A program made the position numbers and the translations under genes. The notes under the pieces are model-generated. The model made no database searches and was not told where the DNA came from. It saw only the letters and a program-made list of their open reading frames with translations. From a virus (taxonomy: Duplodnaviria; Caudoviricetes), in IMG/VR virus record IMGVR_UViG_3300044712_000786, positions 138,705-202,704 of that record: a stretch of DNA of 64,000 nucleotides, one strand, 5' to 3'. Of this stretch, positions 1 to 64,000 are shown piece after piece (within the stretch, counting starts at the first letter, position 1; every line of letters begins with the position of its first letter).

Positions 1-6519: not shown

Positions 6520-6801
6520 TCATAATGGTTCATTAAACATCTTCTGAAGAGCTTCCAAAGTAATCTCTTGCCTCGAAATCTCGCGCCAATGAAGGTCGCT
6601 TATCGGTTCACTCTTATTACCGTAACCAGCTTGAGTTTCAATCTCAACTATGAAATACTTAGCTTTTGATTCGTCCGAACAAGCTCTTTCAATAGCTTTA
6701 TCTAAAACTCCCCAGTGACCCCTTTCGACGTATTTATACAAGAAAACTACGGTGTCTTTGTCGCCTTGTATCTCGACCCGCTTGATGTTGATTAAGTCCA
6801 T
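6520..6801 (-). CDS. hypothetical protein
   Basis: ORF track; ATG 4 nt after tRNA CCA. Confidence 0.7.
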   Translation of the reverse strand: MDLINIKRVEIQGDKDTVVFLYKYVERGHWGVLDKAIERACSDESKAKYFIVEIETQAGYGNKSEPISDLHWREISRQEITLEALQKMFNEPL

Positions 6802-6805
6802 AAAT

Positions 6806-6879
6806 TGGTTGCGGTTTGTGGAGTTACACCACCCCCCTAGCTTATGAGACTAGGATGCAATTACTTACACCTTCCCGCA
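6806..6879 (-). tRNA. tRNA-Met/Ile2(CAT)
   Basis: CTAGT-CTCATAA-GCTAG; lacks the initiator GGG/CCC anticodon stem; imperfect acceptor base. Confidence 0.75.
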
Positions 6880-6882
6880 AAT

Positions 6883-6971
6883 TGGTGCGAGCGGTAGGAT
6901 TTCCACCTACGGCGTAGCTTTCGCTAGACGGCTTAAAAGGCCGTTTCCTTCGTGTCCTCGGTCACGCTCGC
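6883..6971 (-). tRNA. trnK: tRNA-Lys(TTT) with long variable arm
   Basis: GCGAGCG/CGCTCGC-A-CCA; ACGGC-CTTTTAA-GCCGT; V arm TAGC-GAAA-GCTA. Confidence 0.8.
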
Positions 6972-7031
6972 GTGTGCCCATCCTTGACTCGCGTCTTGTC
7001 TTCAACACCACCTTGTTAAGACGGGATGGGT

Positions 7032-7472
7032 TTAAATTAACGTATCATTAAAAATATCTGCCGTTAGGTAATCTGCCGCTATATTGAACTTTCCTTTTCT
7101 CTTAGCCTTTTCGATACGTAGAGAAATACCTGACTTAAAATCTTTTGCAAAACTAGACTTAATATAGTAACAGTTTTGATTCTCTGGACAATAGACGGCA
7201 ATCGCATCTATATCACTAAAATCAATTGTTTTAGCTTTCCAACCTTGGGTATTAGTAGAAATACTTCGTAGTGGAATAACTATTGAACCATTCACCAATC
7301 CGACATATTTTACTGATAATCTCGCTAACTTTCCATTTGCACTAATAGCTATAAGGTCAAAAGGTAAATGTTCAGAAATTGGCAATGCTACTTTAATGCC
7401 TTTACGGTCTAAATCAGCGATTACTTGAATTAATCCAGTATCGCCCTTCTCTTTAGTTATGGCCTTTGTCAT
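7032..7472 (-). CDS. PD-(D/E)XK endonuclease (PDDEXK_5-like, group I intron-associated type)
   Basis: TKEKGDTG...PFDLIAI...RLSVKY; preceded by GTGTAAT-N7-ATG. Confidence 0.75.
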   Translation of the reverse strand: MTKAITKEKGDTGLIQVIADLDRKGIKVALPISEHLPFDLIAISANGKLARLSVKYVGLVNGSIVIPLRSISTNTQGWKAKTIDFSDIDAIAVYCPENQNCYYIKSSFAKDFKSGISLRIEKAKRKGKFNIAADYLTADIFNDTLI

Positions 7473-7529
7473 AACTATTATTACACCAGAATACGCAACT
7501 AGTGTAGTTTAATTTATATTAAATAATTA

Positions 7530-7604
7530 TGGGTCCCCCTCAGAGACTCGCACTCTGTTTCACTAGTTTACAGGACTAGGCATCACTATCAATGTTTAGG
7601 GGGC
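7530..7604 (-). tRNA. trnT: tRNA-Thr(TGT)
   Basis: CTAGT-CCTGTAA-ACTAG; acceptor with G1.A72 mismatch; CCA encoded. Confidence 0.78.
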
Positions 7605-7609
7605 AAAAT

Positions 7610-7696
7610 TGGTGCGTCGTGTGAGTAACGCTCTCACTCGCCCCCGAAGGGGAACGGGGTTACAGCCCGTCTAGCCTCTTTAGCCTCTACCGACGC
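7610..7696 (-). tRNA. trnY: tRNA-Tyr(GTA)
   Basis: ACGGG-CTGTAAC-CCCGT; long V arm CCCC-TTCG-GGGG; A73-CCA. Confidence 0.87.
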
Positions 7697-7705
7697 ATTA
7701 AAAAA

Positions 7706-7861
7706 TTAAGGTATAAGTAACAAATGATGATATTCAAGAACGTTTCGAATTGTCTGAGCTAAACTTAAACCGCACACGCCTTCCCGTTGACCCTCTTCCC
7801 ACTCTTCGATTGTTTGTGCGATTAATTTAGTAATATCATCCCATGTATTTGGATTTTCCAT
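7706..7861 (-). CDS. small hypothetical protein (51 aa)
   Basis: Manual translation MENPNTWDDITKLIAQTIEEW... Confidence 0.45.
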   Translation of the reverse strand: MENPNTWDDITKLIAQTIEEWEEGQREGVCGLSLAQTIRNVLEYHHLLLIP

Positions 7862-7865
7862 AAAA

Positions 7866-8099
7866 TTAGTTAGAACCGGAAATCAGCCAACGGTCCTTTA
7901 ATTCCTTAAACTTAGCTTTCATTGCAAATTCATCGTCTGGATAAGCGTGTCTAGCGGCAAGTAAAGCTAATTGGACGGTAAGCTTATGACGTAATTCGTC
8001 TAGGGTCCCATCCACTCTATAATGTGGAAACTCTCTTATCTCTTCATTAGTCAACAAACGGTCGTCGTCTGTTAATACCATGCTCATAGTTAACTTCAT
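7866..8099 (-). CDS. hypothetical protein
   Basis: ORF track. Confidence 0.65.
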   Translation of the reverse strand: MKLTMSMVLTDDDRLLTNEEIREFPHYRVDGTLDELRHKLTVQLALLAARHAYPDDEFAMKAKFKELKDRWLISGSN

Positions 8100-8102
8100 A
8101 AA

Positions 8103-8369
8103 CTAAGAATTTAAGGCTTTAATATGTTTTACTAACCACGAAGTATGAATAGTCTCAGAAGTAAAACCATTTTGCCATTTTACTATTGCATATTCTCCGT
8201 AACAATAGTGATTATCTTGGAGGTTTAAGTTTGTAACTTCGCCAGTTAAATTATTTTGATGAATTTCTCTATATTGCTCTTTATCATACTGCTCACCATC
8301 ATACAGCATAGAAGCCCACTTATGCTCTAATTTAACCGTGTCTCCCACTTGTAAACCAGAAGTTTTCAT
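8103..8369 (-). CDS. hypothetical protein (SH3-like LQVGDTVKL start)
   Basis: ORF track; start set at the ATGA-coupled MKTSG. Confidence 0.65.
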   Translation of the reverse strand: MKTSGLQVGDTVKLEHKWASMLYDGEQYDKEQYREIHQNNLTGEVTNLNLQDNHYCYGEYAIVKWQNGFTSETIHTSWLVKHIKALNS

Positions 8370-8560
8370 AGACCAGAACGGTTGTCTTGAAACCACTTAA
8401 TAATCTGTATAACTTGAGGATTCTCGGAGTCCACACAATCAGGTAAGATACCTTGAGCTATAAGGAACCCCATAGAGCCCTTGCAATCTTCTTTGGAAGG
8501 AAAAGCCCCAACGAAGTCCTTAGTCGTTTCTTCTATTACCTGTTCTTGCAATGATTTCAT
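8366..8560 (-). CDS. hypothetical protein
   Basis: ORF track. Confidence 0.6.
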   Translation of the reverse strand: MKSLQEQVIEETTKDFVGAFPSKEDCKGSMGFLIAQGILPDCVDSENPQVIQIIKWFQDNRSGL

Positions 8561-8567
8561 ATTAAAT

Positions 8568-8635
8568 TGGTCGCCCTTGCGGGTCTCCCGCTTCTCCGCT
8601 CAATAGCGGTATCCTTAATTTAGACGATTGGGCGA
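8568..8635 (-). pseudogene. degenerate tRNA-like element
   Basis: CCA end and D arm present, but T loop reduced to AGA and anticodon loop to 4-6 nt. Confidence 0.55.
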
Positions 8636-8664
8636 TTAAATTGGTTTAGCGCTCTCCCATAAAT

Positions 8665-8732
8665 TGGAGCCCCATCGGATATTGCAATCCGCACGCTTGT
8701 TTACCGAACAAGACTAGGCACTTGCACAGGGC
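8665..8732 (-). tRNA. tRNA-Thr(GGT)-like with reduced D arm
   Basis: GCCCTGT/ATGGGGC-T-CCA; CTTGT-TCGGTAA-ACAAG; T arm CGGAT-TGCAAT-ATCCG. Confidence 0.6.
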
Positions 8733-9026
8733 TTACATAAACATTTTTCCTATAAGTCTAATTTCTAAAATACTCACATGGATAGTATTTCTAATATCAG
8801 GTTGAACCATCAAGAAACGGCCTAAATGAAAAGAGGGTTCATCATAGAATCTGCTAATTTTATCCCAAAGTTGTGGAACAATGCACTTAATATTTAAAGA
8901 TTTCATTTTTTATAGGGCTACCCAAAACTGATATATATAAAGGTAATCTAATATCAATTACTTCCCTAAGATGAACATAGATTATTCTAGGCAGTTGAAA
9001 ACATGAAGTAGTAAGACTGACCTTTT

Positions 9027-10316
9027 TCATTTATTCAACTCAAATCCATGAATCTTAAACCTATGTTGAACTTCATCCCAAACCGCATTCAATACAGCGG
9101 GGTCTTCATGAACTTTCCCGTTATGAACATCAGGATGAATAGCCTTAATTCTCTCCATGTATTTTTCCTTAGCCAGCTTTAAAACATCTTTATGTTCCAT
9201 TGGACGGCTCCAAAAACGATGACGCTTGTTAGGCCCCGCCCGAAGTCTCCCCTGAATCGTCTTTCCATTCCTGCCATACATATGGCTAGGCTGGTTCATA
9301 TCGTTCTTTTTCAGTCCTAAGTATCTGAGCATCATGGTAATACTGGCAGTCTTGGGATTAATCTTATTAACTTCTATCGGTTTTTCATCATCCCCGTATT
9401 CCTTACTTTCCTTTTTCTTGAAGGATTCTACGGCAACCGAATCAGAAAGCTTGCTTTTCCTAATAGACTCGATATATTCACCTAAAGACTTAATAGAGTC
9501 TTGAGCGTCATCTATGGCAGACTTCATTTCTTGGAGAGAATCTATAGGAGCCGTTTCGAACATAGCTTCGAATTTTTTGGCATCTACAGATAAAAGATTA
9601 TCGAGAAATGCATTCGTTTTTATTAAAAACCTCTTAATAGAATACGTCCCATTAAATAGACGAAGCCTATTTGTCTTATCAGCGTCAACGCGAATGTCCT
9701 TCTCTCTAACTGTCACCGCTATTAATTTTCTCGCCTCATCAATAGAACATCGATTTGTGCTAATAGTGTTAGCAAGTTTTACTTGTTCTTCTTTGGGAAT
9801 ACCCACGAGTAAAGAGCAAATATAATAACTAAGCCGATTTCCTTCGGAAACCATAGGGCCAGCCAACTTTTGAACATCAGGCTCCAAAGTAAGAATTTTA
9901 GCGACTAAACACACCCAACTTTGAGACCTACCTAATTTTTCTCCGATTTCGCGCTGGCCTACCTCTAACTCTAGAAGGTGCTCGATAGATTGGGCAACCT
10001 CTAGGGGGGTAAGAGTATCTCTTTGTAAATTCGTAGTAAGAGACAAGAATAACTGCTCTACTTCCGTTTCTACACGTTTTACGACAGCATCTATATTCTT
10101 GTAACCTAGCTCCTTACATGCGGCAAGACGCTTCTTTCCGTCAATTAATTCGAAAAATTCTCCTTCGTCATCTATAGGTTTTACTATGATAGGAACATTC
10201 AAACCATATTCATCTATGCTGTGTATCAATCCATTTAGAGAATCCTGATTAATGAATTGGCAAGGATTATTTGCAAATTGGCGAATGTTATCGATTTGGA
10301 TAGACTTGATGTCCAT
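9027..10316 (-). CDS. ParB/Spo0J-family protein with C-terminal J-like (HPD) domain
   Basis: GLNVPIIV...LIDGKKRLAACKELG, NLQR, HTH QREIGEKLGRSQSWV; C-terminal KYMERIKAIHPD. Confidence 0.8.
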   Translation of the reverse strand: MDIKSIQIDNIRQFANNPCQFINQDSLNGLIHSIDEYGLNVPIIVKPIDDEGEFFELIDGKKRLAACKELGYKNIDAVVKRVETEVEQLFLSLTTNLQRDTLTPLEVAQSIEHLLELEVGQREIGEKLGRSQSWVCLVAKILTLEPDVQKLAGPMVSEGNRLSYYICSLLVGIPKEEQVKLANTISTNRCSIDEARKLIAVTVREKDIRVDADKTNRLRLFNGTYSIKRFLIKTNAFLDNLLSVDAKKFEAMFETAPIDSLQEMKSAIDDAQDSIKSLGEYIESIRKSKLSDSVAVESFKKKESKEYGDDEKPIEVNKINPKTASITMMLRYLGLKKNDMNQPSHMYGRNGKTIQGRLRAGPNKRHRFWSRPMEHKDVLKLAKEKYMERIKAIHPDVHNGKVHEDPAVLNAVWDEVQHRFKIHGFELNK

Positions 10317-10358
10317 TGTTTAAAAATATCAGAAATTTTACGGAACACAAGGAAAAAT

Positions 10359-10436
10359 TGGTGCGGTACGTCGGACTTGCACCGACCTTATTTCAGTTTG
10401 GAAGACTGACGCCATAACTATCTAGGCGACTACCGC
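10359..10436 (-). tRNA. trnG: tRNA-Gly(TCC)
   Basis: TCAGT-CTTCCAA-ACTGA; GCGGTA/TACCGC-A-CCA. Confidence 0.87.
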
Positions 10437-10443
10437 ATTAAAT

Positions 10444-10517
10444 TGGTAGGGCATTTCGGTAACGCTCCGAGACACTAACTTTGTAGGAGTTAGTCAACAC
10501 CTTGGTTGCCATGCCCT
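10444..10517 (-). tRNA. trnV: tRNA-Val(TAC), C33
   Basis: AGGGCAT/ATGCCCT-A-CCA; TAACT-CCTACAA-AGTTA; T loop AGCGTTA. Confidence 0.75.
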
Positions 10518-10800
10518 AATGTAAATCAAAAGAAAAATAGGCTTTAGAACCAACTTCTTTATAAGCCTCTATTGGAAGAAAGTAAACGCCCAACAATTTA
10601 GCAATAACTAAGCCTAAGTCTTTCTTATTGACTCTAAAACAAAAGGATTGATTATCATTAGTGCGTTCATTCCAATCTACGAATTCTAGCGATGGAATTC
10701 TTGCTAAGCATCTTTTTATATCAGAGTGACATCCGCCCCATCCATAATCACAACCATCACTCCAACTATCTAACTTATAATCAGATTTAAATACTTTCAT
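10516..10800 (-). CDS. hypothetical protein
   Basis: Start MKVFKSDY lies 3 nt after tRNA CCA. Confidence 0.65.
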   Translation of the reverse strand: MKVFKSDYKLDSWSDGCDYGWGGCHSDIKRCLARIPSLEFVDWNERTNDNQSFCFRVNKKDLGLVIAKLLGVYFLPIEAYKEVGSKAYFSFDLH

Positions 10801-10803
10801 AAA

Positions 10804-10879
10804 TGGTATCCCCGACTGGACTCCCACCAGTAATCTTCTCCTTAGAAGGGAGTGGCTTTAGTAATTTAGCTACGGGGAC
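10804..10879 (-). tRNA. trnR: tRNA-Arg(TCT)
   Basis: GTCCCCG/CGGGGAT-A-CCA; CTCC-CTTCTAA-GGAG. Confidence 0.87.
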
Positions 10880-10885
10880 TTAAAA

Positions 10886-11157
10886 AAACTAGAGATTGCT
10901 TTTACGCTAAAGACCAGAACATTGTACTTCTGTCTGCCGCTTCTTACTCGGTAGCCCTTAGCCGACTTTACGGCTAGCTCCACGCTTTCATCCCTTCCGC
11001 GAAGGCTCTTACATCCTATTATTAGCTACTAACAGGGTAGGAGAAATCCCTCGTATCGGATTTCGGGGTCATCCTGCGGTTAATTCCGCTCAGGTTCGTG
11101 CGAGAAGGACGAGTCACTTATCATGGATGGCTGTTTCTGAGCCTACCACTCTAGTTT
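10886..11157 (-). ncRNA. 272-nt highly structured ncRNA candidate
   Basis: Perfect 9-bp terminal stem AAACTAGAG/CTCTAGTTT enclosing at least six hairpins; GC-richer than the genome; no ORF. Confidence 0.7.
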
Positions 11158-11257
11158 AAAATTGTATGGTATTAGTTCAGGCTTTTACTGCTCTATAATG
11201 ATACGCTCCACCCATAACGGTTAAGCATGAAGCTGAGCTTTCTGTTCTCGAACAAAT

Positions 11258-11307
11258 TGTGCCCGAAGTGAGGACTCTTACCCCAATTTACGTTGCATCC
11301 CTCGGGC
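11258..11307 (-). ncRNA. minimal tRNA-like element (acceptor + T arm)
   Basis: GCCCGAG/TTCGGGC-A-CA; TGGGG-TAAGAGT-CCTCA; only ~17 nt in place of D and anticodon arms. Confidence 0.4.
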
Positions 11308-11348
11308 TAAGTGCAACCTGCTTTCTGTTCACGCAACATATGGAAGAT

Positions 11349-11424
11349 TGGTGGACACAGGCGGGTAACGCTCCCGCTTCTCACTCCTTGCAAGGGAGGC
11401 ACATCACTTTTCTGTCACTGGCCC
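11349..11424 (-). tRNA. trnA: tRNA-Ala(TGC)
   Basis: G3:U70 in GGGCCAG/CTG-T-GTCC; CTCC-CTTGCAA-GGAG. Confidence 0.85.
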
Positions 11425-11469
11425 AAAATTATTGTTACTTGCGCGGGGAATAACCGTGTAATATAATAT

Positions 11470-11841
11470 ATGAGGCATAGCCCTATAAAATTACTTTGCG
11501 CGTTTTGTAAAGAATCTTTTACTCGACCACTGTCTAAGTTAAAAAATAGTAAATCAAAAATATACTTTTGCTCTCGTCATTGTAAAGACGAGGCTCAAAA
11601 AATAAAGAATAAATTTACCGATATCCACCCATCGCATTACGGAACAGGCTCTTGCAAAGAAACATATAGACGCATTGCTCTAGAAAACCTTCCTCATAAA
11701 TGCAATCGTTGTGGTTACAATAAATTACTAGGCGTATTAGCAGTACATCATAAAGATAGAGACAAATCAAATAATCTAGTTAGTAACTTAGAAATTCTTT
11801 GCCATAACTGTCATGCCGAAGAACATATTCTAAACGATTAA
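11470..11841 (+). CDS. HNH endonuclease with N-terminal Zn finger (probable homing endonuclease)
   Basis: CNRCG...VHHKDRDKSNN...NLEILCHNCHAEEH; antisense to the array; GTGTAAT-N7-ATG upstream. Confidence 0.85.
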   Translation: MRHSPIKLLCAFCKESFTRPLSKLKNSKSKIYFCSRHCKDEAQKIKNKFTDIHPSHYGTGSCKETYRRIALENLPHKCNRCGYNKLLGVLAVHHKDRDKSNNLVSNLEILCHNCHAEEHILND

Positions 11842-11844
11842 AAT

Positions 11845-11937
11845 TGGTACTCCCCGTAGGTAACGCTCCTACACACGGCACTCATCTAGTGCGACTTGGG
11901 CTTATAAGGCCCACGATTCTCTTTGAATTAGGGGAGC
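11845..11937 (-). tRNA. trnI: tRNA-Ile(TAT) with long variable arm
   Basis: GCTCCCC/GGGGAGT-A-CCA; TGGGC-CTTATAA-GCCCA; V arm GCAC-TAGATGA-GTGC. Confidence 0.8.
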
Positions 11938-12012
11938 AAAAAATTACCATCAGGCCATGGTTTACATTACCATCTTTAAGACTTACGGTTTGTATCGTCC
12001 TGATGGACAAAT

Positions 12013-12086
12013 TGGAGCACTATATCGGTACTGCCCCGACTTATCCAGATTGGCAATCTGATGCATCACTTTTATGCTAATAGTGC
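12013..12086 (-). tRNA. trnG: tRNA-Gly(GCC)
   Basis: GCACTAT/ATAGTGC-T-CCA; TCAGA-TTGCCAA-TCTGG. Confidence 0.88.
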
Positions 12087-12092
12087 TGAAAA

Positions 12093-12166
12093 TGGTCCGA
12101 TATGTCAGAATCGCACTGACCCCACAAGTTCCCAAAACTTGCATGCTACTTCAACACCTATATCGG
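12093..12166 (-). tRNA. trnP: tRNA-Pro(TGG)
   Basis: CCGATAT/ATATCGG-A-CCA; CAAGT-TTTGGGA-ACTTG. Confidence 0.88.
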
Positions 12167-12175
12167 AGTGTAAAT

Positions 12176-12259
12176 TGGTAGGCGTAGAGAGACTTGCACT
12201 CCCAAGGCTTCATGGTCCTAAGCCATGCGACTCTGCTATTCGTCCTTAACCATACGCCC
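12176..12259 (-). tRNA. trnL: tRNA-Leu(TAG), enlarged D region, short V arm
   Basis: GGGCGTA/TACGCCT-A-CCA; CATGG-CTTAGGA-CCATG. Confidence 0.8.
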
Positions 12260-12541
12260 ATTAAATAGTTTCCTGAGGATTTCACTCACTTTGTTCCTTC
12301 CCTTTCGTGCCCTACTCGGGAGTCTATCTCATTCCACTAGGTTAACCGATTCAAGAGAAGGGGAGCGCACAATGCTGCTCAACCCCTCAAATCAGTAGAT
12401 AGTTAGTTAACCTCTAAGATTACTTTATCGCCAATCTGGTTCTGCATTATCACAGGCATAACACCAGTTGACCAATCACCTTTTTTGTCGCACTTGGGAA
12501 AGCATGATGGAGTTTGCTTAAACCCAACTCTATCTATCTAA

Positions 12542-12569
12542 ATTCTATCAAACATTTTAACTAAGTCAA
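12542..12569 (-). promoter_or_regulatory. sigma70-type promoter heading the tRNA array
   Basis: TTGACT-N16-TAGAAT. Confidence 0.75.
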
Positions 12570-12580
12570 CTCAAACCAAC

Positions 12581-12606
12581 AAAAAAGCCCACTCTTTCGA
12601 GTGGGC
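12581..12606 (-). terminator. intrinsic terminator
   Basis: GCCCACTC-GAAA-GAGTGGGC-TTTTTT. Confidence 0.85.
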
Positions 12607-12730
12607 TCCTTATACTATGTTCTCCATCCTACGGCCCACTCAAGATATCTGGATAGAGAAATGACGGTTCCCACCCCGATTGGGTAGAATTCGCGTCACA
12701 CACTGTTAAAATACTTTTCACTCTATTTAA

Positions 12731-12758
12731 ATCTTACACGCAATTTCGAAAAATTCAA
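12731..12758 (-). promoter_or_regulatory. promoter driving a short non-coding unit
   Basis: TTGAAT-N16-TAAGAT, overlapping GTGTAAGAT. Confidence 0.6.
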
Positions 12759-12792
12759 GAACTTTTTTTGAAAATCTTTAAACCATTCAAAA

Positions 12793-13134
12793 TCAAGATG
12801 TTACGGCTAAACTTTTCTTATCTTCTTCCCTGTCTTTAAGGGTTTTCCACGTTTTACCAGTATGTTTTCTCACCCGATTGCACAAATCATCGTAGGTTTC
12901 TTGGGTCCCACCAGCGATAAAGTAACCACAATCGAATTCTTCCTCAACACACATATCATCAATGACTTGCTGTAAAGGAATCCTCATATCACATTGAAAG
13001 ACAAGTTCTTCGTTCTCGTAAAGCTCGTGCCATTCCTCGCCAAGCCTCTTAGAGAAATCCCAACTGTAATCATAGCCCAGTTCTTTAAAAAACTTTGCAA
13101 AATCACAATCGGTATTAGTCGTTAGTGGGTTCAT
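12793..13134 (-). CDS. hypothetical protein
   Basis: ORF track. Confidence 0.7.
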   Translation of the reverse strand: MNPLTTNTDCDFAKFFKELGYDYSWDFSKRLGEEWHELYENEELVFQCDMRIPLQQVIDDMCVEEEFDCGYFIAGGTQETYDDLCNRVRKHTGKTWKTLKDREEDKKSLAVTS

Positions 13135-13574
13135 TGTCCGATTTCTTGAACCAGCTTGGCAATCTCAATAGCCCTGCGCTGCTCGGGGCTGACAAGGGCA
13201 TTAACGCGCTCTTCCAGCTTGGCTAGCTCATCACGCTTAGACTTGATTCTAAGACCGTTAAGGCGGGTCTGAATGTCGAAAACCCACTGCTCATAAGTAA
13301 ACCCAAGCCACTTAAAGGGGGCTTCATTACCTTTTAAGCCTAACGCAGCTAAGGACTGATTATAAGCAGCCGCCTTAAAGGTAAGAAAAGCGTGAATTTC
13401 CACCAACTGCTCTAGCTCTCTAACGGTCTGTATATTAACGCTAGCATTACTATTTGGGTCAAATCTAAAAGAACAGTTTGTAGCCCAAGAAGGGCGCTCC
13501 GCATTTCCAATTTGTTGCTTCTTATCTTCTACCTTCTTAAGAAGGTCTAGAACCAGCTTGTCGGTATTGTCCAT
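13131..13574 (-). CDS. hypothetical protein
   Basis: ORF track; coupled overlap. Confidence 0.75.
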   Translation of the reverse strand: MDNTDKLVLDLLKKVEDKKQQIGNAERPSWATNCSFRFDPNSNASVNIQTVRELEQLVEIHAFLTFKAAAYNQSLAALGLKGNEAPFKWLGFTYEQWVFDIQTRLNGLRIKSKRDELAKLEERVNALVSPEQRRAIEIAKLVQEIGQ

Positions 13575-13578
13575 ATGT

Positions 13579-14727
13579 TTAGTGTAGTAATTCTCTTAAC
13601 GACTGAATACATTGCTCTTTGCCGTTTTCAAAAATAATATAAAGATTAAAAAATTTCAAACTCTGCATATATTCGAGGGAATGGGAAGTATTTCTTTGAT
13701 AACTTGTCCAGCCAGAGACACGAGGATTTTGTAAAACTTCACCCGTATCTTCTTTAAGACAAGTAGAGCCCTCATTATTTAGTAAGAAGCCCTTAAATAC
13801 ATAAGTTCCTTTTCCAGTCTCATTATTAACTTCGTAGCCAGTCTCAACGCTAATACCCGCCTCACCGTAGGTCTTCGAATTTTTATCCCTCAAACAAAAA
13901 TAAGTAGAACGTTTCGGGGTGATATAATAATCCCATTTCTTTTCTGTGCTGGGGTCAAAATCAACGGGACGAAACTCATACTTCACGATTTTATTGGCGT
14001 AAGCATGGCTATTAAACTTTTCTACTAATTCAGCTAAATTACTTACGGGAACATCGGAATTAGGCTCCGAAAGAAACTCAACGGAAGTTTTATAAAAGAA
14101 TGACTCCCCGTCATTATCTGTAAAAACTAATACTTTTGACTCCTGTCTTGACCCAACTTTTGAGTAATACTTGCCTTTATACTCATACCAATTAAAGCGC
14201 CCAATAAAGATAACGTCCCCCTGTCTCTTAGTCTTGTAAGAGATACCAGCTACCAAATCTTTAGCTTTGACTTTCTTAGCTAATCCAGACGTATATTTAA
14301 CTGCTTTCTGATACTCTTCGCTAGTAGTGGGCAATAAGACTAATTCGGGGCCTACCCAAGCATAAACAAACTGACCGATTAAGCCTCTCTTTAAGCAGTT
14401 AGTATGCATTAAAATACCAATTAAGTTCTCAGTAGTAACCTCGAACTCAAAGCCTCTGGGGTCATGAACCCGAATCATAGTTCGGGTAGAGCTAAACCAT
14501 TCGCCGTTGTAGCGCTTAATATCCTTATTAATCGTAAAGCCTTCTGTAGGAACGTTTTCGAATTCCTCGGGCTCTATCTTTTTGTCTCTCCAAGACTCCC
14601 AGCTTTTCTCTTTACGGAGCTTACCTTTTTCATCATAATAGATGACGTAAGCAAGCTTACCCGTAAAGGTTCCCTGTCGTTCTTGAAACCCAACTTTGAT
14701 TTTGGGCGCTACAAAGACGTTGCTCAT
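13579..14727 (-). CDS. large hypothetical phage protein
   Basis: Long ORF; start MSNVFVAPK is ATGA-coupled. Confidence 0.75.
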   Translation of the reverse strand: MSNVFVAPKIKVGFQERQGTFTGKLAYVIYYDEKGKLRKEKSWESWRDKKIEPEEFENVPTEGFTINKDIKRYNGEWFSSTRTMIRVHDPRGFEFEVTTENLIGILMHTNCLKRGLIGQFVYAWVGPELVLLPTTSEEYQKAVKYTSGLAKKVKAKDLVAGISYKTKRQGDVIFIGRFNWYEYKGKYYSKVGSRQESKVLVFTDNDGESFFYKTSVEFLSEPNSDVPVSNLAELVEKFNSHAYANKIVKYEFRPVDFDPSTEKKWDYYITPKRSTYFCLRDKNSKTYGEAGISVETGYEVNNETGKGTYVFKGFLLNNEGSTCLKEDTGEVLQNPRVSGWTSYQRNTSHSLEYMQSLKFFNLYIIFENGKEQCIQSLRELLH

Positions 14728-15068
14728 GTGATAATCAGTCCCTTGCGGAACCAACCAAACTTATTCATTTGCTCTTCGTCAAGAGTAAAAATCTCATTAC
14801 CCTTGCCAATTAAAAGCATAGTACAGTTCTTAGCCCTGAGAGTCTCGCCGTAGCGATTCGCAATTTCGCGCAAAGCCAAAGCTAGATTCACGTCTACCTC
14901 TTCCGTAGTCATCCTAAGGAAGATAATCGAGTTTTCTTTAATGTCATCGACATTAACTATCTTTGCCACTTCCATCTTCAGAGTTTCGGATAGTTGAGGC
15001 GTTTGTTCAACGACTGCTTCGGGTTTAGCCGCAGGAGTCACAATATCTGTATCGTCTTGTAGTCCCAT
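14724..15068 (-). CDS. hypothetical protein
   Basis: ORF track. Confidence 0.7.
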   Translation of the reverse strand: MGLQDDTDIVTPAAKPEAVVEQTPQLSETLKMEVAKIVNVDDIKENSIIFLRMTTEEVDVNLALALREIANRYGETLRAKNCTMLLIGKGNEIFTLDEEQMNKFGWFRKGLIIT

Positions 15069-15082
15069 AAATTAAAAAAATG

Positions 15083-15168
15083 AAAAAAAGAGCCAAGCCA
15101 GCACTATGAACGGCATAATAACTAACCAAAAAACAATTATTATTATTTTCTCGGATGTACTTGGCTCT
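15083..15168 (-). ncRNA. Y-RNA-like hairpin directly downstream of the Ro60-like gene
   Basis: 9-bp terminal stem AGAGCCAAG/CTTGGCTCT, internal UCCGA, U-rich loop, 3' oligo-U. Confidence 0.55.
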
Positions 15169-15172
15169 ATGT

Positions 15173-16648
15173 TCACACAGTCACTTTGTTATAGCGTTCC
15201 TGACCAATAACTTCCATCATCGTGTCATAAGGGGTAAAGTTCTTACCCGATAGGACGGTTTTAAAGATAGAGGGAGAGAAACCACTAACTAAGGTTGCTC
15301 CGCGCTCATCCATTTCAACGGGCGATTGACCCGTATTAACTCTAGCGTCCAAGTTCCAAAATACAACATGAGGAACCTTGTATCCAGCCTTATCAAACTT
15401 TTGCTTGATAGTCTCGAAATTACTCTTGCTATTATTGTCGCAAGCCTTATCGAACTGCATATCAGACAGGATATACAATACGTCAGGCATTTCCTTCTTA
15501 GGAACCTTATTCGCTACAGCAGCATTCAGAATCAAATCAAACGCAGCCTGTAAGTTAGTGTTTCCACCCCAAGGGGCACGCATTACGTTCAAAACCCGCT
15601 CAGTTAAAGAACTTCCTTGCACTTGCAATAAGCTAGGGCTAGCCTCGAAAGTAATGAAGTGATTCTTGAAGAAACCCTCAATTCTTTCTGCCATATAGAT
15701 GCCTAGACCAACACTAACCAACATCGGCTGTCCAGCCATAGAACCCGAAACGTCTACCAAGCAGAGACCATTGTGAGGATTCTCTTCTAAGTAGTTAGGC
15801 AAAGCCCTCCACTGCAACTCAACAGTAGGGTCTACTCCAGACTGAGCCTTTTGGACTAGCTCATGAGGATATAGCACAGACGCATTAATCTTAGCTTCGC
15901 CCGTAGCTACCTTACCAAGGTAAGCAGTATAGCCAATCGGGTCATGCTTGCCGAAAGCCTTTCGATAAATCATGCTGGCGCGAGAAGGAACAGACTCATA
16001 GTCAATCTCGTTCCAATTCTTGGAAGACATCTTTACTTCAACCACGTTAAGGTATTTCCTTAAGGAAGTAAGCATCTTGCGATAAGTCTTAGGAGACATA
16101 TCCAAAGCCTTCATAAGCTTCTTAGCAATAAGAGCCTCCGAAGAACCCTCAGAAGGCATCCACTTAGCCAACAGGGAAATAGCTTCCCCCTTCTTCATAA
16201 GCTTCAAATCAGCTTTAACTTGCTTAACTAAGAACGAGGTAACTTCATCCTCTACCTTAGTGCCAAATAAGCAAAAAAGGTCATCAAAACGACCAAATTC
16301 GGCTACATTAGCCAAGTTTCGAACAACAATTTTGGGATTGTTATTCGCCAACCAGCTTAGCATAGTGCGAAAAGCCTTGCGTTGTCCTTGACCCCCGCGA
16401 ACATCACGGAAGTAAAAGGCAATCTTAGTAGCTAGCAACTTATCTTCGTTGAAAGCGTTGGAGAATAAGCTCAGAACATTAGCTTCGGGGGTATTTCGCA
16501 ATGCGCCACCCAAGGCAAAGAAATCAACCAAGCTGCTCTTAGAAGTCGAAGGAGTGATAGCTCCATTTTCGGTTTGAGTCATAGTGTGAATCTTAGTAAC
16601 GGTCTTAGGTGCCTTACTGTTCTTAATAGCTTTAATTAGTTTGCTCAT
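15173..16648 (-). CDS. Ro60/TROVE-like RNA-binding protein (DUF2828-type with C-terminal vWA)
   Basis: FYFRDVRGGQG, LAKWMPSE, IDYESVPS, vWA MIDAS DVSGSM, GGNTN, SDMQFD, VFWNL, VSGFS. Confidence 0.85.
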   Translation of the reverse strand: MSKLIKAIKNSKAPKTVTKIHTMTQTENGAITPSTSKSSLVDFFALGGALRNTPEANVLSLFSNAFNEDKLLATKIAFYFRDVRGGQGQRKAFRTMLSWLANNNPKIVVRNLANVAEFGRFDDLFCLFGTKVEDEVTSFLVKQVKADLKLMKKGEAISLLAKWMPSEGSSEALIAKKLMKALDMSPKTYRKMLTSLRKYLNVVEVKMSSKNWNEIDYESVPSRASMIYRKAFGKHDPIGYTAYLGKVATGEAKINASVLYPHELVQKAQSGVDPTVELQWRALPNYLEENPHNGLCLVDVSGSMAGQPMLVSVGLGIYMAERIEGFFKNHFITFEASPSLLQVQGSSLTERVLNVMRAPWGGNTNLQAAFDLILNAAVANKVPKKEMPDVLYILSDMQFDKACDNNSKSNFETIKQKFDKAGYKVPHVVFWNLDARVNTGQSPVEMDERGATLVSGFSPSIFKTVLSGKNFTPYDTMMEVIGQERYNKVTV

Positions 16649-16658
16649 ATTTTTATCC

Positions 16659-16719
16659 GAGACGCATTTTGTATGCGAGGTTTGTTAACCTTGTTTTTTT
16701 AGTTTGCTGTTAGCGTCTC
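16659..16719 (-). promoter_or_regulatory. single copy of the ACAGCAA stem motif in the Ro60-like leader
   Basis: GAGACGC-TAACAGCAA-A-rich loop-AT-GCGTCTC, 10 nt before ATG; same layout as the 4322-4565 units. Confidence 0.75.
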
Positions 16720-17334
16720 ATTTTCAATACTAACAGGAATTTTTACTTTGTCAACGGCTTTGCTAGGCCAAAAATACGGTAAATCATCTTTTTCGCCCCA
16801 ACCAAACTTTAGATACCAATTCTGGCCAATAGTAATTCCATTCTCACTACAGAAATGCTCTAGTTTCTTAACGTGCATCTGGTCTAGCTTGTTTTTATAG
16901 GGATAGCCGTTTGCTTCAAGCCAATCGTTTATTTTTTTAATTTTTAATTTCGTCTTGATGGCAGCGCAAACAGAGTCGTAACGTCCCTTAAATAAAAGCT
17001 TACTACGGTGCGAAGAATGAAATCTATCGTCTCCCAACCACCAAGGGGCTATGCCCATCCAAGATTTAGAAACTTCGTTCTTGAAAAATTCAACATATTC
17101 TTGGACCTGAATACCCCTGCTAAGAGCTTCCTCCGCAATAGCTTTGCCATAAGAGACAAGAAAGCCTCCATGACCCCTCCACTGGACACAACAAGGATGA
17201 TTCTTCCAGCCCTCGGATTTACCCGTAATAGTGTAGAAAATTTCTTTAGCTTCAAAGACTTGTTTAGTCAGCCTTTGGTTATCGAGGCACTTCGCAGACT
17301 CCGTAAAAGATTCTAGGGGTAAAAACGTATTCAC
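16699..17334 (-). CDS. pyrimidine-dimer DNA glycosylase-like protein (DenV/MSMEG_6728 type)
   Basis: MNTFLP...LDNQRLTKQ...GWKNHP...W; H.SH.S.LL.K; YFWP. Confidence 0.75.
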   Translation of the reverse strand: MNTFLPLESFTESAKCLDNQRLTKQVFEAKEIFYTITGKSEGWKNHPCCVQWRGHGGFLVSYGKAIAEEALSRGIQVQEYVEFFKNEVSKSWMGIAPWWLGDDRFHSSHRSKLLFKGRYDSVCAAIKTKLKIKKINDWLEANGYPYKNKLDQMHVKKLEHFCSENGITIGQNWYLKFGWGEKDDLPYFWPSKAVDKVKIPVSIENETLTAN

Positions 17335-17341
17335 TACCCCT

Positions 17342-17369
17342 AATCTAGCGGAATTTTTTGAGAAGTCAA
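17342..17369 (-). promoter_or_regulatory. sigma70-type promoter
   Basis: TTGACT-N16-TAGATT, 7 nt before GTG. Confidence 0.7.
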
Positions 17370-17535
17370 GGATTACGGATGTCGAACATACTTACTTCTA
17401 TAACGAATTCATTTCTTTTGACAAGAAAAGTATCTTCGTTTTTAACTCCAACGACTTCCCCCGCCCAATCCCCTTCGGGGTCAACAACTTTTACGAGTTT
17501 TCCCAACATGCGGGAATTCGCCTGATTTTTATTCA

Positions 17536-18846
17536 TCAGACGTTTTTACACGCTTTTTCTGTATCTAGTAGCCAATTTTTATCTTCGGGAGTAGGTCCCT
17601 TAGAGGTTACTAAGACGGGCGTTTCCAAATAGTTAGCTATAAAACTAATTATATCTGTATTACCCAACTCAACATATTTGGGTTTACTACCATTCATTCT
17701 CTCGGTAAGGTGGCTTTGATAAGCAATATTGGTAGTAGGAGACGAATGAAGCTCCCACTCAACCTTATCATAATAGCTGAGACATATCTTCCAACTCTTC
17801 TTTAATGAAAGCTTATCTAAATGAGAAATAGCCAAGTAGTCTATCCCCCCATTTACCTCCATACAGTAAGCTAGTAGATTTAAGTCCAGCCAACCGACTC
17901 TAAATCCACCTTGAAACTCATTTTTCTTGTTAAAATCATCGGGCAAAATATCCGTAAGCTGTTCATCTTCAGTAACTAACGGACCAGCGCCATGCCGAGT
18001 TGTATAAGCCCTCGTAATTCCTATTGTTTTCTTAGGATATGTCCAATCGCATCCCTTCAAAATCTCTTCCGCATTCTTAGAGGTAACAGTAGTCCAAGTA
18101 GTATGAGGAAAGAACCCAAAGTTTTCGTCTATTCCTATCCCTTGTGCCGCTTCGAATATAGGATGTTCGGAAGTTTTGACTAACAAGCCTGACATTTCAT
18201 CATCAAGCAAAACAACGCTATTGGCAACGGTTTTATAATTACTTATTAAATCCTCTAAAGACAACTTGAAAGTATTGAAATTCTTATCATTTTTACTAAC
18301 CTTAGAAGCTAGCTCGAACATCCTAGACCTAACTCCTATCAGCTTCTCCATTAGTAAAGTGGGACTCTTAATATCCTTGAACCTCAAAACGAGATTGGGG
18401 TTGCTAAGAAAGTCTTGCATAGTGGCACCAATACCCATGCCGCAAGAACCGTGTCTTCCATCCCCCCGACTATTCTCTAAAATCCTATTATAAGCTTTAT
18501 GAAAAGGGGTTGTTATCAAAGCCTCTTCATGAATAAACATTCTCTTGAAGCAATCGGTAATACCCAATTCTTCTAGCTTTTGATTTTCTACCAACAAGCC
18601 AACTGGATTAATTAATACATGTTTTGAAAGCAGGGTCCTAGTTCCAGCTACTAAAGTCCCGCTTCCAAATTGAGAAAAAACATGCGTTTTACCATCTGAT
18701 AAAACAACCCTATGAGCACATTGGCTTCCCCCACTATATCTAACTACTAAATTAGACTTGTATTTGCGGACTAGGGAATCTACGAAAGTTCCCTTGCCAC
18801 AATCGCCAAATCCACAATCTACCGTTATAAAAGCACAATTAGCCAT
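17536..18846 (-). CDS. purA: adenylosuccinate synthetase-like protein
   Basis: GFGDCGKG, RYSGGSQCAH, HGSCGMGIG, FEAAQG, RAYTTRHGAGP, FRVGWLD. Confidence 0.85.
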   Translation of the reverse strand: MANCAFITVDCGFGDCGKGTFVDSLVRKYKSNLVVRYSGGSQCAHRVVLSDGKTHVFSQFGSGTLVAGTRTLLSKHVLINPVGLLVENQKLEELGITDCFKRMFIHEEALITTPFHKAYNRILENSRGDGRHGSCGMGIGATMQDFLSNPNLVLRFKDIKSPTLLMEKLIGVRSRMFELASKVSKNDKNFNTFKLSLEDLISNYKTVANSVVLLDDEMSGLLVKTSEHPIFEAAQGIGIDENFGFFPHTTWTTVTSKNAEEILKGCDWTYPKKTIGITRAYTTRHGAGPLVTEDEQLTDILPDDFNKKNEFQGGFRVGWLDLNLLAYCMEVNGGIDYLAISHLDKLSLKKSWKICLSYYDKVEWELHSSPTTNIAYQSHLTERMNGSKPKYVELGNTDIISFIANYLETPVLVTSKGPTPEDKNWLLDTEKACKNV

Positions 18847-18915
18847 ATTTTTAAAAAAGGGCGGGTCTCTTTCGAAACCCGCCCCCACCAACATGCACAA
18901 CTAACCCAACCTCTA

Positions 18916-19923
18916 TTACACGCGGGTAACAGAATCTTTTTTAGTGCCCTTGGGCAACTTACCAGAGACTTTAGCAACTTTTTTAACCGACTTGCTGCTA
19001 GTAACCTTAGCCAAGGCTGAAGAAGAACGGTCAACCGCTCCAGCATCAGCACCAATATCCTTAAGGTCATCCTTGATATCCTTGATATCATATCCTTCGG
19101 ATAATCCGATTGTAGATACGATAAACTCAACAATATCTTCAGGGGTAGCCAATTTGAGGAAGTTCTGACCCATGAGTTTCTTCATGGTGTCATTGACATG
19201 CTTGTTATTGAAGTAGCTTCCTCCTTCGGGCATAATCCAAAAAACCTCATACTTCTGTTGAAGCTCTTGGAGAATACTCTCTGTCGAAATTGCTTCGCTT
19301 ACGTCATCCCCAATGATAGACTTAATCTCAGTATACTTGACTTTAGCGTAAGGAGTTTCGTCCCCTATGATAAAAAGATATCCCTTGTCTCCACGCTTCT
19401 CTAAACAGTCAAGTTCGGTATGGCGAGCCATGTAATACATAGCTAGTTCATAGCTTTCTGTTTGCTGACCGCCTCCACCCCCTTCTTTATAAATCAGGGT
19501 TAGCCAATCGACCATTTCATTTCCCGCCTCGAATTGGCCAATCTGGAGAGGCGCAGCATCACAAGTGGCGTCACCAATAGCCCCAAATAGAATTTGAGGG
19601 TCCTCTACGTAGCCCTTTTTAACGAGGGCAGACATAAGAGAGTTAAGCTTGGTGGAGAAAAGAACAGGTAAAGTATTCATAGAGCCCGTTACGTCAAATA
19701 GCACGGCTATAGCACGGCTATTAGGGTGCTCTTTACTATCCCTTGACTCTCGAACGTTTTTACCCGCCGAATTTAACTTCGAAGGGTCTAATTTTTCGTG
19801 AACAGCCGCAGCAGCCTTACCGCTCCGAATGTCGCTGTCATGAGTAAACATATCTGTTCCAGTAGAGCTATGATAGCTCACTCTTGCAGTATATGTATCA
19901 CCGTCATATGATGTATGTCCCAT
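18916..19923 (-). CDS. vWA-domain protein
   Basis: FDVTGSM, GAIGD, GGGGG..ESYE, FIIGDE. Confidence 0.85.
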   Translation of the reverse strand: MGHTSYDGDTYTARVSYHSSTGTDMFTHDSDIRSGKAAAAVHEKLDPSKLNSAGKNVRESRDSKEHPNSRAIAVLFDVTGSMNTLPVLFSTKLNSLMSALVKKGYVEDPQILFGAIGDATCDAAPLQIGQFEAGNEMVDWLTLIYKEGGGGGQQTESYELAMYYMARHTELDCLEKRGDKGYLFIIGDETPYAKVKYTEIKSIIGDDVSEAISTESILQELQQKYEVFWIMPEGGSYFNNKHVNDTMKKLMGQNFLKLATPEDIVEFIVSTIGLSEGYDIKDIKDDLKDIGADAGAVDRSSSALAKVTSSKSVKKVAKVSGKLPKGTKKDSVTRV

Positions 19924-19924
19924 A

Positions 19925-21013
19925 TTATTTTATTTCTAGTTTTCTAAATTTTCTATCACCGTAAAGAGCCGTTAAAATCTTCTGAAAATCCTGATATAGT
20001 TCCCAAACATCTTGGCTTCTATGCTTATAACCTAAGAAACACGCCTTAAGCAATCCTCTTATAGCCCTCGGAACCGAATTAGGAACCTGTTTCGTGCTCG
20101 GGTCTCCCCCAAGCAGTGCTACCATACAAGTAGCAGCACTATACAAATCATAACCGAAATTTGCTACAAGTCCAGTCAAAATTTCAGGAGCGCAATAGTC
20201 CTTATAATCAGGGCAGATGGCCCTTATTTTGTCCCCGACTTTGACGGAATGAGACCATCCAACTATAACACCATTATGAACTTCCGTATCGGTTATATCC
20301 CCCGACTTGATAATAATATGCGATGGATTTAATGCCCCGTGGACGACGCCAGCTTGATGAGCACAGAGCAAACCAGACAGAGTTCTATTAAACATCCAAG
20401 CAGCATCCCTAGGGTCAATCCCATTAGGGTAGTTGTCCAGAACTTTTTGTAAAGAGTAGTAGCCTTCATGCTTATCTAAAACGTTAACTTGTAATTTGAC
20501 TTTATTTGAATCTTCTAATACAAATGAATCTCTTAGAACGGGAATATGTCTTAATACCTTTAAATCTTTAGAGGGCGACTCATTCCTTATCCAGTTTAGG
20601 ATACTTGCCTCGTTGCGAAGCAAATCATTACTAGATGGGCTACGAGAAATTTTAACCAAAACCCCCTGCTTAGTATCAAAAATATCTGAAATATCCCCCG
20701 ACTCGAAAAGAGTGGTAATGTTGTAAGTGCTTGTTTTGGAAGATATTACGACTTCTTCAGAAAGGACATTCTTATTTCCATAAGTACCATCCTTTACTTT
20801 TTGTTCGGCTTGTTCTAAAAACTTACCCAAAAGAGTAAAAGCTTCATGCGCGAGATTTTTATCTGAGCATAAATCAGGATGGACTTTTTTAGCCCAATCT
20901 CTATAAGCTACATCTAGCGACTCATTCTGTGGGACTTCCAATTCCCCAAATACATCCTCAGGGCAGGTTGCCTTTTGAAGGTCTTTGAATAATTTTTTGA
21001 CTTTAGCAGACAC
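19925..21013 (-). CDS. J-domain / Ser-Thr kinase-like fusion
   Basis: N-terminal AYRDWAKKVHPD; kinase-like VKI, E, GVVHGALNPSHII, APE, DLYSAA. Confidence 0.8.
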   Translation of the reverse strand: MSAKVKKLFKDLQKATCPEDVFGELEVPQNESLDVAYRDWAKKVHPDLCSDKNLAHEAFTLLGKFLEQAEQKVKDGTYGNKNVLSEEVVISSKTSTYNITTLFESGDISDIFDTKQGVLVKISRSPSSNDLLRNEASILNWIRNESPSKDLKVLRHIPVLRDSFVLEDSNKVKLQVNVLDKHEGYYSLQKVLDNYPNGIDPRDAAWMFNRTLSGLLCAHQAGVVHGALNPSHIIIKSGDITDTEVHNGVIVGWSHSVKVGDKIRAICPDYKDYCAPEILTGLVANFGYDLYSAATCMVALLGGDPSTKQVPNSVPRAIRGLLKACFLGYKHRSQDVWELYQDFQKILTALYGDRKFRKLEIK

Positions 21014-21019
21014 TACCCA

Positions 21020-21047
21020 AGTCTAGCAATTATTTTTTGGAAGTCAA
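21020..21047 (-). promoter_or_regulatory. sigma70-type promoter
   Basis: TTGACT-N16-TAGACT, 6 nt before GTG. Confidence 0.7.
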
Positions 21048-21245
21048 CCGCTTAAAATCCTTTTCGTAAATGAAACCGTAATCAATACAAAAAAGCCCTT
21101 TATTTGTGACCGTAGCGACTGCAAAACAGGGAAATTCCTCTGGTTCTAATAGAGAATCCTTATGTGGGACATCGGCTATGCGATTTTCCATTATGGTTTT
21201 GAATTCGAGCCACTTTTTTTTATTTTTTAAAAATTTAAGGTTCAA
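21030..21245 (-). CDS. hypothetical protein
   Basis: ORF track. Confidence 0.6.
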   Translation of the reverse strand: MNLKFLKNKKKWLEFKTIMENRIADVPHKDSLLEPEEFPCFAVATVTNKGLFCIDYGFIYEKDFKRLTSKK

Positions 21246-21588
21246 CTTTCAGCCCCCGCGTAGTCCTTATTTTTGCCTTAGGAATAGACCAGTAAACTTC
21301 ATTAGAAGGTGGCGCTTCGTCGCCAAATGAACTATAAGCTACTACTACAAAATAATAAGTGGGTCCATAAACCAATCCACCAACAGCCGTATTTGTCACA
21401 TTTCCTACATCCAATCTATTAGTATTTTGGCCGCTTTGATAGCCCCAGCAAAGATAATAGCCTGATACATTAGCGCTCGGACTAGGCTTCCACCCAAGCC
21501 TTACGTTAGGATTAGTCGTATCTATTACTGGCTCAGCTAGAACAGCTAACGACAGCCACAATAAAACAAATAATATTCTACACTTCAT
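21235..21588 (-). CDS. secreted fibronectin type III protein
   Basis: Signal peptide; LGWKPSPSANVSGYYLCWG...GLVYGPTYYFVVVAY...SNEV. Confidence 0.8.
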   Translation of the reverse strand: MKCRILFVLLWLSLAVLAEPVIDTTNPNVRLGWKPSPSANVSGYYLCWGYQSGQNTNRLDVGNVTNTAVGGLVYGPTYYFVVVAYSSFGDEAPPSNEVYWSIPKAKIRTTRGLKVEP

Positions 21589-21880
21589 TTTCCAGAAACT
21601 CTACGTAAACATTTCCATGGCATAAATCGGGGGCGCAAAAGCAGCCCAATCTCTTACCCTTAAGCTCTATTACACGTTTTCTGAAAGCTGAATCTTTCTC
21701 TATTCTCTCTAAGAAGTCTTTCTTAAAGGCGGCTATAGCAGACGCTCTATCATGGACCGTCCGACATATCCGACAATATCCTATGGGATGGGGATTACCG
21801 TAATATCCATCTTGCCCCTTTCCCGCTCGCCCAATATAAACATCATATGGGGCGAACCTAAGATTAACGACAGTAGTCAT
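21578..21880 (-). CDS. DUF4326-family protein
   Basis: DVYIGR...GNP...LKGKRLGCFCAP..CHG. Confidence 0.8.
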   Translation of the reverse strand: MTTVVNLRFAPYDVYIGRAGKGQDGYYGNPHPIGYCRICRTVHDRASAIAAFKKDFLERIEKDSAFRKRVIELKGKRLGCFCAPDLCHGNVYVEFLENEV

Positions 21881-22131
21881 TAGAAGGACATAGGTTTGAC
21901 TATTTTCCCCTCAAAATAGGGGTCTGGAATTCTACACCAATAAGTTCCTTTACAGTCTTTCTTGGTTATCTGAAAACAGAACTCTTCGTTGTTAGCCCAA
22001 AGCTTTCCTTTGGCTCTAGTAACTTCTAAAACACATGGAGTGTGTTCTCCCTTATCCGTATACCAATAAAACCCTATAGAATCAGGAATTGTGTTTATCA
22101 TTTCTAACCGATAATGTGTTTCCATTCCCAT
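21880..22131 (-). CDS. hypothetical protein
   Basis: ORF track. Confidence 0.6.
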   Translation of the reverse strand: MGMETHYRLEMINTIPDSIGFYWYTDKGEHTPCVLEVTRAKGKLWANNEEFCFQITKKDCKGTYWCRIPDPYFEGKIVKPMSF

Positions 22132-22166
22132 ATTTTATAAAAACTTTTTACAAATACAAGATGAAA

Positions 22167-22457
22167 TTAAGACTTCCAATCTTCCCCCTCGTTAAGGTCG
22201 GGTAATTTTTTATCTAAAAAGTTCAGCATTTTATCCGCTGGACTAGTCTGTTTAGGTCGAAAATACCACCCCACGATATTTTTAGTAAAAATAAAAACAT
22301 CAGGAGTTGGCTTTACATAGAAAGATGGGTCATCTTTTCCGTTCTTGATGGCTTGCCTTAGAATCTCTTCATGCTTCTCTTTGTCATCAGCAAAAATTGT
22401 AAGTGGAATAAAATTTCCATTTAACAATATAATCATGTCTATAATTTCTTTTTTCAT
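22167..22457 (-). CDS. hypothetical protein
   Basis: ORF track. Confidence 0.65.
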   Translation of the reverse strand: MKKEIIDMIILLNGNFIPLTIFADDKEKHEEILRQAIKNGKDDPSFYVKPTPDVFIFTKNIVGWYFRPKQTSPADKMLNFLDKKLPDLNEGEDWKS

Positions 22458-22458
22458 G

Positions 22459-22704
22459 TTATCCTATATGATGTAGTCCTAAAGCCCCAAAATCGGACTT
22501 TATACTAGCAAATTCCTTCTCGTGCCGATACATCCAATCCTCTATCTCCTTAAGCCTCAATTCGATAGAGAGGGCATCTTTACGTGCTCTATAATCTTTA
22601 TAGGCTCCTTCTTCTTTTCTAGACTCACATTGAGAACACTTCCCATTGACATGCATAGTAATCTTACTACAATCGTGACAATGCCAATATTTTACGTAAG
22701 CCAT
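22459..22704 (-). CDS. hypothetical zinc-ribbon protein
   Basis: CHDC...CSQC. Confidence 0.6.
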   Translation of the reverse strand: MAYVKYWHCHDCSKITMHVNGKCSQCESRKEEGAYKDYRARKDALSIELRLKEIEDWMYRHEKEFASIKSDFGALGLHHIG

Positions 22705-22908
22705 TTATTCCTTTACTAATTTGAGTTCTCGGGTGACCTTAAGCCCAGAATCGATTATTTGATAAATATGAATAGAGTCCAAGGGCGTTTCGGGATGAAT
22801 ATTTTCTTCAAGATACTCTAATACATTATCCTCTGATACAAGCACGTAAGACGTAGTATCATCCCAATCGTTACAAACTACATATTCCTTTGACTGCTTA
22901 CTTGACAT
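22705..22908 (-). CDS. hypothetical protein
   Basis: ORF track; start set at MSSKQSK. Confidence 0.55.
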   Translation of the reverse strand: MSSKQSKEYVVCNDWDDTTSYVLVSEDNVLEYLEENIHPETPLDSIHIYQIIDSGLKVTRELKLVKE

Positions 22909-23176
22909 GTTTTTTGATTGCTTTTTTGATTTCATTTTGACAAAGTTCAAAGTAAGTAGTATAGTCTTCTTCGCTTTCCGCTTCCTCGGGCTGTTCGAAG
23001 TTTAGATGTTGGACAGTTCCACCAAAATACTCAACTATGCCGCTCATGTATTCGGTCCTAAAGTCCCCATCGTTTTCATGGATATAATCTACTAGCTTTT
23101 CCCCATCTTCCGAAACAAAGAAGGTCCCCCAGCACGCATGAAACATCCACAATATTTTTAGTTTATTTTTTGACAT
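22898..23176 (-). CDS. hypothetical acidic protein
   Basis: ORF track. Confidence 0.65.
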   Translation of the reverse strand: MSKNKLKILWMFHACWGTFFVSEDGEKLVDYIHENDGDFRTEYMSGIVEYFGGTVQHLNFEQPEEAESEEDYTTYFELCQNEIKKAIKKHVK

Positions 23177-23888
23177 AAAGCTTCTTTAACCTATGAGGGG
23201 TAACTTTTGATACTCTCCACCCCTTGTGAGCTAATAACAGTCCTAGAGCCGCCTTTCTAAATCCGCTATAATCTACGTTTTTATCAATTGCTCTAGCTAT
23301 TTCAGCTATATTATCAGAGCTAACATTCTTACGCCCCTTTTTGAAAGTAACCACATATTTGCGTCTTTCTGGTTTCACATTTTTTGGGCGATTTCCGCTT
23401 AAGAACAAGCCTGCATAATAAGGTATCTTGCCATCTAGTAACATCTTAATCTTAGTAGGAGACTTGCCGTATTCTTTACAAAACTTGATAAAATTGTCAA
23501 ATTTATATGTATGACCATTAATATCCTGAAGCCAGTAAGTGACTTTAGGTATCGGCAAGTGCCACCCCTTATGGTGGAACCTTTTACCATTAAGAATGTC
23601 TGCAAAATGGAACCTAGCATTCCTTCCCAGTTTTACGCTCTTACAGAACTTAGTAATTGATTTGGCGCTAATTACTCGACCATCTTTAAAGTTCTGTAGA
23701 GTGACGGGTTTACTATTCAACTCACTCGTATATTTAACGTGGCATTCTTTACATTTATGTTTCTTAGCACGAGGAATATAGGCAGTCTTCGCTTCTTTTA
23801 CCTCCCCGCATAAGTCGCACATGAAAATGTGAACCTTATTTGGGTTCTTACGAGTAGCTGTTAGTGGAATATAACTCTTAATATACAT
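23163..23888 (-). CDS. Zn-ribbon plus three NUMOD/IENR-like DNA-binding repeats
   Basis: CDLC...CKEC; repeats such as SITKFCK...ILNGKRFHHKGW. Confidence 0.55.
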   Translation of the reverse strand: MYIKSYIPLTATRKNPNKVHIFMCDLCGEVKEAKTAYIPRAKKHKCKECHVKYTSELNSKPVTLQNFKDGRVISAKSITKFCKSVKLGRNARFHFADILNGKRFHHKGWHLPIPKVTYWLQDINGHTYKFDNFIKFCKEYGKSPTKIKMLLDGKIPYYAGLFLSGNRPKNVKPERRKYVVTFKKGRKNVSSDNIAEIARAIDKNVDYSGFRKAALGLLLAHKGWRVSKVTPHRLKKLYVKK

Positions 23889-24764
23889 CTACACTTTCCT
23901 ATTCTTAAACTTAATTTCTAAGAGCCCGTCCTTAGTCTCTGTTTGAGCGTCAATAAACATAACTGGATATTTACCCTTTACTAGCTTATAGATTTGATTG
24001 TAAATATACCTTATTTCCCATTCGGCGTGTTCACTAGTCCTATTTTCTATAGTATGTCTGAGCGAACGAATGTTCAAGGTTACACCCATTTCATTGCTTT
24101 GACCGTTGGGAAGCATCCGCCTCATGGCACTCGTCAGCTTCTTCTTAAGAGCGAATTCCTTTACTTGTTCAATGCCCAAACGCTCTTCCATTCTCTTATA
24201 CCAGCTTTCGAGATATTTTCTCGCCTCTTCCACTAAATCATAAGCTGGCTCTAGGATAGGGTCAATAACGACATTTAAAACGTCGCTCCTGACATAGCGC
24301 CCAGAAGTTTGAGAGAAGGCTGTTCCTACCCTATGGCGAACCAATTCATGAGTAAAAATCCTGCTACAGTTTGTTACCATGAAGTTCAGGTTACAGTGCT
24401 CTAAAACACTCCCATGCCCACTATCTAAAATACCTATTATATTGTTATAAATATCCCTAGTCTTAGAGATATTCTTATTCTTTTTCGTGGTTAGGGAAGA
24501 ATAGCAAGCTTTAGCATAGAAGCTACATAGAATCTCTCCCCCATTTAGTCCTCTATCTTGGGCTTCCTTTATATCTTGAAGAAATTCAAGCTGGTCAGTG
24601 TCAGTTAAATACTCTGTTAGGGCATCTAAATCTACGGCTGTATAGCCTATAAAATATGTTTTCGGTAATACAAAGTGTTTATTCATTCTCCAATTTATTT
24701 CTTCAAAGCCGTTTCGATATTTTGTATAATCAGTTTTCCGCCACTTATCGCCTTTTCCATTCAT
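23889..24764 (-). CDS. thyX: FAD-dependent thymidylate synthase
   Basis: GHGSVLEH; SRIFTHELVRHRVGTAFSQTSGRY (RHRX7S). Confidence 0.92.
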   Translation of the reverse strand: MNGKGDKWRKTDYTKYRNGFEEINWRMNKHFVLPKTYFIGYTAVDLDALTEYLTDTDQLEFLQDIKEAQDRGLNGGEILCSFYAKACYSSLTTKKNKNISKTRDIYNNIIGILDSGHGSVLEHCNLNFMVTNCSRIFTHELVRHRVGTAFSQTSGRYVRSDVLNVVIDPILEPAYDLVEEARKYLESWYKRMEERLGIEQVKEFALKKKLTSAMRRMLPNGQSNEMGVTLNIRSLRHTIENRTSEHAEWEIRYIYNQIYKLVKGKYPVMFIDAQTETKDGLLEIKFKNRKV

Positions 24765-24955
24765 TTTAATACTAGTAAAATAACAAGATAGATAATCCAA
24801 ACAATAGCCATGGGGAAGAACCAGAAGAGCCTGAATATCATTCCAAAATCAAAGTCGCCAGAACGCTGATAGGGGCGAAACATCTGAAATAGGAAGAATA
24901 GCGTAACCCCAAGGACTAAAGCTAAATGCCAAGATAACATATTAGTAGGACGCAA
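24761..24955 (-). CDS. small membrane protein
   Basis: Two hydrophobic segments. Confidence 0.6.
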   Translation of the reverse strand: MRPTNMLSWHLALVLGVTLFFLFQMFRPYQRSGDFDFGMIFRLFWFFPMAIVWIIYLVILLVLK

Positions 24956-26030
24956 TCTTTAGGTTTCTTACTGGGAAACTGACCGTATTAGTAGAAGTCA
25001 AGGGTGGCGTATAAGATATTTCTGTCGCATAATCGCTTTCTAATACTTCTCCAACTACGGCAGTTACAGTAAAATAATATTGGACTCCACGAATCAAATT
25101 CTGGACCGTGAACGGATTTGACATAGTATCCAATGATTGTGAGTATGAACCAGTATGAGTGCCACAGTAAACACGATACGAGGTTAGGTTAGGGTCAACA
25201 TTATAATTCCATGCTAGGGTAACTTCACCAGCATCGTTTGAAGGCTCATTCTGCTTGGCAATGACCTTAAAGAACATCATGGGGGCATTAATATCAAAAT
25301 TCGCTGAATTAGTAACAGTATTAGTTAAAAAAGCCCAATTTAAGAAATTGGTAGTCGTAAAGATATCGTAAGTAGAATTAATCTCTGGGCTCCAATTTAA
25401 TAAGACCTTCGTTTTCTTGGGGGGTGGAGACGATGGAATATAACTGAATACACTAAAGGTATCAACGTCAAAGAAGTATGCTTGATTTGCGTGGGTATAG
25501 ACAGTCACAAAAGGGCGACCCTCGCTCAAAGAGGTATCCGTTACATTCGCAACAAGTGTCCCGTCAAGATACGTCTTTATATTGGAGTTGGTGGCTTCTA
25601 CCCTTATGGTGTGCCATTCCGTTCCGACGCTGGCGAAATATTTAGTATCGAGAACTTCCCAAGTATCCCAGTTGGAATATTTCTCTAAAGTGATTCTACC
25701 ATCGATAGAATCTCCATAGATGCACATGCTATAGTTTGCTCCATTGGTGGAATTCAGTCTTACGCCAATTCCAGCGCAATAGCCGAGAGTATTAAACCTA
25801 ACCCTTGCCTCAACCGTATAGTTGCTGTAAGAGCTATCGAGATACATGTAAGAGAAACCATCGGGAACAGTCCCTCTAAGCATACCATCTGTGATAGACC
25901 AACTCCCAGCGGTATTACTCCATCTAGACGTATTAGCGTCTGTAGAGAAATCATCGTAATATAAATTATTTGTAGCCGCTGACAGTTTAAACGCTACAAG
26001 AAGAGCAGATAATGCAATAACTTTTTTCAT
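24942..26030 (-). CDS. secreted ConA-like lectin (DUF1080-like) + FN3 protein
   Basis: Signal peptide; YDDFS...WSITDG...WHTIRVE...YLDG; C-terminal VTLAWN...YRVYCG...YYFTVTA. Confidence 0.7.
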   Translation of the reverse strand: MKKVIALSALLVAFKLSAATNNLYYDDFSTDANTSRWSNTAGSWSITDGMLRGTVPDGFSYMYLDSSYSNYTVEARVRFNTLGYCAGIGVRLNSTNGANYSMCIYGDSIDGRITLEKYSNWDTWEVLDTKYFASVGTEWHTIRVEATNSNIKTYLDGTLVANVTDTSLSEGRPFVTVYTHANQAYFFDVDTFSVFSYIPSSPPPKKTKVLLNWSPEINSTYDIFTTTNFLNWAFLTNTVTNSANFDINAPMMFFKVIAKQNEPSNDAGEVTLAWNYNVDPNLTSYRVYCGTHTGSYSQSLDTMSNPFTVQNLIRGVQYYFTVTAVVGEVLESDYATEISYTPPLTSTNTVSFPVRNLKIASY

Positions 26031-26260
26031 AAATTTCCATCAAAAACACAATCGCAGGGAACATATTCATTAGTTCTTATATTAATACCAATATGGCCCC
26101 GTCCATGACACTTTTTACAATTATCCTTAGGCTCTCTCTTAAGCTTTACTAGCTTTCCCTTTTCTTTCCCTAGGGAGACGTTAAGCTCTTTTAGTTTTTT
26201 GAGCTTATCCGCAGCCTCGTCATCTTCTATGACAATGATTCGTCCTGTTCCAGTGTCCAT
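26027..26260 (-). CDS. small Zn-finger protein
   Basis: CKKCHGRG...PCDC. Confidence 0.65.
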   Translation of the reverse strand: MDTGTGRIIVIEDDEAADKLKKLKELNVSLGKEKGKLVKLKREPKDNCKKCHGRGHIGINIRTNEYVPCDCVFDGNL

Positions 26261-26280
26261 ATCAAATATTATGGGTAATT

Positions 26281-26853
26281 TTACGGATTGGCAAGACTTT
26301 GTTTTGGGATTAAAACAGCCTTTGTATAATCTGGCTCATACATAACTAAATTATAATTTATCTCATTAAAATGATTTATAGCTGCTTTTAACTCTTCTAT
26401 TCCCTTAAAACTCTCATAATCAAAATCTTCATAAGAGTTTTCGGATATGCGCTGTAACTCATTATCTATATCGAAGTTACAGAAGTGTATCTTGTTACAA
26501 GCCCAGACGTATTCTGGGATATCGCACTCTTCATATTCGCAAAGCTCTAGAAAAGAATCCAAGTTCTCAGAAAAGTTGTTATTCCATCCTAGACCATCGC
26601 AGTAAACCCATCCGTCCCAAGAAGTTACCTTTTCAGCCTTTTCAAATCGAGCCTTTTCTCTATCCTCCCGCTCCTTTTCTATACAAGGGCGACATTGGAA
26701 GTATCCTTTTTCACAAATAGTTCCACATTTGCACTTCCTAGGAGAACAACACTCTTCCGCCTGTTCTTTAGTTCGAGCTACGATACGGCATTTCTCGCAG
26801 TAATAAATACCAGCGGACTTACCGTCTTGGTGATATAATTCAATTGCGTTCAT
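26281..26853 (-). CDS. hypothetical Cys-rich protein
   Basis: ORF track. Confidence 0.7.
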   Translation of the reverse strand: MNAIELYHQDGKSAGIYYCEKCRIVARTKEQAEECCSPRKCKCGTICEKGYFQCRPCIEKEREDREKARFEKAEKVTSWDGWVYCDGLGWNNNFSENLDSFLELCEYEECDIPEYVWACNKIHFCNFDIDNELQRISENSYEDFDYESFKGIEELKAAINHFNEINYNLVMYEPDYTKAVLIPKQSLANP

Positions 26854-27160
26854 TATTTTTTGAAATACAGTATTCTCCGTTTGTTAATCGATAAATCTGA
26901 GCATTAAAACAATCCAACATCTTATCTCTTCTTTCTAGAAACCGCTTATACTCTTCATCATTAGGGTCAGTCGTATAAAAATAATATTGACTAAAAAAGC
27001 CATTTGGATATTTATTAGGAAAAGTCACAGAAAAGCATACGATATCATACTTCTTACATAAATCATTTAGTTCTTTTTGTTTTTCTATTACTTCTGCGCT
27101 AACATCATCAAAATCATCGGTATTGCCCGAACCCATTCCATAAATGTAATTTATTTGCAT
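26840..27160 (-). CDS. hypothetical protein
   Basis: ORF track. Confidence 0.6.
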   Translation of the reverse strand: MQINYIYGMGSGNTDDFDDVSAEVIEKQKELNDLCKKYDIVCFSVTFPNKYPNGFFSQYYFYTTDPNDEEYKRFLERRDKMLDCFNAQIYRLTNGEYCISKNNERN

Positions 27161-28149
27161 ACAATCCAGTCACTATTTTTAAAACATTTTAAATCTTTGC
27201 CTCCTGCGTAGCTAATTCCAGAGGCTATTCCGTCTCTAATCTCTTGCATTCTTTGATTAATAGTAGAAGAAGAGTCTAATTCAATAGCAAATCCCTCTAC
27301 ATTAGATTTAGATTGTGTAGCTTCATACGAAGTAGAGCCCCTATAAAGCTTCTTATTTCCGACTTTCTTAGCTGGGGAATCAGAGCACGAAGCGAAAAGC
27401 CCCCCGCACATAACCATATCTGCTCCAGCTACTAGAGCTTTATTAATATCCCCTATATCTTCAATACCCCCATCGGCTATTATAGGAATTTGAGGATGCA
27501 TAAAATAAGCATTCTGCGATACTATGTTTTGCACACATGAAAACATCGGCATGGAAAACCCAGTCTTCATCTTAGTGCTGCAAATACGTCCAGAGCCTAT
27601 TCCCACCTTAACGGCATCAGCGCCAGCTTTTACTAAAAATCTGTATCCTTCGTAAGTGGCTACATTGCCAGCTATTACCTTAGTTTCTGGGAAGTTTTTC
27701 TTAATATATTCTATCCTTTTGGCTACCTTAATATGATGGCCATGGGCAACATCAATGGTAATAAAATCAACTCGGTATGATTCAGACTTTATGAGACTCA
27801 AGATTTTTTGGGTGTCTTCGTTTACTCCAGTGCTAATACTAATCAAGGGCAAGTCTAACAAGTTAGCCATACATACTAACTTATAAGTAACATCTTGTTG
27901 TAGTTGTCCACTCGCTATAATCTCTCTTAACTCGGGAGGATTAAAACGATGCATGATATAAAAATATCCGCTTTCCGACAGTTCTTTAGCAACATCCTCA
28001 TTTATAACATCTTGCATGTTAGAAGGAACAACGGGAAGGTTAAATAAAAAGTCACAGAAACTTGCTCTAGTATCCGCTAGAGACCTAGAAGGAAGCTCGG
28101 AATACTTCGGTATCAATAAAACGTCTTTATAATTTAGATTATACTCCAT
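27151..28149 (-). CDS. guaC: GMP reductase (IMPDH/GMPR family)
   Basis: TIDVAHGH, IAGNVAT, GADAVKVGIGSGRICSTK, IIADGGI. Confidence 0.85.
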   Translation of the reverse strand: MEYNLNYKDVLLIPKYSELPSRSLADTRASFCDFLFNLPVVPSNMQDVINEDVAKELSESGYFYIMHRFNPPELREIIASGQLQQDVTYKLVCMANLLDLPLISISTGVNEDTQKILSLIKSESYRVDFITIDVAHGHHIKVAKRIEYIKKNFPETKVIAGNVATYEGYRFLVKAGADAVKVGIGSGRICSTKMKTGFSMPMFSCVQNIVSQNAYFMHPQIPIIADGGIEDIGDINKALVAGADMVMCGGLFASCSDSPAKKVGNKKLYRGSTSYEATQSKSNVEGFAIELDSSSTINQRMQEIRDGIASGISYAGGKDLKCFKNSDWIVCK

Positions 28150-28490
28150 TATTTGTCTCCTAACATAATCGTCTTGTCGGGAAAAACTATACTTACACGA
28201 TTTTGACGAAGCTCATCTTTTAAAATTTCCGCTAGCTCAACCGCCCGTTCGTAGATAACTTGTTCTGTAACAGGAAATCTAGGATAATTTATTAAACCAA
28301 CTATTACTCCATCCTCGTATCCATCCTTATAATAGAACTTAGTAGGAGTTACAGTAACACATAAACCAATTTTATTAACAAATTTCCAACAAAGTTGTTC
28401 CGCGAAAGTTAGCGCATATGTGGTTCCATCATATCCTTCTTTTAAACCACAGTAAATAGTAGCAGTATAAGTTTTACAAGTGTGCATCAT
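28149..28490 (-). CDS. hypothetical protein
   Basis: ORF track. Confidence 0.7.
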   Translation of the reverse strand: MMHTCKTYTATIYCGLKEGYDGTTYALTFAEQLCWKFVNKIGLCVTVTPTKFYYKDGYEDGVIVGLINYPRFPVTEQVIYERAVELAEILKDELRQNRVSIVFPDKTIMLGDK

Positions 28491-28990
28491 ACATTAAATA
28501 CCTTTCCATCGTTAAATCCTTCTAAATTAAGGGTTTGTGAAACCGCATATATTGGAATGTCAGCTTCCTGAAACATAACGGAAGCATACCCGACAGACTC
28601 TTTCCAAGCAGAAGACTCCATATCTGGCCATTGGCTATGAATATAGATATCTTTTATTCCAGCGTTAATAATGCTTTTTGCACAATTATGACAAGGAATA
28701 CCTTGAGTATAGAGAGTCGCTCCCTCCGTTGATACCCCAAGCCTAGCTGCATTTAAAATAGAATTTGTTTCGGCGTGACAAACGAAAATTTGCTTTAATT
28801 CTCTGTTCTCATATCTGCTTAATTCGTCTTTAACTTTTCTAGGAAACCCATTATAGCCCTCAGAGAATATAGAATTGTTTTTTACTAAGACGGCTCCTAT
28901 TTTCGTCCTCGGGTCTTTAGACTTCAAAGCAATTAAATAAACGTGTCGCATGAAGAGTTCATGCCAAGACATTCTCTTAACTAAATCCAT
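28487..28990 (-). CDS. dCMP deaminase
   Basis: SKDPRTKIGA, GYNGFP, HAETN, PCHNC. Confidence 0.9.
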   Translation of the reverse strand: MDLVKRMSWHELFMRHVYLIALKSKDPRTKIGAVLVKNNSIFSEGYNGFPRKVKDELSRYENRELKQIFVCHAETNSILNAARLGVSTEGATLYTQGIPCHNCAKSIINAGIKDIYIHSQWPDMESSAWKESVGYASVMFQEADIPIYAVSQTLNLEGFNDGKVFNV

Positions 28991-28996
28991 TATCTA

Positions 28997-29025
28997 AAAA
29001 TAACAAGATATTAAGGATATGTCAA
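28997..29025 (-). promoter_or_regulatory. sigma70-type promoter
   Basis: TTGACA-N17-TATTTT before dCMP deaminase. Confidence 0.55.
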
Positions 29026-29483
29026 TGGTTTGATAGTACTTTATTAATAAAGACTATATTAAGCGCCCTATCAACATTCCTACCCCCTGCCCAAACCCCC
29101 CCTCCCCCCATTAGTAGACTTAATGAGGCGAAAGAGAGTAAACCCTAGGCGTATAGTTTTTTTATTAGTAAAGCAATAAAAATACTGAATCTCACTTTAT
29201 CCTCTCCGCCTACAAGCTATTTGCCTGCCCCTTAGAGAGTTGTCTTTATTTTACCTCGCGACCATATAGCTTCCCATGGAACCTTCCCTCGGTTCCAGCC
29301 AAATCTGACGAGTCAAAGCCTCAGTTTTGTTTAAGCTGTCTTCGGGAAACAGCGCGGTTCATTTACAACCGCTTTAAAAGAACAAAAAAATGCCGCAATC
29401 TTTTTTAAACAATTACGGCATTTGTGATATCTGACATTCAAGCTATTCTTACACGCACTTAAGGAAAATCCAAGAGAATTTTT

Positions 29484-29993
29484 TTAACTCCTAGAATGTC
29501 CCCATCCTCCTTCTGCTCTCTGGCTATCGGATAATACGGAAACTTCTTCAAAATTTACGTCCTCGTATTTTCTAAAGATAATTTGAGCTATGGCATCGCC
29601 AGCTTTGACTTCCCACATGTCGCTAGAGCCAAAATATCTGTCTATAGAGACATTTGTATAATCATCTTTAGCAATGGCGGATAACCAAGATTCCAGCCAT
29701 CCCCTACCATTCAGATTGACCGCTACAACCCCCACTTCTCCCCTGTAGCCAGAATCAATCACGCCAGCTAGGATATGTATGCCTCGTTTAGCGGCATGGC
29801 CGCTTCTATCGCAAATCTTGCCATAGTATCCTTGGGGAATTTCTACGGCTATCCCAGTGGGAATAATTTTTCTCTCAAATGGCGCTAGCTTAAAGCCTTC
29901 TGGGGTAAACAAATCATATCCAGCGTCACCCTCCTTAGCTTTTTCGGGGCAACGTGCGTTTGAATGTTTTTTTAAAAAATTTATCTTAAGCAT
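29484..29993 (-). CDS. dut: trimeric dUTPase
   Basis: AGYDL, RSG, GVIDSGYRGE, AIAQ, RAEGGWGHS. Confidence 0.93.
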   Translation of the reverse strand: MLKINFLKKHSNARCPEKAKEGDAGYDLFTPEGFKLAPFERKIIPTGIAVEIPQGYYGKICDRSGHAAKRGIHILAGVIDSGYRGEVGVVAVNLNGRGWLESWLSAIAKDDYTNVSIDRYFGSSDMWEVKAGDAIAQIIFRKYEDVNFEEVSVLSDSQRAEGGWGHSRS

Positions 29994-30228
29994 CGGCTAG
30001 TTTATAAATTTTTGAAGGAGCGCCCTTAAAGCCAGTTCTATTTTCTACGAAAACAAGAACTCCTTTATTAATGTCTTTATTAATACGGACTTGGATGCCT
30101 ACTTTCGACAATTTGACCCCTTGTTTTAAAAGGTATTGTTCGGCCTCGTTCACGGTAAATGGAACATCAGGCCACTGAATGTTTGCGGGTCTACGACCCC
30201 TTTGTTTATTTAATAAAGTTTCACTCAT
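29986..30228 (-). CDS. hypothetical protein, possible winged-helix
   Basis: ORF track; first gene of the left arm. Confidence 0.6.
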   Translation of the reverse strand: MSETLLNKQRGRRPANIQWPDVPFTVNEAEQYLLKQGVKLSKVGIQVRINKDINKGVLVFVENRTGFKGAPSKIYKLADA

Positions 30229-30301
30229 ATTATTAAATTAATAGATATTTGGCTGTCCATCAAGCTTTTTTAGAAAAAAAAGATTAGACAGCTATAATGT
30301 A

Positions 30302-30700
30302 ATGATGACTACAATAGAATCTTGCTCAAAACTTTATGAATGGTTCGCTAAAAACGATACATTTTCTTTAAAAAATCTAAAAGACATTGCTCATGTTTCG
30401 GATAACCCATCTGCTGACGAAGCATCTATCTTATCTGCCCTGTCTGAATTTGACAAATTGGGATTAGTTATTTGTCAAAAAGTCAAGGACGAAAACTATT
30501 GGGTTTTAAAAAGGCCGTTTTCTAGCATGGAGCAAACAGTCAACATCTCCGCAAATACCGCGCTTAGCTTAGCAAACTTCATCAATGAAATTTGTGACTA
30601 CAATAAATCAACTGAAAACTATGCGAATCCCTTGGAGATTAGAGAGAGGGATATTCAGTTTCTTTTGTATTTATTAAATGAAAAAGAGGAAGAAAAATAA
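30302..30700 (+). CDS. hypothetical protein
   Basis: ORF track; first gene of the right arm. Confidence 0.7.
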   Translation: MMTTIESCSKLYEWFAKNDTFSLKNLKDIAHVSDNPSADEASILSALSEFDKLGLVICQKVKDENYWVLKRPFSSMEQTVNISANTALSLANFINEICDYNKSTENYANPLEIRERDIQFLLYLLNEKEEEK

Positions 30701-30741
30701 CTAATTGACAAGAAATACAAAACGTTTATACGCTAATTAAA

Positions 30742-31365
30742 ATGATTAAAGTCATTGGTATCGGTGGAGTAGCTCGGTCTGGTAAAGATACTTTATGTAA
30801 GTATCTGCAAGATAAATTTCCAGACTATATTACTCGCTTTGCGTTAGCGGATGAATTAAAACTAGATTTGAATGAATTTCTAAAGTCCAAAACCAATATC
30901 TCCGCATTTACTGTTGACCCGAAAGAGAAGACTCTAATAAGGGACTTACTAGTTGCCTATGGCAAAATTAAGAGAGAGCAGTCTCAGGGGAGATACTGGA
31001 CATCCTTGTTACAGCCTAAAATAGACGAATGTATTAGAAATGGCGGGGTTGCTGTTGTCACAGATATTCGTTATGACTTTTATCCCGAAGATGAGCTATT
31101 TTGGCTTCTGAACGTTAATCGTGGAACATTCATCCATGTTACTAGAACTGATGAAGCGGGTCAGATAATTTCGCCCCCCAACAAGGATGAGGAAATTAAT
31201 AACCCTAAGCTCATGGCTAAGTGTAATTATCAGATAGTTTGGCCTACTTTTAAACAATCCTCTGATTTGGATTATTTTGTTAACAATAAGTTGGGGACAC
31301 TACTGAGTAATTTGAGTAATCAATATGGACAATTCAAGCAAAGAGTTACCCGCCAACTCCAATAA
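30742..31365 (+). CDS. deoxynucleoside monophosphate kinase
   Basis: GGVARSGKDT, FALADELK, R.LL.AYG, VTDIRY..E. Confidence 0.8.
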   Translation: MIKVIGIGGVARSGKDTLCKYLQDKFPDYITRFALADELKLDLNEFLKSKTNISAFTVDPKEKTLIRDLLVAYGKIKREQSQGRYWTSLLQPKIDECIRNGGVAVVTDIRYDFYPEDELFWLLNVNRGTFIHVTRTDEAGQIISPPNKDEEINNPKLMAKCNYQIVWPTFKQSSDLDYFVNNKLGTLLSNLSNQYGQFKQRVTRQLQ

Positions 31366-31738
31366 AAAAGAAGTCTTTATTTTTGTTAGAAAGCCTACTC
31401 GACCCGTCTTTCTTAGAGAAAGCTTTCTAGATGATGAAAAAACAAGAGCCCTTAATCAAAAAGGGTGGATGTTTACCTTGAATCTAGTTAAAAATATTAA
31501 AGAAAATAGAACCGCCGCCTCCATAATGATTTATGACGTAGACTTAGTAGAAAAACCCACAGCACAATTTTATTCTATATCTAATACGGAAGAAATGAAT
31601 GCGGTATTAGCGGTTCCAAACAACATGTTTGAACCATTTGAAAGTGATGTATTTACGATTAATGGAAAATACAATGATATAGAAGTGGGAAAGCTTATTG
31701 AAGAATGGACTATAGCAAATTCTCAGACGCAGAACTAA
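31325..31738 (+). CDS. hypothetical protein
   Basis: ORF track. Confidence 0.6.
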   Translation: MDNSSKELPANSNKKEVFIFVRKPTRPVFLRESFLDDEKTRALNQKGWMFTLNLVKNIKENRTAASIMIYDVDLVEKPTAQFYSISNTEEMNAVLAVPNNMFEPFESDVFTINGKYNDIEVGKLIEEWTIANSQTQN

Positions 31739-32298
31739 TAGAAGACATCCAGAATAACGCTTCTAGTGATAGTCTTAAAGAACTAACTAGCAGATATTCC
31801 CCCGTTTGTTACAAACTATACGAGAGGTTTTCTTCTAGATTAGGTCAAAAAGGCTATTATTCAAAGGATTTTGACTCAGATAAAGACTATTTGATTTGGA
31901 AAGCGGCGTCTTCTTATGAAAAGGGAAAATCTAAATTTATTACTTGGCTGTGGGTTGGAGTAGTCTTTCATTTTAAATCGGTCTTAAGGAAGAGGCGTCA
32001 TTTAGTGTCTATTGATTCTGATGAGCTAATATCTAAAGCTGAGTCTATTAGCTATAATCCCGATATGGAAGATGGAACAGAGGAATACGTTTTATCAATA
32101 TTGGACAAACTTAACGATAAGCGTGTAAAGACTATCTACCAAATGAGATACTTTAATAAAGAAAATAGAGAAGCTCCTTGGAGAGAAATCGCAAAGGAAC
32201 TGGATTTAAGCATTCAGGGGGCTATTAATATACATAAATCCGCTAAGAAATATTTGAAACACGCATTGACAAGGGAAGAAAACATTACTAATATTTAA
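31705..32298 (+). CDS. sigma70-family sigma factor-like protein
   Basis: Region 2-like IWKAASSYEKGKSKFITW; region 4 HTH REIAKELDLSIQGA. Confidence 0.75.
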   Translation: MDYSKFSDAELIEDIQNNASSDSLKELTSRYSPVCYKLYERFSSRLGQKGYYSKDFDSDKDYLIWKAASSYEKGKSKFITWLWVGVVFHFKSVLRKRRHLVSIDSDELISKAESISYNPDMEDGTEEYVLSILDKLNDKRVKTIYQMRYFNKENREAPWREIAKELDLSIQGAINIHKSAKKYLKHALTREENITNI

Positions 32299-32300
32299 AT

Positions 32301-32612
32301 ATGGCTAATACATTTGATAAAAAAAGAATCGGCTCTATATGGGCTAAGAAAAGCAAAGCTGGAAATGATTATTTTTCTGGGCTAATTGAAGTCGATGGAA
32401 AAGAAGTCAACTTCATTGCTTTCTCTAACAAAACTCCTAACGGTCCTTCTAGCCCCGCTCATTTTATTTATGAGTCGGACCCTCTCCCCCCAAAGGAATC
32501 TAAGGGCGCTCCTACGACTGTGACGGGCAAGACGAAACCCGCTAAGGCTAAACCCGCTGCCCCTGCTGCTGAACCTGCTGCACCTTCTGAAGCTGACGAA
32601 ACTCCGCTATAA
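32301..32612 (+). CDS. putative ssDNA-binding (DUF736-like) protein
   Basis: IGSIWAKKSKAGNDYFSG...; Pro/Ala-rich linker and acidic tail. Confidence 0.5.
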   Translation: MANTFDKKRIGSIWAKKSKAGNDYFSGLIEVDGKEVNFIAFSNKTPNGPSSPAHFIYESDPLPPKESKGAPTTVTGKTKPAKAKPAAPAAEPAAPSEADETPL

Positions 32613-32613
32613 T

Positions 32614-33699
32614 ATGTCCAAATTTGCATTAAACGTCCCTATTAATTCGGTTTCTTTTGGAAACGTCTCCATAGCTATTTTAAGGGAGCTTTTCAATAGA
32701 GGCGAGACTCCTTCGGTCTTTCCTATCTCTTCTGTGGACATTTCTACTCAGAAACCCGATGAAAATTTTAATAGAACCCTGCAAATTTGCTTGGATAAAG
32801 CTCCCAGTTCTCATAGTAGAAAAACCCCCATTTTTAAGCTGTGGCATTTAAATGGGGGCTTTGAGTCTTTCAGTGACAAACAGGTTTTGATGACCTTTTA
32901 TGAGTTGGACTCTCCCACCAAGGAAGAGATTAACATCATTAACAATAATCACAAAGTATTAGTTACTTCCGAATACTGTAAGCGAGTATTTGAAGACGTA
33001 GGTCTGACCAATGTGGAATATGTGCCTTTAGCTTTTGACAGCTATAACTTTGGGGTAAAAGAACGCAAGCGTTTTAGTGACGATAGGATTGTTTTTAATC
33101 TAGTTGGTAAATTCGAGAAAAGAAAAAATCACGTTCCTGTCATTCAGTCTTGGCTAAAGAAATACGGAAATAATCCTAAATATTATTTGCAGTGCGCCAT
33201 CTATAATCCGTTTCTAAACCCAGAACAAAACCAAAGCGTTATTGCTCAGCTTCTTGGAGGGAAAAGATACGGGAATATTGAGTTTCTTAGTTCTATGCAG
33301 AGTAATGAGCTATATAATGAATACCTTAACTCTGGACATATTATATTGGCTATGAGCGGGGGTGAAGGTTTCGGACTACCAGAATTCCATTCTCTCGCTC
33401 TAGGCAAACATGCGGTAGTGCTTAATGCTCATGCCTATAAGTCTTGGGCTAACTCTAGTAACGCAGTCATGATTCAACCTTCGGGCAAAACCCCAGTCTA
33501 TGATAATGTGTTCTTCCAACAAGGTAGTCCCTTCAATCAGGGAAGCACCTTCATTTTTAATGAAGACGCCTTTATCGCTGGATGCGAAGCGGCTGTAGAG
33601 AGGTTCCGCTTACATCCCGTTAATACTGAAGGACTTAAGCTACAAGAAGAATTTACTTATTCGAAAACGGTAGATAAGATTTTAAAAGCTTTTAATTAA
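32614..33699 (+). CDS. GT4-family glycosyltransferase
   Basis: VGKFEKRKN; GEGFGLPEFHSLALG. Confidence 0.85.
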   Translation: MSKFALNVPINSVSFGNVSIAILRELFNRGETPSVFPISSVDISTQKPDENFNRTLQICLDKAPSSHSRKTPIFKLWHLNGGFESFSDKQVLMTFYELDSPTKEEINIINNNHKVLVTSEYCKRVFEDVGLTNVEYVPLAFDSYNFGVKERKRFSDDRIVFNLVGKFEKRKNHVPVIQSWLKKYGNNPKYYLQCAIYNPFLNPEQNQSVIAQLLGGKRYGNIEFLSSMQSNELYNEYLNSGHIILAMSGGEGFGLPEFHSLALGKHAVVLNAHAYKSWANSSNAVMIQPSGKTPVYDNVFFQQGSPFNQGSTFIFNEDAFIAGCEAAVERFRLHPVNTEGLKLQEEFTYSKTVDKILKAFN

Positions 33700-33700
33700 C

Positions 33701-34075
33701 ATGCCCTCGTATACTTATGAGAATCCCCTTACTGGGGAAACTAAAGATATCGTTCAGAGAATGAACGACCAGCATACCTATTTTGAAAATGGGGTTGAGT
33801 GGAAAAGGGTTTTTACTAAGCCTCAAGCTGCCATAGATACCCACATAAATCCCGAATCATCAAGGGATTTCGTAGATAAGATGGGGAGAAAAAAATGCAC
33901 GCTTGGCAACATGCAGGATGAATCGGCTGTCTTAAGTCAAAAACGAGAGAAGACGATGGGAAAGGACCCAGTAAAAGAGAAGTATTACGATAGCTACAGC
34001 AAGAAGCGAAAAGGGCGTCCTCATCCAGACCTTATTAAGAAAAAGACTTCCTCCACAATCGAAATCGAACTTTAA
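33701..34075 (+). CDS. FmdB-like small protein
   Basis: MPSYTYE...TGE...IVQRM. Confidence 0.55.
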   Translation: MPSYTYENPLTGETKDIVQRMNDQHTYFENGVEWKRVFTKPQAAIDTHINPESSRDFVDKMGRKKCTLGNMQDESAVLSQKREKTMGKDPVKEKYYDSYSKKRKGRPHPDLIKKKTSSTIEIEL

Positions 34076-34165
34076 TACACTAATTTTAAAGAACGATTTT
34101 TTATTAAGTAAATTTTTCTATTTTTTCTCACGAGGTATCGTCTCGTGATGTAATTTCCTATTACC

Positions 34166-36307
34166 ATGAATAAAGATATTGTAAGTTTTGCGGACGAGAT
34201 TTCGAATTTCATTTTTACCAGTAAATATAGTCGCTTCAACGAGAAGCTTGGAAGAAGAGAGACTTGGGAAGAAACCATAGGGCGTCTTGAGGACATGCAT
34301 TTAAGAAAATATTCTTATCTAAGTGACGAAGACAAACAAAAAATAAAATGGGCTTTTGATTTGGTCAGGGCAAAAAGAATTATCCCCTCTATGCGCTCTT
34401 TGCAATTCGGGGGAAAGGCCATTGAAGCTCATGAGCTTAGGCTATACAACTGCTGTATGCGTCATATAGATTCTATCCGCTCTTTTGCGGAAGTTATGTA
34501 TGCTTTATTAGCTGGCTGTGGTGTAGGTATTGGACTTTCCAAATATTTTTTGAAAAGACTCCCAGATTTAGTTAACGCTGATGATAAAACTGGCACAGTA
34601 TTAACCTATGTTATTGAGGATGATATAGAAGGATGGTCTGACTCAGTTGAAGCTCTTCTTAATTGTTATTTTAGAAATACACCCTATACGGGGAGGAAGA
34701 TAGTATTTGATTATTCTAGAATTCGTAAAAAGGGGGCAATTCTAAAAACTGGTGGAGGTAAAGCTCCCGGTTATCGAGGTTTAAAGAATACACATACTAA
34801 AATTAAGAAGCTGCTTGACCATATTATAGAAGATAAAGGCCAAATCAGGCTTAAGTCTATTGACGCTTACGATATTTTAATGCATTGCGCTGACGCTGTC
34901 TTATCGGGGGGAATTCGAAGAAGCGCCACTAGCGTAATGTTTGATGCTGATGATATGGATATGATGGATGCTAAAACGATGCTTAAAGCATCTAAGCATT
35001 CATTTATAGAAAAAGATGGCACGGTAACCTTAGGGGGCGTAGATTATCAACTTTATGTTTATAAAGTAATAGTAGACGGGCTATCATATGAAGTTAAGCT
35101 TAAGGAGTTTGAAGTAGATAATTTAAAAAAGAACGGTTTAATTAGTTGGCTCCATATACATCCGCAGCGTGGACGCTCTAATAACAGTGTTACTCTACTA
35201 AAAAGCGCTATTACTAAAAGTAAACTAAAGGAAATTATTGAACGCACTCGACAATTTGGGGAACCGGGATTTGCCCTAGTCACTCATATTCATCAACTTC
35301 TAAATCCATGCTTTGAGATATCCACTATTCCAGTTACCTCGGATGGGGTTTGCGGAATGCAAATGTGCAATCTAACAAGCGCTAATGGGGCTCTAATTGA
35401 CACGGTGGAAAAATTTAAAGAATGCGTAGAAGGAGAAGCAATTTTAGGGACTCTTCAGGCGGGGTATACTCATTTTCCTTACTTATCTAAAGCGGCTGAA
35501 GAACTAACCTCCGAAGAAGCCTTATTAGGGTGTTCTTTGACGGGTATGATGGATAACCCAGATATATTATTAAATCCCGAGAACCAGAGGGAAATGGCAA
35601 ATCTGGCAGTTAAGACTAATCAAATTTGGGCTAAAAAGCTTGGGATAAATCCAGCAGCTAGAGTTACTTGCAACAAACCTGAGGGCACGGGAACATTAGC
35701 TCTTAGTCAAGGGGAAACATTCGTAGCTTCTGGCATACACCCCCATCATGCCCCTAAATACTTTAGGAGGGTTCAGGCTAATACCACAGACCCAGTTTAT
35801 AAGTTTTTCAAAAAGCTTAATCCCCATGTGTGCGAAGCTTCGGTTTGGTCCGCTAATCATACTGATGATGTGATTACATTCCCCATAGAAATTAAGAAAA
35901 AGGCTATATTTAAGAATGACCTGTCCGCAATTGAACATTTAAAATTTATTAAATCAACTCAACAAAATTGGGTCATTTACGGCATAAGCCCTAGCAACAA
36001 AAAAATAATAAGTCATAACGTAAGTTGCACAGTTATTGTTAGAGAAAACGAGTGGGATAAAGTAATTGACTACTTATTTGATAATAAAGAGTTTTTTACT
36101 GCCGTATCTTTTATTTCCGCCAGCGGAGACAAAGATTACCCTCAGGCACCCATGGAAGCCGTTGTAAACGAACAAGATGAAAAGCGGTGGAACGACATAA
36201 TTTCTAACTTTAAACATGTCGATTATACCAAACTGAAGGAAGAAGAAGACAATACTACTTTAGCTCAAGAAGGAAGTTGTTACGGTGGAGCTTGTCAAAT
36301 TATCTAA
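34166..36307 (+). CDS. nrdJ: class II (B12-dependent) ribonucleotide reductase
   Basis: RRETWEET, PSMRSLQFGG, LYNC, GGIRRSA, NPCFEI, CNL, TCNKPEGT, C-terminal CYGGAC. Confidence 0.9.
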   Translation: MNKDIVSFADEISNFIFTSKYSRFNEKLGRRETWEETIGRLEDMHLRKYSYLSDEDKQKIKWAFDLVRAKRIIPSMRSLQFGGKAIEAHELRLYNCCMRHIDSIRSFAEVMYALLAGCGVGIGLSKYFLKRLPDLVNADDKTGTVLTYVIEDDIEGWSDSVEALLNCYFRNTPYTGRKIVFDYSRIRKKGAILKTGGGKAPGYRGLKNTHTKIKKLLDHIIEDKGQIRLKSIDAYDILMHCADAVLSGGIRRSATSVMFDADDMDMMDAKTMLKASKHSFIEKDGTVTLGGVDYQLYVYKVIVDGLSYEVKLKEFEVDNLKKNGLISWLHIHPQRGRSNNSVTLLKSAITKSKLKEIIERTRQFGEPGFALVTHIHQLLNPCFEISTIPVTSDGVCGMQMCNLTSANGALIDTVEKFKECVEGEAILGTLQAGYTHFPYLSKAAEELTSEEALLGCSLTGMMDNPDILLNPENQREMANLAVKTNQIWAKKLGINPAARVTCNKPEGTGTLALSQGETFVASGIHPHHAPKYFRRVQANTTDPVYKFFKKLNPHVCEASVWSANHTDDVITFPIEIKKKAIFKNDLSAIEHLKFIKSTQQNWVIYGISPSNKKIISHNVSCTVIVRENEWDKVIDYLFDNKEFFTAVSFISASGDKDYPQAPMEAVVNEQDEKRWNDIISNFKHVDYTKLKEEEDNTTLAQEGSCYGGACQII

Positions 36308-36312
36308 TACAG

Positions 36313-36319
36313 GTGTAAT
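36313..36319 (+). promoter_or_regulatory. GTGTAAT putative phage (late) promoter element
   Basis: Same heptamer 7-9 nt before ATG at 7480, 11456, 36313, 37311, 61593. Confidence 0.55.
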
Positions 36320-36328
36320 ATTATACAC

Positions 36329-36955
36329 ATGTTAGATAAGTTAAAGAATTTTTTCTTTAGTAAATTAAGCCGTTCTTTAGGCTTCCAAATGTTTTTTGTT
36401 TGGGCGCTCATATCGATGGCTCATTTTCTATATGAAAAACTTTACGAAACTAACGAGAAATACATAGATGACTTATTTTCTGGAGTAATTGTTTTATTTG
36501 CTTTGTCTTCTATAGGTATTTTTAATCTATTGAGAGTCAATCATTTATTACAAATAGAACTTAAGAAAAGTCAAGAATTGGACGAATTAAAACTATTCTG
36601 TAATTCAATACCAGAAATAGGATTTATTCTAAATCCAGACGGGGCAGTTATTTATGTCAATAGAAGATGGACAGATTTTACTGGTCTCGACCCTTCCGAA
36701 GCTTTAGGTTGGAAGTGGCGCGATATAATCCATCCAGAGGAACGTGACCACGTTGTAAGTATCTGGGCAGCACATACTTATAAGAAAACGGACTTCAGGA
36801 CAGAGCACCGAGTTAGAGATAAAGACGGGAAGTATTCTTGGTTCTTGGCTAAAGCAAGACCTATAATAGGGGATGATGGAAAAGTCCTAAAATGGTTTGG
36901 GACATTATCCAACATCCAAGATTATATGGAAGAGAAGCAAACCTTTTCGCCTTAA
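36329..36955 (+). CDS. membrane protein with stand-alone PAS domain
   Basis: Two TM segments then NPDGAVIYVNRRWTDFTG...IIHPEE...EHRVRDKDGKYSW...PI...KWFGT. Confidence 0.85.
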   Translation: MLDKLKNFFFSKLSRSLGFQMFFVWALISMAHFLYEKLYETNEKYIDDLFSGVIVLFALSSIGIFNLLRVNHLLQIELKKSQELDELKLFCNSIPEIGFILNPDGAVIYVNRRWTDFTGLDPSEALGWKWRDIIHPEERDHVVSIWAAHTYKKTDFRTEHRVRDKDGKYSWFLAKARPIIGDDGKVLKWFGTLSNIQDYMEEKQTFSP

Positions 36956-36957
36956 TT

Positions 36958-37311
36958 ATGGAAAACGATATTTCTAATAGAGTAGATGTTCTAGAATCTG
37001 GTCAAGGACAAATTCTTCAAATTCTTCAAAAAATTGAAAAAAGACTTATTGGTAATTTGGAAGAAGATAAACCGGGACTTATTGATGATGTAAGGGTTCT
37101 ACGTAAAACAATGGAATCAATTGATACTAGAATTATGAATATAGAGCGAGCTAACTTAATAAATAGAATCCAAACGCTAGAAACCGAGATTCAATCTCTT
37201 TCGACTAAAGTCGCAGAGCTAACTAAGTATCGTTTCATGGTTTACGGCGGTATCCTAGTAGTCGCCTTTATATTTAATAAAGCTTGGGATTATATTCAAA
37301 AGATAATTTAG
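36958..37311 (+). CDS. coiled-coil protein with C-terminal TM (holin-like)
   Basis: Heptad repeats then FMVYGGILVVAFIF. Confidence 0.5.
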   Translation: MENDISNRVDVLESGQGQILQILQKIEKRLIGNLEEDKPGLIDDVRVLRKTMESIDTRIMNIERANLINRIQTLETEIQSLSTKVAELTKYRFMVYGGILVVAFIFNKAWDYIQKII

Positions 37312-37324
37312 TGTAATCTTAGGT

Positions 37325-38107
37325 ATGAAGATTGCATTAATTTTAGCCCTCGCTCTTTCTATGCCTTTAGTTGGTTGCGTGCCTAGCCGTATTAAAGGCG
37401 GAACGGTAGAACATTATTCTACAACTGGCTCTAAAACGGTTCTCGTCCAGTCTGATGACCCTAAGGAAAGGTCTATGATAGATGGGGCATCTGAAAAATC
37501 TACAGAGTTCGTAATTCCCGCTGGAAGCGTTGTACAGCTTGAAGTGCCCCAAACTGTCCAATCTACCCCAAAGACTATTTTGAATTCACCCAAGGCTAAA
37601 CCTAGCTCAGTAGCTATGCCCCCAGTGCCTACCCCCCAAGTTATGAATGTCGTTCTTGCTTCCAACGCTGTGATGAAGACTTCTTCTAGGGATAGTATGA
37701 AAACGGTTTCGGGAGCGGCCCAAAAGAACGTAATTGGAGAAATGGGAGCTAAACTAGCTTCTTTAAGACCCGTCCAATTTGTGGGCGTTGCTTTATTGTT
37801 ATTTGGTCTAGCTTCTATGTTTTGGCTACCCTTAAGGGCGATTGTCGGTTCTCATACCACTAGTTTAGTTATTGCAGCTACGGGACTTGGGCTTATCGTC
37901 CTCCCTATTTTAATCGTGGGAAACGAGGTATTAATCCTTTTGATTGGATTGGGTTGTGCCGCAGGCTATTTCTTTGTCTATCGCTATTCTCAAGCGTCTA
38001 CCAAAGCCAAGGTTTATAAAGATTTTATTGACCTAAATGGTAATAAAGTAGATGACCGTTTAGAAAAACCTGAAGAAAAAGTAGAAACTTCCGCTCCAAA
38101 AGTGTAA
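37325..38107 (+). CDS. lipoprotein with C-terminal TM segments (u-spanin-like topology)
   Basis: Lipobox LVGC at Cys18; three hydrophobic segments near the C-terminus. Confidence 0.5.
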   Translation: MKIALILALALSMPLVGCVPSRIKGGTVEHYSTTGSKTVLVQSDDPKERSMIDGASEKSTEFVIPAGSVVQLEVPQTVQSTPKTILNSPKAKPSSVAMPPVPTPQVMNVVLASNAVMKTSSRDSMKTVSGAAQKNVIGEMGAKLASLRPVQFVGVALLLFGLASMFWLPLRAIVGSHTTSLVIAATGLGLIVLPILIVGNEVLILLIGLGCAAGYFFVYRYSQASTKAKVYKDFIDLNGNKVDDRLEKPEEKVETSAPKV

Positions 38108-38161
38108 GATATAGTAGACATTGACATATAAAATAGTAGGTCACAGACCGAAAAACTAAAC

Positions 38162-38209
38162 CTCCCCCGTCAATGCAGTTCCAAAAGAATTAATTGGGGG
38201 AGCTTTTTT
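38162..38209 (+). terminator. terminator-like stem with large loop
   Basis: CTCCCCC/GGGGGAG followed by CTTTTTT. Confidence 0.55.
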
Positions 38210-38212
38210 CTC

Positions 38213-38241
38213 TTGAAATCTCTCTAATAGCCTTTTATAAT
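38213..38241 (+). promoter_or_regulatory. sigma70-type promoter of the glycosylation cluster
   Basis: TTGAAA-N17-TATAAT, 5 nt before ATG. Confidence 0.7.
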
Positions 38242-38246
38242 AGGGT

Positions 38247-38624
38247 ATGGTTATTAATGTAACAAAACCCGAAAGGCATGAAAAAGCTTGGGGCTGGGAA
38301 GATTGGATTATTAATTCAAGTCTATTCGGTTATTGTGGCAAAATACTTCATTTCCATCAAGGGGGAAAGTTTAGCCTCCACTTTCATAACATTAAACATG
38401 AAAGTTGGTATGTTATTAGCGGCTCATTCAATTTAATTACAATTGACCCAGATAATGCTGAAAAGCGGATTACTTTTATTAAAAAAGGAGATTGTATTAT
38501 AATTCCTCAATGCCACCCTCATCAGTTAGAGGCTCTAGAAGAGTCTGAGATTTTTGAATGTTCTACCATTCATTATGAAACGGATAGCTATAGAATAGAA
38601 AAAGGGGATAGTCAGAAACTCTAA
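38247..38624 (+). CDS. cupin (sugar isomerase-like)
   Basis: KAWGWE, SLHFH..KHESWYV, HPHQL. Confidence 0.8.
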   Translation: MVINVTKPERHEKAWGWEDWIINSSLFGYCGKILHFHQGGKFSLHFHNIKHESWYVISGSFNLITIDPDNAEKRITFIKKGDCIIIPQCHPHQLEALEESEIFECSTIHYETDSYRIEKGDSQKL

Positions 38625-38632
38625 TTAATTTC

Positions 38633-39424
38633 ATGAAAATCAGTATCTATAGCACGGCCTTTAATATAGTCAAACATAACTTTGATTATATGGGGGCTAT
38701 TCGAAACTGGCTATTCTTTGCGGACGAAGTGGTTATCGCAGTGAATACCTCGACTGATAATACTCTTGAGGTTTTACGGAACAGTGTCCCCGATAATGTT
38801 AAGCTGGTCCCTACGGAGATTTCTTACGATGACCCTCTTTGCTATGGTAAAATAGAAAACTCAGCTTTACAAGCCTGTTCTGGAGATATCTTAATTCAGC
38901 AAAATTTAGACGAGCGTTTGAGCGCCGACAAAGAAACTCTAGTAAATCTATGCTTGATTTTACTAAATCATCCTCAATATTATTCCTATTTTGTTCCGAC
39001 TATTGATTTATTTGGGGATACTAACAAATACATTAATATAGGAAGGAAGTGGTATATTCATAAGCGTGGGTTAAAGCGCGGAGCAGTTAATTTTGGATTA
39101 AAAACTAATGGTCGCCCCGATTATAATAAGACCAGCACTGATGAACTTACAGATTTCCAAGGTAATTTATTACCTACATACCCACTAATTACAGACTTAT
39201 CTTTAGAAAATTTAAAAGCATATCAGGAAGCAGGATATCCTCTAGTTTTTCATTTAGGTTATCTTAATTTAAATGACCGCTTAGAGAGGGCTATATGGTG
39301 GAAAGATTTTTGGAACAAAGCGACTGGTGGAGACGAAAATACTCATCCTACTAAGATGGAAGAATTAGTCAATAAATCAGTTTTTAATCACGAACTCAAA
39401 TTATGGCCAGCAATTACGATTTAA
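38633..39424 (+). CDS. GT2-like glycosyltransferase
   Basis: FADEVVIAVN.S.D.T, N.ALQAC.GD...DE. Confidence 0.7.
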   Translation: MKISIYSTAFNIVKHNFDYMGAIRNWLFFADEVVIAVNTSTDNTLEVLRNSVPDNVKLVPTEISYDDPLCYGKIENSALQACSGDILIQQNLDERLSADKETLVNLCLILLNHPQYYSYFVPTIDLFGDTNKYINIGRKWYIHKRGLKRGAVNFGLKTNGRPDYNKTSTDELTDFQGNLLPTYPLITDLSLENLKAYQEAGYPLVFHLGYLNLNDRLERAIWWKDFWNKATGGDENTHPTKMEELVNKSVFNHELKLWPAITI

Positions 39425-40185
39425 ATTTATGTGTTTTTATTACTACCAGAGGCCATTATGGTAGAAAAGACATTTATAAGACATCCGTTCCTAATCTATT
39501 TAGCAAAATAGAAAAGTCCTTTTTCAAAGATAGGATAGTCCATATTAAGCGTTTTGACGGCGATGATGACGTATATCGGGAGATGTTTCAATTTTTCTTC
39601 GCGATGGGCTTTTATATTATTGAATCTAAATATGAGTCTTCAGGTAAAGAGTTAGCTGTCTACCATAACGAATATCAGAAGGATATTGTAAAGATGTTTG
39701 AGAATGAGAGGGTTCAGTCTAACGAATTCTCTCTTTGGTTCGAAGACGATTGGATTATTAAGTATAAGGAGCGGTCTTTAGACTCTTATTTGACTCATGG
39801 GTGTTCGTCATTGAGAAAAAACAAAGACTTGTTATCAGTCAGGATTAACTGTGAAGCCCCAGAAAGTCCAGATAAAACCGTCCGTTACGATGAATATCTT
39901 CTTCTTCAAAACGTAAACTATACACAATGGGGACCTACCTTCACTTTTCAGCCGACTATTATAAGAAGCAGGGACGCGATGCTAGCTTATAGGATTATTC
40001 AAGAAAATCAACAATCGATTGGACATCTTCATATAGAGCTACAGTCTGGATTAGGATTTAAACGTCTAAGTCGTAGTAATACTCCTTTCGCCTTTTACGA
40101 TATGGACAAATTAAGGTGCTTCCATATCGGTTCGTCGCCATTTGAACAGACCTTAGATAACGAGGGAAAATTAGTATGCCAATAA
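39403..40185 (+). CDS. GT-A fold glycosyltransferase-like protein
   Basis: WFEDDW, FTFQP; cluster context. Confidence 0.6.
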   Translation: MASNYDLNLCVFITTRGHYGRKDIYKTSVPNLFSKIEKSFFKDRIVHIKRFDGDDDVYREMFQFFFAMGFYIIESKYESSGKELAVYHNEYQKDIVKMFENERVQSNEFSLWFEDDWIIKYKERSLDSYLTHGCSSLRKNKDLLSVRINCEAPESPDKTVRYDEYLLLQNVNYTQWGPTFTFQPTIIRSRDAMLAYRIIQENQQSIGHLHIELQSGLGFKRLSRSNTPFAFYDMDKLRCFHIGSSPFEQTLDNEGKLVCQ

Positions 40186-40991
40186 TTCTTGTGACAGGAG
40201 GGGCTGGATTTTTAGGCCAAGCTCTAGTAGACAAACTTTATAAACTAGACTGTACAGTAAGGGTTATGTCTCGTAATGAAAGTAGTCTTAATAACTTAAA
40301 GGTTAAATATCCCAAGGTAGAATTGTTCTGCGGGGATGTTTCGGATGAATATTCCGTTAAGAACGCTTGCAGAGGGGTAGACTCGCTTTTCCATCTAGCT
40401 GCTTTTAAGCACGTATCTCTAGCCGAAAAGTTTCCAATGGAATGTATAAAGTCTAACGTCATAGGGAGCTTGAACCTATTAAAGGAGAGCGTCAATCAGA
40501 AGATGAGGCGAGCCTTTTTTGTTAGCACAGATAAGGCATTTACTTTAAAAGGTAATTATAGCATATCTAAATTCCTAATGGAACAAATGGTCAGAGAATA
40601 CTCTACCCTGAATCCAGATACGACTTATCAAATAATTCGGTTTGGTAACCTATTATACTCTTCTGGTTCTGTCCTATGCTACTGGAAGGATGAATTACTT
40701 AAGGGTAGAGATATTAAACTTACTGACCCCGAAGCGGTTAGATTCTTCTTATCTAAGGAGCAAGCCGTTGATTTCATTTACAAACAAATGGATAGCGAAG
40801 AGTTTCTAACTAGCCCTAAAATAAAAAGTGTTAAGATGGGCAGGTTAGCCCAAGCGATGATTAAGAAATATAATCCCAATCAGTCTTACAAGATTATAGG
40901 CTTGCAAGCTGGGGAAAGTCTAAGCGAAAAGATTAATGAAGAAAACACTTACGAGGAATATACAGACGAAGAGATATTTTCGATGATATAA
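40176..40991 (+). CDS. UDP-sugar 4,6-dehydratase-like (PseB/Polysacc_synt_2)
   Basis: TGGAGFLG, HLAAFKHV, VSTDKA, YSISK, RFGN, GESLSE. Confidence 0.85.
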   Translation: MPIILVTGGAGFLGQALVDKLYKLDCTVRVMSRNESSLNNLKVKYPKVELFCGDVSDEYSVKNACRGVDSLFHLAAFKHVSLAEKFPMECIKSNVIGSLNLLKESVNQKMRRAFFVSTDKAFTLKGNYSISKFLMEQMVREYSTLNPDTTYQIIRFGNLLYSSGSVLCYWKDELLKGRDIKLTDPEAVRFFLSKEQAVDFIYKQMDSEEFLTSPKIKSVKMGRLAQAMIKKYNPNQSYKIIGLQAGESLSEKINEENTYEEYTDEEIFSMI

Positions 40992-41006
40992 ATATCAACG
41001 AATTCA

Positions 41007-41035
41007 TTGACATATCCCCAAAACATGCGGATAAT
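41007..41035 (+). promoter_or_regulatory. sigma70-type promoter
   Basis: TTGACA-N17-GATAAT. Confidence 0.6.
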
Positions 41036-41066
41036 AAAATAGTGGGCATTTACAATTTAGGCAACT

Positions 41067-41831
41067 ATGGAAAATAACGTAATAAATTATTGTCAGGAGA
41101 CTAAGTCAATTAATACATTAACTATAGATGGGGAGAAGGTATGTATTATGACATTTTACGGGGACGGAGGAAGGCAAGCTCAAGAAATTGAGAGACATAA
41201 GAAAGTGATGGAATATCAACAAAAGGTATTTAGGCACTTCAATATCCCCATTAACTACGTATACAACAACTTCAATTATTATAATTTTGGTCAGATATTA
41301 GATAGTTTCGTTCAAAATACCGCGAATCTCGTAGATTATTGGATTCACTTTGATATTGACGCTATTCCTTTAAGGATGGAAGTCATTCGCGAAATTTATA
41401 ATAAAATCAAGGATAAAAAAACTATTTGGGGAATAGCCTCTCAGTCGAACCACATTATTAAAGCAAACGGAACCAAGCAACACGCATATTGTAATTCTGC
41501 TGCTTTTGGTCTAGCCTCCGACTTCTGGAGGAAACTCGGACAGCCTAGCTTTCACCATACTGATAGGGGCGACGTAGCAGAAGAAATTACATGGAGGGCT
41601 CAAGAATTGGGATATAGTATCGACCTAGTCTATCCGAAGTCTTCGGAAACATTGACTGAAGAAGAGAAGACGAAGTATGGGGTAGCCCCCTTCTCTGATT
41701 TGGATAATGGGTTTAGATTTGGTATGGGAGGCACGTTTTCTGATATGGTTTATCACGCTACAGTTCAAATCGTACCCAGAAGCACTGATTTATTTGTAGC
41801 TAAATGTGAAGAAGTAATGAGGGGTAATTAA
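41067..41831 (+). CDS. glycosyltransferase-like protein
   Basis: FDIDAIPL (DxD); RGDVAEE; cluster context. Confidence 0.6.
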   Translation: MENNVINYCQETKSINTLTIDGEKVCIMTFYGDGGRQAQEIERHKKVMEYQQKVFRHFNIPINYVYNNFNYYNFGQILDSFVQNTANLVDYWIHFDIDAIPLRMEVIREIYNKIKDKKTIWGIASQSNHIIKANGTKQHAYCNSAAFGLASDFWRKLGQPSFHHTDRGDVAEEITWRAQELGYSIDLVYPKSSETLTEEEKTKYGVAPFSDLDNGFRFGMGGTFSDMVYHATVQIVPRSTDLFVAKCEEVMRGN

Positions 41832-41832
41832 T

Positions 41833-42471
41833 ATGGGAGCAATACGAAATATCCCCAACCTAAGAAATCTAGTAGAGTCTAGTGGAAGCACGGTTTTTAT
41901 TGAGACTGGCGCTGGATACGGAACTGGGATTTTCACGGTCCTGCCTTTCGCCCTTAATAATATTCTCTCTGTCGAGATAGACCCCAATCAGACTAATCTA
42001 CTAAATGCTTTCTTTAGGTTTGATTCACGAGTCAAAGTATTCAATGCCACAAGCAAACAGTTCCTCGAAAAAATAATTCCTCAACTTGGGGATAATATTA
42101 AAGCGTTTTTTTTCCTTGACGCTCATTTCCCTTTAGCCGATTTCGGCATCAAGGATTTTGACGAAGAAAAGGATGAAGACCTGAGGATGCCGCTCTGGGA
42201 CGAGTTAAACGTTATTAGAAGCTTTCAACGCAATAATGATACTATCCTCATAGACGATATTAGTCTTTACGATGACTCAGATAGGGCTTATGAAGATGAC
42301 CATAAGAAGAAGCCTATAGCTCACAAGCTATTACCTAAAAAACATCGAAATTATCTTATTAACATTATAGAGTTATTCAGGGGGACTCATAGCGCCGAAG
42401 TTTTAACCCAAGAACAAGGGTATCTATTACTAAAGCCTAAAGCTGCTAATTATTCAATTCGACCATTCTAA
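41833..42471 (+). CDS. SAM-dependent methyltransferase-like protein
   Basis: FIETGAGYG, SVEID, FFLDAH, LIDD. Confidence 0.7.
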   Translation: MGAIRNIPNLRNLVESSGSTVFIETGAGYGTGIFTVLPFALNNILSVEIDPNQTNLLNAFFRFDSRVKVFNATSKQFLEKIIPQLGDNIKAFFFLDAHFPLADFGIKDFDEEKDEDLRMPLWDELNVIRSFQRNNDTILIDDISLYDDSDRAYEDDHKKKPIAHKLLPKKHRNYLINIIELFRGTHSAEVLTQEQGYLLLKPKAANYSIRPF

Positions 42472-42472
42472 T

Positions 42473-42883
42473 ATGCAAATAATACATTTAAAAGACCAAC
42501 CCGCTCATAATGATGAAAGAGGGGAAATCCAAATGATTTTGGAATCGTGTGAGATAGGGAGCATTAGTAGAATAGCTAGTAATGTTGACTCTTCACGAGC
42601 GAGACATTATCATCCAGCAGATTACCACTGGTGCGAAGTTATAGAGGGATGCGTAGAATATTACGAGCAGTTTTACAATGGGCGTTTTGATGAGCCAGTA
42701 TTACTGAAAACTCTCCATAAGGGGGACATCTTTTTCACGCCTCCTATGAATAGCCACGAAATGATTTTCCCATGCTATACCGTTCTCAATTGCTATTCAC
42801 ATTTGCCTAGAGTCCAATCTAATTACGAAAAGGAGACTATCCGATTCAGTCACTCCCTAAGGGACTTATATTATAAAAAATGA
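42473..42883 (+). CDS. cupin (NDP-sugar isomerase-like)
   Basis: DERGEI, RARHYH, HEM. Confidence 0.7.
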   Translation: MQIIHLKDQPAHNDERGEIQMILESCEIGSISRIASNVDSSRARHYHPADYHWCEVIEGCVEYYEQFYNGRFDEPVLLKTLHKGDIFFTPPMNSHEMIFPCYTVLNCYSHLPRVQSNYEKETIRFSHSLRDLYYKK

Positions 42884-43485
42884 AACGATATTCCGAGCAA
42901 GGCCAAGACGTATTCGTCAGCAGCTTAATAAAGGATGGTTTTTTTCTAGATATCGGCTCTAATGGACCGATATCTGGTAATAACACTTATCTACTAGAGT
43001 CGTATGGATGGAATGGGTTAAGCGTCGATTTAAACAGGATTGGGGGATGGGACCAAAGAAGAACCAAGTGCATTGAATTAGATGCTACGAAAGTTAATTG
43101 GTTAGATTTTCTAGAGAACAATAACGTTCCTAAAATCATAGACTATTTATCCGTGGATATCGACCATGCTAATATGCATGTCATTAATAATTTTCCATTT
43201 GATAAATATCAATTCAAACTAATGACTTTTGAGACTAATCAATGGGCTTATTTGAATTGGGGAGGGGAATGGCTACCATTGCAAGAAGCTAGTCTAAAAG
43301 CCTTAGGTAAATATCCTCAATACACTAGAATAGTATCCAACTTGATGTTTGAGGGGCGAGCTTTTGAGGACTGGTGGATTAACAAAGAGCATTTCCCCAG
43401 TTCCATTACCTCACTGAATTTAAACGAGATAGATTGGAGAGACGCTGTAACTCAAATCTGCGAAGCTTCAAAACAATATGTCTAG
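42880..43485 (+). CDS. FkbM-like methyltransferase
   Basis: YSEQGQD, FLDIGS..P..GNNTY.LE, IDYLSVDID. Confidence 0.8.
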   Translation: MKRYSEQGQDVFVSSLIKDGFFLDIGSNGPISGNNTYLLESYGWNGLSVDLNRIGGWDQRRTKCIELDATKVNWLDFLENNNVPKIIDYLSVDIDHANMHVINNFPFDKYQFKLMTFETNQWAYLNWGGEWLPLQEASLKALGKYPQYTRIVSNLMFEGRAFEDWWINKEHFPSSITSLNLNEIDWRDAVTQICEASKQYV

Positions 43486-44695
43486 CATACAAAAAAGTCA
43501 CTGTAGGTTATGTGGGGGTAAGCTTGCGCCGATATTAGACTTTGGTCATTCAACCCTAGCTAACGAACTAAGGAGCAATAAAGAACAAGTTCAAGAAGAG
43601 TATCCGCTGGTAATTTGTAAGTGCGAAAATTGCGATAGCGTTCAACTCAAGCATACTGTAGACCCCAAAGTTCTTTTTGCTAATTATAGTTATGAATCTA
43701 GCGCTGGTTTAGATGTCCATTTTAAGGAATACGCCGAACATACTTTTGACCTTTTAGACTTAAATAAAGATAGTTTTGTCGTTGGGATAGGTGGTAATAT
43801 TGGGCAATTAGAAAAACATTACCAGAATTTAGGGTGCAAAGTCCTCAATATCGAACCAGCAGAGAACATTGCTAATAAATCTTTCCAAAACGGGGTAAAA
43901 ACAGTTTGCGCATTTTTTAATGAAAGTTTGGCGGAAGATATCGCTGTTCGCTATGGAAAAGCCGATGTCATTACCTCTAATAACTGTTTTGCTCATATTG
44001 ATAACTTAACGGAAATTTTGAGTGGAGTTAAATCTTTACTTAGTCCATCTGGATTTTTCATTTTTGAAAATGCTTATCTATTGGATACTGTTAGAAATAC
44101 GGACTTAGGACAGTTTTATCATGAACATTTATTTTATCATTCAGTAAAACCGCTTAAGCTATTTTTTGAAAAGAATGGGTTAAAGTTAGTTAAAATAGAA
44201 TATAATCAAGTTCAATGTGGCTCTTTTAGAATTTATGCGACTCATGATACTCATGATGTTGAGTTCGATGATTCTATTTTTACCGCTATACAGACGGAAG
44301 AGGCAATGAACTTATACGACCCATCGACCTACTCACGTTTTTCTAATAAAATTTTAGACATCAAGAATCGTTTAGAAGTATTATTTGATAACATATATTG
44401 CGATAGACAGAGAATATGCATGTATGGAGTTCCAGCAAAGGCTGTCCTTATTCTTAAGCTATTCAATTTATCGAAATATGTCCTTTATGCCATTGAGGAC
44501 GCCCCGAATAAAATAGGCAAATATGTGTCTGGAACTAATATAAAGATTTACGATTCTTCGTATTTTAAGGAAAATCCAGTAGAAATTTGTTTCGTGGGTG
44601 CCTATAATTTCGCTAATAGTATTATTAATAAGAATAGTTGGTATAAAGGAGCTTGGATAGTTCCCCTACCCAATGTTTTAGTCGTAAACCCATGA
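43478..44695 (+). CDS. NDP-sugar C-methyltransferase
   Basis: CRLCG, C.NC..VQL, EPA.N, FYHEH, YG.PAK. Confidence 0.85.
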   Translation: MSSIQKSHCRLCGGKLAPILDFGHSTLANELRSNKEQVQEEYPLVICKCENCDSVQLKHTVDPKVLFANYSYESSAGLDVHFKEYAEHTFDLLDLNKDSFVVGIGGNIGQLEKHYQNLGCKVLNIEPAENIANKSFQNGVKTVCAFFNESLAEDIAVRYGKADVITSNNCFAHIDNLTEILSGVKSLLSPSGFFIFENAYLLDTVRNTDLGQFYHEHLFYHSVKPLKLFFEKNGLKLVKIEYNQVQCGSFRIYATHDTHDVEFDDSIFTAIQTEEAMNLYDPSTYSRFSNKILDIKNRLEVLFDNIYCDRQRICMYGVPAKAVLILKLFNLSKYVLYAIEDAPNKIGKYVSGTNIKIYDSSYFKENPVEICFVGAYNFANSIINKNSWYKGAWIVPLPNVLVVNP

Positions 44696-45609
44696 ATAAG
44701 AAGCGAGTCGTAATTACTGGTGTAGCTGGTTATATTGGAACAGAGCTTACTAAGCTTTATTCTAGAGATACAAGTTGCGAAGTTGTGGGCGTAGATAACC
44801 GATTTATACCCGAACGAGTTGCTTGGATGTCTGAGCATGGCATTAAGTTCATTGAAAAAGACTTGTTTTCTATTAGGTCTATCCTAGCTGAAGCAGATGT
44901 AGTTATTCATTTAGCTGGCGTAACCGATGTTGCTTACGTGTCTACTCAAGCTAATCCAGAGCAAGATGCATTAATCAGAAGGATAGGTATAGATGGAACG
45001 ATGGAAGTTATACGTAATACTTCTGATGATTGTAAAATTATCTTCCCCTCTACCCATGTCATCTTTGAAGGGCTTCAAAAGGAGACCCTGAACATAGGAG
45101 AAGATTTTCCCCCATGTCCCGTGTTATGTTATGCCTCTGTAAAGCGAGAGAATGAAAAACAGTTACTAGATAGTAAAAAGAATGTTTCTATTCTCCGTCT
45201 GGCATCTGTTTATGGTTACAATGAAAACATGAGGACAAAAATAGTAGGAAATCTCTTTGCTAAAATGGCTTCCCAAAATACTCCCATTAAGCTATTCGGG
45301 GGCGGGGTTAATTATAAACCATGTGTAGGAGTCAGGGATGTAGCTAGACTCATGAAGCGTTGCGAAGAGTCATATTTTTGTCGCCCAGTTATCTATAATG
45401 TTGTAAATGAGAATCTTAGGGTAAAAGAAATCGCAGATATTTGCAAGAAATATAATTCGCAACTAGATGTCCAAGTTACCGATGACGAAGTTCCTAACGC
45501 TGGATATACTCTTTCTAATAAGAAGCTTCTTGATTCTGGATTTGTATTTGAGCAAAATATCGATAAGGAAATCCATAACATGATATATCTCTGGAGGAAT
45601 CATGGATAA
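44692..45609 (+). CDS. NAD-dependent epimerase/reductase (SDR)
   Basis: TGVAGYIG, HLAG, YASVK, RLASVYG. Confidence 0.85.
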   Translation: MNKKRVVITGVAGYIGTELTKLYSRDTSCEVVGVDNRFIPERVAWMSEHGIKFIEKDLFSIRSILAEADVVIHLAGVTDVAYVSTQANPEQDALIRRIGIDGTMEVIRNTSDDCKIIFPSTHVIFEGLQKETLNIGEDFPPCPVLCYASVKRENEKQLLDSKKNVSILRLASVYGYNENMRTKIVGNLFAKMASQNTPIKLFGGGVNYKPCVGVRDVARLMKRCEESYFCRPVIYNVVNENLRVKEIADICKKYNSQLDVQVTDDEVPNAGYTLSNKKLLDSGFVFEQNIDKEIHNMIYLWRNHG

Positions 45610-46378
45610 AATAAGCGTTCTAGTTCTAGATTATAATAGGCCAATCGAAACAGAGCTTTGCCTAAACAGTATTAAAAATTACTGCAAAGTCCCCCATGAA
45701 GTAATCTATTTATGCAACGGGAGTGATAATAGTGATTATGCATTCGACTTCTACAAGAGAGGATTGATAGATAAGTTAATAATTAATAAAGAAAATAATG
45801 GAGGGGGATTCGGAACAGTTCAACTAGTTAATAATTCATTTAATAAATATATTTTATGGATTGAATGTGATTGCGAGCTACAAGCTACTATAGAAGAAGA
45901 AGGATTAAATAGTCTCATTAAGGCTTTACAGTCCGATTTTGCTTGCATTGATTTAACTGGGGGTATTTGTGGATTTAATATCTATTCTGGAAGATGCTTC
46001 TTTATGGATAGAGAAAGATATAATTCAATTAAAAAGGATGAAAATGGGGTCTATGGGGGTCCCGGTCCCTATAACTCTACTAGATATTTGGAATCATTTA
46101 TCCAAGAGTATTTCAAGAATAACGGTCTTAAGGTTGGTCATGTCACGGGATTGATTAAAGATAATGGTAAATGGAGTATAAGGCAAGTGGGCGACGGTAT
46201 TTATAGACATAGGTGTGATACCAAACAGATGTATATCATTAAAACTCCCACTTATATGACGGAAGAATATCCCCCGTTTGATAAAGATTTAGAGTGGCCG
46301 AATGTATTGGCGGGAAAATGGATAGACGGAGAGATACCCTTGAAATGGAAAAACCTTAGCTTCCAATATTGGAAATAA
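45602..46378 (+). CDS. GT2-family glycosyltransferase
   Basis: ISVLVLDYNRP, N.G.GFG, IECD. Confidence 0.75.
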   Translation: MDKISVLVLDYNRPIETELCLNSIKNYCKVPHEVIYLCNGSDNSDYAFDFYKRGLIDKLIINKENNGGGFGTVQLVNNSFNKYILWIECDCELQATIEEEGLNSLIKALQSDFACIDLTGGICGFNIYSGRCFFMDRERYNSIKKDENGVYGGPGPYNSTRYLESFIQEYFKNNGLKVGHVTGLIKDNGKWSIRQVGDGIYRHRCDTKQMYIIKTPTYMTEEYPPFDKDLEWPNVLAGKWIDGEIPLKWKNLSFQYWK

Positions 46379-46379
46379 T

Positions 46380-47048
46380 ATGAATAAAGATACTTTAATA
46401 ACTTATCTAAAACTTCTCCCTCGCCCGTTTATGGGCGGCATTGCCTATGATAAAGGGTATGGCACGGACGGAAAAGATGTTTTTAATCTTAGGGATACTT
46501 GTATAGACATGATGAAAGACTTGGAAGCATCCATCCAGCCCAAAGAGATACTCGAATTTGGAACGCAAGGGGGGTGTTCTGCATGTCTTTTCCTTGCTCT
46601 AACTAAGGCTAACCTGACATCTATTGATTTGTGCAATGGAACTGGAAATGTGGAGTGGGACTTTAGTTATATTGACTACGGTGTCTTAGATGATAGACCG
46701 GGAATGAAGGAGATTATTAGAGTCTTGAATATACTATTTCCTAGCAGATTCAGATTTATAGCTGGAAGCTCTTATGGAGAAGAAACCATTAATAAATATA
46801 ACGACAGGAATTATGACTTACTTTTTGTTGATGGAGACCATTCTTTTGAAGGCTGTAGAGCAGACTGTCAGACTGCCGTAAGATTAAATATTCCATGGGT
46901 GTTAGTAGACGATTACACATCCTCCGAAGTAATTCGTTCCGCCTGTGGTATACCAGAGTTGGAAATATTTAAAATTTACGAGAATATTCATAATTTTGCA
47001 AACATAGGAATAGCTCTTTTTAGAAATAAAAACTATGTATCAAGGTAA
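46380..47048 (+). CDS. class I SAM methyltransferase (Methyltransf_24-like)
   Basis: ILEFGT..G.S, SID, FVDGDHSFEG, VDD. Confidence 0.8.
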   Translation: MNKDTLITYLKLLPRPFMGGIAYDKGYGTDGKDVFNLRDTCIDMMKDLEASIQPKEILEFGTQGGCSACLFLALTKANLTSIDLCNGTGNVEWDFSYIDYGVLDDRPGMKEIIRVLNILFPSRFRFIAGSSYGEETINKYNDRNYDLLFVDGDHSFEGCRADCQTAVRLNIPWVLVDDYTSSEVIRSACGIPELEIFKIYENIHNFANIGIALFRNKNYVSR

Positions 47049-47781
47049 GTTAGAGTCTATTATTGTTTCATTTGGATGCTTGGATTTATTATCGATAACC
47101 CTGCCTTTAAGTTTAAAAGAGTTAGACCATATTATAATAGTCACGAAAGAGGAAGATAAGGCAACCATAGATTATTGTCTATCTCTAAATTCTCCTATTA
47201 TAAGTATTATTAGAACTGATGCGTTCAATTATGACGGTGCCGTATTCAATAAAGGACTAGCTATAGCCCTCGCAATGAAGCATTTGAAATACTCTGATTG
47301 GATGATTACTCAGGATACGGATATTATTATGCCCGAAGGGTTTAGGGAAAAATTCTTTAGCTTACCGCCGAACACAGAATATTTCTATGGAATGCGGAGA
47401 ATTAATATAGATACGAGGGAAGACTATGAGGCATATCTAAACGGAAAAAAGAGTCTCTCTGAGTTTGTTTGTTATAGGGGGAGCGGCTATGGCTATTGGT
47501 CTTGTGCTAATTATAAATCTTCAATTTACCAAGAATTACTAAAGAAATGGAATGGGCTTGGATATCCTTATTGGGTAAAAGAAGCAAGGGAAATAGACTG
47601 GCTGTGGCGAAACAACTGGGGACAGCGAGACTTTAACCCCCCATTCGTAAGATATCCAGAAGACCATTTTGTAGAAAATCAAGATTTTGATACTGGATTA
47701 TATAGAGAACTGCCATTTAGATGCATACATTTAGGTATAGCGGGTAAAAATCACGAGACAAGAACTACGGAATTATTTTAA
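47035..47781 (+). CDS. GT2-like glycosyltransferase
   Basis: FNKGLAI, TQDTDI. Confidence 0.7.
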   Translation: MYQGKLESIIVSFGCLDLLSITLPLSLKELDHIIIVTKEEDKATIDYCLSLNSPIISIIRTDAFNYDGAVFNKGLAIALAMKHLKYSDWMITQDTDIIMPEGFREKFFSLPPNTEYFYGMRRINIDTREDYEAYLNGKKSLSEFVCYRGSGYGYWSCANYKSSIYQELLKKWNGLGYPYWVKEAREIDWLWRNNWGQRDFNPPFVRYPEDHFVENQDFDTGLYRELPFRCIHLGIAGKNHETRTTELF

Positions 47782-47782
47782 A

Positions 47783-48643
47783 ATGAATAGTAAAATTTAC
47801 ATCGGTCTAATAACCAGTAATGGACAATCGAAAAACCTCGAAGAACTAACTTCGGTCTATCATTATTTTGACGGAATTGCGGCCACTTATCACATTAACG
47901 AAGGCGAAGCGGTAGACGATGGTCATCTCATTTTGAATGTAAGAAAGGGAAATGGATTTGTGGTGAAGCGAGAGTGGTATGGCGACCATTCGCGCTCAAT
48001 GAATGAGTTTTTGTTAAACCCTAAAATTAGATTGGGCGACTGGATACTATTAAGAGATAGTAGCGAAAGAATTAGCATCCCGTTCGCGAGGCAAATAAAA
48101 ATGTTTGTTAAGCAGTTAGAGGCGAACAATATTAGAACCGTTTATCAATATTCTAAATGTCTGATGTTTATGAAGTGCGAGCATCAATATTTTAGGGGAA
48201 CCCCTCATTGGGGTCTTCAGGGCGCAAGGGGTGAAGCTATAGCAATTGAGAATCTTCAAGGTTTCTCTCGGGATGAAGATTATTGCTATAGCACTCGTGT
48301 TACTAACAGAAGCGAGGATACTTTTGTAGCTCACGTTCTTCGTTATTACCTTTACGATTCTAGTAATCATTTACTTTTAGGGAGAGAGTCCAAACTAGAA
48401 GAATTCAGGGCTCATGACGAAACAAGGGTCCGTTTTAAATATTACATAGAAAAGGAATTGAATATTGAACCTACGGAAAAGGGTCTACTAGCATATTTAA
48501 AGAATAACCCTTTAACCAATAAGTTAAAGGATTTTATCAATTTCGAACCTATATTAAACGATTTCTATTGTTACTATATTCTTAATCATAATATCGCTGA
48601 TGTGATAAGCCGCAGGAATAGTAATAAAATGTTTTTTGTCTAA
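47783..48643 (+). CDS. glycosyltransferase-like protein
   Basis: GDWILLRDSSER, PHWGL; cluster context. Confidence 0.55.
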   Translation: MNSKIYIGLITSNGQSKNLEELTSVYHYFDGIAATYHINEGEAVDDGHLILNVRKGNGFVVKREWYGDHSRSMNEFLLNPKIRLGDWILLRDSSERISIPFARQIKMFVKQLEANNIRTVYQYSKCLMFMKCEHQYFRGTPHWGLQGARGEAIAIENLQGFSRDEDYCYSTRVTNRSEDTFVAHVLRYYLYDSSNHLLLGRESKLEEFRAHDETRVRFKYYIEKELNIEPTEKGLLAYLKNNPLTNKLKDFINFEPILNDFYCYYILNHNIADVISRRNSNKMFFV

Positions 48644-49458
48644 TGATAAAAGCTATAGGAACCTTACATGGTCTTTTCGGAGACCTAGTCATGACAACTT
48701 CCGCTCTTAAGTCTTTTAAGAGGCTCTGTCCACGCTCGCATTTTACTTTTGCGGTATCTAACAGGCACGCAAGCATTCTTCCCCTATTCGAGAAGCACCC
48801 ATTAATCGATGCTTTCCATGTATGGGAGGGCGATGATTATGGGCTTACGGATAATGATAAGAAACATGTTTTTGACAATAATTTCGATATATTTTTCGAC
48901 CCATTCCCTAAGCATACTTCCCCAGATTGGTATAATAGGTTTCACTATCTGGAAGAGACTGCTTTAATGCTTGGTTTGGCTCCCGAAATTAATCCAACAT
49001 GTTATCTGACTAAGTGGTTTGACTTAGAGCCCTCTTATAAAAAATGCGTTGCCCTGTCGGTTTTTCCCAGCCGCTCTAAAAATACTACTAAGACCTTATC
49101 CGTCGAGAAATGGAATGAAATAGTCGCCTATCTAAAATCTCTAGGCTATCGATGCATACAATTAGGGGGGATATATGACTTGCAAATAGAAGGCGCTGAG
49201 AAGCCAGAATTCGATTTCGTCCAAGCGGCTCAATGTTTATGTTCCTGCGATTTTCAGATTACAACTGACACTTCATGGGCATGGATAGGTTCGGCTTATA
49301 GAACCCGCACAATTGGATTCTATACTTGTGATTATGTTGATATTCAGACTCCTTGGTCTCATTGTCCACCCAACGCTAATGCTAAATATTTTTGGGTTAA
49401 GCGTTTTTCCGATGCTACGCCTAGCGATATTATTTCTTCTATTATTTCGTCCGTATGA
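48643..49458 (+). CDS. GT9 heptosyltransferase-like protein
   Basis: GLFGDLVMTT..LK.FK...P, TTDTSWAWIGSA. Confidence 0.8.
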   Translation: MIKAIGTLHGLFGDLVMTTSALKSFKRLCPRSHFTFAVSNRHASILPLFEKHPLIDAFHVWEGDDYGLTDNDKKHVFDNNFDIFFDPFPKHTSPDWYNRFHYLEETALMLGLAPEINPTCYLTKWFDLEPSYKKCVALSVFPSRSKNTTKTLSVEKWNEIVAYLKSLGYRCIQLGGIYDLQIEGAEKPEFDFVQAAQCLCSCDFQITTDTSWAWIGSAYRTRTIGFYTCDYVDIQTPWSHCPPNANAKYFWVKRFSDATPSDIISSIISSV

Positions 49459-50381
49459 AAATAACAGCTTTAGGAGCAGAAAACTATATTAATCAAATTC
49501 AGAGGATAAGGGATGGACTTGAGGAAGTTTCTAGCTCTATCGCTTCAGAATATAGGCTTATTTATTGTAATGACCCCTCTGTATATGATTCTTCTTTCAT
49601 CGGGGAGTCAAATACGAAAGTCATTTATAATGTTCTAGATTTGCCCCCGCATTTAATGTCGGGCGAACGCTATGACTTATCTCGTTATCCATATATTAAC
49701 CATCGCTGGAGAAGGGATTTCCAACCGAATGAATTAGCGTCGAAATTGGCTCACTGTCATGCAGTTACGTGTATTTGCGATGAGGTAAAATGGCAATTAA
49801 AGAATTGGTGTAAAATAGATGCAACAACAATTTATAATCCAATTAAAGATGTCTCCCACTTGGACTTATCTGAAGATAGAAAGATAAGAAATCCCAAAGG
49901 GAAACCATATAAATACCTTTATGTAGGGAGAGCTAATGACATTAATAAAAGATTCCATATAGTTCGTGAAACCATGTGTCAGTTGGGCGAGTCCCCTGAT
50001 TTGTTAGCGGTAGTTGGTTCTGAAAATCCCGGTTGGGGAGATTACTATGGCGTAATAAGCGATGAACATCTAGAGATATTCTATAATTCAGTTCAATTTT
50101 TATTCTTCCCTTCTGCATTTAAGTCGATTGGACTTCCAGCCTTAGAAGCGGTAGTAACCAAATGTATTCCTATTGTGTGCGAAGATGACCCGACAACTGC
50201 CGAGTTCTTTAATGAAATTGGAGTATCTCCAGACCCCCGTATTATAGCGCAGACAATCAATAATGAAGAATGGTTAAAAAACGCCCGACATTTCGTAGAA
50301 AAAAACAGTCATTTATACCATAATAAATTTAATAAGATACAAATTGCTCGAAATATTCTAAGCGTATTTAATAGTTTATGA
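49455..50381 (+). CDS. GT4-family glycosyltransferase
   Basis: YVGRAND.NKR, PSAFKSIGLPALEA. Confidence 0.75.
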   Translation: MKITALGAENYINQIQRIRDGLEEVSSSIASEYRLIYCNDPSVYDSSFIGESNTKVIYNVLDLPPHLMSGERYDLSRYPYINHRWRRDFQPNELASKLAHCHAVTCICDEVKWQLKNWCKIDATTIYNPIKDVSHLDLSEDRKIRNPKGKPYKYLYVGRANDINKRFHIVRETMCQLGESPDLLAVVGSENPGWGDYYGVISDEHLEIFYNSVQFLFFPSAFKSIGLPALEAVVTKCIPIVCEDDPTTAEFFNEIGVSPDPRIIAQTINNEEWLKNARHFVEKNSHLYHNKFNKIQIARNILSVFNSL

Positions 50382-51535
50382 ATTATAATTGGCCGTTAAA
50401 TGTTAACAATTTCTCTTTGTTAGATAGGGCGAAGATTGCCCTTTTTTTCCTTCAAGAGAATCAGTGGACTCAGGGGAATTACGTCCAAAAGTTCGAAGAA
50501 GAAATGTCTAAATTTGTAGAGTCTTCCTATGCAGTATTTGTATCTAGTGGCTCAACAGCTAACTCGCTATTAGCTATGTATCTGAAGGATAAGGACTTCA
50601 GTAAGAAGGAAATCGTTTTCCCTTCTACTACTTGGATTACTTCTGTAGCTCCATTTATTAGAGAGGGATTTATTCCTAAGTTTGTAGATATTACGTTATC
50701 TGATTTCTGTATGGATTTAGATAAACTCAATGAATATCTATCAGTTAATGCCAATAAAGTAAGGTGCGTTTTTCCTACTTCCTTATTAGGGTTCTCTCCT
50801 AATATGAACAAGCTGCAAGGAATTTGCGAACATTATGGGGTAGAATTGATGATGGACAACTGTGAAAATACGTTGGGCGGTTTTGCAGGCAGAAATATAT
50901 CTTCTTTTACTACCTCTACTACAAGCACTTACTTTGGTCATCAGATACAAAGCGTAGAGGGTGGTTTTGTATTTACTAACTCTAAAGAGCAATACGAGTA
51001 TTTCTTAATGGCTAGAAACCATGGCATGGTACGTTCTTTGCCCCTCAAAGCGCAATACGAATACCGTAACGAAGATGTTGACTCAAGATTCGATTTTCAT
51101 TGTCTGGGCAGTAACTTTAGGAATACTAACATTAATGCTTTCATTGGTCTGCTAGACCTGAAGCGAGCGGGAGAATATAAAAAGAGAAGAGTTAGTCTAT
51201 ACAGCGCTCTCGAAAGAACGCTACATAGGGGTAAGTTTATTTATCCTCTCCTAGACTGTAATCATGTTCCATTTTGTATTCCTATAGTCGCTTCTAAAGG
51301 TAGCGAACTCCAAACGAAGGAACGAGCCATTTTACATTGTGACATGGCGGGGATAGAGAACCGCCCGATTATTTCGGGTAATTTGCTAAGACAAACCTGT
51401 TTTAAGAGATTTGGTAACAAAGAAGATTACCCTAATAGCGAACATTTACATAAATGTGGGTTCTATGTAGGACTGCATCCCAAACTAAAAGAACAACAAA
51501 TTATTGACCTTGCCGATTTCCTAAACAGTTTATGA
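50378..51535 (+). CDS. DegT/DnrJ-family PLP enzyme, ColD-like 3-dehydratase
   Basis: SSGSTAN, DNCE, STYFGHQIQSVEGG (His at the PLP-lysine position), RNHG. Confidence 0.85.
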   Translation: MNYNWPLNVNNFSLLDRAKIALFFLQENQWTQGNYVQKFEEEMSKFVESSYAVFVSSGSTANSLLAMYLKDKDFSKKEIVFPSTTWITSVAPFIREGFIPKFVDITLSDFCMDLDKLNEYLSVNANKVRCVFPTSLLGFSPNMNKLQGICEHYGVELMMDNCENTLGGFAGRNISSFTTSTTSTYFGHQIQSVEGGFVFTNSKEQYEYFLMARNHGMVRSLPLKAQYEYRNEDVDSRFDFHCLGSNFRNTNINAFIGLLDLKRAGEYKKRRVSLYSALERTLHRGKFIYPLLDCNHVPFCIPIVASKGSELQTKERAILHCDMAGIENRPIISGNLLRQTCFKRFGNKEDYPNSEHLHKCGFYVGLHPKLKEQQIIDLADFLNSL

Positions 51536-52284
51536 AAATAGGTTTACTGTGCTGTTTCTATAATTGTGCCGAAGACGTAGATAAGTTATTAGCCCCTTGG
51601 CGTAATATATCTAATTGTATAATTTCGATTGTTCATGGTCAGTTTAAAGAGTATCACGATTTAGGTTATCCAGACGAGGATATAGCTACAATAGAAAAAC
51701 TTAAAGTAACTCCCTGTAATTATTTATATGTTCAGAATGGAATTTATGAATCAGAAGCGGAAATAAGAGATAAAGGACTACGGTATCTAATTTCGCAAAA
51801 TGTTGATATTGTTATACTTATAGACAGCGATGAATTTTACACCGAAGATAATGTAAAAGGCATCCTTAGTTATATCGAACATCCAGATAATGATTTGTAC
51901 GCATGGTATTCTATTAATTTTAAAAACTATGTCTTCGATTGTAAACAATGGCTTGATGGATTTCATCCTCCTAGGGTTTTTAGAACTAAATATAACTCCA
52001 TTGCTATAGATAGGTTTTATTGGGATAACGATATACTTTATAAAAACGGTGAGATAAAATGTAACTACAAGGATTTGCCTAGTAAAGAAATACCTAAGAG
52101 AGTAGCTCATGTCAAGCACATAACATGGACTCACGAAAACGGAAAGAAAAAAGTAGAATACCAAAACAGACATTTCGGGACCTGTTCTTACAGATGGGAT
52201 GAACAAAGCAAACAACTTGCGTTCAATGAAGATTATTACTTGAAAAACCGACTTCCCTTACCTATAACCAAGACAGATGATTAA
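51532..52284 (+). CDS. GT2-like glycosyltransferase
   Basis: R.KGL, LIDSDEFY, H.TW. Confidence 0.7.
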   Translation: MKIGLLCCFYNCAEDVDKLLAPWRNISNCIISIVHGQFKEYHDLGYPDEDIATIEKLKVTPCNYLYVQNGIYESEAEIRDKGLRYLISQNVDIVILIDSDEFYTEDNVKGILSYIEHPDNDLYAWYSINFKNYVFDCKQWLDGFHPPRVFRTKYNSIAIDRFYWDNDILYKNGEIKCNYKDLPSKEIPKRVAHVKHITWTHENGKKKVEYQNRHFGTCSYRWDEQSKQLAFNEDYYLKNRLPLPITKTDD

Positions 52285-52636
52285 AGTTTCAATTGATGAG
52301 GGCTCAGCTTTCGATATGCTAAGTATCATAGCAGTCAAAAGCCAGAAACAATTAAAGCCAGATAAGGACTTAGAGAACTTATTTAATCTTCTTTATTCCG
52401 AAATCATGCTGCAAATCGGTCCTCAAAAAATCAGGGATGTCATTGATAGTCAAGAATATAGAGAGTTAATCGAGACTAACGCAAAAATTTTTACTTTAGT
52501 AGACGAAGCTAAACATGATAGAGTCGCCGCCAGTTTAGTTGATAGAGTTAATCATCAGAGATATTTATTAAAGAAAGCAATACAGAATAGGTTTTTTACA
52601 GAAGAATTAACGGAGAAAAAATTTGGATATGAATAA
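52277..52636 (+). CDS. hypothetical protein
   Basis: ORF track. Confidence 0.7.
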   Translation: MIKVSIDEGSAFDMLSIIAVKSQKQLKPDKDLENLFNLLYSEIMLQIGPQKIRDVIDSQEYRELIETNAKIFTLVDEAKHDRVAASLVDRVNHQRYLLKKAIQNRFFTEELTEKKFGYE

Positions 52637-53663
52637 GAAAGTAATCATAACGGGCGTTACTGGTATGGATGGGTCTCACTTGGTAGACTATCTTTTAGAG
52701 AATACTCAGCATGAACTTTTCGGTATTGTGAGAAGGTGCTCTAAACCTAACTATACCAATCTGCAACACAACTTAAATAATCCACGGCTTCATTTAGTGA
52801 CGGGGGATTTATCGGATTCTGTATCGATTGATAATATTGTCAAAAAAATTCAACCAGACTATTTTGTTAATTTAGCTTCTCAATCGTTTGTAGGTTCAAG
52901 CTGGGAAATCCCAGAGCAGACCTTTGATGTAACCGCTGGTGGAGTTATTAGAACGCTAGAGGCCGTTCGTAAAAATGCTCCGAATTGTCGCTATTACAAC
53001 GCTGGTTCAAGCGAGGAATTCGGGGATGTAATTACTTGTCCCCAAGACGAAACGCATCCCTTGCGCCCGAGAAGTCCTTATGGCGCTGCTAAAGCGGCTG
53101 CTAGACTATTGGTAAAGGTCTACCGAGAATCTTACAATTTGTATGCTATTCAGGGAGTTTTATTTAATCATGAAGGAACTAGAAGGGGTCTAGAATTCGT
53201 TACTAGAAAAATTACCCATGGGGTAGCTAATATAGCATTGAGTTATGATAACTATGCTCCTATAGAATTAGGCAATGTGGACTCCCAAAGAGATTGGAGC
53301 GATGCGAGGGATTTTGTAAGGGGTATCTGGATGATGTTAAATCAGTCTAAGCCCAAGGAATACATTTTAGCTTCTGGTGTAGCTAGAACAGTAAAAGAGT
53401 TTGTGACTAACGCTTTTGAATGCGTAAATATTGTCGGTCAGTGGGAAGGAAAGGGAATAGAAGAGAAGTTCATTGATAAGAAGACTGGTAAGCCATTAGT
53501 GGTAATTAACCCCGCGTTTTATCGACCAGCAGAAGTAGAGTTCCTTTGTGGGGACTCTTCTCTAGCTAGAAAAGAAATGGGTTGGGAGCCACAGATATCC
53601 TTTAATCAGATGATTAAAGAAATGGTGGAAAACGATTTGGCATTGACACAAAAACAAAAGTAA
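52623..53663 (+). CDS. gmd: GDP-mannose 4,6-dehydratase
   Basis: ITGVTGMDGSHL, SQSFVGSSW, YNAGSSEEFG, PRSPYGAAK, FNHE, RDWSDA, RPAEV. Confidence 0.93.
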   Translation: MDMNKKVIITGVTGMDGSHLVDYLLENTQHELFGIVRRCSKPNYTNLQHNLNNPRLHLVTGDLSDSVSIDNIVKKIQPDYFVNLASQSFVGSSWEIPEQTFDVTAGGVIRTLEAVRKNAPNCRYYNAGSSEEFGDVITCPQDETHPLRPRSPYGAAKAAARLLVKVYRESYNLYAIQGVLFNHEGTRRGLEFVTRKITHGVANIALSYDNYAPIELGNVDSQRDWSDARDFVRGIWMMLNQSKPKEYILASGVARTVKEFVTNAFECVNIVGQWEGKGIEEKFIDKKTGKPLVVINPAFYRPAEVEFLCGDSSLARKEMGWEPQISFNQMIKEMVENDLALTQKQK

Positions 53664-53677
53664 CGCACCATGGGCTA

Positions 53678-54085
53678 ATGAGTAAGCCTCTGGGATATTT
53701 ATTAAATAAAGAAATAATAGATAGCAAAACAGGGCAACCCCCTAAGATTGTCAATAATCAACAGTTTTTAATTTGGAAATTTTTAAAAAATCCGAGGGAC
53801 ATTAGCTGGCCCCGAGAGATTAAAATAGCAAATAAACTCCTTGCTCAGTTCAAAAGTATTGAGTATTGGAATTTCGTAGATTTGCCCTTCTCGCTCAACT
53901 CTTTAGCTTGGTTCATTTCCTCTAATGGTCAGGAATTTCTTAACCAGCAAAAGAGAAAGATGGAATTTATTAAACAAAATCCGACCATGATAAATCAGAT
54001 ACCAGTTGAGTTACTAGAAAAACCGATTGGTGAAGATATTGCTATTGACCAAAAACCCAAAACACTGTTAGACTTTTTAAAATAA
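53678..54085 (+). CDS. hypothetical protein
   Basis: ORF track. Confidence 0.7.
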   Translation: MSKPLGYLLNKEIIDSKTGQPPKIVNNQQFLIWKFLKNPRDISWPREIKIANKLLAQFKSIEYWNFVDLPFSLNSLAWFISSNGQEFLNQQKRKMEFIKQNPTMINQIPVELLEKPIGEDIAIDQKPKTLLDFLK

Positions 54086-54086
54086 T

Positions 54087-55190
54087 ATGGCTCCAAAAAA
54101 AGAAAAAGAAGCTTCTCAAGACCCCTTGGAATCGGTAATTGCCGAGTTAAAAAAAGACGGAAGAATTATAGGAACTAGAGCAGGGGACGAAATTAAACAA
54201 CAAGACATTATAACGACTTCCTCGTTTGAATTTGACCAAAGGCTAGGGGGCGGATTTAGGGATAGTGGTTGGTCTAGGTTTTACTCTGACCCAGAGTGCG
54301 GCAAGACAAGCATAGCTTTAAAATGGGGAGCTAATTGGCAAAATAAATACAAGGGTGACGCTTATGTATTGTTTTTTAATGCAGAAGGAAGGATTACCCG
54401 AGAGTTAATAGAGCGCTCTGGTATAGATACTAGCAAGGAGAGGTTTAAGATAGTCGATACCAATAATTACGAAGCTATTTTTACCATTACGGAAAAGGCT
54501 GTTCTAGAAAACTCTAGTGGGCGAAGATACTTTGTTATTGTCGATTCTTCGGATGCTTGCGAACGGCAAATAGATAAAGGGAAGCAATTTGGCGATGCCG
54601 ATAAGATAGCGGGTGGAGCCTCTATTATTAGTGCCGCTGGAAGGCGACTAAGTTTGCTATTCAATGTAACTGGACATCACCTATTCATTTCTTCCCAAGT
54701 TCGAGATAAGATGGCTACTGGACCCATGGCGGGTAAGGGAGAGCAAAAAGCTCCTAGCGGCGGTAATGCTCCGAAATTCTATTCTAGTCTTACCTGTCAG
54801 ATAAAGACCCCATGGACCGATAGATATATTTACGAGAATCCTTCAGATACGAAGAGTAAGATTATTGGTAGGATTTGTGAAATTAAGTTAATTAAAACTC
54901 CCAATGAGAGCACTGGGTCTACTGTATTCTATCCAGTTAAGTATGGTCTAGTGGGGGGAGTTTGGAGAGCTTACGAAGCTTTTATGGTTTCTCAGGCTTG
55001 TGGAATTATCTCTGGAACTACTTGGCTTACAATTGAAGACAGCTTCTATGATGACATGCAGAAAAATGGAATTAGCGTAGAGCAAAAATTCCAAGGCGAG
55101 AAAGCGGGGCGCAATCTCTTTGATGAAAACCCAGCTTTAGTAGAGTATGTCTTCGAAAAAGCTAAGATAATCTACGGCGCTAAGAAGTAA
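54087..55190 (+). CDS. RecA/UvsX-like recombinase
   Basis: DQRLGGG, Walker A DPECGKTS, FNAEGR, IVDS, SQVR, PSGGNAPKFYSS. Confidence 0.8.
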   Translation: MAPKKEKEASQDPLESVIAELKKDGRIIGTRAGDEIKQQDIITTSSFEFDQRLGGGFRDSGWSRFYSDPECGKTSIALKWGANWQNKYKGDAYVLFFNAEGRITRELIERSGIDTSKERFKIVDTNNYEAIFTITEKAVLENSSGRRYFVIVDSSDACERQIDKGKQFGDADKIAGGASIISAAGRRLSLLFNVTGHHLFISSQVRDKMATGPMAGKGEQKAPSGGNAPKFYSSLTCQIKTPWTDRYIYENPSDTKSKIIGRICEIKLIKTPNESTGSTVFYPVKYGLVGGVWRAYEAFMVSQACGIISGTTWLTIEDSFYDDMQKNGISVEQKFQGEKAGRNLFDENPALVEYVFEKAKIIYGAKK

Positions 55191-55191
55191 T

Positions 55192-55608
55192 ATGCGACTG
55201 TTCAACGTAAGAGGCAAACTAGTTTATAAGAATGTAAAGCCATATCTTATAGACTGGGATGCCTCTTGCCGTTCTAAAATACAGAAGAAAGTCCAAGATT
55301 TTTTTAGGCAATATTGGTCTAAACACTTGGTTTACAGCGAGTTCCCCGTTTATGGCAGTTTGATGAAAGTCGATTTACTCAATGCCACTAAGAAGATAGC
55401 GGTAGAAACGCAAGGGGTCCAGCATAACGAATTCAATTCCCATTTTCACAAAAATCGCATGAATTATTTTTTCTCTATAAAGAGGGACGTAAAAAAGGCG
55501 GAATGGCTTGAGAAGAATGGGTTTAAGCTAATTGAAATTGAAGAAAAGGATATCCCGCTGCTATCGCCCGAATATATCAGAGACAAATTTGAAGTGTATA
55601 TCCTGTAA
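55192..55608 (+). CDS. DUF559/Vsr-like endonuclease
   Basis: EFPV...VDLL...IAVETQG.QH...D..K..W. Confidence 0.65.
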   Translation: MRLFNVRGKLVYKNVKPYLIDWDASCRSKIQKKVQDFFRQYWSKHLVYSEFPVYGSLMKVDLLNATKKIAVETQGVQHNEFNSHFHKNRMNYFFSIKRDVKKAEWLEKNGFKLIEIEEKDIPLLSPEYIRDKFEVYIL

Positions 55609-57098
55609 TGGAAGATTTAAATTCAATACGAGTAGAAAAGCATGTTTTAGGTGGGCTCATAAAAGACCCCAAGCTAATGTTGGAAATCTGCGGATTTGTT
55701 AATTCCGAAGATTTTTATGTCCCCATTCATAAAGTAATTTTTGGAGTAATTCAAAACTTAGTCTTTACCCAAAAGGAAGCCGACAAAGTTCTCATAGCTC
55801 AAAAAATCAAAGAGCTAGGAATATCTTTTAAAGACGATGTAAATATTTTTGATTACATAGAAAGTCTATCTTCTACTCAGATTAATAAGCTAGGAACTAT
55901 AGAAGCTTCTAAGGAGCTAGTTAGGCTGAGAATCAAAAGGGATTTTTGCAAAACCGCCGAAGATATAAAAGACTATATTAAAAAAAGTAAAGACGCCCCG
56001 ATAGAAGAGATAATCGCCAGCGCTCATTCTTTATTTAATAGCAACATAAGGGCACTGAACTTTTCGGATGAGCCTACGGACCTTATGGAAGGTATCCCAA
56101 GCCTCATTGAAGAGCGGGGAAATAATCCCATGGACGAAGTAGGGCTTCCTACCCATTATCCTGAGTTCAATCGATTGTATGGCGGTCTACGCAATGGGAA
56201 TCTGTATGCTATAGTTTCTCGTCCCGCCCAAGGAAAAACGACATTCATCAGCGATTTATGTTTTGGGGTAGCTAGGCTTTCCATGTATAGGGTTCCAATC
56301 CTGATATTGGATACCGAAATGAAGACCTATGATATTCAGTTCCGCATAGCTTCTTCTTTAACTGGTATCCCAATGTGGTATTTAGAAAGCGGTAATTGGC
56401 GCAAAAACAAGGAAATGTTTGACATCGTTAGAGCCGCTTTTAAAGAAGTTAAGAAGTTCCATATCTATCACTTACATGTTGCCAATAAAAATGTAGATGA
56501 AATCGCCTCTATAGCTAGAAGATGGTATTATACTAAAATAGGTAAAGGAAGACAAGTAGTTATAGGTTATGACTATCTTAAGCTTACTGGTGAGAAAGTA
56601 GGAAATAATTGGGCCGAACATCAAGCTATCGGAGAAAAAATAGATAAGTTCAAAAGGCTTTCCGAAGAATTAGATTGTCCTATATTCACTGCGATGCAAA
56701 TGAATCGCTCGGGAGAAAACTTCAATAAGGACTCCAAGGACGTAACTGATGATGCTTCCGCAATTGCCCTCTCTGATAGGTTGCAATGGTTTGCTTCTTT
56801 CGTTGCCATATTTAGAAGAAAGACTTTAGATGAAATCGAGGCGGATGGAACTGAATTTGGGACTCATAAATTAATCCCTACTAAGACCCGCTTCCAAGGC
56901 AAGGAAGCCGCTGGCCATATAGATATGTTCGCCCGTCCTCTCCCAGATGGAAAGAAGAGATATGTAAACAATTATATTAACTTTGAAGTGAAGAATTTCA
57001 AAGTCACGGAAAAGGGGTCTTTAAAAGACGTTATTCATAAGTTGGAAATGAAGTATGATTTTGATAAAAATCACGAAAAGGATGTTACCTTAGCTTAA
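55608..57098 (+). CDS. dnaB: replicative DNA helicase
   Basis: EKHVLGGL, SRPAQGKTT, LDTEM, DYLK, MQMNR. Confidence 0.9.
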   Translation: MEDLNSIRVEKHVLGGLIKDPKLMLEICGFVNSEDFYVPIHKVIFGVIQNLVFTQKEADKVLIAQKIKELGISFKDDVNIFDYIESLSSTQINKLGTIEASKELVRLRIKRDFCKTAEDIKDYIKKSKDAPIEEIIASAHSLFNSNIRALNFSDEPTDLMEGIPSLIEERGNNPMDEVGLPTHYPEFNRLYGGLRNGNLYAIVSRPAQGKTTFISDLCFGVARLSMYRVPILILDTEMKTYDIQFRIASSLTGIPMWYLESGNWRKNKEMFDIVRAAFKEVKKFHIYHLHVANKNVDEIASIARRWYYTKIGKGRQVVIGYDYLKLTGEKVGNNWAEHQAIGEKIDKFKRLSEELDCPIFTAMQMNRSGENFNKDSKDVTDDASAIALSDRLQWFASFVAIFRRKTLDEIEADGTEFGTHKLIPTKTRFQGKEAAGHIDMFARPLPDGKKRYVNNYINFEVKNFKVTEKGSLKDVIHKLEMKYDFDKNHEKDVTLA

Positions 57099-57992
57099 AT
57101 GGACTATCGTTCAATATTAATCAATTTAGGATATCAACCCACTATTAATGGTAGGGAGTTGAGAATGCGCCCTATATATAGGGACTCCGATAACAATACC
57201 TCCCTCTGTGTTTATACAGATGACGGTAGTTGGGTTGATTTTGGTTCTGGCTTTAAGGGTAAGTTTGAAGAGTTAGTAAAAATTAGCCTAAAGCTTTCTA
57301 GCCTAGAGGAAGCTAAGCAAGTCCTTCATTCTAAATTTGATTTTGAAAGAGCGGAGATTAAAAAAGAAATTACCATTAAGGAACCTAAAATTTTTGATGA
57401 ATCGTCTTTAGATGAGCTAGCTCAAAATCATTCTTATTGGGTATCTCGGGGGATTAACGAAGAGACGATTAAGTTATTTAAGGGCGGTATTGCCATCAAG
57501 GGCAGAATGAAGGGACGATATTGTATTCCTATTTTCGATAACAATAGAATTATAGGTTACACTGGTAGAACCTTAAACGGCTCCGAAATAAAATATAAGC
57601 ATCTGGGAGCCAAGAACTTATGGTGCTTTCCCTCCCACTTAAATGATTCAATAATAAGGGATTGTAAAAAAGTTATATTAGTAGAAAGCCCCGCTTGTAT
57701 TTTTAAACTATGGGATAACGGGATTAAGAATGTTTTATGCTTGTTTGGAACCGAATGTTCTGTTAAGATAATTAATTATCTAATTAGCGTAGACCCAGAT
57801 AAAATTTTAGTTAGTTTGAATAATGAACCAACAAATAATTCTATTGGAAACAAAGCGGCGGCTAAGTTAGTAGCTAAATTGAGGAAATATTTTGATTATA
57901 ATCAGGTAGTATTAGCCTTACCGCTTAAAAAAGATTTTGGAGAAATGAGTAATGAAGAGATTAAGGTTTGGTCTAACAAGAAATTACTATAA
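57099..57992 (+). CDS. DNA primase (DnaG-like, TOPRIM)
   Basis: IPIFD...GYTGR, ILVES, CLFGT, KKDFGE. Confidence 0.8.
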   Translation: MDYRSILINLGYQPTINGRELRMRPIYRDSDNNTSLCVYTDDGSWVDFGSGFKGKFEELVKISLKLSSLEEAKQVLHSKFDFERAEIKKEITIKEPKIFDESSLDELAQNHSYWVSRGINEETIKLFKGGIAIKGRMKGRYCIPIFDNNRIIGYTGRTLNGSEIKYKHLGAKNLWCFPSHLNDSIIRDCKKVILVESPACIFKLWDNGIKNVLCLFGTECSVKIINYLISVDPDKILVSLNNEPTNNSIGNKAAAKLVAKLRKYFDYNQVVLALPLKKDFGEMSNEEIKVWSNKKLL

Positions 57993-58114
57993 TTATTTTA
58001 GAGATTTGGTTAGTCCTTCTATTTTTTTTATATATGAAGCTAAATTTGGGGTAGAGTTAATAAATGCAACGTATATTAAATTTATCATTTTCAGACATTT
58101 AGATGATTTAAAAC

Positions 58115-58342
58115 ATGAAAAAATCAATTACCAAAACTGAACTCTGTATACTCCAAGGTCTTGGAGAAATGTGCCGCCGAAAGCTAAAGGAAATGGATGA
58201 AATAGAACAGGCGATTTACGAGCTACTTAGGGTTGATGGTCATAGGGTTAACGAATTAGAAGAAATACAAGATTTTATTTATCGAGATGGGGAAGTTAAG
58301 GAACTCCTATTAAACTTAAAAATTAAAGTAAAAAATGGATAA
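58115..58342 (+). CDS. hypothetical protein
   Basis: ORF track. Confidence 0.6.
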   Translation: MKKSITKTELCILQGLGEMCRRKLKEMDEIEQAIYELLRVDGHRVNELEEIQDFIYRDGEVKELLLNLKIKVKNG

Positions 58343-58721
58343 ATTACGTTTAGCTGTTGTCGGTTCAAGAACTTTCAAAGATAAAGAACGTCTTTACAAG
58401 ATTCTCGACTCTAATATAGACAAAATCGAAATGCTTATAAGCGGTTGCGCAAATGGAGCCGATACATTAGCCTTTGAGTGGGCAAAGGAAAGGGGGGTTC
58501 CCATTATGCTTTATCCAGCTAAATGGTATACTCTGGATGGGGAATATGATAGGGGCGCTGGATTCAAAAGAAACTATTTAATTGTAAAAGCAAGTAATTG
58601 CGTATGTGCCTTCTGGGATAAAAAATCCAAGGGGACTCAGAATACTATCGAAACGGCGCAGTCATTAGGAGTTAAAGTTATTATCAAGTATTTCGAACCA
58701 GAAGAGGCACCCCCTGAATGA
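58335..58721 (+). CDS. SLOG-superfamily protein (DUF2493/YspA-like)
   Basis: VVGSRTF, SGCANGAD, AGFKRN, AFWD.KSKGT. Confidence 0.8.
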   Translation: MDKLRLAVVGSRTFKDKERLYKILDSNIDKIEMLISGCANGADTLAFEWAKERGVPIMLYPAKWYTLDGEYDRGAGFKRNYLIVKASNCVCAFWDKKSKGTQNTIETAQSLGVKVIIKYFEPEEAPPE

Positions 58722-59698
58722 AACGAGTATCTCAATCCCCATCTAGAATAAAACTGTTCCAAGACTGCTCTTATAAGTATTTTTTGAGATACGTTTTTCG
58801 CTTGCCAGATAAATCTAATGACGGAGCTAAACGGGGAACGTTAGTCCATCTAGTTCTAGAATGTCTAATTAATAAAAGACATCGAAAGTATATTAATCAA
58901 CTTCTATCTTTACGAGACTACTCTAGGATTCCTTCCATTAGCGTATTAGTAACCAAACACGCCAAAAAATTAGGTATTAACGATTCCGAAAATCTTAAGT
59001 TAGTTAATGAAATGATACTAACTGGGGTTTCGGGAGATTTTACCTGTGGTAAAGCTAAAGAAATCCTTTCTGAACAAAGATTCGAAATTGAAACAGAGAG
59101 ATATGTTATTAATGGCATTATTGATAAAATAGCAATTTATGATAATGAAATAACAATTTATGACTATAAGACTAGTAAGCAAAAATTCGATGAGGGTGAC
59201 ATAGACGGCAATCTTCAAGTATTTTTTTATTCTTTATATTGTTTTAAAAAATATGGAATTATACCATCCGTCGAGTTTCTATTCTTAAGATTTCCAGATG
59301 ACCCCTCCGTTAAACCCAAGAAATGCACGCTAGAAGAGCTTCAGGGCTTCGAAAATTACTTAGCCTACCTAGATGTCTATCTGAAGGACTTCGGCTTACC
59401 TAAGGCTACATCAAACTACGCATTTGATGATTCTGACAAGAAGTGGCTTTGTGGGTATGCAAAGGAGCGGGGGCAGCTTACGAAAGCTGGGAAAGCCTTT
59501 TTTTATTGCCCATATAAGTTCCCTTTCGATTATTATGCGTTAGTTGACAAAGAAACGGGGGCCATACTGAAAACCGATGAAGACCCTGACGCTTTAAAAG
59601 AGACAGATAAAACTAAAATTGTTTTTAAAAGATATAACGGATGTCCAAAGTTCGGAAATAAGGTCACTCGCCCAGAGCAAGAGACCCCCGATTTTTGA
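58718..59698 (+). CDS. PD-(D/E)XK exonuclease (RecB/Cas4-like)
   Basis: SPSRIK.FQDC, GT.VH..LE, GIIDK, DYKTSK, Q...YS. Confidence 0.8.
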   Translation: MKRVSQSPSRIKLFQDCSYKYFLRYVFRLPDKSNDGAKRGTLVHLVLECLINKRHRKYINQLLSLRDYSRIPSISVLVTKHAKKLGINDSENLKLVNEMILTGVSGDFTCGKAKEILSEQRFEIETERYVINGIIDKIAIYDNEITIYDYKTSKQKFDEGDIDGNLQVFFYSLYCFKKYGIIPSVEFLFLRFPDDPSVKPKKCTLEELQGFENYLAYLDVYLKDFGLPKATSNYAFDDSDKKWLCGYAKERGQLTKAGKAFFYCPYKFPFDYYALVDKETGAILKTDEDPDALKETDKTKIVFKRYNGCPKFGNKVTRPEQETPDF

Positions 59699-59699
59699 G

Positions 59700-59728
59700 T
59701 TGATTTTCCTTAAAACCCTTATTAATAT
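59700..59728 (+). promoter_or_regulatory. sigma70-type promoter
   Basis: TTGATT-N17-TAATAT, 6 nt before ATG. Confidence 0.55.
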
Positions 59729-59734
59729 AAGAAT

Positions 59735-60520
59735 ATGTCAGTATTGCCATTGTGGAAATCCCACTATAGTATTGGAAGAAGCATCCTAACCTTGGAAAAG
59801 GCTGGCTCTTCCAAGCCTACTGAACCGTCTTCTATTATAGACCTGTGTCTTAAATATAAGCTAAAAAAGGCCGTTTTAGTAGAAGACTCGTTTTCGGGAT
59901 TTTTGGAAGCCTATTCAAATTTTAAAGACGCGGGTATTTCTTTAGTATTTGGCTTGAGAACTACAATAACCGAAGATTTATCAGTTAAATCCGAGGAGTC
60001 TCTCAAAAATCAACATAAAGTCATCATCTTCCCTAAAAATACAGATGGATATAAAAAGCTTATAAAGATATCTACCAAGGCTCAAACGGACGGATTTTAT
60101 TATGAACCCCGCTTAGACTACTCTTTCTTAAGTAAAGTATGGAATGAAGCGGAGCTTAGTATCGGTATTCCGTTTTACGATAGCTTTATTTTCAATAATC
60201 TCATTCTTGGCGCTCATTGCGTCCCCCGTTTTGACTTCTGCGCACCTACATTTTTCCTTGAGGAAAACTTTCTTCCTTTTGATGTGATAGTAAGAAAAAC
60301 TATTATAAACTACGTTGGAAACGACTTTGAGACTACGGAAGCCAAAAGTATCTATTATGCCAATAGAGAAGACTTTAAAGCGTATCAAACGTTTAGATGT
60401 ATAAATAACCGCAGCACGTTAGAAACCCCCAACCTTGAAAGCTGTTCCTCACCCGAGTTTTGTGCGGAGTCTTGGAGTGAGTGTAATTCATTGAAATGTT
60501 TAACTTCAACAAACAATTAA
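59735..60520 (+). CDS. stand-alone PHP domain of DNA Pol III alpha
   Basis: KSHYSIGRS, L.EDSFSG, VFGL, GYKKLIKIST, FYYEPRLD. Confidence 0.8.
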   Translation: MSVLPLWKSHYSIGRSILTLEKAGSSKPTEPSSIIDLCLKYKLKKAVLVEDSFSGFLEAYSNFKDAGISLVFGLRTTITEDLSVKSEESLKNQHKVIIFPKNTDGYKKLIKISTKAQTDGFYYEPRLDYSFLSKVWNEAELSIGIPFYDSFIFNNLILGAHCVPRFDFCAPTFFLEENFLPFDVIVRKTIINYVGNDFETTEAKSIYYANREDFKAYQTFRCINNRSTLETPNLESCSSPEFCAESWSECNSLKCLTSTNN

Positions 60521-60978
60521 CAGTAGGTAAAGAGGGGGAAGATTTTTTTCTAAAATGCTATAAATTTAAATCGGCTCGTAAAGCCGATGGCTATAAATTT
60601 GACCTATGGGTAGCAGACAATTTAAAAGTGGAGCTTAAGACAGACTCGTATCCCATGGAAAAGACAGAGAACTTTTTCATGGAGCAGTATGGAAATATAG
60701 AAGAAAAGGAAACGTCAGTAGGTGGACCTTGGAGAGCTAAAAAAGACAGCATAGATTATTTTGTTTATTTATTCTTAAAAGATAGAACCTTTTTCTGGTT
60801 TAAACCCAATAATTTATGTAAATTGCTGGATAAAATTTCAGTAGACAAAAAGCAAAGATTAATTAAAAATAGTAGTTGGACTACCGCTGGAATCCTTATA
60901 AGAAGAGAAGAAATAAAACATCTTTGCGTGTCAATAGATACTTTTACTAAAAATGGAAAACTCATTATTAAGGTTTGA
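60496..60978 (+). CDS. PD-(D/E)XK-like endonuclease
   Basis: G..GE..F, FDLWV...VELKTD. Confidence 0.6.
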   Translation: MFNFNKQLTVGKEGEDFFLKCYKFKSARKADGYKFDLWVADNLKVELKTDSYPMEKTENFFMEQYGNIEEKETSVGGPWRAKKDSIDYFVYLFLKDRTFFWFKPNNLCKLLDKISVDKKQRLIKNSSWTTAGILIRREEIKHLCVSIDTFTKNGKLIIKV

Positions 60979-61591
60979 TACGGATTCGCTGTTTGTAGCG
61001 TTCGATTTTGAGACGTTTAATTTGAATTTAAACTTCTGTCATAATCGTCCTTGGCAGATTACTATGGCAAAATTCAAAGGAGACCAAGTATTAGAGATAT
61101 TCGATAGATATGTTAAATGGGACACGAAGCTTCAAATAAGCAAGCGAGCCGCCGAAGTAACGCATTTTGACCCAATGAAGTATGAGCAGGTAGCAGTAAA
61201 AGACGAAGAAGTGTATCCTACCATGAAGCAATGGTTTGCCGAAGCTAAATACATTGTTGGTCATAATATTCTTGGTTTTGACGTTTTTTTAATGAAAGAA
61301 TGGTATAGGTTAAACGGGGATGACCCCCGCCCCCTATATCATAAGTTCATAGATACTAACTGCCTAGCCAAAGCTATTAAGCTTAATTGGCCCCCTCCCA
61401 ACGGCAAAACCCTAGAAGAATGGCAATATCCCATTCTTAATCATAAACAAAAGGGCCTAAAAACGCGACTAGAGATTTGCGGAAAAGATATGGGGATAGA
61501 ACATGACTATAATAACTTACATAATTCCCTCGTGGACGTTGACTTGAATATAAAAGTATTTCAAAGACAGAAGTTTATGTTAGAAATCTGA
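60953..61591 (+). CDS. DEDDh 3'-5' exonuclease (epsilon-like)
   Basis: FDFETF, VGHNILGFD, IDT, LHNSLVD. Confidence 0.85.
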   Translation: MENSLLRFDTDSLFVAFDFETFNLNLNFCHNRPWQITMAKFKGDQVLEIFDRYVKWDTKLQISKRAAEVTHFDPMKYEQVAVKDEEVYPTMKQWFAEAKYIVGHNILGFDVFLMKEWYRLNGDDPRPLYHKFIDTNCLAKAIKLNWPPPNGKTLEEWQYPILNHKQKGLKTRLEICGKDMGIEHDYNNLHNSLVDVDLNIKVFQRQKFMLEI

Positions 61592-61606
61592 AGTGTAATT
61601 ATCGGT

Positions 61607-61819
61607 ATGCCAAGCCTCGATTATGCATACGACCTTTTAGATAAACTATCTGATGATAATTTAGATTACGCCCTAATTGTCATATCAAAAGGTAAAGAAA
61701 TCTACAAAGCTGATATTTTTGAATATGTCACCGATGAAGACAGCCGACAATGCATGGTCAAAACTCTTGCCGATATTAAGAAGAATCTCACCGTTAGAAA
61801 ACGTAAAAAGAAAAAATGA
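61607..61819 (+). CDS. hypothetical protein
   Basis: ORF track; GTGTAAT-N7-ATG upstream. Confidence 0.6.
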   Translation: MPSLDYAYDLLDKLSDDNLDYALIVISKGKEIYKADIFEYVTDEDSRQCMVKTLADIKKNLTVRKRKKKK

Positions 61820-64000
61820 CTCCCGATAAATTTTTAGATGGATATAGCGATATTTCTTTACCGCTATATGGGGTAAAATTACCTAAGTTCCAAATCCCAG
61901 AAAAGTATTATAACGAATTAGGAATTAGCAAAGAATCCTCTAACTTTGATTTTATGAGGGCTCTATGCTTAAAATCTTTTAAAGCCCTAAAGCTGGAAAA
62001 AGACAGCGACGAATACAAGAGATACGCAGAACGAACAAAACATGAATTAGGCTTAATCGAAGAATTAGGCTTTACAGATTATATCTTATTAGTCTGGGAT
62101 GTTATTAATTTCTGTAAAGAAAACGGGATACCTACGGGAAGAGGTAGGGGGAGCGCTGCTGGTTCATTAGTGCTAGACCTAATAGGTATCACTCGCGTAG
62201 ACCCAATTAAGTATGGTCTTTACTTCGAAAGATTCATCAGCAGAACGAGAGCTAAAAAACAGATAATAGATGGTATTACTTATCTTGATGGAAAGCTTAT
62301 GATGGACGTAGATTTGGATATTGACTACTATCGACGGGGGGAAGTAATTCAATATCTAGAGAATAAGTTCTCTGGAAGGGTATCTAAGATTTTAACTATC
62401 AATACTCTGACGGGCAAATTATTAATTAAAGAATGCGGAAAGATTGTTGGAGCCAAGTCCGAACAAGAAATGAATACTGTTTCGGGGCATATTCCCAAAC
62501 ATTTCGGAATTGTTACAGATATCGAAGAAGCATATAACGGAAAGAAAAAAGCAGATGGAGAATACGAGATAGAGCCTGTAAAAGACTTTGTAGATTGGTG
62601 TGACGAAAACAGGGAAACCTACGACATCGCTTTAAAATTAAGAGGCTTGATTAAAAACAAGGGTGTCCACGCTTCAGGAATATTAGTCTCTTGCGACCCA
62701 TTAGAGGAAACCTGCCCTCAGGAATTAACCTCCGACAAACAGTTAGTTTCTTCCTATACGATGGATTGGGCATCACTGCTTAACATTAAGTTAGACCTTC
62801 TAGGTTTAAGGGCCGTTTCCGTAGTTGAAGATGTATGTAAGCAACTAGGTATTAGTGCGGACGATATCAACGTAGATAACCCAGAGATTTACGATTACTA
62901 TAAGGATTTAAAAACCCCACATGGACTGTTCCAGATTGAGGCGGAAACAAATCTTAAAGTATGTCAAAAAGTCAAGCCGAAAAATCTCGAACACCTTAGC
63001 GGCGTATTGGCTCTAGCGAGACCGGGAGCGCTACAGTTTATTGATAACTATGCTGATTACGTAAATACGGGCAACTTTAATTCTATCCATCCTTTCTTTG
63101 ACGATGTTCTATCTAAGACTGGGGGAATTTGCTTATATCAAGAACAGGCTATGAAAATGGCCAATAAGATAGGATTCTCTCTAGAAGACTCGGAAAGCAT
63201 CAGAAGGTGTGTAGGTAAAAAGCTCGTAAAGGAAATGAAATCTTGGGAAGAGAAAATCAAAGATAAAATAAGAGAGAATAAGCTCGACCCTCAGATAGGC
63301 GAAATCTTTTGGAAAATTCTAGACGATTCCGCAAAATATCAGTTCAATTTCTCGCACAGCTTGAGCTACGCAAGTCTTTCGGCTATAACAACTTATCTTA
63401 AATTTAAGCATCCTAAAGAATTCTTCCTTTCTTTACTTAAGATGACTAGATTTGAACCCGACCCCATTTCAGAAATTTCTAAGATTCAAAAAGAGCTTTC
63501 TTGCTTTGGCATCAAATTACTGCCCCCTCATATCTTAAAGTCTAGCATGGACTTTAAAATTGAAGGTGATGATATACGGTTTGGCCTCCTTTCTATTAAG
63601 GGTATCTCCGATAAATCGATAGAGAAACTAAATCAATTCAGGCATGAGCATTCTAATAAGTTTGAGGTTTTTCAAGGAGCGGAAGAGGCGGGGCTGAACC
63701 TCGGTATTCTCTGCGCTCTATTACAGGCTGGAGCCCTTGAGGGGGTTAAGCAGTCAAGAACCAGAGTCGTTCTTGAAGCACAAATTTGGAGTAAGCTCAC
63801 CGATAGGGAAAAAAAGGCTGCATTTGAACTTGGCCCTAAAATGGATTTTGACCTGACGGAAATTTTAAAATCCTTAAAAACGACTCTTAACGATAAGGGC
63901 AAGCCCATTATTAAAGAATCTCGCTATGAGACAATTAAGCGTCATTGCGAAAATTACGTTAAAATCTATAATCAGAATAAGAAAGACGCTAAATTTGCTA
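61816..64000 (+). CDS. dnaE: DNA polymerase III alpha catalytic part lacking PHP (runs off window)
   Basis: Manual translation: ELGFTDYILLVWD, GRGRGSAAGS, FERF, DVDLDID, HASG, KLDLLGL, FQIE, LARPG, YQEQ, FNFSH. Confidence 0.92.
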   Translation, partial: MTPDKFLDGYSDISLPLYGVKLPKFQIPEKYYNELGISKESSNFDFMRALCLKSFKALKLEKDSDEYKRYAERTKHELGLIEELGFTDYILLVWDVINFCKENGIPTGRGRGSAAGSLVLDLIGITRVDPIKYGLYFERFISRTRAKKQIIDGITYLDGKLMMDVDLDIDYYRRGEVIQYLENKFSGRVSKILTINTLTGKLLIKECGKIVGAKSEQEMNTVSGHIPKHFGIVTDIEEAYNGKKKADGEYEIEPVKDFVDWCDENRETYDIALKLRGLIKNKGVHASGILVSCDPLEETCPQELTSDKQLVSSYTMDWASLLNIKLDLLGLRAVSVVEDVCKQLGISADDINVDNPEIYDYYKDLKTPHGLFQIEAETNLKVCQKVKPKNLEHLSGVLALARPGALQFIDNYADYVNTGNFNSIHPFFDDVLSKTGGICLYQEQAMKMANKIGFSLEDSESIRRCVGKKLVKEMKSWEEKIKDKIRENKLDPQIGEIFWKILDDSAKYQFNFSHSLSYASLSAITTYLKFKHPKEFFLSLLKMTRFEPDPISEISKIQKELSCFGIKLLPPHILKSSMDFKIEGDDIRFGLLSIKGISDKSIEKLNQFRHEHSNKFEVFQGAEEAGLNLGILCALLQAGALEGVKQSRTRVVLEAQIWSKLTDREKKAAFELGPKMDFDLTEILKSLKTTLNDKGKPIIKESRYETIKRHCENYVKIYNQNKKDAKFA

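Follow-up and report, generated by a model that had tools for sequence, protein, structure and literature searches.

The window analysed here, a stretch of 64,000 nucleotides at the end of an IMG/VR phage genome that measures 202.7 kb and bears direct terminal repeats, encodes on its minus strand a 272-nt RNA that is a stand-alone, phage-encoded copy of the GTPase-associated centre (GAC) of 23S rRNA (H42-H44, E. coli positions 1051-1108), with a 199-nt insert placed in the 5′ strand of H44. In the ribosome, the GAC is the 23S domain that binds uL11 and docks translation factors, and its H43 and H44 loops are the parts that meet uL11, EF-G and thiopeptides. It can be stated with high confidence that the window RNA is a GAC mimic and that it belongs to a family of such mimics found in phages. 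The DNA runs that contained the window numbered eight and came from rhizosphere, soil and aquatic metagenomes. The elements of the RNA and the tRNA genes on either side of it are collected in Table 1.

Table 1. Elements of the 272-nt RNA and the neighbouring tRNA genes, with positions in the window and the basis on which each was placed.
Feature	Position	Strand	Basis
Whole RNA, 272 nt, assigned to the phage GAC-mimic family	10886-11157	-	match of model R1
P1 5′ strand AAACUAGAG, H42-like closing stem	11149-11157	-	nine perfect pairs with 10886-10894
P1 3′ strand CUCUAGUUU	10886-10894	-	pairs with 11149-11157
H43 mimic UGGUA-GGC-UCAGAAACA-GCC-AUCCA	11124-11148	-	aligned to GGCUUAGAAGCAGCC of the family and to E. 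coli 1057-1081
Junction UGAUAAG, equivalent of 23S 1082-1088 (UUUAAAGA)	11117-11123	-	covariance-model alignment
Insert of ~199 nt with closing helix (GAC/GUC) and flanking UUU, in the H44 5′ strand	10909-11116	-	closing helix aligned to columns 51-54 and 262-265, a helix that covaries in the family
H44 mimic AGC-GUAAAA-GCA, A1095 equivalent in the loop	10897-10908	-	aligned to GGCGUAAYAGCA of the family and to E. coli AGCGUAAUAGCU
Hairpin GGCU-CAGAAAC-AGCC	inside 11124-11148	-	sequence
Hairpin CCUG(A)GCGG-AAUUAA-CCGCAGG	11073-11094	-	sequence
Hairpin GAAAUCC-GAUACGAG-GGAUUUC	11043-11064	-	sequence
Element CCUAC...AAUAGG	11015-11041	-	sequence
Hairpin CCUUC-GCG-GAAGG	10993-11005	-	sequence
Hairpin AGCCG-UAAAGU-CGGCU	10960-10975	-	sequence
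tRNA-Arg(UCU), beginning 6 nt past the 3′ end of the RNA	10804-10879	-	ARAGORN and Rfam
tRNA-Ala(UGC), low-scoring, 195 nt upstream of the RNA	11353-11424	-	ARAGORN, relaxed threshold only

The presence of this RNA was established by comparison with its relatives. A covariance model, R1, was derived from 32 other members of the family (alignment A2), the window sequence being left out, and it matched exactly 10886-11157 on the minus strand over its full length (model positions 1-165; 51.5 bits, E 7.9e-14). This was the sole hit in the window and the sole place matched in the 203-kb genome. The RNA is more than chance because a model made from the RNAs of other phages recognised precisely these coordinates; the evidence is thus comparative and does not come from the folding energy, which was modestly unusual and did not separate the strands (z -2.09 for the minus and -2.29 for the plus strand). 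An earlier note on this DNA had described a GC-rich, structured non-coding RNA without ORF inside the tRNA array, and that description held. The full-length R1 match lies on the strand of the tRNAs, with tRNA-Arg immediately downstream, and the terminal stem and all of the hairpins claimed are present when the interval is read on the minus strand. No ORF of more than 37 aa overlaps it, and the GC content is 0.44-0.49 at the RNA compared with 0.33-0.39 in the adjoining coding DNA.

What had been overlooked in the earlier note was a likeness to the ribosome, in which the first hairpin and the 3′ end closely reproduce 23S H43 and H44 and are closed off by a stem resembling H42. The 5′ 41 nt and the 3′ 27 nt of the window RNA are joined by the 9-bp closing stem, and in this way H43 with its A1067 loop and H44 with its A1095 loop are rebuilt. 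R1 matched E. coli 23S rRNA at nt 1048-1111 (62.6 bits, E 2e-18), the 103-position insert of the model collapsing to 2 nt, and the joined ends of the window RNA shared 45 of 64 positions with the same E. coli segment (z 5.8 against shuffles). These results indicated a free-standing copy of the uL11- and thiostrepton-binding GAC. With that 58-nt domain of bacterial 23S rRNA the phage RNA has in common the three-helix layout, A1067 in the H43 loop (its equivalent in the window RNA lies within 11132-11140), A1095 in the H44 loop and a UUUAAAG-type junction. It differs from the ribosomal domain in being free-standing, outside an rRNA gene and among phage tRNAs, in having a short stem of free sequence in place of H42 and a 199-nt domain in the 5′ strand of H44, and in its H43 loop, which in the window reads UCAGAAACA and not UUAGAAGCA. 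A 23S rRNA gene or gene fragment was considered and rejected, given that no LSU rRNA match was found in the window and that, beyond an 18-nt match in H43, only chance-level stretches of 8-13 nt could be aligned to E. coli 23S. A 13-nt identity to 23S 1116-1128 was also dismissed (E 5.1, with a differing structural context).

The family to which the window RNA is assigned was sought in viral loci with a degenerate H43 18-mer, GGCTNAGAANCAGCCATC. This H43-like word was found in at least 118 viral loci, none of which carried a 23S gene among the matches listed, only 30-43 nt being alignable to E. coli 23S, and the flanks of the word were conserved and visibly covarying. Sixty-seven distinct elements of 105-416 nt were delimited, and about 100 viral loci yielded at least 94 members of the family. 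Its elements follow the order P1; GGAnGUd-GGCUUAGAAGCAGCC-AUCnUUUAAAGAGUr; a variable insert of 37-342 nt; yUUUGGCGUAAyAGCACA; and the 3′ strand of P1. Covariation was assessed in the 32 short members aligned as A2, with the structure written by hand. In this alignment, 93.1% of the pairing cells held a pair, compared with 68.8% after shuffling and 34-49% when the partners were slid. Two-sided changes were observed in 14 pairs, of which eight make up the whole of P1, two lie at the H43 base and four belong to the insert-closing helix. The H43 loop, together with G1093, U1094 and A1098 of the H44 loop, was invariant or nearly so across the 32 members; A1067 was invariant and A1095 was kept in 31 of them, and positions 1096-1097 varied. 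The fold is under selection in the family, and its loops are nearly identical to the rRNA site.

Members of the family are often found beside tRNA genes. A tRNA or tmRNA lay no more than 50 nt from 33 of 66 members and within 1 kb of 48 of the 66, and all of the tRNAs located within 2 kb of members (242 of 242) were on the member's strand; in 14 of the 66, no tRNA was present in the locus. The member-bearing records range from 23 to 433 kb, and the eighteen that are at least 90% complete measure 55-433 kb. Of 185,579 species genomes, just 44 (MAGs for the most part) contained an 18-mer specific to the 3′ part of the family, and 31 full-length matches were obtained, which indicates that the family is mainly viral. 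Unannotated full-length members were also recognised in four cultured phages, Pseudomonas pf16, Aeromonas 4_4572, Xanthomonas XacN1 and Ralstonia RSP15. The member of XacN1 (L170; AP018399.1, ~150.4-150.6 kb) is placed directly 3′ of a gene annotated as 2′-5′ RNA ligase. In one 174-kb viral record flagged as a provirus, tandem members were observed (L052:5127-5359 and L052:5441-5708), each of them after a tRNA-Pro. A phage tmRNA was found near members in four loci (L021, L032, L041 and L076), at 42 nt in L076 and at about 200 nt in L041; no tmRNA was found in the window's own genome.

The multi-hairpin middle of the RNA, conspicuous as it is in the window, corresponds to the least conserved part of the family. 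The inserts occupy a single site throughout and fall into subclasses with conserved motifs of their own. One of these, ACCCCGUAAnUGGUAAGG, is a conserved hairpin loop located 20 nt before the 3′ block and closed by a covarying stem (L007, L039, L074, L030, L013, L079, L071 and L052, among others). In the largest members (L042:3689-4067 and L076:8577-8990), a hairpin of the insert contains AGUACGGGAGGA or AGUACGAAAGGA, that is, a bulged-G motif like that of the sarcin-ricin loop together with a GNRA loop, which suggests that some members imitate both halves of the ribosomal factor-binding site. At the other extreme, L014:3712-3772 is a member of 61 nt that lacks an insert and amounts to little more than the GAC domain itself (37.5 bits, E 1.8e-8).

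Regarding the insert of the window RNA, the hairpins of 10909-11116 are predicted by folding only, and the fold of the insert is weak (z -1.58). No homologue of these ~199 nt was found in viral contigs, in metagenome contigs, in E. coli 23S or by alignment to the nearest relative, L021, whose insert was not alignable to that of the window. The pattern of a sarcin-ricin-like hairpin (an AGUA ... GA bulged-G motif around a GNRA tetraloop) was sought in the window RNA and was absent, the GAUACGAG loop of 11043-11064 having neither AGUA nor a GNRA loop, and the ACCCCGUAAnUGGUAAGG motif of the other insert subclass was absent as well. A second GAC-like unit nested in the insert (AGGAUGUAAGAGCC...GAAAGCGUGGAGCU) was ruled out by model scores below 0. 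Exact and near-exact patterns of the 5′ subtype of the window RNA retrieved only L021 in viral contigs and none in metagenome contigs. A blastn search of 10800-11500 against cultured phages gave no match, and no related loci were found when they were sought through the neighbouring ParB-like protein.

Among the 94 hits of R1, the window copy is the weakest full-length match. Its H43-like hairpin has the A1067 equivalent, in a loop that reads UCAGAAACA compared with GGC-UUAGAAGCA-GCC in the family, and the two changes involved, U1066C and G1071A, fall at positions that are fixed in 31-32 of the 32 members. According to the covariance-model alignment, the junction is also 1 nt shorter than that of the family. 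In addition, the equivalents of G1087 and C1102 in the window RNA are A39 and U263, which pair with each other; 31 of 32 members have a G-C pair there, so that both sides of the pair have changed to give A-U. The GAC/GUC closing pairs and CUUUAGCGUAAAAGCA align to the block UUU-RGC-GUAANA-GC that follows the insert in the family, and both P1 and the insert-closing pairs are intact in the window copy, which argues against decay. Compensatory changes keep the fold of this divergent copy. Judging from the letters of its loop and junction, where U1066C, G1071A and the shortened junction are found, the window copy may bind less well or may be drifting.

The gene is embedded in an array in which all of the tRNAs of the window (14 of 14, by ARAGORN) are carried by the minus strand. 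The spacer between the 3′ end of the RNA and tRNA-Arg(UCU) reads UUUUAA, and the tRNA-Arg is followed by a 95-aa ORF without known family. The tRNA-Ala(UGC) upstream of the RNA and a tRNA-Val(UAC) at 10444-10517 (minus strand) were missed by default ARAGORN and by Rfam and were recovered only at the relaxed threshold. Both have in common with the tRNA-Ile at 11845-11937 a 3′ end that reads ACCA-AUUU and a T-loop, AGCGUUA, that is unusual (repeat family D1); position 55 of the T-loop is G in other tRNAs of the array. Between tRNA-Ala and the RNA lie about 195 nt of GC-rich non-coding DNA (11158-11352) without Rfam match and without a significant fold on either strand, and an imperfect 14-nt direct repeat, GCTTTCTGTTC(T/A)CG, was noticed at 11237 and 11320. 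The GC-rich 313 nt upstream of the RNA (11158-11470) were considered as a second structured RNA and rejected, with fold z values of +0.57 on the minus and -0.68 on the plus strand and with the low-scoring tRNA-Ala inside.

Other features of this region concern the surrounding genes. A 123-aa HNH endonuclease ORF with an N-terminal zinc-finger-like motif (11470-11841, plus strand; PHROG HNH families, E 3e-12) runs antisense within the array, between tRNA-Ile and the region of the RNA, and is probably a free-standing homing endonuclease. At 12611-12542 (minus strand), a terminator-like hairpin of 13 pairs with a T-run precedes TTGACT-16-TAGAAT with TG, a strong match to a sigma-70-like promoter; as a consensus match, this promoter-like site may start the transcription unit of the tRNAs and the RNA. 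Four kb upstream, on the same strand as the RNA, a 491-aa protein with DUF2828 and DUF7788 is encoded (15173-16648, minus strand; PHROG 850 'RNA-binding protein', E 7e-146), which is said to be Ro/TROVE-like. A link between the RNA and this Ro-like gene was considered and dropped, since DUF2828 occurs in just 5 of 50 member-bearing records.

It was also asked how the RNA relates to systems already described. Rfam 15 returned only tRNAs at gathering scores and noise at E ≤ 10 (10300-12300), with no match at either setting to RNase P, group I intron, 6S, GOLLD, ROOL, OLE, HEARO or tmRNA, and no description of a phage GAC mimic was found in the literature searched. The earlier note had supposed an undescribed or divergent large non-coding RNA, possibly a ribozyme. 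Of this, the absence from Rfam 15 and from the literature bears out the first part, and what has to be given up is a divergent giant of the GOLLD/ROOL kind in favour of the mimic of an rRNA domain with a lineage-specific insert. The ribozyme found no backing, as no catalytic family matched and conservation falls on the nucleotides of an rRNA site that binds protein and factors. GOLLD and ROOL are likewise large structured non-coding RNAs that adjoin phage tRNA genes, but they are longer than the window RNA and have no sequence or structure match to it in Rfam 15. They form RNA-only cages and were not described as rRNA-like in the study of these cages (PMC12286853).

Closer in principle are the leaders of ribosomal protein operons, such as the L10 leader and the L1-binding leader of the L11 operon, which are likewise extra-ribosomal RNAs that imitate the protein-binding site of an rRNA. 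Such leaders act in cis, upstream of the r-protein gene that they regulate, and imitate the site loosely, whereas the phage RNA is a nearly letter-for-letter copy with no r-protein gene nearby or elsewhere in the phage. An r-protein leader was accordingly ruled out for the window, where the sequence downstream consists of tRNA-Arg and the 95-aa ORF without known family and where no uL11 gene is present in the genome. A phage gene that stands alone and reproduces a functional centre of the ribosome is of a different kind from the known rRNA mimics, which are cis-acting r-protein operon leaders. A further parallel is offered by phage tRNA arrays, whose proposed role is to make up for host tRNAs that defence nucleases have cut and which are likewise phage-carried RNA genes of the translation apparatus, here in the same transcription unit. 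Unlike a replacement tRNA, however, the GAC-mimic RNA cannot be built into a ribosome, and it would be a decoy at most and not a replacement part.

Taken as a whole, the best explanation, and one that we regard as slightly more probable than not, is that of a free-standing GAC copy that is made with the tRNAs and serves as a uL11-binding decoy; for the decoy mechanism considered by itself our confidence falls somewhat short of even, and it is advanced tentatively. The RNA would probably be made within the tRNA polycistron and freed by tRNA processing, and an RNase P cut at the tRNA-Arg 6 nt downstream could define its 3′ end. Most likely, it would then bind host uL11 and so display the surface of the base of the ribosomal stalk, acting as a decoy or sponge for whatever recognises the uL11-GAC surface, such as RelA, a translational GTPase, or a toxin or defence effector directed at the GAC. 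The outcome of the decoy may be comparable to what is supposed of phage tRNA genes, which would stand in for host tRNAs under attack, with translation protected or retuned during infection. A uL11 gene was absent from the phage's own genome and from all 50 member-bearing records, bL12 passed the cut-off in only one of these 50, and RelA/SpoT was absent from the own genome. With no partner co-encoded, any protein partner would be that of the host.

A precedent for attack on this part of the ribosome is given by the toxin Tre23, which modifies H44 of the GAC by ADP-ribosylation at nt 1095-1098 and impairs the GTPase activity of EF-G (PMC8661411). Since Tre23 targets that very site, a decoy directed against a GAC-directed attack is plausible. 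We know of no anti-phage system that targets the GAC. A more far-reaching version of the decoy, possible in our judgement but on balance doubtful, is that of an off-ribosome particle, in which a widespread phage RNA replica of the factor-binding site, together with host uL11, would capture translational GTPases, RelA or GAC-directed immune toxins. The largest members would contribute both GAC and sarcin-ricin loop to such a particle, and the window RNA would be a divergent version of it, distinguished by a changed A1067 loop and by a 199-nt effector domain of its own.

Other readings distribute the roles within the RNA, or its target, differently. The GAC part could serve to anchor the RNA to uL11 or to a GTPase, with the work done by the variable insert as a lineage-specific effector or adaptor that brings, for example, another protein or RNA to the stalk proteins. 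The placement of all inserts (37-342 nt) at one site, the subclasses with their own motifs, such as ACCCCGUAAnUGGUAAGG, and the sarcin-ricin-like hairpin of the largest members are in keeping with such an adaptor, but the insert-less 61-nt member of L014 and the E. coli rRNA, which satisfies the model without any insert, indicate that the core alone is a viable unit. Moreover, nothing could be aligned between the insert of the window and that of its nearest relative, and the anchor is considered unlikely. Somewhat less likely again is a role in dampening the stringent response, in which the RNA, as a uL11 sponge, would hold free uL11 or compete for RelA, with less (p)ppGpp synthesised in infection. 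RelA activation is known to need uL11 on the ribosome, and the conserved surface of the family is the uL11 site, as would be expected of such a sponge; against this, a free RNA would capture only uL11 that is not yet on ribosomes, and no RelA/SpoT-like protein is encoded in the phage's own genome to hint at alarmone biology.

It is also conceivable that the RNA has no function in trans and serves the tRNA transcript in cis as part of its structure, for instance as a folded spacer, a processing guide or a stabiliser, which would agree with its tight placement between tRNAs and on their strand, in the window as in half of the family. A spacer, however, need not keep the H43 and H44 loops nearly letter for letter across unrelated phages, nor would it be expected in the 14 of 66 members without a tRNA in the locus, and this reading appears quite improbable. 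The same loops, deviating in the window at positions fixed elsewhere, and the lowest score among the full-length matches would be explained if a captured rRNA fragment were decaying, functionless, in the window's phage. Random decay would not preserve pairing, yet P1 retains nine perfect pairs, G1087-C1102 has changed on both sides to A-U and the insert-closing helix is kept, in a gene that is intact between its tRNAs, which makes decay very improbable. As for a ribozyme or an ornate giant RNA similar to GOLLD and ROOL, suggested by the many hairpins and by a phage tRNA region such as those two occupy, it is hardly credible when no Rfam match appears even at E ≤ 10 and when the conserved part of the RNA is the rRNA-like core and not the ornate middle.

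If the reading of the window RNA and its relatives as free-standing GAC copies is true, phages carry a large and apparently overlooked class of non-coding RNA that imitates a ribosomal functional centre and neither encodes nor regulates anything. The uL11/GAC surface would then be a battleground between phage and host, on which GAC-directed toxins, control of the stringent response and the capture of translation factors may meet. Should the off-ribosome particle prove true as well, it would represent an RNA device of counter-defence or translation control of a kind not described before. The family also constitutes a natural experiment on which nucleotides of the GAC are free to vary while the fold is kept, and the window holds its most divergent full-length member, in which U1066C, G1071A and A-U for G1087-C1102 occur with the fold otherwise preserved. 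The cultured carriers pf16, 4_4572, XacN1 and RSP15 make this reading testable now.

Follow-up and report, generated by a model that had tools for sequence, protein, structure and literature searches.

Many exclusion proteins of the kind of T5 Llp, Cor and HK97 gp15 are expressed early in infection or from a prophage. In T4 lysis inhibition, the antiholins RI and RIII (the latter cytoplasmic) act on the holin T, and the signal, superinfection, is periplasmic. The two-component holins of PBSX and SPP1 operate in Gram-positive hosts. In these systems a protein with a C-terminal transmembrane (TM) helix, XhlA or SPP1 gp24.1, works together with a multi-TM holin (PMC6316719). The unimolecular spanin (u-spanin) gp11 of phage T1 is a 133-aa protein that combines a lipoprotein signal, a beta-rich, Cys-free periplasmic segment and one C-terminal TM domain (Kongari et al., 2018; PMC6139136), and u-spanins of the gp11 family usually travel with pinholins (PMC6139136).

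We analyzed a 64,000-nt window comprising bases 138705-202704 of the 202,704-bp virus record IMGVR_UViG_3300044712_000786, which bears direct terminal repeats; the phage has ~38% GC. Three adjacent genes in this window, here called g1, g2 and g3, encode a membrane PAS protein, a coiled-coil protein with a C-terminal TM helix and a lipoprotein with three TM helices. Like T1 gp11, g3 has a lipoprotein signal predicted to be of the outer-membrane type, a beta-rich, Cys-free periplasmic segment of ~100 residues and a C-terminal inner-membrane anchor, and in viral contigs the g3 family gene is preceded by a pinholin-like gene, as in the T1-type family. Unlike T1 gp11, which has one TM domain, the g3 family has three TM helices, a conserved 40-residue tail and proteins of 170-540 aa (median 226); there is no adjacent endolysin and no sequence similarity to gp11. 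The u-spanin likeness that the original prediction had drawn holds for the lipoprotein signal, the beta-rich periplasmic part and the inner-membrane anchor; in having three TM helices, not one, g3 departs from it. g2 resembles PBSX XhlA (beside XhlB) and SPP1 gp24.1 (beside gp26) in its helical N-terminal part, its single C-terminal TM helix and its position directly next to a multi-TM protein. Unlike these pairs, g2 does not match PF10779, a profile that drew a blank across the whole genome at a cut-off as loose as E 10, so that architecture alone is shared with XhlA; moreover, the lipoprotein g3 is far larger than XhlB, and again no endolysin is adjacent. We propose that the trio is a conserved membrane module that targets the host envelope, most likely as part of lysis or by setting its timing, with a clade-specific PAS regulator, and we put the probability of this reading at about 0.4.

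Gene order and boundaries of the trio

The three ORFs are co-oriented and closely spaced, with 21 nt between nrdJ and g1, 2 nt between g1 and g2, and 13 nt between g2 and g3. Directly upstream of g1, nrdJ encodes a class II ribonucleotide reductase (phrog_367 match, 8.5e-102). The features of the locus are as follows.

Long plus-strand block, order around the trio: GT4 glycosyltransferase, 124-aa regulator-like protein, nrdJ, g1, g2, g3, cupin, many glycan genes
36313..36319, plus strand: GTGTAAT motif, 9 nt before the g1 start; in the related contig L163 the corresponding motif reads GTGTAAG
36329..36955, plus strand: g1, 208-aa membrane PAS protein without an output domain
36958..37311, plus strand: g2, 117-aa coiled-coil protein with a C-terminal TM helix
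37311..37317, plus strand: GTGTAAT motif over the stop codon of g2 and 7 nt ahead of g3; also present just ahead of the orthologous genes of g3 in L163 (7034-7040) and in a second related contig, L162
37325..38107, plus strand: g3, 260-aa lipoprotein with three TM helices
38162..38211, plus strand: terminator-like stem-loop and U run at the end of the block; fold of 38150-38215, -15.8 kcal/mol, z-score -2.1
38213..38241, plus strand: sigma-70-like promoter opening the glycosylation island; TTGAAA, 17-nt spacer, TATAAT, 11 of 12 consensus positions

GTGTAAT elements had been predicted ahead of the first and third genes, and both were found, at 36313 and 37311, the g3-side copy being the one kept in the two relatives. 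The motif occurs 14 times in the window against an expectation of 6.5; since 2 of 100 shuffles also reached 14, the count by itself is weak.

A glycan island of 15 kb begins 140 nt downstream of the trio, a GT4 gene lies upstream of nrdJ, and genes for an epimerase, a GDP-mannose dehydratase and a pyruvyl-transferase recur near some members of the g3 family. This neighborhood would suit a membrane accessory of the adjacent glycosylation island, one that serves, for example, in anchoring or export of a phage-made glycan. We regard such a role as quite improbable. A terminator-like hairpin and a separate promoter stand between the block and the island, and therefore mark the trio as a unit apart from it. 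Furthermore, most loci of the g3 family have capsid or fiber genes as neighbors, with no glycan genes, and the trio has no similarity to flippases or polymerases.

Conservation of the trio in a phage clade

An alignment-driven scan of JGI metagenomes yielded the two relatives mentioned above. The 8,076-bp L163 contig encodes a GT4 protein, a 121-aa protein, NrdJ, a 208-aa PAS protein, a 123-aa coiled-coil/TM protein and a lipoprotein, in the same order as in the window, and L162 carries the PAS gene (partial, at the contig end), the coiled-coil/TM gene and the lipoprotein gene. The tblastn identities to the window were 46% (L163) and 40% (L162, partial) for g1, 47-51% for g2 and 51-54% for g3. 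The closest relatives of g2 and g3 are also found on a 42-kb and a 10.7-kb contig, and g1 was seen only in this jumbo-phage clade, always immediately upstream of g2 and g3. None of the three genes had a DNA or protein match in 50,697 GenBank phage records, scans of IMG/VR with single proteins gave no match, and gene order was not syntenic in the nrdJ relative L002. Given that order and sequence are kept in L163 and L162, and that the g2 family is restricted to the contigs of close g3 relatives, the trio is a selected unit in one phage clade. This conserved series of PAS, coiled-coil/TM and lipoprotein genes, together with a g3 family that has coupled partners, is a solid new result.

g1 is a membrane PAS protein without an output domain

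Two regions make up most of g1:

36380..36535, plus strand: TM hairpin, with TM1 at residues 18-37, an acidic 13-residue loop and TM2 at residues 51-69, from sequence reading and hydropathy
36587..36919, plus strand: PAS domain, residues 87-197, from PAS_3 and TIGR00229 profile matches

The original prediction described a protein with two TM helices and a PAS domain but no kinase or output domain, and our analysis bore this out. PAS_3 (PF08447) matched residues 107-192 at 1.3e-20 (73.8 bits, cut-off 25.6), and the TIGR00229 sensory box scored 63.2 bits (cut-off 22.9). Two hydrophobic helices precede the domain, the second of which continues into a linker helix, and only ~10 residues follow it. 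The hairpin and the linker are conserved in L163. In Pfam searches, HisKA/DHp and HATPase_c were absent from g1, which thus does not qualify as a sensor histidine kinase, and the orthologues are also 208 aa long. Because g1 has no output domain, it could act only through contacts. With a basic N-terminus and an acidic loop in g1, the positive-inside rule predicts a cytoplasmic PAS domain.

LOV domains and other flavin-binding PAS domains are marked by an NCRFL-type cysteine motif. This motif is absent from g1, and the YtvA and LOV-kinase models reached only E 0.017-0.018, so we did not retain g1 as a domain of this type. The AF2 model of g1, built on a 3-sequence alignment, is of low confidence (pLDDT 49) and uninformative on a ligand, and the PDB sequence matches of the PAS domain carried no cofactor information.

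A sensitive search of 1.8 billion representative proteins returned 98,193 PAS matches with mixed source names (cyanobacteria, Bacteroidota). The best 150 of these, at 25-34% identity, are mostly multi-PAS proteins, and the PAS domains nearest to g1 among them sit in multi-PAS kinases. The architecture of g1, with two TM helices, a linker helix and a PAS domain, also equals the N-terminal part of many sensor kinases. Both observations fit the suggestion, made in the original prediction, that g1 jams a host histidine kinase: it would be a shortened version of a host sensor kinase that pairs with that kinase in inactive heterodimers and so blocks host signaling. This explanation fared poorly, and we consider it very improbable indeed. 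No listed protein matched the TM region; the best identity among those 150 matches, 34%, is confined to the PAS domain; and residues 1-90 had no match in 301 Verrucomicrobiota genomes. In five genomes with g3 relatives, g1 matches spanned only residues 74-206, at an identity of at most 33%. Finally, among the relatives g1 never occurs apart from g2 and g3.

On the reading that we prefer, a membrane module acting in lysis or on its timing, g1 would be a clade-specific addition that presumably holds or releases g2 and g3 on a cytoplasmic cue. The idea resembles T4 lysis inhibition, where extra proteins set the timing of lysis by binding a membrane lysis protein. Unlike T4 RI and RIII, to which g1 has no homology, the sensor domain of g1 is a PAS domain predicted to be cytoplasmic, whereas the T4 signal is periplasmic. 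If the proposal is correct, g1 would provide a specific example in which a phage ties the onset of lysis to a signal from the cytoplasm.

g2 is a coiled-coil protein with a C-terminal TM helix

We set the g2 start at the ATG at 36958, giving 117 aa instead of the 139-aa ORF that begins at 36892, because six homologues show this start. The protein consists of a long helix or coiled coil, the residues KYRF, a hydrophobic helix of 15-17 residues and then 11 residues:

37231-37281, plus strand: g2 TM helix, residues ~92-108, C-terminal hydrophobic helix

With KYRF ahead of a C-terminal TM helix, the coiled coil should lie in the cytoplasm, and g2 is probably tail-anchored. The gene had been described as holin-like with a coiled coil and a TM helix. 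The coiled coil and the C-terminal TM helix hold, but this is no canonical holin: the first 90 residues of g2 are predicted to lie in the cytoplasm, and there is no charged C-terminal tail.

All seven proteins of the g2 family are encoded on contigs that also carry the closest g3 relatives. Pfam and PHROG matches of g2 were at chance level only, with phrog_937 at E 0.0045. An i-spanin would need an N-terminal TM helix and a periplasmic coiled coil, and the TM helix of g2 is C-terminal; no o-spanin ORF was found embedded in g2. Homology between g2 and the L021-type coiled-coil/TM partners of other g3 family proteins was not supported by hhalign (probability 9%). In our proposal, g2 would be a small membrane partner of g3, as XhlA and gp24.1 are to a multi-TM holin.

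g3 founds a family of lipoproteins with three TM helices

The following elements of g3 were assessed over 132 distinct proteins of its family, which numbers at least 132:

37367..37378, plus strand: lipobox LVGC, with Cys18 as the predicted lipidation site; Cys18 is invariant in alignment A1
37766..37987, plus strand: TM core, residues 148-221, with motifs GSxTTS, LIVGNE and R[HY]G; AF2 pLDDT 85-94, motifs in 120-131 of 132 proteins
38030..38056, plus strand: tail motif DLNGNKVDD, residues 236-244, predicted cytoplasmic; in 46 of 132 family members

The AF2 model of g3 (30-sequence alignment, mean pLDDT 73.7) places beta strands at residues 27-129 and a short helix at 136-146 ahead of the three TM helices (148-166, 177-198 and 200-221), with a tail helix behind them; the tail after the TM core is charged and 39 residues long. 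In the family, the lipobox Cys is always present and Asp at +2 occurs in 0 of 132 proteins. By this absence of Asp, and if the usual sorting rules apply in the presumed host, the signal would be of the outer-membrane type. The periplasmic segment, counted from the Cys to the AAQK[DN] helix, spans 53-212 aa (median 93) and contains no Cys in 121 of 129 proteins and a Cys in the other 8.

The LVGC lipobox, the three C-terminal TM helices and the DLNGNKVDD tail of the original prediction were all found in g3; the EF-hand-like character that it gave the tail did not survive. An EF-hand is a 12-residue loop, DxDxDGxIxxxE, with a hydrophobic residue at position 8. In the g3 tail, DLNGNKVDDRLE, and in the family consensus, DANKNGIDDRLE, the hydrophobic residue is at position 7, offset by one, and there is no Pfam EF-hand match; the DxNxNG tail is also not family-wide, being limited to the 46 proteins noted above.

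Pfam, PHROG, NCBIfam and PADLOC models gave no match to g3, fold searches with the g3 model found generic helical hairpins only (BFVD, E >=0.05; VIA, Z <=6.4), and the ESM Atlas returned only unnamed viral clusters. Relatives of g3 number 79 by word-indexed search, and 77 loci were found in IMG/VR. Species-representative genomes gave 131 matches; of the 80 listed, nearly all come from MAGs of Verrucomicrobiota (Limisphaerales, Pedosphaera, subdivision 3). Multiple copies in one genome are frequent, in prophage-like or satellite-like elements. Judged by its sequence, g3 is the founding member of an undescribed phage family found almost entirely in phages and prophage-like elements of Verrucomicrobiota. 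The family therefore gives a host lead for a 203-kb phage that is otherwise without close relatives: Verrucomicrobiota would be the best candidate, though the GC content of the phage is much lower than that of those genomes.

g3 family genes are coupled to small membrane partners in late operons

In complete or near-complete viral records of ~60-74 kb, the late operon includes the g3 family gene, which comes after the one for the major capsid protein, sits among collagen-like fiber genes and overlaps its neighbors; an example is G005 (71,895 bp, 58% GC). In MAG loci it follows genes for a major head protein (phrog_247) and a head-tail adaptor (phrog_477) and is itself followed by an HTH/xis-like gene and an integrase gene, making it the last gene before xis/int. 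These MAG loci may represent small, head-only, satellite-like elements. Virion structural neighbors had been named as what would speak against a lysis cassette. Among relatives, g3 family genes do lie among capsid and fiber genes; in the window, the neighbors are nrdJ and the glycosylation island.

An ORF ends at the start of the g3 family gene in 121 of the 148 genes with a recognized start. Three classes of partner could be distinguished. The largest (48) consists of proteins of ~100 aa with an N-terminal TM helix and a helical remainder, and a second (34) of proteins of 60-78 aa in which TM1 is weak and Gly/Ala-rich, TM2 is strong and the tail is basic, a pinholin-like build. The third (7) combines a coiled coil with a C-terminal TM helix and comprises the g2 family plus two others. 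The partner gene overlaps the g3 family gene by a median of 4-8 nt and, in viral contigs, is separated from the late gene ahead of it by a median of 1 nt. No PAS protein was found in the wider g3 family loci.

The same context bears on superinfection exclusion or envelope protection. By this explanation, g3 and its partner would sit in the envelope of an infected or lysogenic cell and block competing phages, with the PAS protein as an accessory (compare T5 Llp, Cor, HK97 gp15 and T4 Imm/Sp). T5 Llp, Cor and HK97 gp15 are likewise small envelope proteins encoded beside fiber or receptor-binding genes or at the int-proximal end of a prophage. Consistent with exclusion, the g3 family gene is placed among collagen-like fiber genes in the ~72-kb viral contigs and, as the last gene before xis and int in MAG loci, occupies a typical moron position; the multiple copies per genome in prophage-like or satellite-like elements and the lack of a nearby endolysin fit as well. 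However, the partner/g3 family pair overlaps or abuts late structural genes and has no promoter of its own, and the family is present also in the 203-kb phage, where no integrase was noticed in a partial survey of the genome. We also found no match to known exclusion or defense families, the pinholin-like build of one partner class would be unexpected in exclusion proteins, and, in contrast to T5 Llp, Cor and HK97 gp15, to which it has no sequence similarity, g3 has a lipid anchor, a three-TM build and an obligatory small partner. On balance, we think exclusion rather unlikely, yet a serious competitor of the lysis reading.

Comparison of the trio with lysis genes

For the proposed module acting in lysis or on its timing, we envisage g3 as anchored by its N-terminal lipid in the outer membrane and by three helices in the inner membrane; with both anchors it would be able to bridge the periplasm, as T1 gp11 does. 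The three-helix core with its charged cytoplasmic tail would also have the build of a class I holin. The topology, the bridging of the periplasm, the role in lysis and the regulation by the PAS protein are all steps that we infer. A holin-like build is seen in the core of g3, with its three TM helices and charged tail, and in the partners of 60-78 aa; g2, with its 11-residue C-terminus, lacks it, and no endolysin is adjacent.

Several features speak for lysis, namely the spanin-like double anchor of g3, its beta-rich, Cys-free periplasmic part, the obligatory but exchangeable small partner and the co-expression with late genes suggested by operon context. Against lysis are the lack of an endolysin beside the trio, the lack of a profile match and the difference of g3 from any described u-spanin in its three TM helices and ~40-residue tail. 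A position next to fiber genes or xis/int is, in addition, also typical of exclusion genes.

Searches for lysis genes were made at several levels. The endolysin families PF01510, PF01520, PF00959 and PF01183 were not found in the phage genome. PF00959, PF01510, PF01464, PF05497, PF05838 and PF13539 were not found in 19 related phage records of ~60-74 kb, the PF05497 search having no positive control, and a whole-genome Pfam pass on G005 detected no endolysin family. No lysis family was present among the recurrent neighbors at ~150 g3 family loci, the holin and spanin models of Pfam and PHROG did not match g1-g3 or the partner classes, and PADLOC gave no significant match to g1-g3 or the partners. 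Of the lysis cassette put forward in the original prediction, what remains is the late-operon context in relatives, which is compatible with lysis; set against it are the nrdJ and glycosylation-island neighbors, the four endolysin families not found in the genome and the distance to the candidate wall enzyme described below.

Should the g3 family and its partners prove to be lysis proteins, this would account for host bursting by a large group of uncultured Verrucomicrobiota phages and add a lipid-anchored, three-helix spanin/holin design to the lysis repertoire. In a broader version, a g3-type protein would merge the spanin and holin roles, work with an exchangeable partner as the main lysis machinery of Verrucomicrobiota phages without a recognizable endolysin, and be PAS-gated by the internal state of the host in one jumbo-phage clade; we see this version as distinctly unlikely.

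Elsewhere in the genome, the only candidate wall enzyme is a signal-bearing, lysozyme-like protein encoded at 84492-84884, ~90 kb away, with a Destabilase score of 25.6 bits, just under the cut-off. A second cluster of small membrane proteins with a holin- or spanin-like appearance, which speaks against a lysis role of the trio, lies at genome coordinates 102180-104259. It includes a coiled-coil protein whose TM helix is N-terminal and a Pro-rich lipoprotein of 77 aa, and could encode the real spanins.

An upstream element and the flanks of the trio

Copies of a GTGTAAT element lie 7-10 nt upstream of start codons in the window and in L163 (8,076 bp) and L162, two JGI metagenome contigs that keep the gene order of the trio (g1, membrane PAS protein; g2, coiled coil and C-terminal TM; g3, lipoprotein with three TM helices).

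Window 36313 and 37311; L163:6004-6011 and 7034-7040; L162:~697-703: GTGTAAT copies (GTGTAAG in one case)
Window 38162-38241: terminator-like hairpin directly followed by a sigma-70-type promoter, ahead of the glycosylation island

Since the copies occupy orthologous positions in the window, L163 and L162, despite ~50% identity of the contigs at the protein level, this sequence conservation suggests that GTGTAAT is a real expression signal. It could serve as a -10-like promoter element, or it could belong to an extended ribosome-binding site. The promoter before the glycosylation island is near-consensus (TTGAAA, 17-nt spacer, TATAAT). Upstream of the trio, the window is syntenic with L163:2317-5999 (GT4, a 121-aa gene and nrdJ), and therefore at least 8 kb of the region is common to an otherwise unsampled phage clade.

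Lysis-like candidates elsewhere in the genome, and phages with g3 relatives

Two further loci of the same phage genome were considered (coordinates of the whole record).

Genome 102180-104259 (L003:2181-4260), minus strand: small membrane protein cluster of holin/spanin-like build
Genome 84492-84884 (L004:2493-2885), minus strand: 130-aa lysozyme-like protein (Destabilase, 25.6 bits)

The cluster encodes a 120-aa protein with 3-4 TMs, a 103-aa protein with an N-terminal TM, a 94-aa protein with an N-terminal TM and a coiled coil, and a 77-aa lipoprotein with LAGC and a Pro-rich start. It represents an alternative holin/spanin-like set, with one weak match to phrog_456 (E = 0.0096) as its sole profile backing. 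The 130-aa protein, encoded among small early-looking genes, combines an N-terminal signal or SAR-like segment with a lysozyme/transglycosylase-like motif, and its Destabilase score falls below the cut-off (26.2 bits). No other candidate wall hydrolase was found in the genome.

Relatives of g3 also occur in G005 (71,895 bp; L168-L171; GC ~58%) and 18 similar IMG/VR records, ~60-74 kb each and mostly complete, whose host is probably Verrucomicrobiota. Six Pfam endolysin families (PF00959, PF01510, PF01464, PF05838, PF13539 and PF05497, the last searched without a positive control) had no match in these 19 records, and a Pfam pass over the whole G005 genome revealed no endolysin family.

Small prophage-like elements at three places in OY969763.1 (L099, L105, L116) and at other MAG loci combine genes for a major head protein and a head-tail adaptor with a small TM protein gene, a member of the g3 lipoprotein family, an HTH/xis gene and an integrase gene. 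Between the adaptor and integrase genes there are no tail genes, and these elements may be capsid-forming satellites.
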